A stretch of DNA of 64,000 nucleotides from the NCBI GenBank assembly GCA_951406725.2, contig OX597826.1, forward strand, positions 79,422,001-79,486,000, written 5' to 3'. Under the pieces are notes generated by a model. That model made no database searches. It had not been told where the DNA came from and worked only from the letters and a program-made list of their open reading frames with translations. Position 1 is the stretch's first letter. Every line of letters starts with the position of its first letter. Shown here piece after piece: positions 1 to 64,000 of this stretch. The position numbers were made by a program, and so were the translations under genes. Origin of the DNA: Octopus vulgaris (Eukaryota).

Positions 1-4345
<4,345 letters not shown>

Positions 4346-4990
4346 ATTAGTATCGTAACAAAATATATTCTTTCAATGAATATTTTTTCCAAAGTATCTT
4401 GGAATATGCAAGGAGCAGGAAAAAACAAACAAACAATGAAATAACAAACAAGATTGTAAGGAAAGAATAGAAAGATTTTGAAGATTAAAATATAAATTTC
4501 AACAGTAATATTTTATTTGAAGAATCAAATGAGCGAAAATATAAAATAAGGGTTATTTCTCTGCCATCTTGATAGGAACAAAAACAATAAAATCATCATT
4601 GTACTCCAGAACAACAATTATATAGTATTTTATTAGCTGTATATGAACTGATGAGAGAAAAAATATCTCTGAGGCAATTCAATATTGCTCTTGCGCACAA
4701 AAACAGAAGGGCACTCGCGAACACACCAACTCACATACATACTTGCACTCACACGCACGCACACACACGCACACACACACACGCACGCATACACACAAAT
4801 ACACACTGACACACAAGCATCTGAAATAATTTCATTTAAGCATGATTGAGAATTCCTTTATGGTTTTCAACCCAACGAAGCCGATAAAACTAGGGGGAAA
4901 GTTTTAAAATGAAATTCTTGTGGAACCTGCATACTTTCTTTAGGGTCTATATAATTTCCAAATTGTTAGTATTGCAAGGCTCTAGAAATA

Positions 4991-5026
<36 letters not shown>

Positions 5027-6441
5027 TTATTTATAAATATGTATATCTATATCTATATATCTATATATCAATATATATATTTAAGTATATATATATATAT
5101 GTAAAAGTGTATATGTATAAAGTGATTAAATGTGAAGATAAAGGAAAGAAGAGAGTACTCAATACTGACGGTAGAGTTCAATACCTTACTGGAAGCTGAA
5201 ATTTCACAAATCATTTCTTTGAATTTTTTTGATTTTACTCTTTGGACGATTATACAAAAGTCGAACTTTAAAACAGTGTGAATGTTTGAATATATTGAGT
5301 TTCATCAATCTCACTAAAATCGATTTATACACAGGTGCTAGCTTGATTTAATTGTATTTAGAATAAAAAAAACTAATTTTGCCGAAAATTTGCTAACTCT
5401 TATTTCATTTCGTTTACCACTAATCAGTTTTTTTAATGAAGACTCAATTAAGAAGAGTTACTTCTGCAAATTATTCGCAAGTTCACTTAAGCATTCCGCT
5501 TCCAAAATTCTTTCCAACAACAGTATTGGACTTTTCTTTAAATATATAAATATTTTTTTAAAGAAACAAATTCGATTAAATTTAAATTGTATGGCCACTC
5601 ATTTAACACGATTTCTCCCGTAGCTTATATTCGAATTTGCTTTATAAATTCTATAAATTACACTTTAGTAGAAAATTATTCACTTTATTTAAACAAAAGA
5701 ACTAAAGATTTGGGTTGTAGACACGCTTCAAAATACTTCTTGCTTTCTAACTATGAAATAGCGAACGGATGAGTCCAAGAATATTCCGAATATCTAGAAT
5801 TAGAAGGATTTTATTGCTTTCGTTTTCGGAAAGGAATGGGTTTAAAAGACATCTAAAAATTTTGAGTTTTTTCTCTTCCAAAGTTATTTTTTATTTTTTA
5901 TTTTTACATAAATGCATTTTAAAAAATTCCTATAATCTCTATCCATACGCATATAAATATACGTCTTTTTCATAACTTTTCATATTGCATGCATATATTT
6001 GTTCCGACCTCAAACTGGAAAATTCCCTCTCTTAGCTTTCAAGCAACGATGATATGGGAAACAAATATTTCACTTCTATTCTGCTTTCTTTAACCAGAAC
6101 TTGTTATAATATTCAGACGTACCCACTGTATAACTATTATATCATTGTTATTATTATCATTTTCGTCCGAAGATAGGAAATGAAAATTGTGAAGTTGCAG
6201 CTTCCCAAAAGTTATATATATATATATAATGTGTATATACATATCAAAGAAGTATAGCCTCACAGTGTTGCAGTTGTTTTCAAAAAAGTGTTTTTCAAAA
6301 CATGACAACTGTAGGAATGAACTGAGGCAACGGTGCCGCTGCATGGTTTTTCTAAGGCTATTTTCTTTTTAAATAAATATATACTTTACATATTTCTTAT
6401 ATTGAGTCCTTTATTCTGATATAGTATTCTTAATCTGCATT

Positions 6442-6497
<56 letters not shown>

Positions 6498-6959
6498 GAA
6501 TATGTATATATATATATAATATATATAATATATATATAATATATATATATATGTCAATATGTATATATATATATAAAAGATATATTTCTATATAAAGAGA
6601 GAAGTTATTTTTCTAAACATGTTATATGTTGAGAAAACGATTCTTTTTGAATATAATATATTTTTTATAAATAAATTTCTATATTACTTGAATTGTTGTT
6701 TTTTAGCTTTAATTTAGAACGCTAGCATTACTAACATCATAAATGCTAATGGAGTTTCTCCATCTTCTTATCTGAATGAAATGCTACAAATAGCGGCAGG
6801 TTGTTCGCGAAATTTGCGATAGGTATATAGGAATAATTTATAATCGATAAATTGTCCTTGTTAGATGTAAAATTGGTGACTAACTCACGGTAATTTCCAT
6901 AGTTCATTTCATGTGTGCCTTTTTTGTGTGTTGATTTTGGTTTTTGTTTTGCTATTAAT

Positions 6960-7270
6960 GAAGGTTACCTAGTGAACTTTCGTGTTTTCTTTTGCAGAAT
7001 TCAGTATAATGTTTTTATATCTAATTTGGTGTCGTATACTGATTTATAGTGCATTGCAATGGCTCCATGGATAAATGCATAGTCACACAACTAGAAAGTG
7101 TCGCACATGTGCGTCCTATGTAACAGTTTGAGTTAAGAAGTTTATAACTTTCATGTTTACATTGCAATTTGCAAATTACATTGGCTGTCTGAATTACGTT
7201 GGGTAACAAGTTTTTAGTTCCAAGTTGAAAAGAATGGTTTTTCCATTCTGACGCTGTTGTAATATTGCCT
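6960..7270 (-). mobile_element. Penelope-like element remnant (GIY-YIG endonuclease)
   Basis: ORF 7021..7380 contains NVICKLQC...NCYIGRTCATLSSCVTMHL, matching the NVVY..C...YIG.T...L..R...H pattern. Confidence 0.65.
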
Positions 7271-7699
7271 AAATAGCAGTTTGTGATTAAGTATATATGT
7301 ATGAATGGTTGTATGTATATATATGCATGTACGTACGTACTTATGTATGTATGCATGTATGTATGTATGTATCTATGCATCTATGTATGTATATGAAGCT
7401 CTAAGAAAAAAATCGAAACTAGCCTGCAATCCGCAATGTATTATTCTTAAATAAAATATACTCTACGTTCCGAATGTGTTGGGTTCTTTCTTGTAGTTTG
7501 TGGTTTTCTTAATCATGTCGTTATTTCATATATATTTATATATATATATATACGTATACATATATACGTATATATATATATGTATTTATATCCATTTCTG
7601 CTGTTATATAGATGCATATACGCATTCATGCAATCACACACATACACACATAAACAAACACATACATACATATGCATGTATATATATATAAACATCCAT

Positions 7700-7744
<45 letters not shown>

Positions 7745-7827
7745 TATATATATATACACACACGATTATAGTCATTAAGCACGTATAGACATGCCGCCAC
7801 ACACACACGCACACACACACCCACACA

Positions 7828-7905
<78 letters not shown>

Positions 7906-8094
7906 AAGAGTATAAATACTCAGTTTTGGAAATGAATAGGCACCAAAGCAATGACATGCCTTTCGAGTTTCTGTTCAAGCAGACAATCGCTTCCATAATG
8001 CTTTGCAGTCGTCCAGATAACTTCTCTCTCTCTCTCTCTCTCACTCCTTCACGTGTTGAATATATAAAGTTCTTGTATTCATAGAAAAAGCTTT

Positions 8095-8133
<39 letters not shown>

Positions 8134-8339
8134 AAAAACTGAAAACAAAGAACTTTCGGTTTGCTTGCTTCTCTATTGATTTCTAAGTCCCACAATTTGT
8201 TCTTTGTTTTCTCGTCTCCCAACTTTCTTCTCTTTCTTTTGCCTCGTTCGACTCTTTTCATTACTTATATAATTACATGTTTTCTCTTTTGTGTTGCACC
8301 CCCACCCCCATCCCCTCCATCACCACCACCACACCACCA

Positions 8340-8422
<83 letters not shown>

Positions 8423-8936
8423 CCATCATCGTCTTCGTCTTCTACCTCATCTCCATCTTCGTCTTCTCTACTTCTTCCCACCTCTTCTTCTTCCTCTTCT
8501 TCCACTTCGTCTTCTTCTCCTTCATCATCTTCTTTTTCTGGATTTGTTTTCGCTATATGGCGTACTAGAGCAAAATAATTGGTCAGCGTCTACTCTTTGC
8601 TTAGTTAGATAAAGAAATGATGAACGACAACAAGCATGTAAGCCCGTAAGCAACACGTGGTTTCCTAGGAAGCAACGCACACCCCTTCTGCCACCATATA
8701 TATAGAAGAGACAGAGCGATTTGGAAAAGCATTGTTTCGCTTGTATCTTGTTTTTTTTTCTATGATGATGAAAAAGAAGAATCCTGACCCCCAAAATACC
8801 AAAATCTTATGGCATTTATCTCGTTTCCCCCCCTCTTCATACGCATCTTTATTTTTTTCTCTTCAATTGTCACAGCATCAACCTGTGTAACCCCCTATTA
8901 CATTCGTTTTTGTCTGATTTAATTTTGACTTCTACG

Positions 8937-8972
<36 letters not shown>

Positions 8973-8978
<6 letters not shown>

Positions 8979-9238
8979 CATAAATGAGGGCAAAGGAAAA
9001 AAATTCTAATGCCAAATATGCTGAAAAATTGGACATATTGTCCATTAACCATATAATTTTTTCACAATACGCACGCTACTCGAAAAAAGGTCGAGAGAAA
9101 TTTCTAAAAAATTCCATTATTACCATATCGGACCGATTTCAGAGTTAGCTACTAAGAGCCCCCTCTTCGTCAGTGATACATGTGGCAAAATAGATAAATG
9201 AGATACTTACTCATACTCATACCCTCATTTATGAATTG
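8973..9238 (-). mobile_element. TA-adjacent element with 16-bp inverted ends and an internal hammerhead-like motif (probably derived from a Penelope terminal repeat)
   Basis: aattcataaatgaggg near 8974 and ccctcatttatgaatt near 9222; minus strand 9124-9180 reads CTGACGA-AGAG..CTCT-GAAA-TCGG-TC. Confidence 0.55.
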
Positions 9239-9339
9239 TTTATAAATTTAACCGTCAAAGGTATTTTTTAATATGCTGGCCATTGATAAAATATTTTTCG
9301 AGAAAATATTTTTTTCGAAAGGAATTTTATCCTCACATT

Positions 9340-9375
<36 letters not shown>

Positions 9376-9622
9376 TTATATATACATTTATATATATATA
9401 CATATGTATATATATATATATGCATTTATATATATACATATATATATATATATATGCATACATATATGTATGTGTATATATACTCACATACAGACACACA
9501 AACATACACACAACCACACACGCACATATTCACATATAGACATCTTCATATATGTGCCAAAAGAATTGTATACGTGTATGTGAATAGAAATGTCTATACA
9601 CGTATATGTATAAATATGTATG

Positions 9623-9661
<39 letters not shown>

Positions 9662-9710
9662 GACATTTATAGCAATATGCATATATGTGAATATGTATGT
9701 ACATATGTAT

Positions 9711-9751
<41 letters not shown>

Positions 9752-10034
9752 AACACACACATACGTAACCCATGCTGTAGATTCATAAACAGGGCAAATT
9801 TCACTACTTCTCCATAGATTGAAAAAAATGAGGAACAGCTCTAATTGATTTTCGGACCTTATTGGATTCTCCTCAGAGCTTCTCATCAATCTCACCAATC
9901 CCAATGAAACAAGCAGCCAATGTTATTATATACACATCATGCATATATATATATCATCATCATCATCATCATCATCATCACCACCACCATCACCATCATC
10001 ATCATCATCATCATCATCGTCATCGTCATCGTCG

Positions 10035-10109
<75 letters not shown>

Positions 10110-10598
10110 GTTTCACATTTTGTAATAGGCTTTAAATATTTTCGGCACTGAAAAAGAATACTCCAGGTTTATCCAACAATTCAAAGCATTTCAAGAGATA
10201 TTAGAAGTGAAACTAAAGAATAGAAACAAGGATAAAAAGAAAAAGGAAACAAAAATCTATAACAACGACAAAAACAACAAAAATAATAAAAATGTAGGAG
10301 CATAATGACTAATTGCAAAAAAAAAAAAAATTCCAGGTAGATTTACTATCCGACTGAATATAATTCCTTGCGTGTGAAGGTTTAGTGTACGTTGGTGAGT
10401 TCTACTCAAAGCAAGTTTGTGTTCTATATTTATACGTAGGGAGTTGTTTTCAATATCTGTTTATGATAATCCTTACATCCATATACTTGGTAATTAGCAA
10501 ACTGTAATAATTATATATATTATATATATATGTGCGTGTGTGTGCGCGTGTGTGTGTGTGTGTGTGAGTGTGTGTCTGTGTGTGAGTGCGTGTGTATG

Positions 10599-10646
<48 letters not shown>

Positions 10647-10737
10647 TAGACAGATATATATATATGTGTATGTATATGCATGTATATATATATATATTTA
10701 AGCGCATGCATATATATATATATATATGTATATATGT

Positions 10738-10803
<66 letters not shown>

Positions 10804-11465
10804 TTACATGCTCATGTATACATATATATATATATGTATACATGCATACATTAACACACCTGTATAAATTTATTCGCATATATAAACAGGAACACGTGCA
10901 CATGCGCACATATATATATATTCATATGTATATACATGTATGTATATAAGTGTATGTGCAAATATATACATAGTATATATATATGTATATATATATATAT
11001 AAATATATAGGTACATACATATATATATATGTATATATATATAATTATGTATATATATATGTATATGCATATATGTATGAATGTATGTTTGAATCTGTAT
11101 ATATAGATTTACAGTGAGTGACATGCATGTACGTACACGGACACAAATATATGTGCATACGTACGTGTATGTTGACGTAGTTAGCGAAGAATGGAGGTAT
11201 ATATTTATAGGCAAATTCCGTTCGTTAAATTTGTCACTTGTGCCTTGAGGACCAAGTGCGTGCATAAAGGCAAGAGCTTGCATAAATAGGTAGATGTAAT
11301 ATATTGGAATAAATATTTGTAAATTGACGTGTATGTGTGCAGGCAGAACCGCACTAACGAAGGTGCATGTATGTATATATATACATATATACATGCATTC
11401 ACCAATACATACATTTAAATATTATGTATATGTAAACATATACATGTGGATGTATACATTCAAAC

Positions 11466-11501
<36 letters not shown>

Positions 11502-11642
11502 GTGTGTGTGTGTGCACGTGCGTTTAAAGTTGCCACATTATATTCAGATACACATGTATATGCATACACACGCACACACATACACACATATGTATATATG
11601 TATATGTATATAATATATATACATACATACATACATACATTC

Positions 11643-11679
<37 letters not shown>

Positions 11680-12866
11680 CATATATGCATGTATGTATAA
11701 CTACTTTCAATGCATGTAGTTCCTCATACAAGTATTTGAAAAGGAAGCGTATTTTTTTAATATTCTAATTATGGTTAATTATCATTATATTCTAAAGAAA
11801 CTTATTGGTCATCATTTTTTACCACGTGGCTACACTAGTACATATATATATATACATATATATATATACATATATATATACATATATACATACATATATA
11901 CATACATATACATACGCACACGTAATATTTTTACAAGAACAATGGAGACTGTTACTTCGATGTTTAGGCCTTCTTAGTTTCACTAGATTGTCCAATGAAG
12001 GTTAGCAGGCGGAGACTTCGAAGTCACTATCATCACGTTTGTAAAAATATATGTACTCTACAAACAGTTTAATCTGAAATTCAGTTTAATGTAAAATTGT
12101 TTATATCGTAGCTCGACATATATATATATTCATACATAAATACTACATACATACATGCACACACACACAGTATATATATGCACTTGTGTATCATAATAGT
12201 AACTTCGCCTGCGATTTATGTGGATTTCACTGTTTCTTGTACATCTCGTGATTTGCCTGCTTGAGCAATTGAAAATGGCGTATCTATTCAAACGCATAAC
12301 CGACGCTGTATTCAAAGCTCAGATGACGACATCATCTATCTGCAGACGATGATGTCACTCGCTGAGAGACTGTGCGATCTTATTCGATTACCGAACGCCG
12401 AAGCGTAAACGCACGCAAACACACAAACGAACGGAGACGAACACACACACATCTATAAACGTACATTAAAATGTTGAGCATATTTTAGTTTCGAATTATA
12501 AGCTAGATTTGCTGATCTACAAAGTAATAAGCAATACAGTAATCCGAACACCACCTCCTCCTCCAAAAAAACCTTACCATGTTCGTTTGTTAGTTTTTAA
12601 AACAGATTTTGTGCATTTTCTTGTACATTGAATATGAAAATTACCATTCTTCTCAAATTGCACATATTGTCGCTTTCCCCTATTTCAAAGAATTTCCATG
12701 TCAACCTCCGATTTTCAACCCTATCCTCGTCATATTCCTATTTCAGTATCATTTATATCAGACTTAAAAATCAAGGTTATTATTATCATCATTATTTCCA
12801 CTTCTCGGAGCTCTTGATTTCATTCGTGCCGGTTAATTGTGTAAGAGCGGACAACTTGCTGTCATA

Positions 12867-12907
<41 letters not shown>

Positions 12908-12911
<4 letters not shown>

Positions 12912-13046
12912 TCAGTAGTTTTATTTCTATAGCGTGCTTTCACTTCACTACCGAGCGCAGCTCTGTGTGCCTTGGGTATGTGCTGTGATTTGTTGTGATG
13001 CTCTGATGGTTATTGTATGGAAAGTGTTCTGCGTAGGATGTGTAGG

Positions 13047-13047
<1 letters not shown>
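12908..13047 (-). mobile_element. Short 3' end of an R4/Dong-like non-LTR element inside (TAA)n
   Basis: Minus strand reads HILRRTLSIQ* followed by a short UTR; flanked on both sides by ATT repeats; similar to HVLRRALS of the copies at 47948 and 50584. Confidence 0.55.
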
Positions 13048-13104
<57 letters not shown>

Positions 13105-13304
13105 GCCTTTGCTTTAATTTGTATGACCTGCACGTGTATATATACTTGTGTACATAATATGCGTACGCGCGCGCGTACACACATATGTATGTTTATATGG
13201 TGTGTATGTGTATGTTTATGTGTGAGCATATATCCATGCGTGCTTGTATGTGAGTCAGTATGTGTGTAGTTTTATGTATTTTGTAGTGGATGTGTGTTTA
13301 TACA

Positions 13305-13362
<58 letters not shown>

Positions 13363-14800
13363 TATATACTTCAGACAGCCCTCCCTGATTTATGACTGAA
13401 GCCGACCTTCTGCTTCTGAGACCTTTTACTTTTCTTCGTTGCTTTTATAGTTTTACTAATTTTCTCTTGTCTTTCTTTTTCACTCTCTTTCCTCTCCCGC
13501 TTTGGTTGTGAGGGAGGAATGGCATCATTCAGACGCCTTTTCTGTCCTCTGCTGTTTTATGTGACATGCGAAATTGTTGATTATTTGCATATCAGGAGAC
13601 AATGTGTATATATTTGGAGCTGTAACATCGATTCTTATACTTATTGCGGAACACTGATGAGGTGAAGTGCACGATAGCATAATGTTTCTACTACTGCTAT
13701 GTAATCGTTTCGGCAAATCGATGAAACGAGTGTACGTGCTATAATATCACACACATTTTTCTGCTTATTGTTATTTATGTCTATTATTTGGCTTGTATTC
13801 CGCTCACTAGCCTAACTCGAGGTTGATGACCCACCTTGTGCTATAATGGATAGTGGAGCAGAGTGTGGAACACATTACTAAGCCTGATTTTGTCTGTGTC
13901 GAAACCTTACTGTGCTTAATTTTAGACACATACATGCGCGCACGCGCACCCTACCCACACCCACACTCTTATATGTATGTTTGAGAAGAAAGACTGAAAC
14001 GCAAGTGAAATCAACTTGGCAGTAAAAATAAAAATAGAATTCCTAGGTAGATAAAAGTGAAATTGTATGTAAAGAGTATTTTTCAAAATAGCAAATAGCT
14101 AATCTATACTGCCGCATTTCCTAATCGTTTTAAATCTATAATAACGGTGTTTAAGAAAAACAAATTATGTTGGTTGGTATTTCAATCCAAATTAACTGAT
14201 TCCAATAAAGAGACTGATGATGTTAGTTATCTAATTTTAACTTTCCCATGGAACAAATGATGTAATCTACGCAGAGCTCTTCGTGACTAAAACGTATGTA
14301 AAACGTCTGTTCTGGAAATACGGCCATTCACTCATACGTTCGTGTATACGCTTAGTAATATAATAATCTTTACAGTCCAGGAATTACATTAGCGTCTCAA
14401 GGGCCAAGATTTTTGCATCAGTGCATTTATCAGACTGAAGAAAGATTTGAAAATTTTAAATAAGATATAGACTAAATAATAATAATAATAATAATAAAGA
14501 AAATCTTGCGGAAAAGCGTGATAACATACCGCGTAGTAACAGAAAAACTTAAATTTATTTACAGTCAATAAAATATATACACACGTACATATATACTTGC
14601 ATATACATCATATGTATGTATATGTATATATACAGACATACACACACATGTAAATACATATTAGACTTAATAAATATGATTAATAGATAAGCACTTAGTC
14701 TCTCACTTTTAAAACAGTTACCTGCCCCTTGCAATTGCTTTAAGGCTATAAACATAATGTAGGCGCATTAACACAGCTACGAGTAAACTAAATGATACTG

Positions 14801-15013
14801 ACTTCAAATTTTGGCACGAGGCAATAATTTCGAGAGGAGGGGCTGTGTCGATGAAATCAACCCTAGTACTCAACTGGTACTTATTTTATCGACCCCAAAA
14901 TGATGAATGGCAAAGTCGACCTCGGCGGAATTTGAACTCAGAACGTAGAGACGGGCGAAAAGACGCTAAGCATTTTATCCGGTGTGCTAATGATTCTACC
15001 AGCTCACCACCTC
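14801..15013 (-). mobile_element. tRNA-derived SINE, family A
   Basis: Matches the repeated consensus gagctggcagaa...gttctgagttcaaattccgccgaggtcgactttgcctttcatcc...ggtcgataaa..taagtaccag; has B-box-like GAGTTCAAATTCC; central part resembles Meta/MESC-type SINE domains (from memory, unverified). Confidence 0.85.
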
Positions 15014-15079
15014 AGTAAACTATGTAACATTAGCAAGTATTTTCTGAATTCGATCAAGAATTGCATTGTACGGGCTTAT

Positions 15080-15620
15080 TGACGTCCAACTCTTTGTCTA
15101 CAATAATAGTTCTTTGGTGATTAATTGGTTTAATAGCACTGATGTCAAGGGCAATTGTGAAACCTCGCAATTTGACATTTTAGAATCCTACCCCTTTATT
15201 ACTGAACCTCCCTGAATGTCGCTATTAGATTTCTGCCCTAAGTACAAAACTATTTCTAACTATTATAACGATATTTTTATGAACGCCAGAATATTTCTTC
15301 ATTTCTTTGGTAAGCTGTCCTGGGTGAAAAGAAATGCTACAGAAATTTCCGATGATTGGATGGAGCTGGGGTTTGTAATCTAATTGGTTTATTTATTTTA
15401 GATAACATTCAAACTAAATTTCATTTTATAGAACTAGGTATTCAGAGGCAGCTGATTAAATTTAATCTGTATAGAAACAGCCGTCAACGTGCAAAAGTTT
15501 CGGCTTTAAAGTTGCCGTACGTGCTAATGTAAGAGCAGCTTATAATCCCAGTAATTTAATTTCTGGCCATTATAACGCTTTAGAAAATTCAATGAAATTA
15601 TGTATTATATTTATGAGTTT
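15080..15620 (+). mobile_element. Penelope-like reverse transcriptase remnant
   Basis: Reads VINWFNSTDVKGNCETSQFDILESYPFITE...SWVKRN...DGAGVCNLIGLFILD with disruptions, matching the Penelope RT pattern VINWF..QFDI..FYPSI..WVKK..DGAEVCELVGLYIL. Confidence 0.75.
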
Positions 15621-15890
15621 CAAACAACCTACACCTAACGCTTCTGATGAGTTTAGTGGCTAATATTAGAAAATGGAACTCCAGAGACATTGAACCACAT
15701 TGCAAAGATATGCTACGAGATGTTAGATTGGTGGGGTTCCACAGAAAAAAATTATATTTATACCTAGGCAGAGTTAGTCCTAATAATATCAGACAAGAAG
15801 GTTATATGGTAAAATCCACCATTTAGTTTAAATGGCTTAGTTAATTTTACCCGGGACAAAACAGTAGACTGTAATATGTAAATATGTATG

Positions 15891-15970
<80 letters not shown>

Positions 15971-17329
15971 CCTGCGTATTTGTGCGTATATGTGTGTATA
16001 TTTATACATGTATGTGTAGATAGGTAGGTATATATGAATATACACAAACATACAATAAGTCATGTCTACGTGCAATTAAGTTTCGAAGATACAAGAGTTT
16101 TCTGCACTTCATCTCCTTTTCTACTTAACTTTTTTTCTTATGCGCTGGACTAATTATATTTTTGAATTGTGCATTTTCCTTGTTCTTCAATATTGGTTCT
16201 TCGTCCTGTTTTAAGTGTCAAAAATCAAAAGCTATGCGTATAGAAGTCCTTTAAGAAAGATAGCTCATAACGAACCTACAAAGTTTTCTTCACCATGTAC
16301 AACTATCTCATCTACATAAACGTATACACACGCATACACACACACAAACACTCGCGCACATGCATATACACTTTATCTCTTACCTTTTACAGTTCCTAGA
16401 ATATTGTATACACACAATAGGGTATCTCTATCTAAAGTTACAAGTTTAAATCTAGTCTTTGTCAAAATATTGACCAGAAAATCTGTCATTTTAAAAGACC
16501 AGACAAATCTATGTTTACTTAAAAAAAAAACAAAAAAACAAAAGGTTTTATCAATCTATATTAACATGTTTTCTTTCTTCCTTTCCAATATGGCAATTGA
16601 AAAAAATTGATTCTATTACTGGGAATCGATAACTGGCTGCGATTCACCGTTTCGCACATCCATTCATAGTTGCATCGGTATTGCACACAAATCCCAATCT
16701 ATTCCAGTGTCTGTGTGTGTTAAGCACTTTCAGTATTCCTTAAAGCAGATTCTTAAAAAGAACGTTTATTGTATTATTATCTTTTAAAAGTAAGTTTACT
16801 AAAATATCTTTAATTGTATATTATTCAACATGAAAGTAAAACAAAGCGAGTCAAGCAATCTCCATTCCCTCTTTTGAGCAACAGATATTATCTACGTCCC
16901 TACGGGCAAAATGGTGATTTTCTAAGAATAGCCAACGAAATCTACTGTAACTAGCCATTCTGTTTCATGGCCTATTTCCACGGAGCGACGCGTTCATCCC
17001 AATTCGACTTGAGAAAACGGCAGTTTGGAGACCGAGAAATTTCAAGTGCAAGTGTCAAAGTAATTGTTATTTAGTTATTTCTACACTTCTAAGGTTCTAA
17101 GGTTGGCATCACCCAGGTTTACGGCCGAAGCGCTACTTTAGCACTGGAGAATATGTTACAATAGATAACGAATTAGGTGATTAAAGGACGTCCTATTAAG
17201 CCACTCACCCGAAATACTGTGCCGTTGGGCAGAAGGAGCAGCGTCATAAAACGTAAGCGGCTGTAACATTTTCACCCAGTAAAAGACAAAAAACAAACGG
17301 GATAGAAGCGACTCTATTAACGAGAGGAA

Positions 17330-18283
17330 ACCAGAGAGTCGTTGGATACGTCATCAGCCGTGGCCCTGAACAAACTGCAGAAAGCCTCTAAAACGGTATG
17401 CGATGATATTTGCCTTAAGAGAACTTCGAAAACTGTAGAGTTCAAAGACAGCCACTGTGCCTTTTTTCATTGACCTCATGAAGGCCTTCGACTTTGTGAA
17501 AAGAGACAGTTTTGCAGAGATAATCCTCCCCAGAACTGGTTGTCTTCCGAGGTTCCCTGGGACAGGTGAGTCATTGCATACACCCATGAAGAGCTCTGTT
17601 CAGTTTTACGATTTTTTTTTCAGAAGACGTTAACATCCGCAGCGCTGGGAAGCAGAGGGGTGTACCTGCTTCTACCTACTTCTGCATCATATTCATCATT
17701 ATGCCGATGCACCCTTGTAGAACGTCAGCTGAAGGTATCGACTGCACACGAGATCGAGTGGGAGCTTGCTTATTTTGTACTACTCGAGAGAGCGAAAGAC
17801 AATGTATGTGAAGTAACCGCCAGTCGTATTGTTTACAAACGATAGGACATTGGCAACGCACTCAGGGGCGTAACTGCAATACCTTATTAACAATTTCAGA
17901 AGAGTTTGCCAGGACTTCCGTTTTACTCTCAGCTCGAAGAAGACTAATGTGCTGGGCAAGGCTGTTGATCCCTCTCTGGCTGTTAGCATTAACAATTGCG
18001 AGCTGAAGATAGGCTACATGTTCTCTTATCTTGGCTCAGCCATCACAAACAGCTTCTCTATAGAGTCTGTGATTAACAGGCAGATCTAGAGAGTAGACTC
18101 AACACTCGCTAGATTGACAATGAGAGTATGGGAGAACAGCAGGCCGATGTCACACACCAGGCTTGCAGTCTACGGAGTCTCTATCCTCAGTACACGACTT
18201 TACGACAGTGAGAGCTGGGTCTCTACTCCGGACAAGAGTGGTATCTCAACGCCTTCTACCATCGCAGCCTGAGATATATCCTA
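17330..18283 (+). mobile_element. Degenerate RTE-clade LINE reverse transcriptase fragment
   Basis: Broken frames give FIDLMKAFDFVKRD..ILPRTGCLPR..NIRSAGKQ, SSKKTNVL, FSYLGSAIT, ARLTMRVWEN, LSTRLYDSESW; multiple stops and frameshifts. Confidence 0.85.
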
Positions 18284-18720
18284 GTTATCATATAATAATA
18301 ATAATAATAATAATAGTAATAATGATAATAATAATAATAATAATAGCAAAGCATATTAATATATATTATGTGATTTATAATAATATGTACATATGTCTGT
18401 ATATACATGACCCATTTGTTAAATATACAGGAAGATATAGAGTGATATAACTTTTTCAATGAAATTATATTTTCTATCCTACAAGATATAAACATATATA
18501 CATAATAAAACAGAATCGGAAGAGGCAGGTGTCGGTCTGCATCAGCAGGACATATATTATTTAGTAAAATCGACGAAAAGAGTAGAGCGAACTTAGTGTG
18601 TCTCTATAATTTCAAATCCTGTTAATTATTCTCTGAAGAAAAGACTATTTCCGAAACGCTGGGTTTGCCGGTCATCTCGGTAAGTTCCCTGTACAATTCT
18701 TTTCACTTTGTCACTTTGTA

Positions 18721-18769
<49 letters not shown>

Positions 18770-18772
18770 AAG

Positions 18773-18828
<56 letters not shown>

Positions 18829-18962
18829 ATATACTTATATCTTAATATCCTGTAGCTTAAACCGTTCATTAGATACGTGTGTTTGTGTACATATATATAT
18901 ATATGTAAATATATATTTGTATATGTGTATGTGTGTACATATACATTCTAACCTATGCTTAT

Positions 18963-19020
<58 letters not shown>

Positions 19021-19084
19021 TATGTGAGTGTATATATATATATGCATATATATATGTATGAATGTGTGTGTGTACACACACACA

Positions 19085-19121
<37 letters not shown>

Positions 19122-19766
19122 CTATATATATATATATATATGTGTATGTATGTATTTATCTATCTATCTATATATATATAAATATGCATTTAAACATATA
19201 TACATAGTTATATATATGCGTGTATATATATGTAAATGCACGCATGAAAACACACGTGTGTGTATCTCATATGTGTATATAATATATGTGTATCGGATAA
19301 CTTATGATACTTCGGAATATGAAAGTCATGGGTCGTAGTCTGGATTAAACCTATCGAAACGCTATGTCAGTGAAAATATAAGAATGCAAACTATACAACC
19401 GAACATTGTATAGCAGTGTGAATATAAGCGTAGGAGGAACACCATTCCGATATAGGTGCATACATAATTCGATACAAACATACATACAGATACATACATA
19501 CGTTCATACATACGCACACACACGCACTCATATATATATATGTATATATACATATATGCATATATATACATTTATATACATATATATACATACACATATA
19601 CATGTATATATATACATACACATATACATACATATCTATCTATATATATATATATATATTGTTCGAAATTGTACAAACCAACAAACAGAATACAAGGACA
19701 GGTGTATTAGTTTGACGCTCAGAAAAATGGAAGAAGTCTTTGACGTTTCGAGCCTATGTTCTACTG

Positions 19767-19852
<86 letters not shown>

Positions 19853-20656
19853 ATGCGTATACGTGTATGTTTGCTTCGGTGAGGAACGTATGTGTGTCTG
19901 TCTTTTGTATTCGTGATTGTGACATGTGTTATATATTCTCAGCAGAATTATTCCCAGTCCTTACCCCTTATTGTTTCTCGTCCTATCGCAGAGAAACAAA
20001 TAAATACACTCACACATATATATATACACACACACACACACACAAAATTAAAAGAACCCTTTTCTGACACATTTTAAAGTTTCTTTTTTAAATACTTTGT
20101 CAAAAGAGAAAACATTTTGTTTTCTGTAATTTTGTTAAACTTCTTTCCCCGCCCGGGATCTTCTCCATATCTTCATCTATCGCCTCTTCGAAATTCGGCA
20201 AATGTAACATCATTGCTAATTGTCAGACGATCTCAGACATCTTACTTTGCAAATGGAATTTTGTTTGTTTAAATTCAAAACTGCGTATAATCTTATTTAA
20301 ATCGACAGCTTTGGACATATTTCCATATTTCTGTGCATTTGTCACATACAAGTTGACTGTGCATCAAGTTGTTATGATTTTCTTGTTATATTATACAATT
20401 GTATATGTTGGGATAGTTTTGTCTATTCTCATTGTCAGTTACTGTAACACGTATTTGGCAGACGAATTTGTTATTGTAAATTTTAGTGACTATAAAAAAG
20501 GATGGAAGTAAATATATGAAACCTAATCATGAAAAAAAAAAGAAGAAAGAAAATATCTAAATTGCTCATGTTAAGTTGTATATGTATATCGTACAATGAA
20601 TTTATGCATATTGAAATGCATAGTTATAAGCTTGGGCATACATTTGTTAATAAATA

Positions 20657-20714
<58 letters not shown>

Positions 20715-20785
20715 ATATATACACACATATATACGTATATGCGCACACATATATGTATTATCTATACACATCTATATGCCTATGG

Positions 20786-20856
<71 letters not shown>

Positions 20857-21097
20857 GATAGATAGATATTACACACATGTTTCATTGTAGAGTAGATATA
20901 GAGCATAGTTGTTATTTATATGATTGAAAAGTGGTTAGGAATGGTTTAAACACTCGAAATAATTTTCGTCAAGCAAATTTGTTCAAAAATCTCCAAATGA
21001 TTCCACTTGAAGACGAGATTTTTCAATAAGTTATTCTAAAGCTCCCTTTAGATATTAACAAGAACAAAAGAACAAGATAAACAATAACATAATAATG

Positions 21098-21130
<33 letters not shown>

Positions 21131-21813
21131 TAAATAATAATGATGATTAATCACAACAACATTAGTAGTATTAAACAAAAACTGAATAAAATATATTTGA
21201 ATTAAAACAACTTAATAGAAAAAATGAGGAACGTTAAAATATTTAAAAAAAAATGTATGAAAGAAATTGGTTTTAGATCATAGAGCAACTGTTTTTGTGT
21301 TTTTCTTCGTTTTGAAACCTCGATTTTTAAAAAAAAAAGAAGGAATAAATAATGTGAATCAATAAAAAAAAAACAAAAACAGTAACAGTAACAAACAATA
21401 TGAGAAGTATCAATAAGAGAATATTTGTCGTCTGCAATGTTCAATAGGTTTTTGAGTTAACTTGCGTGTAGGTTTTTTTTTTGTCTGTTTTCATCCCGGA
21501 ATCGGAGCTGGAGCAACAGAGTGAGGGAATCTTACTATTGTATTTATCGAAAGACACACGTGATGAACCTCGGATTGCTGTGATTGGTCAATAAATGTAC
21601 CTGAAAGCAACCGGAACTTTTGAATCTCTGCTTTGTTCTTATTCAGTGATACATTCTCTCTCTTCTTAGGATTAGCCAGAATTTCAACTGACGTCAGCCT
21701 CTCGAAAGAAAAAAACAAAACAAACTTTACAAATTAACAAAAAAAGAAATGGAAAAATGGAAGTTAGAGAAAAAGAGACAGAAAACAAGTTTTCCCTTTG
21801 TATAATAGTTAAA

Positions 21814-21850
<37 letters not shown>

Positions 21851-22310
21851 GTGGCAAATTTTAACTCCACCTCATGGTTTTTCCGATTTTTGTTTCGTAG
21901 TAGTTGCCGTTTTTTTTTTCAATCAAATATTGAGTGTTGGTAAATCCCTTTAAGGAAACAAATAAAATGTTTTCCAGATAAAAAAAAACCCAGGAAAATG
22001 AATAAAAAGTAATAGAGAGATATTCCAACAATATCACAGCAATTTAACACAAATGTTTGGTTCTGTAAGATGACTGCTGTTGCTTAAAATAGAGATTCAA
22101 TTGGTAAAAACAGCAAAAAACAAATGAGAAATAGAGAGAGAAAAGAAACGCGGAGATGTTAGCACAATATAGCGTTGTCCGTCCTATTTTTGCTATCCTT
22201 CCGCCTCCTACTTGTAGTTGGGTATTTGTTAATTGTGTTAAAAGTCAGTCATAGTTAGCTTCAGCTTTATCTCTCTCAGTATTTTTTAGAAATGTTTCTT
22301 GTTACTCGGT

Positions 22311-22478
22311 TCACTTTTGTGAATAGAACACCCAGTAGAGTGTAATAAACGTAAAAAAGCACGATGGGAATGCTACTCGAGATATAACATCGATTCGTTT
22401 AGCTTTTAGTTTAGATTTAGGTTCCGAGGTGCGAACATCAACGGGGACACCGTCGCTGGTACCGTTACTCCATGTAAT
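22311..22478 (-). CDS. Cys-loop anion channel last coding exon (M4, stop TGA)
   Basis: Pyrimidine tract + cAG acceptor, phase 0; ITWSNGTSD...AKRIDVISRVAFPSCFFTFITLYWVFYSQK*, a typical GlyR-like M4. Confidence 0.94.
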   Translation of the reverse strand: MTWSNGTSDGVPVDVRTSEPKSKLKAKRIDVISRVAFPSCFFTFITLYWVFYSQK

Positions 22479-23928
22479 CTGTTCGAAGAAAAGAAAAGAG
22501 AGAAGAAAATAGAAAAAAAGAATCAAAAACCCTCAAAAGCAAAGAAAAAAACCCGTAAAATACAATGAAAGAAACACCATAACAGAATCTCATACGAAAC
22601 TGGACTGAATTGCTACTTGGTAATTGTGCCACATCATTTAATGACAGAATTAATTTTCACAGAGCAAAAACTTATGCCGTATGATAATTGATATAATTGT
22701 ATTTGTTAATGTTGTTCATGCTAGGAGGTTACATTGAGTTATTTCCCGTGGCTAATTTTTGTAAGATTTATGCAAATTACCTTGGCCATTAGCGTGTTTT
22801 ACCATCTTTGTATAAATCCAAGTCTCCTGGCTGCTGGAGATAAGGTCGGACAATTGTTGTGTTGAACGATTTTGAGCCAGAAACACGTATCCACAATATC
22901 CTCTTAACTCCAAACAATAAAGCCTGTCCTTTTATTTAATGGCAAGTCATCTTTAGAGAGAATCCTTGAGATTGTTTCCCCTTCTCATACGGAGCTTGTC
23001 GGTTTCAGTTGCCATTTGGTAATTATGGCACATCCGTTGGCGGGGAAGATAAAGATAATTTTAATAAATCAAGTGTATATGTTGTATGGTATTTAATATA
23101 CCTGTATATGTCTCTGTGATTCAGATACATGCTGCTGGCCACACTGAATTCCCATAGCTCATTTTTATTTATATATATACATAAATACACAAAGTTATCG
23201 TAGTTATCGTAATGTTACGTGTCTATACCAAAATCTATGTTAATCCCCGTTATCAGAGAAATGAAAGAAATCTCCGTATGCTATAAGATACGGTTTTGTA
23301 AAGTCATCATTCGATCGGGCATACTCGTAGAATATAATGTAGGTGTTGTAATTCTTTGTTTCTGTGGGATCTATCTACTCCCTTTGAGTAGGGATTTAAG
23401 TTTGTTAATTCTGAAATTTGCTCAATTTTAAAAGACGTAATAAATTGCGTGCATGTATGTTTGTTTTCATAATGCGAATTGTAATTAACTTAATCCAGTG
23501 ATCTTTTATGTTATCTGCTGGAAGGAATGTTTTAAAGGACCTATATTTATAGAATTAGATGCCGTGCATGAACAAAACAATACTTGGCAGTTTTATGTAA
23601 AGTCAGAAAGCATTTCATTGTTGCAAGTCTCAACAAACACGAATTATATTTAAACGTCAAATCAGAGGTTTTTAACAAATGTTCACACTTCAGAAAGTAT
23701 CATTTAATATTTTGCAAAAGCAAATGTAGATTATATGTATATAAGATCGTAAGGTATTTGCCGACCCAAAATTCATTTGGAAACATACATACAATTTATT
23801 AAGCATTTCACTATTTGAATAAAATTCAGACGTCACAAACTGAAAAGTTTATAAATCGTTGCCTCCCTTACGCTATTTTCCATGCATACACCCAGCAAGA
23901 TATTGGCATCACTATCGTATATTCTGTA

Positions 23929-23988
<60 letters not shown>

Positions 23989-24420
23989 AGAAAGATTGAG
24001 CACTACCAATCTGATGATTGTTGCTGAAAGCAAGTTTTTGTTATATACATGAAATTCGAAATAACAGAACAGTAGGTTAACTATAACCACTCGAACAATA
24101 ACTCCACTCTCCTCCATCTTTTCATTATTTTTTTTTATTTCTCATGATGACACTCGCAACTTCCTATCGCTCTCTCTCTCCCTCTCTCTGTATATATATA
24201 TATATATATATGCATAGGCAAATACAGGCACACAAACACACGCATGCACAAACATATACGCACACATTCATATCGTAGTACATACATCAGAATGCTTTCT
24301 AAAACAGCTCTAAAAGTTGTAATTTGAAGTCATTAGACAGATTCACGTTGTGGACATCTTGTTCATTGTTGATGAAGCCGATTCTTACTCCGCTTTAGTC
24401 AGGTACAGAGACATCCCCGG

Positions 24421-24505
<85 letters not shown>

Positions 24506-24524
24506 TGAGAAAGTTGGTGTGTGA

Positions 24525-24846
24525 AAGCACGTGGTTGAATATATAGAAAATAGTAAAAAGTGAAAAAACTACAGAAGGTTTGTTTTAAAAGGTTAAAAAA
24601 TATATATTTGAGTCATTATGTCAGAAGAATGTTATAAATTTTTTTCATACAATGACAGTTTTTGAAGAAATGACCGGTTTCGCTTTCAGCTTTTCAAATT
24701 TCTTCAAAAACTATGTCATTGTATGAAAAAAATTTATAACATTCTTCTGACATAATGACTCAAATATATATTTTTTAACCTTTTAAAACAAGCCTTCTGT
24801 AGTTTTTTCACTTTTTACTATTTTCTATATATTCAACCACGTGCTT
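24525..24846. repeat. Near-perfect inverted repeat, arms ~147 bp (24525-24671 / 24698-24846), 26-nt loop
   Basis: Arms are reverse complements apart from about one substitution and a 2-nt indel; preceded by a pure (TA)n run. Confidence 0.95.
24661..24710 (-). ncRNA. Minimal type I hammerhead ribozyme motif (U3-A8 variant)
   Basis: Minus strand TTTGAAGAAAT-TTGAAAA-GCT gaa AGC-GAAA-CCGG-TC-ATTTCTTCAAA: helix I, core, helix II, palindromic helix III and UH cleavage site all correctly placed. Confidence 0.7.
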
Positions 24847-24999
24847 AAAACACCGAAACCAACTAACATCAAAGTAAGCAGTGTACCAGTACACCGTTTG
24901 AACACCGAGTACATGGGATCGATATGAGAGCGAACTCCATTCAAACTCTTGCATACAGTCGCGCTGAGTTATCAGCTCAAATATTTAAGCAGTAAATAC

Positions 25000-25237
25000 A
25001 TATTTTCTTTACTACCCACAAGGGGCTAAACACAGAGGGGACAAACAAGGACAGACAAACGGATTAAGTCGATTATATCGACCCCAGAGCGTAACTGGTA
25101 CTTAATTTATCGACCCCGAAAGGATGAAAGGCAAAGTCGACCTCGGCGGAATTTGAACTCAGAACGTAACGGCAGACGAAATACGGCTGCGCATTTCGCC
25201 CGGCGTGCTAACGTTTCTGCCAGCTCTTCGCCGCCTT
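25000..25237 (-). mobile_element. tRNA-derived SINE, family A (near full length), ~40 nt from the M1-M3 exon donor
   Basis: Close match to copies at 56355, 41803, 46224 and 60041. Confidence 0.9.
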
Positions 25238-25279
25238 TCAAATATTTAAGCTGTAAATATGTGAAAAGGAAATACTCAC

Positions 25280-25671
25280 TGATTTCGATTTGATAAAACT
25301 TCCCTTTGTTTCCTTAGAAGGTACAAGTTTTATCATAATCCGTTTTACTTCTCGTCTCGAGTAGATGCTGACCAAAGCGTACTCTAGTAATGCCGCGAAT
25401 ACGAATACCAAACACGATACTGTCCACACATCGATGGCTTTGATGTAACTTACTGGAGGAAGAGATATGGCTGTGCTCTGACGTTGCGTGATCATCGTTA
25501 GAACGGTTGTACTACCCAGTGCTATTCTGGCGGGAACAGCATCAATTGGTAACCAGAAGGATACCCAAGAAATGACAACAATCAAAGTGCTAGGGATAAA
25601 TACGTGGAGTAGGAAAAATTCAAACTTCCGATTAAGGTAAATGTCGGCTTGGATGCAGGTAAAATTATTTT
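25280..25671 (-). CDS. Cys-loop anion channel exon (end of loop C, M1, M2, M3, start of intracellular loop)
   Basis: ctctacAG acceptor, TCA|GTGAGT donor; 392 nt, phase 1 to 0; NNFTCIQADIYLNR...FIPSTLIVVISWVSFWL...PARIALGSTTVLTMITQ...LPPVSYIKAIDVW...FAALLEYALV. Confidence 0.97.
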
Positions 25672-27128
25672 CTGTAGAGAGAAGAAATAAAAGAAGAAAA
25701 GAGCGTATTTGAGTGTGTGTGTATAGGAAATAATTATATCTAAGCATGTGAGTATGTGTGGTCGTGTATGTATGTTTATATGTAGTTACATATATATTCA
25801 TAAATATAAACACATATCTATACACATTCACACTCATTAGTGTCTCAGTGTGTATGTTTATGGATGTATATATCATACGTAGCTGTATTTTATATTGTAT
25901 TAATGTTTCACTTGGCAAGTTTATGTGTATTTTTATCTTTTTATATGCAAGTGTATAGACAATTAATTATACATAATTATACATCCTGTCTGCATATATA
26001 AATATAGATATTTCATACATGTTTGTGCAGGTGTATATGCAGGGTGCGGCGAATAAACTGTCGTCTAAATCACGCAAGATTGAAAATAACACCGACATCT
26101 CATTTTAACAGATACATACAAACATTTGTGTATGTGTAAATATACATTAACTTACACATACGTGTGTATATATATACAAACACCCATTTTGCAAATTTAT
26201 AAAGATGCGAGCACATGTTCGTACAGAAAAAAAAAGAGATTATACTGACGAGTTTCATCAACCACCCATCAAGGGACATGTACCTCCTCTTTCTTCCACC
26301 GACGAGAAGAAATTACAGAAAATTCACTTTTAAATCGAACACAGACTAGAAGTTACTTGTAATGGTAAAATTAATTTGCATTCTGTACCTTCTTCGGCGG
26401 CATGATTAAATCATTAATATATGCTTTTCCTCAGGTTAGCGTGTATTAGACAATCTAAGCTAAGTTTTAAGTAGTTAAATTTGCAACATATACGAAGAGT
26501 TGTTTTTGTCTCGGTATACAAAAAATACAGGAGATTGTCGTGGTTTGTTTCATGGCATGTGGACCCCTCGTCAGTGGATAGGCACACCCTGATTTTGCTC
26601 TATCAACTAAAATAGCATTTAGCAAATAGCTATTTAGATCAGACGCGAGCCAGAGCTTAAACGCGAAAGCTAAAATGAATTTCAAACTTTGCGTTTGTTG
26701 AAGGCGTGATTAAATAATTAATAAATAAAGTTCCACAGCGAAAGGCTTAAAAACTATATTGGCTTCATCATAGACTTTCCAGTCGAGGTCCCGTTGTTCA
26801 TAATTATTAATCAACCACGTCACTGATACACGGCGTCCAAATAAACTAGTCATTACAGGCAAGTTCTAGTTTGTATTTGATTTAAATAGCGATTTATTAT
26901 AAACTTTCTCTGTGTACTAAGATATGAAGAGATTCTTGCTAAGAGCCGCATGTAATGTCATTAGAGCAAAGTTTAGTTAGTGTTTCATTTAAATAGCGAT
27001 CTCTTCTTGGGTACCAAACTGAAAAGATACTTGTTTTCCGTTAAGATATTACTCTCAAACCCCAGAGTCGTTTTGTATTAATGGTACTACTTATGTCAGG
27101 GTTACAGATACATTTGATAAACTCATAC

Positions 27129-27260
27129 CTTCAAATTCTCCAGTGCAGTCTTTATTCTGGATGTTTCCGATTTCGAACTGGGCCATTTCCATTTCCTGGT
27201 TATATGTTATAGCGTTACCCTTTTCCCAGCGGAAGACTACATTGTCTGGAGTGTAGACAA
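27129..27260 (-). CDS. Cys-loop anion channel exon (loop B to start of loop C)
   Basis: ctttcAG acceptor, G|GTATGA donor; 132 nt, phase 1 to 1; (F)VYTPDNVVFRWEKGNAITYNQEMEMAQFEIGNIQNKDCTGEFE. Confidence 0.94.
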
Positions 27261-27534
27261 CTGAAAGAACAAGAAGACATTGCAATGTGAAATAAGGTCT
27301 CCGTAATTTTACCGCAAAGATAAATTTACTAAGGAAGATTTGGTCGTCCTGGGGCTGTAGTTGGAGACACTTGGGACACTTGCCCAAGGAATAAAGCAGG
27401 ACTTCACTTGAAACTACGGGGTTGCAAAGTGAACTTTTTAAACACAATGCTATGCCTAAAAATAATGACAATATTAGTGATGATAGTGATGATGATGATG
27501 ATGATGATGTGGCTAATATTACAAGTGGACTGGA

Positions 27535-27845
27535 AGCAAAGTCGGCCTCGGCGGAATTTGAACTCAGAACATAAAAGGTGGACGAAATGCCGATATGCAT
27601 TTTTGTCTGGCGTGTTAACAGTTCTGCCAGCTCGCCACCTTAATGACGATGGTGATGATGATGATGAGGATGATGATAGTAACGACAACAATGATAATCC
27701 TTTCTACTAAAGGCACAAGGCCTGCCCGAAATTTTTGGGGAGGGGATAAGTCGATTACATCGACCCCTCCCGCCCAGTGTTTCACTGGTACTTATTTAAT
27801 CGACCCCGAAAGGAAGAAAGGCAATGTCGACCTCGACGGAATTTG
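27535..27845 (-). mobile_element. Two partial family A SINE pieces among (GAT)n/(CAA)n repeats
   Basis: gcaaagtcggcctcggcggaatttgaactcagaac at ~27536 and ctggtacttatttaatcgaccccgaaagga at ~27785. Confidence 0.8.
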
Positions 27846-28658
27846 ATCACAACAACAACAACAACAACAACAACAATAATAATAATGATGATGAGAACGA
27901 CAACGACGGCGTTGATGACGACGACGACGATGTTCTTTTTGCGTAGGCAACACATTTTGAAGAAAAGTGGTCGACAATTAATTTGTTGACAGCTTATTAT
28001 ATAGATCTTGACACATACATAAATTCATACAAACATACATACATACATACATACATACATACATACATAAATACATACATACATACACACTGATATGAAT
28101 GTATTTGTGTGTGTTATTAACTGGATATTACATATTAGTATTCTATAAGATTCATAAAAATCAGTTATAATTTATCAGTTATTTTTTGAATATCATTCGT
28201 TGCGTAGCACTGACCTTTGTGTTATAGAGGTCTCTGGCCCCGAGATTAATATGAATGTATTTAAACAGTCTCATGAGAAGCTGTCAACTATTTTAAAAAT
28301 ATTTCGATTTGATTTTGTGCAAGCGAGCCGTGACGGAACCAAAAGTTAAACATATTTTATGTAGCTATATTGTATGCGGTTATGAAAACGCCAGAGGGGT
28401 TTTATTAAAGTGGAGTCACTTCAATGTTTTTAATATGTTCGAGATGTTTTATATATTTTCAGAAGTAAAAAAAAATATGTATTACTGGTATTTCGAGAAT
28501 CAGTTGGTGCGATACAATTTCGATATTTACGAAGATATTTTCTGATATGTGGATATGAAAAGTTTAACTTTGTCAGTTTAAGTGTTTTCGTATTTGCATT
28601 TTTTAGAATTAAGATTTTCTCAAGAATGCATAAATTACTGGATGAATTTGGTTGTGTA

Positions 28659-29153
28659 CGGGGTCTGATCGAAAAGTATCAGGACTGGTGGGATAAAAAG
28701 AAAACAACACGTATCAATTTGGCATTTAATCTCCTATGAATCGAGTCCACTTCTGAAGCCATACGCTTTATCCAGCATCATTTCCATTGATGGAAACATT
28801 CCTGGGAACTCCTTTTTTGGCGATAGCGAACAACTGCCTCTTCACATTCTCTTAGATTTTCTCATTGTCTTGGAATCTTGTTCCTTTCAAGTGGGATTGG
28901 ATTTTTGGCAAGATTCTTGGCCGTAATAACCTTCAAGCCGTGTTTATTTTCATGCACACACACATGTTTTCTCTGCCATGGTCTCTGTGGTGTGGTGAGA
29001 TGACCGCACTCTACACACTAATTTCAAGCTCTGCTTCAAACAACGGGAGCAAGAGACTTTGTGTCAAGGTCAACCTGTGCCAAGCGACTTTACTCTATGC
29101 ACCTTAGCTCAGTTACCAAAGCGACATTCCCGATACTTTTTTATGAAACCTCG
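28659..29153. mobile_element. Non-autonomous mariner-type element with TIRs and TA target duplication
   Basis: ta|cggggtctgatcgaaaagtatcagga ... tcccgatacttttttatgaaacctcg|ta. Confidence 0.7.
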
Positions 29154-29330
29154 TATAATATATTGTCTCCGAACACTGTCTTTGAATTTTTAATGCTTGA
29201 AAGCCAATAAACGTTGGTTTAGAAAATTCTTTGGAATGTTATAAATGGATAATCACCACAAATGTCTAATCGTAAACTGATATGTATCGAATCTAATGTA
29301 ATCAAATCAGTTCTTATTAATATTAGCTGT

Positions 29331-29512
29331 TAAGGCAGCGAACTGGCAGAATTGTTGACACGCTGGATGAAATGCTTAGCGCTATTTCGCCAGTCGTTGC
29401 GTTCTGAGTTCAAATTCCACCGAGGTCAACTTCACCTTTCATCTTTTCGGGATCGATGTAATCGGCTATTCTCCTCCCCCAAATTTCAGGCCTTGTGGTC
29501 CCTAATAGAAAG
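29331..29512 (+). mobile_element. tRNA-derived SINE, family A, internally deleted
   Basis: aaggcagcgaactggcagaa...gttctgagttcaaattccaccgaggtcaac; opposite orientation to neighbouring copies. Confidence 0.85.
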
Positions 29513-30245
29513 GGTTAGTGTTAGTTGTGATAATGGCTGAATAAGTTTGTGATTTTCCCCATATAATTGCCATTAATTGCGCATCGATATCCCAACGATA
29601 TCCCACCAGCCGTTTACTGACGTCGCACTTATCATCTGTTCTTTTATCTTTTGTTTGTTTTAATCATTAGACTGCGGCCATGATAGAGCACCGCCAGGAA
29701 GAACTTTTAGTCAAACCAACCGATCAGCACTTATTTCTTTAAAAAGCCCGATACTTATTCTATCGATTTGTTTTGCCGAAGCGCTAGCTTACGGGGACGA
29801 AAACATACCAAATGCGCCTGATGATGACTTTTCTTCAAAAATATTTACCAATTTTATAAAACAACATTAGAGTGGTTTCGCCTTAAGAATAACCGTTTAT
29901 AAAGGACACACCAAAAAGTTTTAATTTTCTTCTCATAACGGAGTGTTTGAACAAAACCTCACCGAAAAGTTTTGAAGATATTTTACACAATAATCACTAT
30001 TAATTCGTTCAACCCCACCCAAGGCACAGTTAGCAACGGTAACCAGCGTCTAAAAGTAAAAAATTTAAGAACATAATTGTAACTAGTTATTTTAACAAAT
30101 TGCATATTACAACATAAATCTGAATTTTCACCATATTATTTGATAAATCACACGATGGCGAGACTATAAACTATAAAGTGAATATGTGATAGTCAAATAT
30201 TCTACTATCAGTAATATACATACATACATACATAAATACATACAT

Positions 30246-30317
<72 letters not shown>

Positions 30318-30318
<1 letters not shown>

Positions 30319-30745
30319 GAGGCGTGACTGCGTGGTAAGAAGCTTGTTTCCCAACCACATGGTTTCGGGTTCAGTCCCACTACGTGGCAACTTGGGCAAG
30401 TATCTTCTGCTATAGCCTCAGGCCGACCAAGGCCTTGTGAGTGGATTTGGTAGACGTCGTATATATATATATATATATATTAGTGTGTATATATATATAT
30501 TAGTGTATATATATATATATATATATACACATATATTAGTGTGTATGTGTGTCTATGTGTCTGTGTTTGTCTCCCCGCCATCGCTTGAAAACTGATGTTG
30601 GTGTGTTAGAGGTTCGGCAAAAGATGCCGATAGAATAAGTTCTAGGCTTACAACGAATATGTACTGGGATCGATTTCACCGACTAAAGGTGGTGCTCCAG
30701 CCTGGCCGCAGCCAAATGACTGAAATAAGTGAAAGAATAAAAGAA
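30318..30745 (+). mobile_element. tRNA-derived SINE, family C (CORE-like cttgggcaagt, internal TA/TG tract)
   Basis: tggtaagaagcttg...gggttcagtccc...cttgggcaag...gtggatttggtagacg...ggtgctccagc..ggccgcag; partial copies at ~29640-29810 (-), 31580-31710, 43490-43610, 44910-45110 and 59685-59850 (-). Confidence 0.85.
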
Positions 30746-31730
30746 TAACAAGAATATATAGAATTCTGAAAACTAATATTGAGTACGCTTTCGATTTAAG
30801 ATTACTTTAAATTCGTATCGAATCACTCTTAAATGTAACAACTGAATCATGAATAACCGCCAGATATTTATTTTTTCACCAAGAATATGCCAACAGAAAT
30901 ATTTTAACAAATGGTTAACGCACAGCGCAGAAGTCTTCGTTGAAAGGATGCGCTGTTTGAGGAGACGTTCTTTTTCGACAAGGATGACAAAGAACATACA
31001 TGTAGAGAAACGAAGTTCTGCTTCAGGAACCGGAAATATCCACCAAGCAACAAACTACTCGAAACTTTTGAAACGGATGTCTATGAATCGGCGAAAAACA
31101 TAACATCGAAGAACATAAACAATAGCTTCCAGCAGAAAATGGTGAACAGTATAAAGAATATTTAAAGGAGTCAAACAAGATAGTTCTAAAAACAGACAAA
31201 ATGGAATAAACATGAAATGCACTATAAAATTTATATCTTCGTATCAAACAATATTACTAATAATTATAGAAATACGAATTATACATAAAATCTTATAAAT
31301 AACAAGACTAGATCATGGCCCTTAGCCTTGACATATAATATAGAATTGAGGTTCTTGTATTAAAAGCAAAAAAAACAACCCAAAACTTATAATCCTCGAT
31401 ACCAAGTGTGATAAACCTAGTGCTTGGAAAAATCCCAATATATTAAAAAAAAAAAACAGAATAAAGAATTAGGAAAATCAACCTAAAAGAAATCACCCAC
31501 AAATCCAAGAACGTTCCAGAATTTTCCAGAATTTTACTTTGAAAAAAATTGAATATCAATAATTAGTTGGTTTAGAAACATCGATTTTGCTTCCCAACCA
31601 CATGCATTTAGGTTCAGTCTCACTGTATGGCACCCTGGGCAAGTGTTTTCTATCCTAACCGACATCCGAGTGTATTTGGTAGACGGAAACTGAAAGAAGT
31701 CCGTCGTGTATGTATATGTATATATATATA

Positions 31731-31933
31731 TATATTAGTCATAATGAGTATATTTAAACCTCTTCTAGGGATAATATATTAAATTTTGAAGGGGCATTTC
31801 TTCAACGAATATATAGAATATCGTAAAATATCAAACATTTTTATCGAGTTAGAAGAGTGATCTAATGGATGCAATTCAGTTTATTAATAAATCAGCATTT
31901 TCACCAACAATTGTTTCATTTCACAAACAAAAT
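31731..31933. repeat. Left arm of ~200-bp inverted repeat (partner 33157-33360)
   Basis: Reverse complement of 33157-33360 with about 13 mismatches by manual comparison. Confidence 0.92.
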
Positions 31934-32004
31934 TAAAATTACAAATAATATATAAATATATAATTTTGCATTTTAAATTCCTTGTATGGAAAATCATCAG
32001 GGTG
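31902..32004 (-). ncRNA. Hammerhead-like motif with long helix II
   Basis: Minus strand CACC-CTGATGA-tttcc atacaa...ttgtttgtgaaat-GAAA-CAATTG-TT-GGTG; palindromic helix III; first helix II position is T-T. Confidence 0.5.
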
Positions 32005-32256
32005 TGCAGACGACAATAAGGATGCTTTTGGAATACACGGAATATAGACATATTTACTATGGGTACACATAGTAAATATGCCTGAATATTCTGTGTATTC
32101 CCCAAACATCCTAATATAAACCTTATTGTCCATACAAGGAATTTTAAATGCAAGCGACGAAAATGTTTTGACAAATTAAATTTAAATGTTGATCTGAATC
32201 TAACGGTTTTTGTGTGTTTCTTAAATGGCTTATAGACACCTTCCACGCTGCAATTG

Positions 32257-32301
<45 letters not shown>

Positions 32302-32337
32302 TATATATGTATGTATGTATGTATACATACATATTAA

Positions 32338-32690
32338 TCTTTTCTACTCTAGGTACAAGGACCGAAATATTGGGTGAGGGGGCCAGTCGATTAAATCGAC
32401 CCCAGTACGCAACTGGTACTTAATTTATCGACCCCGAAAGGCTGAAAGGCAAAGTCAACCTTGGCGTAAATGGGATTTAGAACATAAAGCAGGAATAATT
32501 AGTCTAAGCATTTCTTCGATATGCTAAGGATCCGGCCACTCGTAGCACAATAGAAGCACAAAATCAGAAATTCAGGAAAGGTTAAGTCGATTTATATCGA
32601 CCAGTAGTTGACTGGTACTATGTCGACCCCAAAGAGATGATGTGAGGTAAGGTTGACTTCGGCGGGACTTGAAACCAGAATGTAAAGAAC
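32338..32690 (-). mobile_element. Family A SINE plus an older degenerate copy
   Basis: cccagtacgcaactggtacttaatttatcgaccccgaaaggctgaaaggcaaagtc, and a diverged repeat of it near 32590-32690. Confidence 0.75.
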
Positions 32691-32942
32691 AATGTTGCAC
32701 AATCTTGTTTGCTATGTTTGCAAAGTTTTCCCAATGCAGGCAGTCAGCAAAATCTCAACATTGCCATTAACAGCAGGAATAGTACCAATCGAAACAGCGC
32801 AAAAATGAAGTCTCCATTAGGTTTTTATCAGGAGGCAGGAAGAGAAATATTGCTTTCTATATTGGCCGCAAGGGCTAGCAGTAGAGTGATAGGGTAATAC
32901 TTTATTAGCCACAGGGGCTAGAAGAAGAGAAATAATACTTAC

Positions 32943-33025
32943 AACTTTTAATGACGACTGAACACACCTGCGTATCGAGTGGAAATTTCTCAAGTGTCAT
33001 TGGACATGCCGATGTCATTGTTAGC
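32943..33025 (-). CDS. Cys-loop anion channel exon (signature Cys loop)
   Basis: ttttcaAG acceptor, T|GTAAGT donor; 83 nt, phase 2 to 1; LTMTSACPMTLEKFPLDTQVCSVVIKS contains C-x13-C with FPLD. Confidence 0.96.
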
Positions 33026-33156
33026 CTTGAAAATAGAAAAAGAGAGAATGAAAGAGAGAGAGAGAGAGAGAGAGAGAGAAGGAGGGAGATAGAGAGAAGG
33101 AGGGAGAGAGAGAGAAGGAGGGAGAGAGAGATAGAAGGAGGGAGAGAGAGAGAGAG

Positions 33157-33360
33157 ATTTTGTTTGTGAAATGAAACAATTGTTGGTGAAAATGTTGATT
33201 AATTAATAAACTGATTTGCATCCATTCGATCTCTCTTCTAACTCGATAAAAATGTTCGATATTTTACGATATTCTATATATTCATTGAAGAATTACTTCT
33301 TCAAAATTTAATACATTATCCCTAGAAGAGGTTTAAATATCCTCATTATGACTAATATAT
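33157..33360. repeat. Right arm of ~200-bp inverted repeat (partner 31731-31933)
   Basis: attttgtttgtgaaatgaaacaattgttggtg...cctcattatgactaatatat is the reverse complement of the left arm. Confidence 0.92.
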
Positions 33361-33584
33361 GTTTACTCTGTAAATGTTTTTGGGTATAAAAATAGGTAGA
33401 CCGATCGATAGATTGCTATGTTTGTCTGTTGGTAGATAGGTTATCACGTGCATATTCAAGAAATTGGTTAACAGTCATTGAGCTCCAATATGGCTGCATG
33501 GTTAACAATTTCGCTTTGAGATTATTTGATTTCTTAGGAAAATATATTGTACCATAGCGTTGTGTGTGTGTGTGGGGGGGAAGC

Positions 33585-34370
33585 AAAGTTAGCTTCGGTA
33601 GGATTTGAACTCAGAACGTAAAGAGCAGGAAGAAATATCACAAAGCATTTTGCACGAAATGCAACGATTCTACCAATCCACATTCCTACATAATAATTAT
33701 TTCAATTTTTTTCCACAAGGGCAGCTTGGGGGAGGTGAGGATAAGTCGATTACATCGACCCCAGTGTTCAGCTGGTACTTAATCTATCAACCCCGAAAGG
33801 ATGAACGGCAAAGTCGACCTCAGCGGAATTTGAACTCAGATCGTAAAGACGGACGAAAAGGCGCAAAGCATTTCGCCTGGCGTGCTAACGATTCTGCCAG
33901 CTCACCGCCTTAAACAATCCTACATAATAATGCTTTCGAATGTTGGCACAAGACCAGGAATTTCGGGAAGGTGGAAAGTCGATTACATCGACTCCAGTAT
34001 ATGACTGGTACGTATTTTGTCGACCCGAAAAGGATGAAAGGTAAAAGTTTACCTCGGCGGAATTTGAACTTAGAACGTAAAGACGGACGAAATGCCGCTC
34101 AACATTTCGCCCGGCGTGCCAACGATTCTGCCAGCCCACCGCCTTCTTAACAACAATAATAATCCTTTCTACTATAGGCACAAGACCTGAAATTTTGGGG
34201 GAGGTGGCTGGTCAATTACATGTACCCCAGTATTCAACAGGTACTTATTTTATCGACCCTGGAAGGATGAAAGGCATTGTCGCCCTCGGCGCATTTGAAC
34301 TCAGAACGTAAAGATGGGCGAAGTGCCGCTAAACATATTGACTGTCACGCTAACGGGTATGCCTTCTTAA
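33585..34370 (-). mobile_element. Head-to-tail cluster of about four family A SINE copies
   Basis: atttgaact(c/t)aga recurs at ~33603, 33828, 34062 and 34293. Confidence 0.88.
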
Positions 34371-34419
34371 CGGCAATAATAATAATAAGAAATTCCTCAA
34401 CAAAATCTCTCTTACTTAC

Positions 34420-34646
34420 CGTGCACGATATACCACTGTCCCATTCCGATGGAGGTGCATCATCTTGTTCGGTACTGTCACCTCATGGAAGGACGCCTTT
34501 TTTTCGTTAGCGAAATATAAATCAGGCACCCAAATACAATTCATGATACGGGTGTCGAGTTCTAGAATCTCTGCATTACTCATCCCAGTGTAATTCAATC
34601 TGGGGTCAGTCCATTTCTGCGTTATTATGAAGTTCATTGTGTAGTC
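34420..34646 (-). CDS. Cys-loop anion channel exon (loops D, A, E)
   Basis: cAG acceptor, CG|GTAAGT donor; 227 nt, phase 0 to 2; DYTMNFIITQKWTDPRL...IWVPDLYFANEKKASFHEVTVPNKMMHLHRNGTVVYRAR (within ORF 34416..34790). Confidence 0.96.
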
Positions 34647-34924
34647 CTGGATGACGGAAAGGTAAAATGGTTCAGGTGTGAGTGAAGCAAGAAACTCATA
34701 TAAAATAAGAAATAGACACTGCAAGAAATCTCCCCCTCTCTCTTTCTCTCTCTCTCTCTCTTCCCTCCCCCCTCTCTCTCTCACACACACACGTGCGTAG
34801 GACGAAATTTGCTCGGGAGGTGGAAACCCAATTTTTCAAGAGGATGTTCAAAAGTTTTCTTTGCCTCGCTTCCCAAAATTTTAGGGTTTTCATTTGCACG
34901 CCCCATTCTCATGCATACAAACAC

Positions 34925-34960
<36 letters not shown>

Positions 34961-34977
34961 GCAAACGAGCACATATA

Positions 34978-35693
34978 TGTTGGCTTGTCTGATAAATCCG
35001 TTCGTTTCTTTCCAATGTTATTTGAATTAACACGAAAAACATTTTTATCGCAAAGTTTTATGCTTTTCTTTAGCATTTCTATTCTTCCTCGGCAAAGTTT
35101 CTTTGTTACTTTTGAAATTTGAATAAATTTTGCTTCATTTTAGAATATAACGAGAAAAATGAGACACCTGCTTCTATTCGCTTTCAATCAAGGTTCTAAA
35201 GCTGCCAAAACCACTCAAGAAATTTGTGCTAATACTGAAAAAAGTGCACAGAAATGGTTTTCACGGTTCACGGAGGAGTGGGTGGAATTCGATCTCAGTA
35301 TTTTCACCGACCGACTTGTTCACTTCAATGGGAAACGATTGAACGAGATCATCGAAGAGTATCTGCACTAATCAATTAGGAAGTTGGTCCAGCACATGGG
35401 ATGCTCTCGAGATGCGCCATCGTCCGTCTCTCGGTGTATGGAAGCCACGCGGCCAGAATAAAAGAGACAAACTCCAGCCCCCACGTCGCCAATGTGACCA
35501 AAAATGCTATCCAAGAGCACGAATATAGATGCTCTATCACACTCATCCTATTCTTCTGATATGGCACCTTCAGATTATTACTTTTTACAGTCGCTTTGCA
35601 ACAGTCTGCGAGGCGATTTGTTCAACAATGACATGGAACAAGTTATTGGATTGTTGGTCAGAAGTCGTGAACAATGAAGGAAAATATATTTTT
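34978..35693 (+). mobile_element. Mariner transposase pseudogene remnant, internally deleted
   Basis: RHLLLFAFNQGSKAAKTTQEIC..AQKWFSRF..FDLS (HTH region) and downstream PHVANVTK..SYSSDMAPSDYY (YSPDLAPSDY motif). Confidence 0.85.
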
Positions 35694-35694
35694 T

Positions 35695-36225
35695 GGCACA
35701 AGAGCAGCAATTTAGGGTGGAAGGGGTTAATCGATTATATAGAGCCCAGAGCTTGACTGGTACTTATTTTATCGATCACAAAAGAGTGAAAGGCAAACTC
35801 GATCTTGGCGGAATATTCTTTTCTACTTTAGGCACAAGGCCCGAAATATTGGGGGAGGGGGTCAGTCGATTAGATCGACCCCAGTACGCAACTGGTACTT
35901 AATTTATCGATCCCGAAACGATGAAAGGCAAATTCAACCTCGGCGGAATTTGAACTCAGAACGTAAAGACAGACGAGATAACCACGTGCTAAGATTTCTG
36001 ACAGATCGCCTCTTGGCGGAATATTGTAGGAGAATATATCCCTTTCTTCTCGAAAATTTTGGGAAGGGGGGCAGTCGATTAGATCGACCCCAGTACACAA
36101 CTGGTACTTAATTTCTCTACCCCGAAAGGATGAAAGGCAAAGTGACATAAAGACAGACGAAATAACCGCTGAGTATTTCGCCCGGCGTGCTAACGTTTCT
36201 GCCTGCTCGCCTCTTGGCGGAATAT
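35695..36225 (-). mobile_element. Cluster of about three partial family A SINEs
   Basis: ctggtactta recurs at ~35757, 35892 and 36101. Confidence 0.85.
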
Positions 36226-36753
36226 TAAAGGAGAATATATCATTCGCTGATATGTTAAAATTGTTGATAAAAACTAAAAATGAGAATAAATGAAACAAAA
36301 AAGTAAAGCACGAATATAACTGGCAAACCAACACATACATACATACATACATACATACATAAATACAAAAATACCCTGCTGTTGATGTTGAAATTCCAAT
36401 GAAGGAGCCTTAAATCTAGGTTAGAAACCAGTTCTTTCTCTATTGGTAAGAAATTTTGAAATAAACTGAATAATGACATACATGCATACAAACATATAGC
36501 CAGACAGACAGACACACAGACACACACACATACATACATACACACGTGTATATATACCCGAATATACACGCATATGTACATGCACATGCATATATTTCTC
36601 ATATAAGTTAGGGTTCTGCTTTTTTTGACGCTGAATAATGCGCGAATTAATAAGGATCAAAGTTTTTATTTATCGAGAAATCGTATCTGTTTATCCTTAA
36701 TAAAAAGTAAAACTGAGTGTAATAAATAATAATTGAATTGAATGTCAGCTTAC

Positions 36754-36821
36754 CATAGCCGATTCACGAATGGAGTCGAAACTGCTAATATAAATATGAA
36801 CTTTAACTTCTGTTGGCACAT
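36754..36821 (-). CDS. Cys-loop anion channel exon (beta1/loop 2)
   Basis: ttttttttAG acceptor, ATG|GTAAGC donor; 68 nt, phase 1 to 0; (D)VPTEVKVHIYISSFDSIRESAM, homologous to GlyR [21 protein letters not shown]. Too short for the ORF track. Confidence 0.93.
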
Positions 36822-37339
36822 CTAAAAAAAAGGAAATGTAAATGAAATGAAAGGTGAGCTGTTATTTGGCAGACGAAACAACTCTGGAAAAAACTAAAAT
36901 AGAACATCTGTATTTTATTGACTAAATCGTAAATCATATTAATCTTCTATCGAAGAAACAAAGGCCATAAAAACGAAATGTTTTGTTTTTTTTTTACAAT
37001 CAAACTCTGTAGAAAATATATAAAAGCAAACAAACAATGGGGAAGTTTCACACGTGTGATGCATTGAATTGAAAAGCAACGATTATCTGAGATTATCCAG
37101 GCAGTTTGCAGAGGAAATTTTAGGGATAGTCAAAAGTTGGAAGCATAAAAAAAGGTGGAAATAACTCTGATGAAATCGAATGCAATTTTTGAAAAATATG
37201 GAAAATATAACAAGTAAACTTCCGGGAGCAAAGGATGTTTGGGGCTTATTGGAGCTCCTCAGTTGGCAAGCGTATGAGTGGGTAATATACATACATACAT
37301 ACATACATACATACATACATACATACATACATACATACA

Positions 37340-37373
<34 letters not shown>

Positions 37374-37488
37374 CGTAAGTACATACATATATACATGTAC
37401 ACACATTCTCTCTTTCACGAGTGATAAACTCCTAACGCTCAAGGCCAGTGCCCTCACTTAATATATATAAATATATATATTATACGTG

Positions 37489-37560
<72 letters not shown>

Positions 37561-37563
<3 letters not shown>

Positions 37564-37790
37564 ATCAAAATAAGCAACAAGTATATCCATGGTAGAGTAG
37601 TACAATTGTTTCATGCTACTTCATTTTCATGCTACAATTGTACTACTCTACTTTGGATATACTTGTTACTTATTTTGATTATTTTGATTATAATCACCCC
37701 ATTTGATTTATATGGATAATACCATACAAAATTCTGGTGCCTTTAACCATATTCATCTGAATCTAAATTTTGCTGAACTTATATATATAT
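37561..37790. repeat. 49-bp hairpin (37561-37609 / 37634-37682) plus a segment that is an inverted copy of 43633-43800
   Basis: Arms match at 46 of 49 positions; remainder is reverse complementary to the TA-adjacent element at 43633. Confidence 0.85.
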
Positions 37791-38181
37791 ATATATAGCG
37801 ACGTGCGTTTATATATTTCTGTATGCGAGCCGATTTCCGCGCAAAAATTGAGTTCCCGAAGAAATTTGGGTTGTGCTTTGCTCTTTTAATCCTCTTTGAC
37901 AATGAAGAGATGAATTCGTTATTATTACTTTTTGTGATAAAGTTATTGACTTTTTTGAACCCGTGTCTTTCGGAACAATGTATTTAGGTCGATGTTCACT
38001 ATAATCATAACTCACTTCGAGAGTTAATGTATTTTTTCTACATGTATACATCTTTTGAATGTCACAAAATAAATACATTTTCTAATTGCATCATTTTCCA
38101 ATCACTCACTCTACGAAATGGTATATACGCCGTGATGTATTTGGAATTATACTTCGGATGCTTAACCACCCGCAACACAAG

Positions 38182-38236
<55 letters not shown>

Positions 38237-38740
38237 CATTCATTATATATGTATATATATACACACACAAATATTATATATAATTATATTTATATACATA
38301 CATACATAATACATACATACATACATACATACATACATACATACATACATACATACATACATACATACATACATAATAGATACATAATACATATATACAT
38401 ACATACATACATATATATATATATATATTTGTGTGTTAAAAAGCTATTAACTGTTGCTCGCAATAAATTTGTTTTTGTGTGCAGACGAATTGATAATTCG
38501 GTCAGGTCCTCTGACTTCCGACATTAAACCAGGGTTACATCACAAAGAATTTTAAATGTAACTCTTGATATTAGCTCAGTTTTAAAGGTTTTTCGTGTCA
38601 AAACTGGGAAAGCGCTTCACTAAGTGCTTTGCAATATTTAGCCGTCACTCGGCATTTTGCCCAACACATCCGAAACTGCAAGTGTTGACTTTGTTTTTCA
38701 TTCTTTGCTTATCAATGTAATATACCGTACAAGCAATATG

Positions 38741-39124
38741 GAAGCACTCCGTCGGTTACGACGACGAGGGTTCCGGTTGATCCGAATCAACGGAACAGCC
38801 TGCTCGTGAAATTAACGTGTAAGTGGCTGAGCACTCCACAGACACGTGTAGCCTTAACGTAGTTCTCAGGGATATTCGGCGTGACACAGAGAGTGACAAG
38901 GCCGGCCCTTTGAAATACAGGTACAACAGAAACAGTAATTAAGAGTGAGAGAAAGTTGTGGTGAAAGAGTACAGCAGGGATCACCACCATCCCCTGCCGG
39001 AGCCTCGTGGAGCTTTAGGTATTTTCACTCAATAAACACTCACAACGCCCGGTCTGGGAATCGAAACCGCGATCCTATGACCGCGAGTCCGCTGCCCTAA
39101 CCACTGGGCCATTGCGCCTCCACT
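38741..39124 (-). mobile_element. tRNA-derived SINE, family B
   Basis: Minus strand begins ggaggcgcaatggcccagtggttagggcagcggactcgcgg...ggtttcgattcccagacc (A and B boxes). Confidence 0.88.
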
Positions 39125-39385
39125 ACAAGCAACATACGTTTTAGGTGTCGAGTCATTAAATACAGGTCACCCCTACAAATGTTAGGTTTTCTACCGATTT
39201 AACCAAACAATATTCTCTCTAGTCTAAAGAACGGATTTTAAAGAAGTCCGTTCCAAATCAGATCATCACCTGTTACAAATATATAAAACACACATCCTAT
39301 TCCTTTTTGAGTAAAAAATGTTTTAATCCTTATCCGCAGCCTATCCCTGCATGTTAGACTCTGTGTTTAATTTACATTTCAAAGC

Positions 39386-39900
39386 TTGCAAGAACATTGT
39401 AGATTCCATTCTCCCCGTCACTTAGCAAGCAACCAACACTTCAATTTATTGTGGCTTAAACTCCCTTCCGTCCATTTCGCCAGATATATCTTCTGCCACT
39501 CTCCGAACAGAACACTTCTAACAACCAGCAACTCCCAATATCTCTTCCTATATCTATGTCACGTCTCTCAAGTAACCGCCTTCGGTGACTTCAACGCTTA
39601 CAACTCTTCTTGTCGCTCTCACTCCTCCCCTATTGATATTGTCGGTGCAGAAAATGAAGCTTTTGTTGTCCTCAACTCTCTTACATCAACCAAATTTATT
39701 TCTTGCTCGCATCTACGATCGACTCAACTCACATTGACATCACTCCTGCTTTGAAAACCAAACCTCTACCAAACCATCCCCGTGTCTGCACCAAGCGAAC
39801 CGTACAACAAGTACCTTATCCTGTCCACCAACCACACATGCTCATGGACTCTGTCTGGTCTGCCAAGGTCATGGACACAGTCCTCTTCCTGCAGACCAAA
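39386..39900 (+). mobile_element. Degenerate LINE AP-endonuclease fragment (CR1/Jockey-like)
   Basis: ORF 39386..39754 contains LLWLKL...HSPN...AFGDFNAYN...EAFVVLNSLT (GDFN motif). Confidence 0.55.
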
Positions 39901-39976
39901 CCAATGAAAACGAACAAACAAATAACAACAGCAACGATTTGAGACTGGGAAACAATAACGGTAACAGCAACGACAG

Positions 39977-40335
39977 TGGAGGCGCAAAGGCCCAGTGGTT
40001 AGGGCAGCGGACTCGCGGTCGGAGGATCGCGGTTTCGATTCCCAGACCGGGCGTTGTGTGTGTTTATTGAGTAAAAACAACTAAAGCTCCACGAGGCTCT
40101 GGCAGGGGGTAGTGGCGACCACTGTTGTACTCTTTCGCCCCAACTTTCTCTCACTCTTTCTTCCTGTTTCTTGCCCCCGACTTCCTACGCAACCGCTGAA
40201 CCTGGATGCGCATTCATCCATCCGTCGATGCTCTCGGTGTCGGGGGTTGACCTGCTTTCTCTTCTGCGGGTCTTACGAATAGCAAAGGACCACGTTTCGG
40301 ACTTCTCCCACTAATGGGACAAAGACCGCTTCACT
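39977..40335 (+). mobile_element. tRNA-derived SINE, family B with a different 3' half
   Basis: First ~180 nt nearly identical to the reverse complement of 38940-39124; sequence diverges afterwards. Confidence 0.88.
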
Positions 40336-41802
40336 TAACAAACAAACAGCAACGACAATAACAAGTATAAGCTGCATATTTCCGTGGCTCTTATTAAGTC
40401 CACTTTTACGAAACGGCAATAAGCAATTACAACGATTTCTTTATTATTCTAAAAGAAGACACAAACCAGACATGGGAACGTTTCTGTCGTGGATGGGTGA
40501 GTGGGAGACAAGGGCAAGCCACAAGTGAAAGGCGAGTCCAAGCAGATGGCTAACTATCTATACCGCACTCCGAGTACTCGCACAATACTCATACAGTACA
40601 AGGTGTGAATTGCACCTATTCGGGGAACAGAGGAACACAACTGGCCAGTGACAAGGGCTGAGTACTGGGTTAGTACTCTGGACCTGAGTACTTTGTACTC
40701 AATTCATACAAAGGGAATTGAATATGTGTCACGTAAATCCTGGCTTCAAGCAGTTTATTCTCCGTGTTGCAAACCAGTGTTTATTCTCTTCAATGTAATT
40801 TTTCTCTCTATATAAAAAGAGAGGAAGTAAACACTTCCTTTTTGTCGGCAGCCATTGCCAAAAGCGCGGGAACCGGTGACAATTAACGGATATTAATCAA
40901 TGAACTAATTATTTATTTAATTAATCAACGCCGTTAGCCGATTACATAATTTGTCAATTTCGATAAGTTGGAATTGCCATTCAGAATACAGAATTACAAT
41001 CCCATTCTGCATGATTTCCAAATTTTTTTCCCTGTTGTTTGTTGTGGCAATTGTCTGAATTGGAAAGCGGAATTGGATGCATTGTCTTGTAACCAATGGA
41101 AATGAAGTGGCATGAGAACCGAAATATCAATAACAGACTAATCGTTTGGTATCTGATTGTGCTGAAATGGTTCTAGTTATTATTATGGAAATGGCCAGGA
41201 ATTAAATCTTATCTACATTGCTTGCCTAAAACTGGAGCGGGAATATCTACCGTTGTTTGGTCTGTCGTAATAACCGCTAAATTCCTTCAAGTGACTTCCT
41301 GCTGTTTTAAAAACGAAAAAGGAACATAGAGTAACGTAGTCCTAGATACACTAGGTCTTAAGAAGAGCTGACTTGGGACTAAACAAACAAATATATTTAA
41401 TATTATTGGTACGAGTGTGGTATCAATGAGTCACTTCTGGACACAACGTGGCTTCGTTATATAAAGAGTTACACCAAAACCATGGTTCTTGTGGAGACGT
41501 TTAATTTCTAAGGTTTTGTAAGGAAATAAAATACAACCATAACCGATTCTGTAATTATTGCTCGGTTGCCGACGGGTGGACAACACTCACTATTTGGACC
41601 AAGCTGGATGTTTATATTATAAAACAACTAAAAAAAAAAGAAAGCGAAAGGGTAAAAGAAAAAGGAAAGAAAATCTTCCGAAGTTCCAAATCATCTCTTG
41701 GCGCCTGTATCCAGTTTCGGCTTCATTAAATAGCTGAGGCCAATATTTTTCCAGTTAATTTACTCCAACGATTATATATTAGCTCTGTACACAGTCCTAT
41801 AC

Positions 41803-42020
41803 CTATTTCTTTATTACCCACAAGGGGCTAAACACAGAGAGGACAAACAAGGACAGACAAACGGATTAAGTCGATTACATCGACACCAGTGCGTAACTAG
41901 TACTTATTTAATCGACCCCGAGAGGATGAAAGGTAAAGTCGACCTTGGCGGAATTTGAACTCAGAACGTAAAGACAGACGAAATACCGGCGTGCTAACGA
42001 TTCTGCCTGCTCGCCGCCTT
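41803..42020 (-). mobile_element. tRNA-derived SINE, family A
   Basis: Consensus match including the acccacaaggggctaaacac tail. Confidence 0.9.
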
Positions 42021-42065
42021 ATTCAGTCCTATACCGTTCTAATATTCACCCTAGGAAATGAATAG

Positions 42066-42290
42066 TGGAGACGCATGGTTTAGCCGTTAGGGCGTTGGAT
42101 TCATGATTGCAAGATTGTGGTTTCAATTCCTGCACATGGTGACGCATTGCATTCTTGAGCTGAACACTTCGTTTCACATTTCTCCAGTTCACTCAGCTGG
42201 CAAAAATGAGTTATCCTGCGACTGACCGGCGTCCTATCCGGGCGGGGAACATATACGCCATTGAAACCGGGAAACCAGCCCTCATGACAT
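42066..42290 (+). mobile_element. tRNA-derived SINE, family D; inverted copy at 62070-62286
   Basis: ggagacgcatggtttagccgttagggcgttggattcatgat...ggtttcaattcc...aaaatgagttatcctgcga..gaccggcgtcc, shared with the minus-strand copy. Confidence 0.8.
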
Positions 42291-42690
42291 TTTTTAAAAC
42301 TAAGAAGTGAATATTGGGAACGATATAAGGAACGCTTAAGTAAGGAGATTTGGCAGTTATTTCTGGCATCTAAACCGTCCCTTTACCTGACAGGAATAAC
42401 TGTCAAATACCCACAAAATCTCACCCTAGCGGTTTAAACACAGAAAAAGAAATTCGATACTGTAGGAAATAGAATCAAAATTCTGTTGTTGGGACACATT
42501 ACATAATTTAATCCTAGATAGACTGTGCAAAGAAAAGGTAGAACTGTTTGTTGGAATGGCATGGAACTAAACCGATAAAAGCGGTTATTAGATAAAGCAT
42601 GCGTTAGACTAACAAACAACCGTTTGCGTTGTTGCATCGGATGCTACAAACACACACACACAAAGACTCACACACACACACACACAAAGA

Positions 42691-42741
<51 letters not shown>

Positions 42742-42900
42742 ACACACAGCCTCACACACATATACGTACACACAATATGAGTAGTCTAGAAATGTTTTGG
42801 TATATAAATGTATACAGTGAGTGTGTGCGTACATAAATATACATACATAATACATACACACACACACACACATAAATATGTATATATATCTATGTGTATA

Positions 42901-42949
<49 letters not shown>

Positions 42950-42950
42950 T

Positions 42951-42998
<48 letters not shown>

Positions 42999-43766
42999 TA
43001 TGTATGTATGTATATATATGTATGTATGCATGCATGTATATATGGCATTAATTTCTCGATCCTCGCTCGTCTCCCATCAAAGGTCCCCGCTGTGTGGTGC
43101 ATTATCAATTAAGCATTAAGTCTCATTACTAAACCAACCCAAACAAGAACGACCACTTTCTATTCTTTCGAAACGGATCGAAGCTATTAGCATCGCCGCG
43201 GTCGGCTGCAGCGGGGTTTCTGGTCTCTAATGACATTCCGAATCTCGTCTCAGTCTTTCAGATCCTATCTCACACATTCTACCCACGGAGAGATAAAAAC
43301 ATTCATTTACATTTGTTTCTATTTCACAGTGGGTCCGCATTAAATGCTGTACTTTGTAGGCTTAACTTTACATTTGAAATTCTTCATTAAATGCAGTCCC
43401 TGGATCATTTAATTAATTGATACATGAGAGTATATATTTGTAAATATCTCCAATTGAAAACTCGAGATTTTTTTCTATTTTATACCAAGTTTCATTCTCA
43501 AACATATGGTTACGGGTTCAGTCCCACTGCATGGTACTTTACGAAAATGTTTTCCGACTAAAGAATTGTGAGTGGATTTGATAGGCAGAAACTAAAAGAA
43601 GCCCGTCGTGTATATATATATATATATATATATAAGTTCAGCAAAATTTAGATTCAAATGAATATGGTACTTAAGTTAGATTCACCAGAATTTTGTATGG
43701 TGTTATCCATATAAATCCATGGGGTGATTATAATCAAAATAAGCAACAAGAATATCTCCGGTAATT

Positions 43767-43850
43767 TGGTACGATCGTTTCACGCTACATCATTTTATTA
43801 AATATTGTAAGTATCACAACGGTTTTAAAATGTTGAGCAATCATCAGCCA
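43767..43850 (-). ncRNA. Hammerhead-like motif with long helix II, within TA-adjacent repeat starting at 43633
   Basis: Minus strand TGG-CTGATGA-ttgctcaacatttta...taaaatgatgtagcgt-GAAA-CGATCG-TA-CCA; intact core, palindromic helix III, only 3-bp helix I. Confidence 0.5.
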
Positions 43851-44089
43851 TTTACAGAGGTTTTCCATTAATACATAATTTTCATATCAACTGATAACAT
43901 TATTGCGAAGGTTGTTATATAGACAAAGATGTCGATTTAAATTTTAAGAACATTAAGGTAGTAGAGTTTATCTTCTGACTGAAGAATATTCTTTAAGTTA
44001 TTTTGAACAACTAGAAGGTTGGGAAGTACATTCAGTTGAGAGGAGACAAAAGAGATTTTCTATTTATAGAAATTTTCATGAAACATGAA

Positions 44090-44221
44090 AACACAGAGAA
44101 AACACAACAACGCGAGGACGTGGAACAAGTATTGGACGCCCAGGAAAGGGAAGAAAGAAGGAGGATTCAACGTTTCGAGCGGAGCTCTTTGTCAGAAACA
44201 TGGGAAAAGGAAAGATCCAAG

Positions 44222-44225
<4 letters not shown>
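44090..44225 (-). mobile_element. Short TA-associated repeat with hammerhead-like motif; close copy at 54655-54855, related pieces at 46110-46205 and 19680-19770
   Basis: Shared aacacaacaacgcgaggacgtggaacaa...aacgtttcgagcggagctctt(t/c)gtc; minus strand CTGACAA or CCGACGA-a-GAGC tcc GCTC-GAAA-CG-TT. Confidence 0.7.
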
Positions 44226-44269
<44 letters not shown>

Positions 44270-46223
44270 AATAAAAGAAGGGTAAAAATACCGCTTGTCA
44301 AAGATGAAAGTGAAAGCTTCAAAAACCACCAATCCTACGATAATACACACGCGCAAAGCAATAAACACTTCAAAAAATAGGCCTACCTTCTGGATTTAAT
44401 TTGAAGATAGTTTACTGCAAAACCCAATATCAATTGATTTAATGCTTCTTTGTCGAACCGCTAGGTTATTTTATCGATCACGTTTGGCGAACCGCTAAGT
44501 TATTTTATCGATGTGGATTGGCGCACCGCTAAGTTATTTTTGATTGGACATCTTTTGCCCGATTTTAATCTAATTTTCAACATGGTAAAGTGGAAGTGGA
44601 TAATTATTTTAAGAGCGGAAACCTAAGTTTTTATAGATGGGAGAGAGATATATTAAGCAAAATAGAGAGTAAGAGATCGCGAGGGAGAGTCCGAGAGAAA
44701 GGAAGAGTAAGAGAGTGGGAAAGTGAGAGAGGAAGGAGAGAGAAACAAAGAGGGAGAATGTGGCGATAAGAAACAGAAAGGAAGCAACCGAAAGTAACAA
44801 CCACACCCTCACCCGCGCGTAGAGCGGTTCACCTTAAGCTTGTCTATCTATAAATATGTATAAATACGCACAAATGTATGTATGTATATATCTGTGAGTG
44901 TATGAATTTGAGCTTGTACTCGCCTTCTATCACTGCTTGACAACCGGTGCTGTTTCGTTTACGTTCCTGTAACATAGTGCTTTGGCATAAGAGAAAGATA
45001 GAATCAGTACCATGTTTAAAAAAGACAAACCCCGGGGTCGATTCGTTCGATTAAAAACTCTTCAAGGCGGTGCTCCAGCATGGCCATGGACTGTAACAAA
45101 TTAAAGATAAAAAAGAGAAGAGTGTATCTTTGCGATTTGTTCGAAACAAAAAAGTCTTGAAATCCATAATCGATGTTTCTAGATCTTTTGTTGTATAGGA
45201 CGAAGCGATGCCAGCGTCTAATAATGGTCCTTTATATCGGTAGGACTAGTGTGACCGGTGTAGACATTACCACCGGAAACTCAACGTTTTGATTCTAAGA
45301 TGTATACTTCCGGGAGTGTATTTTCATTGTGTTTCGTTTGTGTTTCATGTTTGTCTTCTTTAACATTACTTTCATCATTAATTGTCTATTTTTAGTGGGA
45401 ATTCTATAGAAAAACAAACGTGTTGTTTATTAATATTCTCTTCTTTTTCGTAAGTTATAAAACTTTTTTTTATTTACATAAAGATTGAATCACGATTTTA
45501 TTACCAGGAAACAAAGAAAATGAAAAAAAAAATAAGTGCCGAAGATGTGGTGGTGATGGTGGACAAATGGCGTGTTGCTGCGGACGATGGCCGGCGACAC
45601 TCACTGTCGTGGTCATCCCACTTCGCGGGGTTCCTAGTTTTGTTTTGTGTTGTAACTGGTTCAATTACCCGGTATGATATTCAGGGCAAATATCCTTTCC
45701 CATATCTTTTTCCCATGTGATTGAAAGGCCCAGCCTTGTAACATACTGTGTCACGCTGATTCGGCATAAACATGATATAAGGTAACCTGTCAGCCACTTT
45801 CATGTTTATTTAACGACTACAAGAATTTCAGCTGATTGAATACCCGAATGTTCAGTGTCGAAACCGATGAAAGATTCCCCACCATTAGTGCATATGAACA
45901 CACGCAAACACATATAAACACACACATATAAACGCATATATACGTATATATATATATATATGCGTGTGTGTATCCATTTGTGTTTAAGTTTACAAAGGTG
46001 GGCCTTTATTACCTGTAACTTCAAAGTACGCCAATTAGAATTCGTATGAAATAAGTACCAGTTGAGGATAAATATTGAATAAAAAAAAAACAAACAAAGA
46101 AAGAGACAAACGAGGGAAAAACAAACAAGGTGTATTAATTTGAGGCTCAGGAAAAATAGAAGAGTATTTGACGTTTCGAGCTTACGCTCTTTTACAGAAA
46201 AGAATGTGGAGAGAAAACAGATA

Positions 46224-46575
46224 GCATTTCGTCTGCCGCTACGCTCTGAGTTCAAATTCCGCCGAGGTCGACTTTGCCTTTCATCCTTTCGGGGTCGATA
46301 AATTAAGTACCAGTTACGTACTGGGGTCGATATAATCGACTTAATCCGTTTGTCTGTCCTTGTTTGTCCTCTCTGTGTTTAGCCCCTTGTGGGTAGTAAA
46401 GAAATAGGTATTTCGTCTGCCGCTACGTTCTGAATTCAAATTCCGCCGAGGTCGACTTTGCCTTTCATCTTTTCGGGGTCGATAAATTAAGTACCAGTTG
46501 CGTACTGTGATCGATCTAATCGACTGCCTCCCTCTCCAAAAATTTCGAGCCTTGTGCCTAGAGTAGAAAAGAATA
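46224..46575 (+). mobile_element. Tandem pair of family A SINEs
   Basis: Two successive tttcgtctgccgctacg..ctga.ttcaaattccgccgaggtcgac units. Confidence 0.9.
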
Positions 46576-47126
46576 TTATCATTGTTTTCGTTTCTTCTAG
46601 AAGGTCTAACGCTTTGCTAGTTTGCTTCTCCCGTCATCTCTTTGGACAGGCTTTGGGAGTTTCTCTCAAGTTTGTATATTCTTCGTCTAGAACTATTCTT
46701 TTGAATTACATCTGCGAACCATTTGCAAAGGGGCTGGGTTCTCAGAGCTGTTAAAGCAACTGTTGTTGTTGTTGCTGCTGCTGCTGCAGCTGTTGTTGTT
46801 GTTGGTTCCGACGACAAACATGGATGTAGTAGTGATCTCGGTGGTAGTAGAAATATTGATTTTGGTGGTGGTGCTGACAGTTGCTAGAATGCTGGGGGTG
46901 AACGGCTTATTTAATTCCCGCAGCAATAACGGAAACATCGTTTATAACGACGGTGGCGCTGTCATCGTCGTTATTCTCTTTCTTCCTTTATTTCTTTCTT
47001 CCTTTCTTTCTTCGTTTTCTTTCTTTCTTTCTTTCTTGTGTTTCTTCGTTTTCTCTCTTCGTTTTCTTTCTTTCTTTCTTCGTTTTCTTTCTTTTTTCCT
47101 TTCTTTCTTTCTTTCTTTCTTCATTT

Positions 47127-47163
<37 letters not shown>

Positions 47164-47947
47164 GTTTTCTTTCTTCGTTTTCTTTCTTTCTTTCTTTCTT
47201 CGTTTTCCTTCTCTTTTTCCTCATTTTCCTCGTCGTTCTTATTGCCGTCACTATTGTTCTCCTTTGAGACTCGCAGATCCGGTAAATCTTTTTATTGAAC
47301 AAAAAAAGAAAAACAAAAACAAAAACAAAAAAAGCCCAAAACAAAACACACAAAAAACAACAAAAGAAGTGTTGTTGTTAGTCTTCTTATCGTTGTTATT
47401 GTTGCTGCTATTGTTGTTGCTGTTGTTGTTGCTGATGTTACCACTCATTATTGTTGGGCTGTTAGTGTTGTTCTTCTTATTGCTATTGTTGTTTTCGTTA
47501 TTATTGTTCACGGCTGTGTTGTTTTTTTTTGTTGTTGTTGTTGGTGGTGGTGATGGTATCACTGAAAAAATTTTCGTGTTCGGATAAAACCACGCATTCA
47601 TCTCCTAGGTAACCGACAGAATCTGGCGAATCGCAACCAGCATCACCAATATTGTCTCTGGCGCTGTTCTTCTGTCTCTAAATGTCAACACTGTTGTTGA
47701 CATTATTTTTTTTATTAATAGACGTCTGATAAAATACAGACAAGGGCTGGGGAAAAAATCCTGTGCCTTTTGGATTAGAGAAGACTGCGTGTTTTCAAAA
47801 ATCCTCTCTTTCTTGAAAACGTTACGGAAAAAACTCAACCGGAAAAAAAAAAGAAAAAAAAGTCCTTTGAAGAAATTCGTTAAAACTGGTATGGTTGGAG
47901 CATCATAAAGAGCGGTTTATATTGGAACATTATTATTATTATTATTA

Positions 47948-48373
47948 CTTTTTTTTCTTCTTTCAAATTTGCTTCCATTTCTTGCCGAGTGTCTTCCCGA
48001 CTCCTAGGGCAAAGAAACTCATAGTATACATTGGTAGGCCATTAAACTAAACTCAATAGTTCGTTCATTTTTTTTTCTAAGTTAAATTAAAATACATGGG
48101 TAGTAATAGTTCTCACAGCGACAATGCTCTTCTCAATACGTGTGATGTACCAGTTAAGACAATCTTTTGCACTTCTTGCAGGGATGGTAAGCCAGGGATC
48201 ATTCTCATATAATTTTCGGTTCCCTTCTTGATCATTGCCTTGAGATGCCACATTTTCTCAATTTCAATGAGCAGGTCTTTATATTTTCTGAGCTTGTCAA
48301 ACTCTTTCGCTGAGATATTTTGATCACAGAGGATGCTCATGTCGATCAATAAGCAAACTTTATTGTTTTGGTC
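47948..48373 (-). mobile_element. 5'-truncated R4/Dong-like non-LTR retrotransposon (restriction-like endonuclease end + 3' UTR) inside (TAA)n
   Basis: ORF 48113..48349 LIDMSILCDQNISAKEFDKLRKYKDLLIEIEKMWHLK...VQKIVLTGTSHVLRRAL; ATT repeats on both sides. Confidence 0.8.
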
Positions 48374-48428
<55 letters not shown>

Positions 48429-48471
48429 CATTATTATCATTATTATTATTATCATAATCATCATCATCATC

Positions 48472-48524
<53 letters not shown>

Positions 48525-48976
48525 GGCGCATGGCTCAGTGGTTAGAGCGCCGATCTTACGACTATTAGGTTGTGAGTTCGACCCGATATAATCGTAGTGG
48601 ACGGAAGCAAAAGAAAAAACAAAGCCATGTAAGATAATAAATTTGCAATTCTATTGAAGTAGGGAAACGAGTTATGATTGTAGAGACAGGAAAACAGTGT
48701 AAGAACCTAAATTATGAAAGAGTCTTGATGCAAAGAGACAAGATATGATTTGAGAGAGGGGAGAGATAGATAGATAGAGAGAGAGAGGGGGGAGGGAGAG
48801 AGACTGTGTAAGACCATAAATTTGCAATACCGTATAATAGTAGTTTGAACATCAAAAAATTGGAGAATATTGAGAAGCATCAGATCGGAATCGAAACACG
48901 TATTGTCAAAACGTGAAGTGGCATCCTGCATTTTGCAAGAAACCTAAGAAATATTCTTTATATTTGAGGAGATTTA

Positions 48977-49504
48977 CGAGGGTGAGTCAGGACTGGTATA
49001 ATCACCAACACAGGAACATGTATCATACACCAAAATGAAGCTGGTCCTCTGTGGATCACATCCCTACTTCTCAACATAGTCACCGTTTCTCTCAATAGAA
49101 ATATTCCACCTTTGAATGAGAGCATGTATCCCTGCCCCCGTAAAATTCTGTTGACTGTTCTTTGAGCCACTTCTTCACTACAGTTTTCACTTCCTCGTCA
49201 CTGGAATAATGTTTGTCTCTCAAACCCTCTTTCATGGGGCCAAAGAGATGATAGTTAAGTGATGAGGAAGTGAAAACTGTAGTGAAGAAGTGGCTCAAAG
49301 AGCAGTCAACAGAATTTTACAAAGCAGGGATAGATGCTCTCAGTTGAAGGTGGAACATTGCTATTGAGAGAAACGGCGACTATGTTGAGAAGTAGGGATG
49401 TGATCCACAGAGGACCAGCTTCATTTTGGTGTATGATACATGTTCCTGTGTTGGTAGTTATACCTGTCCTAAACAAAATGGCATTACTTTTTAACTCACC
49501 CTCG
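48977..49504. mobile_element. Fold-back mariner derivative: two inverted copies of the transposase 3' end
   Basis: ta|cgagggtgagt...actcaccctcg|ta; arms 48977-49202 and 49258-49504 are reverse complements; encodes YHLFGPMKEGLRDKHYSSDEEVKTVVKKWLKEQSTEFY. Confidence 0.88.
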
Positions 49505-49754
49505 TATTTCGTATGTTAGTAACCAATATAAAAAGAACTAAAAAAGGAGAGCCTACTGCTTGCTTGATGTGCGAGAAATGGCAGGCAAGTTTGTCCTCTG
49601 ATTTACTCTCTCAAACACTGTGTTCCAGAAAAAGAAGAATAGAAAAGGGACGGAAGAAGAGAAGGGGGAGGTGGGGATATACATTGGTGTATGTAGTCTT
49701 AGATATGCAATTCCAACCGTGAAATTGTGTAGGGTTATTGTTACAGTTGCTGTT

Positions 49755-49900
49755 GTGGAATGCCGCTGTTGTGGATGCCGTTATTGTGGGTGCATCTGTT
49801 ATAGATACTGCTATTGTCGATGCCGCTGTTTTGGATGCCGCTGTTCTGGATGCCGCTGTTTTAGATGCCCCTGTTTTGGATGCCGCTGTTGTGGATTCCG
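49755..49900. repeat. 15-bp minisatellite (ggatgccgctgtttt-like)
   Basis: About 9-10 degenerate units; source of the TAASK repeats in ORF 49611..50072. Confidence 0.8.
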
Positions 49901-50501
49901 CTCTTGTGTAATTTTTCTTTGCATCTTCTGCTTTTCTCGCAATTGCAATTGTTGTTATTGTTGATATTGTTGTTCTTGTTGCTGCCCTCTTTCCCTTGAT
50001 ATTCATGCTATTGCTTGTGATGTTGTTGATGCAAACTTCCTGACTAACTCGTTTGTTCCAATACTCTTTCATTTGTTATCTTTCCTCTTCTGAGAGTTTC
50101 ATCCGCCAAACCTTTGAGACTCAGAATTATGATTGCAGGTTTCCCCCCAACGCCTCCCCCATTTTCTCCAGATCTCTATTTATTACCATTTCTTTGGCTC
50201 TTCCTACTCCTCTTCGCTTTCTTTTACATTCAAGGAATCAGAAACTGCCAAAGCTAATATTAACAACTAGTTTACGGGCAATGGATGTCATATGCTATTT
50301 AGTGATGCTCTGACTACAAATCCACCTGAAGTCGGCACTGCGTTTCATCTTTTCGGAGTTGATTATGTAAGAAGCAGTGAATTCCAGGTGTCGTTTGAAT
50401 TGACTAAATCCTCCTCTTCTCTAAATCGGCGATTTTCTGCCTACAAACATTATTACAATTGTTATATTATTGTTGTTTCCGTAGCTGCTCTTACATCTAT
50501 G

Positions 50502-50536
<35 letters not shown>

Positions 50537-50583
50537 CATCATCATCATCATCATCATCATCATTGTTGTTATTATTATTATTA

Positions 50584-50860
50584 CTTTTTTTTTTCTTCTT
50601 TCAAATTTGCTTCCATTTCTTGCCGAGTGTCTTCCCGACTCCCAGGGCAAAGAAACTCATAGTATACATTGGTAGGCCATTAAACCAAACTCAATAGTTC
50701 GTTCATTTAAAAAAAAAAAAATTTTTTTTTAAAGTTAAATTAAAATACATGAGCAGCAACAGTTCTCACATCGACAATGCTCTTCTCAATACGTGTGATG
50801 TACCAGTTAAGACAATCTTTTGCACTTCTTGCAGGGATGGTAAGCCAGGGATCATTCTCA

Positions 50861-50862
<2 letters not shown>
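50584..50862 (-). mobile_element. Second, shorter R4/Dong-like 3' fragment inside (TAA)n
   Basis: Nearly identical to 47948-48210 (RMIPGLPSLQEVQKIVLTGTSHVLRRALS + UTR). Confidence 0.8.
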
Positions 50863-50945
<83 letters not shown>

Positions 50946-50950
50946 ATTGT

Positions 50951-51390
50951 TAAGGCGGCGAGCTGGCAGAATCATTAGCATGCCAGGCAAAATGCTTAGC
51001 AATATTTCGTCGGTCCTTATATTCTGAGATCAAATTCTGCTGAGGTCGACTTTGCCTTTCATCTCTATGGGGTCGATAAAATAAGTACTAGGTGAGCACT
51101 GGGATCGATTTAATCGACTTAACCTCGCCCCTAAAATTGCTGGTCTTGTGCCAAAAATTTGAAATCAATATTATCAAGACGACGAGCTGGCAGAATCGTA
51201 AACGCACCGGACAAAATGCTTAGCAGCATTTCTTCCGACCGACTTAACGTTTTGAGTTCTAATTTCGTGGAGGTCGACTTTGCTTTTCATCTTTTTGGTA
51301 TGTTAAAATAAATACCATTTAAACACTGAATCGATGTAATCGCTGCCTCCTCCCCCGAAATTGATGGACTTGTGCCAAAAATTGAAACCA
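50951..51390 (+). mobile_element. Tandem pair of family A SINEs
   Basis: aaggcggcgagctggcagaatc at 50952 and gacgagctggcagaatcg at 51181. Confidence 0.88.
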
Positions 51391-52372
51391 GTATAGTTGT
51401 TATTATTGTTAAGGCGTTGTTGTTGTTGTTGTTGTTGTTGTTAGTATCGTTATTGGTAGTGTATCGGAAAAATGCTTTAAGATATTGAAGTACAATCCTT
51501 TACGTTCCGAGTTCGTGTAATTGCATTTAAGTTTTCGTGCAAACTTTAGAGGATGCGATAGAAATTGAAATGTCAGCAAAGCTTTCCTGCTTCTAATTCT
51601 ATGACCAAAACTGGACGATAAAAATCTCGGTCATCTACTTTGGCGAAGGTTGAAATCAGAAACTGGAAGTGGCTCTAGTCTCTGTGCCAACATTGCATTA
51701 CTTGTGGCTTTTGCTTATCAAAGAATTTTCTAGAATAGTCAGTTATCTCGATTTAATTGATTACAAAAATGGCCTTTGTTAATTAGTTATTCATCAGTTC
51801 TTATCTTGTTATGGGAAATGGAAATAAATATGAGATGTAGCACGTAACCACATATATACCCTCATACGCAGGAGCATATATATATACATACTTACATATG
51901 TGTATACATTACTACGTAGGTACACGCATTTATAGATTCACGAACACACACAGACACATACACGCACACATACGCACGTACATATAGTTGTACATATACA
52001 GACACAGGCAAGCATTATGCATATACACCCGTGTACGGGGACATACGCAAACACTGCCGCATCCACTGATTAGGGACTTCGTACACAATGACATCCAATT
52101 ATCTTTACAGAGAACACAATACACATTTCCACCTCCTTTTAACTAATCAGCTCTAACGTAAACACATACACTTAAATACACAAACACACACACACATATA
52201 CACAAAAAATAGCATCACCAACGTAGAAACGCTAATAAACACACACATAGCTCATCATGGAAGGACACAGTAACGCACGCACACACACACACACACACGC
52301 ACAGACACACACACAGACACACAGACAGACACACAGACAGACACACAGACAGACACACACAGACACACACAG

Positions 52373-52438
<66 letters not shown>

Positions 52439-53546
52439 CAGAATACAAAACACGTACAATCACAACGATACGTATTCGTACACTACTTCAGCGAGTCACC
52501 TTCAACGAAATCCAATAAAATTTGCAAAGAACTGCCAAAGACCGTGACATTTGATTAGCAACTAAAAGCAAAAGACAATTATATGATCTATCTTTACTTG
52601 TTAATTTAATTTGAAACTCTAGCAACGCCTAATAGAGTAAGAGGTCTTAATGTCACTAAGAAAGCTTCAAACATGGCCCGTTTATAATATAGTTTTCTTA
52701 GCCGTTTGTCACAGGAGCTTGCTCAATAATCACTACGGTAGACTGGACATACGGAGAAAACACACAAGAACGCACTTAATTACGGTGTACAACACAATGG
52801 CTTATATAGGCAATGACTTGCATGTTTCAGTATTGGGAAGATGTGGCTTTCTTTCGTTTATTCTTACAGCCGTTGGTGAGAAATTTCACTCAGCTCAACC
52901 TGTGTACTTGAGTAGGGTTTTTGGTACTGAAGTATCGAGTCTGCGGCTTTAGCTTCCTTCATTTGGCTTATGGGGAAAATATACGTACGTATGTGTATGT
53001 ATGCCATTATTCAGTTTTATTTCAAGGGTTTTTGATAATAGAGAAAGAACCGGTCTCTAATCTAGATCCAAGGCTCCTTCATTGAAATTTCAACAGGGTT
53101 TTTTGTATGTATGTATGTATGTATGTTACCGATGATGTTGGCTTGTTCTTCTTTTCGGATTATGGCTGCTGTTGCTTAGTGAGTGGGATTGACTCAGTGC
53201 ACAGCCTTTCCTCACTTTAAAAATATCTTCTTGCACAGGCATTGCACGATAACAACATTGATTAAGCTTCGTGCAATGGTCATACACGATAACGAGGAGG
53301 CAGCCACCATGTATGTATGTATGTATGTATGTATGTATGTATGTATGTATCTGTCTGTCTGTCTGCCTGTCTGTCTGTCTGCCTATCTATCTTTCTCTCT
53401 CTCTCTGTATATATATATATATATGTATACAAACACACACACACACACACATATATATATAACTGAGTAAGCACATAAATGTGAAACAAGGTGGAAAAAA
53501 AGAGTACTCATGTACATATACATATATATAATACACACACACGCGA

Positions 53547-53595
<49 letters not shown>

Positions 53596-54236
53596 ATATA
53601 TATGTACATATACACATATATATAACACACACACACACACACAAATACTCATTTTTTATATGAAATTATATATGTATGAAGTTATTGCAGGACTTTTGTT
53701 TTTTTTAAATGGTGAGTTTCTGATTGAAGATGCTTTACTTTCTCTTTGACAACTGATTATGGATATGTAGATATACGTAAGTATATATACCTAGATGCAT
53801 AGACACACACATATATGTTCACATACACACACACACATACACATGTATGGCTATACTTATAGCTGCTGCTTACGAATACCATCAACGCTAACAAGATATT
53901 TATGATTGCAAATATATTCAGGATGCAAACAGGGCCATTTATACATCTTCAATCCAATATTAATTTCTTTCGCTATGCAAACGGAGGATTATGTTGTCGG
54001 AGAGTTTCTCACGCATACAGAAAGCAGATACGTAGAGAGACTTCCCTACCGGCATCAGAAGTCACTTGTCAAAGAGAAAGTAAAGCCCGCTCAATCAGAA
54101 ACTCATGACTTTCAAAAAAAAAAAAAAAGTAGAAAAGAAAAATGTCCCGCAATAACAATCATACATATAGAATTTCATATAAAAATAAGTGTGTATGTGT
54201 ATGTGTATACACATACATATGAATACATAATCACAA

Positions 54237-54439
<203 letters not shown>

Positions 54440-54455
54440 TCTATCTCTGTAAATG

Positions 54456-54544
<89 letters not shown>

Positions 54545-54895
54545 TATATATCTATATATACATACACACATATATGTGTGTGTGTGTGTATGCGCGTGCG
54601 TTTGTGTGTATGTACATTATATATATATATGTATATATATAAAGTTAATCCAAACAAGAAAGCACAAAAAACACAACAACGCGAGGACGTGGAACAAATA
54701 TAGTATTATTGGACGCTCAGGAAAGAAGGGAAAGAAGGAGGGTTTAACGTTTCGAGCGGAGCTCTTCGTCGGAAACATAGGAGAAGGAAAGATCCAGAGA
54801 AGAGAAGACAGAGGGAAAAAAATCGCCAACGGTACACACGAGGTCACATTTTGAAGATATATGTATATACACATATACATGTACATATGTATCTA

Positions 54896-54991
<96 letters not shown>

Positions 54992-55313
54992 CATTTAGGC
55001 ATCGAGAGACCAATAACCTGGTGCAGAATTCAACATACGTATGTTTTAGAACAAAGTGTTAAACGAGTGTAGAGCGGTAGGAAGAAAAAGAGAGGAGACA
55101 GGAAAAAATAGCTGTTTCTGCTACAAGGAGCAATGTACTGTTAGTGGAGTGCTTGAATAATATACTGTAGCTTCATCGGAGCCTCGAATATGAAGCTATT
55201 AGAAAGCTGCTCTTCTGGCATTCAGCTACGATTCCACTGTCTGTCTGTCTGTCTGTCTGCGCGTTTGTCTGTCCGTTTCTTTGAACATCTCTCTGTATCT
55301 GTGTGTGCATTTA

Positions 55314-55404
<91 letters not shown>

Positions 55405-55544
55405 ATATATATCTCTGAATGCCCGTGTGTATATATCCAACTGTGAAAGTGTACGCGAAGAAACAACTGAATGAGTAAAAAATTATATATATATATAAAA
55501 TATATGTATGTGTGCGTGTGCGTATGTATATGCGCACGTGTGTA

Positions 55545-55580
<36 letters not shown>

Positions 55581-55876
55581 ACATGATTCATGCTATCAAA
55601 CGGTCAAATCTGAAAATATATTCCCTTGGGTAAAAAAATAACAGAAATCGAGGAAAGACATTAAAAAAAGAGATTTGTTTTGCTTAGAATTTAAAAAGAA
55701 AAAAAATACCCAACAAATTATTATTTTTCTTATTTATTGGAGTCGATGGCAAGAAACCGAATGAAAAATATAGAAACATTTGCTCAGAATCCCTTTCTCT
55801 TACTCTACCCTCTCCACCGCCTCCTCCTCCTCTCTCTCTATGTATGTATATATGTGAATGTATATATGAGTGTAAA

Positions 55877-55931
<55 letters not shown>

Positions 55932-56062
55932 ATACATATACGCACATGCATATGTATTTATTTGTATACACACACATAGATATACATACCAACGAATATA
56001 TATATATATATATATACATGTACATTCATACGTGGATTCACACATATCTATCTATCTGCATT

Positions 56063-56103
<41 letters not shown>

Positions 56104-56354
56104 TACATAAACACACACACGCATAAGTATATGTAAATGAAGTGGATAATATCTATTCAGTGTTCATTAAAAGAAGTCAGACATCTCCATTGAAATACGC
56201 TGGTAGCGGAACACCGACCAGTATTGAATATGAAATATAAAAAATGGGTTTGAAAGGAACGGTGAAAAGTTTATTCGGCAAAACTCGACAAATAGGAATA
56301 TTTTTCCCATTCGTAAGGGAAATATAATTACGTTTGCTTATGGTTAGTAATTTG

Positions 56355-56593
56355 TTTCTTTATTACCCACAAGGGGCTAAACATAGAGGGGACAAACAAG
56401 GACAGACAAACGAATTAAATCGATTATATCGACCCCAGTGCGTAACTGGTACTTAATTTATCGACCCCGAAAGGATGAAAGGCAAAGTCGACCTTGGCGG
56501 AATTTGAACTCAGAACGTAACGGCAGACGAAATATACGAAATATGGCTACGCATTTCGCCCGGCGTGATAACCACTCTGCCAGCTCGCCGCCT
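56355..56593 (-). mobile_element. tRNA-derived SINE, family A
   Basis: Near full-length consensus match. Confidence 0.9.
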
Positions 56594-56855
56594 TCATTAT
56601 GGTTAGTAGTGTCTGTCTCTAGTTGTAACCCACGGCTTCTACTTGGGCTCGCTGTCCCATTACCTTGTCTTCCCTCGAACTGTTCTTCTGTCTGTTTGAC
56701 TGTCTGCCTGTCCGCCGGTTGGTCTACCTCCATCTGTCTTTGTTTTCTATGTATATATGTATGTATGAATGTATGTGTGTATTTATGTATCTATTTATCT
56801 GTCAGACTAACTATCTGCTTATCAAGCCGTCGATAGACTTAGCAATCCACACACG

Positions 56856-56910
<55 letters not shown>

Positions 56911-57109
56911 ATACACGCGTACACATACACAAGCACGCGAACACGCAGACATGCAACCATACATACTGAGTGATACGTTTATTTTATCAGACAAAATGTC
57001 TGAGGATTATCGAAATGTATGAACGGGAAAATCCAAGTAAGAGAACCAAGTATAAATTGACTCTTGCACTCTACAAACACGTAAAACTCTTTCTTCCTAT
57101 GAATTGCAA

Positions 57110-57470
57110 CAGCTCCAATATATACCTTCACAATGGCATGTTTTTCTGAAGCAGTTTACCAAGTTAAGGTTTCACTTGCAAACAAGGGAGAAACATAATC
57201 TATATGGGACTTACTGAAAATCCCTACAAACACATTTTAGCAACATACATACACATTCAGATACTCAGAAACTCGCTTCACTTATTCATTTTCCAGATAT
57301 ATCTGGAGTGTAAAGGATCAATATTAACAGTTATAAAGTCGATTGGTTCACTTTAGAACACGTATACTTATACATTAATTGCTCCTGACGATGTAATCTT
57401 TGCCTATCAGAATAGTGCAACATTCTACTACAGTCGTTTGCAATTTTGAACAAAAGATCGACATTTGTGA
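57110..57470 (+). mobile_element. Penelope-like GIY-YIG endonuclease remnant
   Basis: Broken frames: SEAVYQVKV..YMGLTENPYK..TFRY..FSRYIWSVKD..KVDW..RCNLCLSE..ILNKRS, the typical Penelope C-terminal pattern. Confidence 0.8.
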
Positions 57471-58041
57471 ATTCTTTAAACGTTACAATCGTTATTTATT
57501 GAAGAAAATTTTAAAGTCATTGGTTAAAAATAATTAATGTTCTCTGTAATATATTTGCCCCGACTTGAAATACAGTCACAGTTTGAAAAGTAAGCATTTA
57601 GTTCTAAATCATGAGTAAAAATATATATTTACAACAAACATTTAACATGCTTTTGTGTTTTACTTAAGACATGAAAATATATGCTTTGGCATGGCAGAAG
57701 ACAAATATATTACGTAATGTGAGTATTATACGTGCTTATATAAATGAGTAATGTATTTTGAAGCGTTTGTTTTGGTAACGAATCAAGTCTCGGTGACATT
57801 TAATCATTTCTGTGTGCTCACGAATATTATTGCTCATTTGCCTTTATGATGCTTGGCTTTTAAATCGTTTCAGTGATCGGCAACATGAAACATAGAACAA
57901 CTATTTAACAAATTTCAGGTTTTCATAAAAATATACGAAGTCTTTGTTCTTTTCTACGTTTGCAAACACAAACGTTCGCCAGGCCTTAATACACACATAC
58001 ATCCTTATATACATATATATACAAGTGTGTGTGTATGTGTA

Positions 58042-58101
<60 letters not shown>

Positions 58102-58175
58102 GTATGTATAGATAGAGAGATAGATTGATTGATTGATAGATAGATAGATAGATAGATATATAGATAGGCAGACAG

Positions 58176-58218
<43 letters not shown>

Positions 58219-58283
58219 AACATTCATATGTATGAAAACTCACACACATATATGTTCATATATATATGTATATATAAATATAT

Positions 58284-58373
<90 letters not shown>

Positions 58374-58923
58374 TTGTATACATATGTACGCACACACACG
58401 CACACATACACTCATACATACATGTGTGTGAATGTGATAGAAATCAATACATTCTAGCAAATCTATGCTACTCAGAACCGCCCAATATAATGCTGAGCTA
58501 GCATCATAAATAAAATATAAAGAAAAGCAACGGCAACTCTCCGATATAATAAATTCTATTGAAAGCCAGAAAACTCTGTATGCGTGAGTGTGTGTTTGTG
58601 TGTGTGTGGGCAGGTGCTGAAGCGAACAGTGTTGAGATTAAGGTAGCTTAAGCTATCAATATGTCAGGCTACTTCACAGATATGATTTTAGTTGACTATG
58701 TCTACTCTGCTGAATTGCTCAGCCACTTTCTTTTGATATTAATCTTAGCATCTACTACTTATCAAAGCTTTAGAAATCCGTGCACCCATCCAACAACATA
58801 AACCACCCCGATTACCGACTTATAAATCATACACAGTCATATATATATGTATCTATATGCTTATATATATGCATATATATGGATATATATATATGTATGT
58901 ATATATGCATAAATATATATGTA

Positions 58924-58978
<55 letters not shown>

Positions 58979-59019
58979 GCATAAATATATGTATATATGT
59001 ATATATATATATGTATATA

Positions 59020-59106
<87 letters not shown>

Positions 59107-59143
59107 GTGCATATATATGTATATATGTATATATGTATATACG

Positions 59144-59215
<72 letters not shown>

Positions 59216-59516
59216 TTTATATATATATATGCACACGCGCACATAATTTTGTATAATCACGTGCATGCATGACTATCCGTGTACTTATATATTCGCATAC
59301 CCCGAATGTACTGATATTAATTCTCCAGTTATCTCACACCATCTACGCATGCGCATACACACATATACATGCTTGCATACACACAACTGTATCAATAACT
59401 GCATATGGAAAGAAAAAAAGAAAGAAAGAGAGAGAGAGAGGAGTTGAAATATAGAGGTATAGATACAGACACCTATGCATACACACATACATACATACAT
59501 ACATACATACATACAC

Positions 59517-59549
<33 letters not shown>

Positions 59550-59605
59550 CACACACATACATACATACATACATATATACACACACATACATACATACAT
59601 ACATT

Positions 59606-59660
<55 letters not shown>

Positions 59661-60040
59661 ATATGTGTGTGTGTGTGTATATATCTGATGGACTTCCACA
59701 CAGTTTCCATCTACCGAATTCGCTCGTAAGGCATTAAAAGGTCTGGGGCTGTCGTGGAGGACATTTACCCAATGTGCCGCGCGGTGGGACTGAACCTGAA
59801 ACTAGGAGGTTGTAAAACACGTGTTTCTTAACCAGACAGCCACGTCCGCGACTATATTCGATAGTATCTGGGACATCCCACAATGGCTACTCAATTGCGT
59901 CGAAAGAATTCTTTATTACTTTACGTCTTGATTTTCTCACCAACTTCCACATTAATCCGCTTTATGTCATCACTAAACACAGATTTCATAATTAAGCAGT
60001 GTAAAAGTATTGCATCATTAATGAGCATTTCCAACTCGCC

Positions 60041-60590
60041 GACGAGCTGGCAGAAACGTTAGCACGCCCGGCGAAATGCTTAGCGGTATTTCGTCTGCCG
60101 CTACGTTCTGAGTTCAAATTCCGCCGAGGTCGGCTTTGCCTTTCACCCTTTCGGGGTCGATAAAATAAGTACCAGTTACGCACTGGGATCGATGTAATCG
60201 ACTTAATACCTATGTCTGTCCTTGTTCGTCCCCTCTATGTTTAGCCCCTTGTGGGTAATAAAGAAATAGCTATTTCGTCTGCCGCTACGTTCTGAGTTCA
60301 AATTCCGCCGAGGTCGGCTTTGCCTTTCACCCTTTCGGGGTCGATTAAATAAGTACCAGTTACGCACTGGGGTCGATGTAATCGACTTAATCCGTGTGTC
60401 TGTCCTCGTTTGTCCCCTGTGTTTAGCCCCTTGTGGGTAGTAAAGAAATAGGTATTTCGTCCGTCTTTACGTTATGAGTTCAAATTCCACCGAGGTCACC
60501 TTTGTCTTTCATCCCTCTGGGGTCAATAAAATGATTAATCGACTTAATCTCCTTCCCTGAAATTGCTGGCCCTGTGCCAAAATTTGAAGC
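60041..60590 (+). mobile_element. Tandem triplet of family A SINEs
   Basis: gagttcaaattcc recurs at ~60110, 60294 and 60476. Confidence 0.9.
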
Positions 60591-61813
60591 CATTATCAAC
60601 GACTTTCGTTAATAAAATGCTGAGTTGTAACCCTTCTCTTGATCTGGAGAATGAAATGAAAAACTAGACACCAATTTTGTTGACCGAGTTACAGCAGCGG
60701 CTTTCAAAGTGACCGCTGATTAAATCCACCGCACAACCCCATCAGAGATGAGGAAAGTGAGAGCTGTTGTCGTTATTTAGCCCCAGGTCAGCCCTGTTGG
60801 GGCGCACCTGTAATCCCAAACGTTCTAGCCATGACCATAATTCTTATTCACAGTATATTAGGAACTGCATCATTCAATCTGACGTCACTTTTTCATGAGA
60901 GTAGGGTGTGATAGAAGATAGTTTCGACAGCTTTTTCCAGCAGAACCAGTAGCTTTATGGAGGCGAGTGGGGGGGGGATACCCTTTCGTTAAGATGGCTG
61001 TCAGTATTATCAACTGGTAAGACGCTGAGCTTGAAATGTAGTCATCGGAATGATGAACTGAGAAAGAAAAAAACTCGGCAACCAGCAACATAAGAGGAAG
61101 TCATTGATTTTACACTTGATTAACTGAATATATCAAAGACTGTATTGTAGTTAGTGAGTGGGTGGTAGATCAGTGCAGCTGTGTGGGACGTAGGCGACGA
61201 ATAAAAAGTAAACGGATCGATGTGCGTATACGCATTACTGAAACGAAATACAGTAAAATAAATTACGAGATGAATCCTAGCTGGTGGGATACGGTTTCAT
61301 TGCTTATTGGGTCAGCAGTTTGGAGGACACTCTTTAAAGACATTCTTTTTTTCTGGTAAGTGAAATCACTAAATGTAATTTTGAAAATCTAGGTGATACA
61401 GGAGGAAAATCAAGTGAAAAAGAAAGACAAATCCGAAATGAGAACAGCACACCCGAAACAATAAAAGTACAAGGTCATTGGAATAATGCTGTGGAGGAAA
61501 GGAGACGGAAACTGATGCTTCGGATAATTGTTCTTTTCCAGACAAAAAGAAGGGGAAAAATGGAAGATAGAAAAATGTTGATTAGAAGAGAGGAGAGTAA
61601 AGAAGTTGTTTTTCAGCAGAGAAGAGTGAGTAAGCAAGCTGCAGCGCGGAGATAAGGGTCATAAGGGTGGAAACGTGTAGTGAAATGAAGTATGTTTTTG
61701 TATGTGTGAGAAGCGTGAGAGAATTGAATGCTGCAAAGTATTGCGAAATATGTTTATGAGCATCCATGTCTGATCAAATAAGGAGTTTAGTGTATTTGGA
61801 AGATTATGGGCGA

Positions 61814-61857
<44 letters not shown>

Positions 61858-62820
61858 ATGCGCACATGCGTATATGCGGTGAGTATATGAATACTACATG
61901 ATGTTAGTAGGTGATGTGAGTAAAGCGTTATTGTGTGTGAGCAAGTACGGTGAATTGATGACGAAGTACGTATGAGTGTATCGGTGATGGCGGTGGGTGG
62001 TGCTGAGATCGTGTGTGTGTGGGTGTGTGGGTGTGCAATGGTTAGTCCACATTACTTCGTAGGCTCATAGGGGCCGGTTTCCCAGTTTCTCTAGCGCATA
62101 TATTTCAGCTTGGACGGGACGCCGGTCCGTCGCAGGATAACTCATTTTAACCAGTTGAGTGGACTTGAGCAACGTGAACTGAAATGTTTTGCTCAAGAAC
62201 ACAACGTGTCGCTCGATCTAGGAATCGAAACCACAATCCTGCGATCATGCATCCAACACCCTAACCACTAAGCCATGCGCCTCCACGTGTGTGTATGCTG
62301 TAGTTGGGAATGATTGTATAGTGGTATAATGTAGTTGGTGTGAGGAAGATATTGCAGTATGGGAATGTGGGGTTGGAGCATGCATGATGAAGTGTGTGTG
62401 AGTACATGGGTAGAAAAAGGGTGGGGAAATGTGTGAATGTATGCATGTACGGTTAAAAAAAGAGGGTATTAAGTGCATGTGCAGGGCCGGATCAGCGTGA
62501 ATGACTATCAGATACTTTTAGTAATGCAAACAAAACGGTCTCAGCCAAGGAAAGAAGATTGGGTAAGTTTAGACTGCGGCCGATTCTGATGGAAAAACTC
62601 GATGAAGATGCGAGGGAAATCAAGGTGGGAAATTTGGTAGGATGGTGTGATGCAGAGTTCGAGTGATTGGACGAAAGTTTAAGGGAAGAAGAAATAGTTA
62701 ATGACCGAACAAATACGAAGCAAGAAGGCGGATACGTGATCAACGGTGAGAGGGCGATGGAATACTGTGTTGATTATTGTTTGAGGGTAACCACGTTGCA
62801 ACAAGAAGCGAAACACTCAC

Positions 62821-62885
62821 CTAGATCAAAATGAGGAGAAATTCCACTGTCATATCCGTCGGTCAGATTTTGTATGACCTTTGAC
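62821..62885 (-). CDS. Cys-loop anion channel subunit (GlyR/GluCl-like), first exon visible in window (N-terminal helix region); upstream exon(s) not found in window
   Basis: Pyrimidine tract + tttcAG acceptor and G|GTGAGT donor; 65 nt, phase 2 to 1; reads SKVIQNLTDGYDSGISPHFDL, matching the YD-x-x-I-x-P motif of Cys-loop receptors; joins in frame to the exon at 36821. Confidence 0.85.
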
Positions 62886-63424
62886 CTGAAATATATAAAA
62901 AGAAAAAGAACGTAAATACATTTGAAACGTACCAATTACTTAATAAATTGGGAAATTTTCACTTCTATAGAAATATTAATATTGATTGAAATTTCATGCA
63001 CATTCTCGAAAATACTCGAGCAGCGTTCGCAAGAATTTTTTTAACCTGATATTTAAATGCTATTTTCTTTATTTCATCTTATTCATGTTCCACCGTCAAA
63101 AACGATTTATTTCGTGTTTCCCGAAGTTTCTACATTCTTATGATGCAAAGAATATACATTTCTGGGTTGTAAGAAAAAATTTCTAAAGCGGATGCAACGA
63201 ATGAAAACATCACTTTGCTGCAATGGCAGAACATCTCTCATGTTTGCAGAAGATGTAGGTTCGTGTCACACGTGCAACCTTTAACTTTTTCCATTCAAAG
63301 GTTGCTTTAATCCAATATCGACCCGCTATTTTCATAGCTTTATTTACTTCGAGTTCCACCATTAAAAGCCATTTGCTTTATGCCTCCCAAAGTTTCTAAA
63401 TTCTTGTCACATAAACTATGTATA

Positions 63425-63627
63425 TACTCTTTTTACTCTTTCACTTGTTTCAGTCATTTGACTGCGGCCATGCTGGAGCACCGCCTTTAGTCGAACAAAT
63501 CGACCCCGGGACTTATTCTTTGTAAGCCCAGTACTTATTCTATCAGTCTCTTTTGCCGAACCGCTAATTGACGGGGACGTAAACACACCAGCATCCGTTG
63601 TCAAGCAATTCTAGGGGGACAGACACA

Positions 63628-63673
<46 letters not shown>

Positions 63674-63838
63674 CATATATACGACAGGCTTCTTTCAGTT
63701 TCCGTCTACCAAATCCACTCACAAGGCATTGGTCGGCCCGGGGCTATAGCAGAAGACACTTGCCTAAGGTGCCACGCAGTGGGACTGAACATGTGGTTGG
63801 TAAGCAAGCTACTTACCACACAGCTACTCCTGCGCCTG
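63425..63838 (-). mobile_element. tRNA-derived SINE, family C
   Basis: Reverse complement of the 30318-30745 family. Confidence 0.85.
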
Positions 63839-63844
63839 TTTATC

Positions 63845-63907
<63 letters not shown>

Positions 63908-64000
63908 GTGCGGGGACTGAAAAGTTCCTGGCATTAATATAAAAGGATTTACAGGAGGATTAGTTAATTATGATTTTATTCACCATATTTCCCTTCTCAG

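What the first reader, a model, noticed from the sequence alone, without database searches (positions are those of the whole stretch)
24525..24846. Hammerhead ribozyme core capping a ~147-bp hairpin in the channel's last intron, in sense orientation
Seen: the whole 26-nt loop of a near-perfect fold-back is a minimal hammerhead core on the transcribed strand: UUGAAAA, GCU-gaa-AGC, GAAA, CCGG, UC, with the long stem acting as helix I. Predicted cut is between 24672 and 24671. Both deviations from CUGANGA are the paired positions (C3-G8 to U3-A8), i.e. compensatory. Known: 3-8 Watson-Crick swaps can retain activity, Penelope-associated minimal hammerheads with palindromic helix III cleave as dimers, and long dsRNA is an ADAR substrate, with coleoids editing neural transcripts heavily. 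Inference: a ribozyme-capped dsRNA element ~430 nt after the pore-encoding exon could cut the intron, recruit ADAR to nearby exons, or be switched by editing (A8 to I).
Basis: partly seen in the sequence, partly recalled or inferred. Interest (0 to 1): 0.85.

Follow-up and report, generated by a model that had tools for sequence, protein, structure and literature searches.

The report
Fold-back Penelope retroelement end with hammerhead
The hairpin is the cut-off tail end of a common Penelope-like jumping gene, sitting as two head-to-head pieces in an intron of an octopus-type chloride-channel gene; its hammerhead-ribozyme motif recurs about 1,600 more times in the genome and is likely idle here, so this is most likely ordinary insertion debris, not a dedicated gene switch.

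Summary
A 147/149-nt fold-back encloses a 26-nt type-I hammerhead motif (U3-A8 core, palindromic helix III), in sense in the last coding intron of a glycine-receptor-like channel.

It is not a unique element. It is the 3' pseudo-LTR of a Penelope-like retroelement (PLE) family: 1,592 exact matches to the family hammerhead; intact copies encode RT, a CX4CXXC linker and a GIY-YIG-like domain. Head-to-head arms are this family's usual insertion (41 of 79 sampled loci), inserted in (TA)n, with one long and one short arm in 37 of 41. Here the arms joined at the 7-nt helix I microhomology, which leaves the ribozyme as the loop; one other exact junction exists. U3-A8 is fixed family-wide and already published for PLEs.

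Cleavage is predicted to need a strand-swapped dimer, which the long stem should hinder; no partner lies in the window. Hyper-editing of the stem is plausible but generic, and untested. A pile-up of arm ends at the cut site was suggestive but not significant (6 of 43; p 0.05-0.14). The scan noted the same pattern earlier in shark-type genomes.

The parts
24504..24704 (-). Direct arm: 3' end of the PLE pseudo-LTR, from helix I of the hammerhead through the ~40-nt 'tail'
   Evidence: 98.0% identical to the closest fetched family copies; the same segment follows the RT-EN ORF and precedes ORF1 in full-length copies L076 and L137
24672..24697 (-). Hammerhead core, helix II and palindromic helix III (ACCGGU); the loop of the hairpin
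   Evidence: family alignment A1; pair counts
24671..24672 (-). Predicted cleavage site, after C17 (GUC)
   Evidence: hammerhead numbering applied to the sequence; cleavage not tested
24698..24704 (-). AAGAAAT: 5' strand of helix I and 7-nt microhomology shared by the two arms (the junction)
   Evidence: intact copies have GATGT upstream of it, the window has the inverted arm; exact junction at 2 places genome-wide
24698..24846 (+). Inverted, 5'-truncated copy of the same pseudo-LTR (positions 0 to about +146 from the cut site)
24422..24503 (.). (TA)n tract at the tail end: likely target and primer
   Evidence: both arms of most family copies end in (TA)n
25280..25673 (-). Host exon encoding M1-M3 of a glycine-receptor-like Cys-loop chloride channel
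   Evidence: a contig of RNA(?) run X11 covers exactly 25280-25673
22479..25279 (-). Last coding intron of the channel gene, which holds the element
   Evidence: tblastn exon map; donor and acceptor read
22305..22478 (-). Last coding exon (M4)

Best explanation
The hairpin is a dead, 5'-truncated insertion of an endonuclease-positive Penelope-like retroelement, made of one direct and one inverted copy of the element's 3' pseudo-LTR, which were likely joined through the 7-nt self-complementarity of hammerhead helix I. Shown: family membership, the head-to-head form, the two preferred 3' end points (about +134 and +170 from the cut site, each at an internal TATATA), the (TA)n context and the junction. 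Inferred: the element's nuclease cut both strands of a TA-rich target; each DNA end primed reverse transcription at one of the two internal TATATA sites of the same RNA; both cDNAs stopped early and were end-joined at the microhomology, leaving the ribozyme core as the loop. The hammerhead serves the retroelement's RNA. In this intron it is predicted to be mostly idle: the monomer cannot form helix III, the active form is a strand-swapped dimer, the native distal helix I has been replaced by a perfect duplex, and no second motif lies in the window. The stem is likely hyper-edited like other fold-back repeats, without a selected role.
For: 2,146 candidates for the element; 1,223 exact matches of an arm 33-mer; 1,592 of the family hammerhead. 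Upstream of single-arm copies lies a PLE ORF end. Intact copy L137 has ORF1, an 811-aa ORF2 with RVT_1 (E 2.9e-7, above cut-off), CGRSNCATC linker and a weak GIY-YIG match, a hammerhead in both pLTRs and an inverted truncated copy. 41 of 79 position-sampled loci are head-to-head, 37 of 41 with one long and one short arm (p 5e-8 against 50:50). Arms of one locus differ by 1.5 changes on average against 4.4 between loci (24 pairs), so the hairpins arose separately. Junctions recur at other microhomologies (L182/L191, L170/L190). Monomer lacks helix III; the cofolded dimer is the textbook double hammerhead. Published: inverted truncated copy plus one-sided tail (PMC8557442); two internal RT start sites, both strands extended, protein-assisted hammerhead (PMC11167929); U3-A8 variant and inactive monomers (PMC4209133).
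Against: The inverted arm ends at about +146 against non-TA DNA, not at +134 or +170, so this copy is atypical. The dimer is 7.3 kcal/mol more stable than two monomers at standard state, so some trans cleavage cannot be excluded. The window copy has a third helix II pair that most copies lack. The outer junction is also present in run X5, labelled as another organism, so the insertion is not private to this assembly. GIY-YIG scores are below Pfam's cut-off. No editing, cleavage or empty-site data were obtained.
Confidence: 0.9

Rival explanations
1. Same origin, but since co-opted: the stem acts as an editing inducer that recruits ADAR to the M1-M3 exon, or the ribozyme cuts the intron and tunes channel expression.
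For: Sense orientation, 433 nt from the donor; near-perfect 147-bp duplex; intronic stem-loops can induce editing nearby in mammals (PMC5654063, abstract); octopus CNS has very many hyper-edited sites and palindromic repeats are strong targets (PMC5625713, passages); the junction is present in a second organism label.
Against: About half of the family's sampled loci have such a stem, so one in an intron is expected by chance, and sense is a coin toss. The copy is young (98% to others). No exon-intron duplex over 10 nt. The one RNA(?) contig over the exon shows 0 differences from the genome (contigs hide partial editing, so this is weak).
Confidence: 0.06
2. The inverted arm stops at the cut site because it was copied from an RNA already cleaved by the hammerhead in vivo, not because of helix I microhomology.
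For: The arm's end coincides with the cut site. Other loci have junctions exactly there: L148, where two tandem units and the inverted arm all start at the first base after C17, L152 and L153. About 8 arm ends lay at 0 to +2 in the chromosome-1 sample (read by eye).
Against: In the window the microhomology makes the two readings indistinguishable. In the genome-wide exclusion search 6 of 43 ends fell at 0/+1: p 0.05 against all 32 positions, p 0.14 against A/T positions; +9, +12 and +14 were as frequent; two of the six overlap the first sample. Most arms run through the intact motif. RNA reads ending at the cut were not found for the anole PLE (PMC11167929).
Confidence: 0.2
3. The hairpin is a non-autonomous fold-back family (MITE- or retrozyme-like) that spread as a unit.
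For: Many short hairpins of similar size.
Against: Junctions and arm lengths differ from locus to locus; arms are closer within than between loci; the exact junction occurs at 2 places, with long and short arms swapped; one hammerhead only, no tandem unit.
Confidence: 0.02
4. The palindrome is an assembly artefact.
For: Palindromes can be made by library or assembly errors (general knowledge).
Against: The arms differ at two places; an independent contig bridges the outer junction; the form matches published PLE insertions.
Confidence: 0.02

Closest known systems
Complex insertions of canonical EN+ Penelope-like elements, Neptune/Nematis type (Craig et al. 2021, PMC8557442)
   Same: C-terminal GIY-YIG-like EN after RT, CX2-5CxxC linker, pLTRs with a hammerhead, adjacent inverted 5'-truncated copy, 30-40-nt tail at one end, (TA)n targets
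   Different: Only the last ~200 nt are present here; the junction falls on helix I so the ribozyme is the loop; the inverted arm ends between the two usual end points; clade not placed by phylogeny
Minimal PLE hammerheads, including the U3-A8 variant of Schistosoma Cercyon elements and the palindromic helix III type of Drosophila (Cervera and de la Pena 2014, PMC4209133)
   Same: Type I, U3-A8 core, G10.1-C11.1, palindromic helix III, predicted dimer cleavage
   Different: Helix II is only 2 bp (3 bp in this copy) against 6-8 bp there; helix I is 7 bp; here it is extended to a 147-bp duplex by the junction
Poseidon element PAc of the green anole (Frangieh et al. 2024, PMC11167929)
   Same: Two internal RT start sites that define the tail, AT-rich targets, both target strands extended, hammerhead not needed for insertion in vitro
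   Different: There the start sites are not homologous to the target; here both end points are TATATA, matching the (TA)n target, and the two arms nearly always use different ones (37 of 41)
Editing inducer elements (Daniel et al. 2017, PMC5654063) and hyper-edited palindromic repeats (Porath et al. 2017, PMC5625713)
   Same: Long near-perfect intronic stem in a neurotransmitter-receptor pre-mRNA
   Different: No conservation, no edited site and no exon duplex shown here

Membership tests
EN+ Penelope-like elements (source family of the fragment) | Reverse transcriptase ORF linked to the repeat | tested here: met
   RVT_1 E 2.9e-7, 30.9 bits (cut-off 29.6) in the 811-aa ORF of L137; contiguous with the pLTR
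EN+ Penelope-like elements (source family of the fragment) | C-terminal GIY-YIG endonuclease with CCHH motif | tested here: inconclusive
   Pfam GIY-YIG E 0.0075 and 0.068, below cut-off; the motif YVIKCSGCHQDYVG with two later His is visible in the translation
EN+ Penelope-like elements (source family of the fragment) | Direct pseudo-LTRs flanking the ORFs, each with a hammerhead | tested here: met
   L137 and L076
EN+ Penelope-like elements (source family of the fragment) | Adjacent inverted 5'-truncated copy and a 30-40-nt tail at one end | tested here: met
   41 of 79 loci head-to-head; 37 of 41 long plus short
Neptune/Nematis clades | CX2-5CxxC linker between RT and EN; (TA)n targets | tested here: met
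   CGRSNCATC; TA tracts at arm ends
Neptune/Nematis clades | Placement by RT phylogeny | not tested
   no reference PLE sequences were fetched
Minimal type-I PLE hammerhead | Core (3-8 pair, G5, A6, G12, A13, A14), NUH cut site, G10.1-C11.1, palindromic helix III | tested here: met
   core invariant in 24 distinct copies; position 17 is C or A in nearly all
Minimal type-I PLE hammerhead | Covariation of the helices | tested here: inconclusive
   93.5% of cells paired; one two-sided change (C-G to U-A in helix II, 3 related rows); 24 of 500 shuffles as high; alignment imperfect for copies lacking one A
Minimal type-I PLE hammerhead | Self-cleavage (as dimer or protein-assisted) | not testable with these tools
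   only folding was computed
Rfam hammerhead families | Match to a covariance model | tested here: not met
   none among 55 matches at E<=10 in 20000-30000
Retrozyme or MITE-like fold-back family | Non-autonomous unit amplified whole, with fixed ends or tandem hammerheads | tested here: not met
   variable junctions, within-locus arm identity
Editing inducer element | Conserved stem next to an edited site and needed for its editing | not testable with these tools
   only contigs available; no exon-intron duplex over 10 nt

The most novel reading that the evidence does not exclude
This octopus family records the PLE mechanism in its insertions: twin priming from two internal TATATA sites of one RNA (37 of 41 pairs long plus short), and a subset of templates that begin exactly at the hammerhead cut and were re-joined there (L148, L152, L153, perhaps the window copy). 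That would be genomic evidence that an EN+ PLE hammerhead cleaves in vivo.
Probability: 0.2. Interest if true: 0.6.

Novelty: new member of a known kind. Interest (0 to 1): 0.22.

Why it matters
As a locus it matters little: it is one retroelement remnant among thousands. The family is more useful. It is young, has intact ORFs and more than a thousand mappable insertions, so a whole-genome map of arm ends could test two open points of PLE biology: how the inverted copy with a one-sided tail is made, and whether the hammerhead cleaves in vivo. Because about half of the sampled insertions are fold-backs, the family is also a likely large source of perfect dsRNA for octopus ADARs. If this hairpin did steer editing or splicing of the channel, it would be a case of retroelement co-option in a coleoid neural gene, but nothing found here supports that.

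Tried and rejected
1. Rfam scan of 20000-30000: no hammerhead family.
2. Cut-site footprint: seen in the chromosome-1 sample; a strict search gave 8 matches at 5 loci with no matched control; the wider search gave 47 matches, 4 dropped as internal deletions, and 6 of 43 at 0/+1, not significant against A/T positions. One search, a first version of that script, lacked subfamily references and was discarded. In one search, L162 (+1 by eye) was placed at -6 and L198 looks like a further internal deletion; neither changes the verdict much.
3. A cis partner for a dimer: none in the window; the 5' part of the gene outside the window was not examined.
4. Exon-intron complementarity: nothing over 10 nt.
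5. Editing, RNA ends and empty sites: only contigs were offered, swamped by repeats. Runs X2, X6 and X11 have no cover over 24865-24984, which proves nothing. The RNA(?) contig over the motif is another family copy (7 differences, 3 gaps).
6. The pattern was mistyped (0 hits) and was corrected.
7. Lunse et al. 2016 was not held.
8. Literature searches for hammerhead + Penelope-like + octopus, Neptune + cephalopod and Penelope + twin priming + microhomology found no paper on this octopus motif or on twin priming in PLEs. The library is partial, and unread supplements of PMC4209133 and PMC8557442 may list the family.

Full report
Observation. The - strand folds into a hairpin of -226.5 kcal/mol (z -36.6, 0 of 100 shuffles). 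The arms, 24525-24671 and 24698-24846, differ by one substitution and a 2-nt indel, and the loop is 26 nt. The loop reads as a type-I hammerhead: helix I AAGAAAU/AUUUCUU, core U3 U4 G5 A6 A7 A8 A9, helix II, G12 A13 A14, palindrome ACCGGU, C17, cut between 24672 and 24671. It occurs once in the window. Rfam has no hammerhead hit here. The host is a glycine-receptor-like Cys-loop channel (closest named hits are from octopods and cuttlefish). Seven exon matches lie on the - strand; the element is in the last coding intron, 433 nt from the donor.

What it is. A search of the genome gave 2,146 candidates. An arm 33-mer has 1,223 exact matches and the family hammerhead 1,592 (matches, not loci). 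Copies with a single arm continue upstream into an ORF. Full-length copies have the PLE layout: inverted truncated copy, 5' pLTR, ORF1, ORF2, 3' pLTR (L076; L137). ORF2 of L137 (811 aa) matches RVT_1 above cut-off and GIY-YIG weakly and has the linker CGRSNCATC, which PMC8557442 gives as the Neptune/Nematis mark. Many copies keep open frames of about 800 aa, so the family is young. The window copy is 98.0% identical to its nearest fetched relatives.

The fold-back is routine. I took the first 100 listed matches (chromosome 1, in order of position). They collapse to 79 loci; one match already held as L035 was left out. Of these, 41 are head-to-head within the fetched DNA. Arm 3' ends fall in two classes, +123 to +137 (65) and +160 to +170 (57), with 3 others; 37 of 41 pairs combine one of each (p 5e-8). 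Both end points are internal TATATA stretches, and arms run into (TA)n. In 24 pairs (23 loci plus the window) arms differ by 1.5 changes within a locus and 4.4 between loci; the partner arm is nearest or joint nearest in 14 of 24. So the hairpins were made one by one and did not spread as a unit (gene conversion could add to this). PMC8557442 describes the inverted copy and one-sided tail as typical of PLEs; PMC11167929 shows two internal RT start sites and extension of both target strands in vitro.

The junction. Intact copies have GATGT before AAGAAAT; the window has the inverted arm there, and AAGAAAT belongs to both arms. The exact junction occurs at 2 places in the genome; the other, L016, has its long and short arms swapped, and L015 and L019 from another subfamily show a like junction. 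Other microhomologies also give repeated junctions. Helix I is therefore a ready microhomology, and a ribozyme-capped hairpin is an expected by-product (inference).

The ribozyme. The core, including U3 and A8, is invariant in 24 distinct copies. PMC4209133 reports the U3-A8 variant in Schistosoma PLEs, no activity for a single minimal motif and low activity for dimers. Covariation is weak: one two-sided change in helix II, 24 of 500 shuffles as high. The third helix II pair of the window copy is a rare change also seen in L035. In the monomer A15.1-U16.1 has probability 0.0. Cofolding two molecules gives the double hammerhead, 7.3 kcal/mol below two monomers, with helix I between the molecules. 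That needs a second RNA and exchange of the stem, so I infer little cleavage in the nascent intron. The anole hammerhead needed its protein to cleave (PMC11167929).

Does the family show cleavage in vivo? About 8 arm ends lay at 0 to +2 in the chromosome-1 sample (by eye). In L148 two tandem units and the inverted arm start at the first base after C17; L152 and L153 also have junctions there. The genome-wide test was not significant: 47 matches, 4 dropped, 6 of 43 at 0/+1, p 0.05 against all positions and 0.14 against A/T positions; ends favour A/T positions generally (34 at 19 A/T positions, 9 at 13 G/C). This stays a lead.

Reads. Only contigs were available; 4 of 24 listed runs were laid. 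One contig of X5 (a different organism label) bridges the outer junction. One RNA(?) contig carries another family copy of the motif, and one covers the M1-M3 exon with no differences. Editing and RNA ends could not be judged.

Long stems in repeats are the main ADAR targets across animals, octopus included (PMC5625713), so editing of this stem is likely but generic. Inducer elements exist (PMC5654063), but they are described as conserved and next to edited sites; neither was shown here, and no exon-intron duplex over 10 nt was found. A8 lies in the loop. I give co-option about 6%.

Papers seen: PMC4209133 and PMC11167929, parts 1-2 of 4 of the text; PMC8557442, Introduction and passages; PMC6765202, PMC13282606 and PMC5625713, passages; PMC5654063, abstract; others only as search listings. 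Lunse et al. 2016 was not held and is known only through PMC6765202. No supplements were read; they may already list this family. Hammerhead numbering, the NUH rule and ADAR's preference for duplexes are from my own knowledge. Earlier notes of this scan on shark-type genomes reached the same reading; I saw them after forming mine.

Verdict. A real, correctly described hammerhead motif, but part of an ordinary fold-back insertion of a Penelope-like retroelement. New member of a known kind; interest 0.22.

Noticed in passing
L137 3066-3240 (G000:C6): ORF1 (no Pfam match) and the RT-EN ORF2 overlap in different frames around a T-TTT-TTA run followed by GC-rich sequence, which looks like a -1 ribosomal frameshift signal; PMC8557442 mentions such an arrangement for some PLEs. 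Pseudoknot not tested.
   Followed up: partly
L148 987-2138 (G000:C2): Tandem ~460-nt units made of the pLTR from the cut site plus the start of ORF1, each starting at the first base after C17, with an inverted arm that starts there too; fits copying of a circular or re-ligated cleaved RNA.
   Followed up: partly
L153 1400-1945 (G000:C24): Both arms start at the cut site and are preceded by the same ~130 nt of foreign sequence in inverted form, so the template was a chimera joined at or near the cut site.
   Followed up: partly
window 24847-24870: The inverted arm ends at about +146 against non-TA DNA that loosely resembles the element's tail (ACCAACT shared); microhomology priming or a later deletion, unexplained.
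   Followed up: partly
window 25004-25226: A very high-copy short repeat in the same intron (extreme depth; similar text recurs elsewhere in the window). Recalled as an octopus SINE, not tested; ARAGORN finds no tRNA.
   Followed up: no
window 36831-62822: A 26-kb intron between the first two mapped coding exons of the channel; the gene's 5' end lies outside the window.
   Followed up: no
L127 2338-2981; L033 1252-2070: A more distant RT-like stretch (about 68% DNA identity to the family) and another ORF that looks like a different Penelope-type family lie beside fetched copies.
   Followed up: no
G000, family-wide: Subfamilies differ in loop II (UGAAC, UAAAC, UACAC), in position 17 (C or A) and in loss of the A after the cut site; the UACAC/A17 form goes with the intact 811-aa ORFs.
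   Followed up: partly
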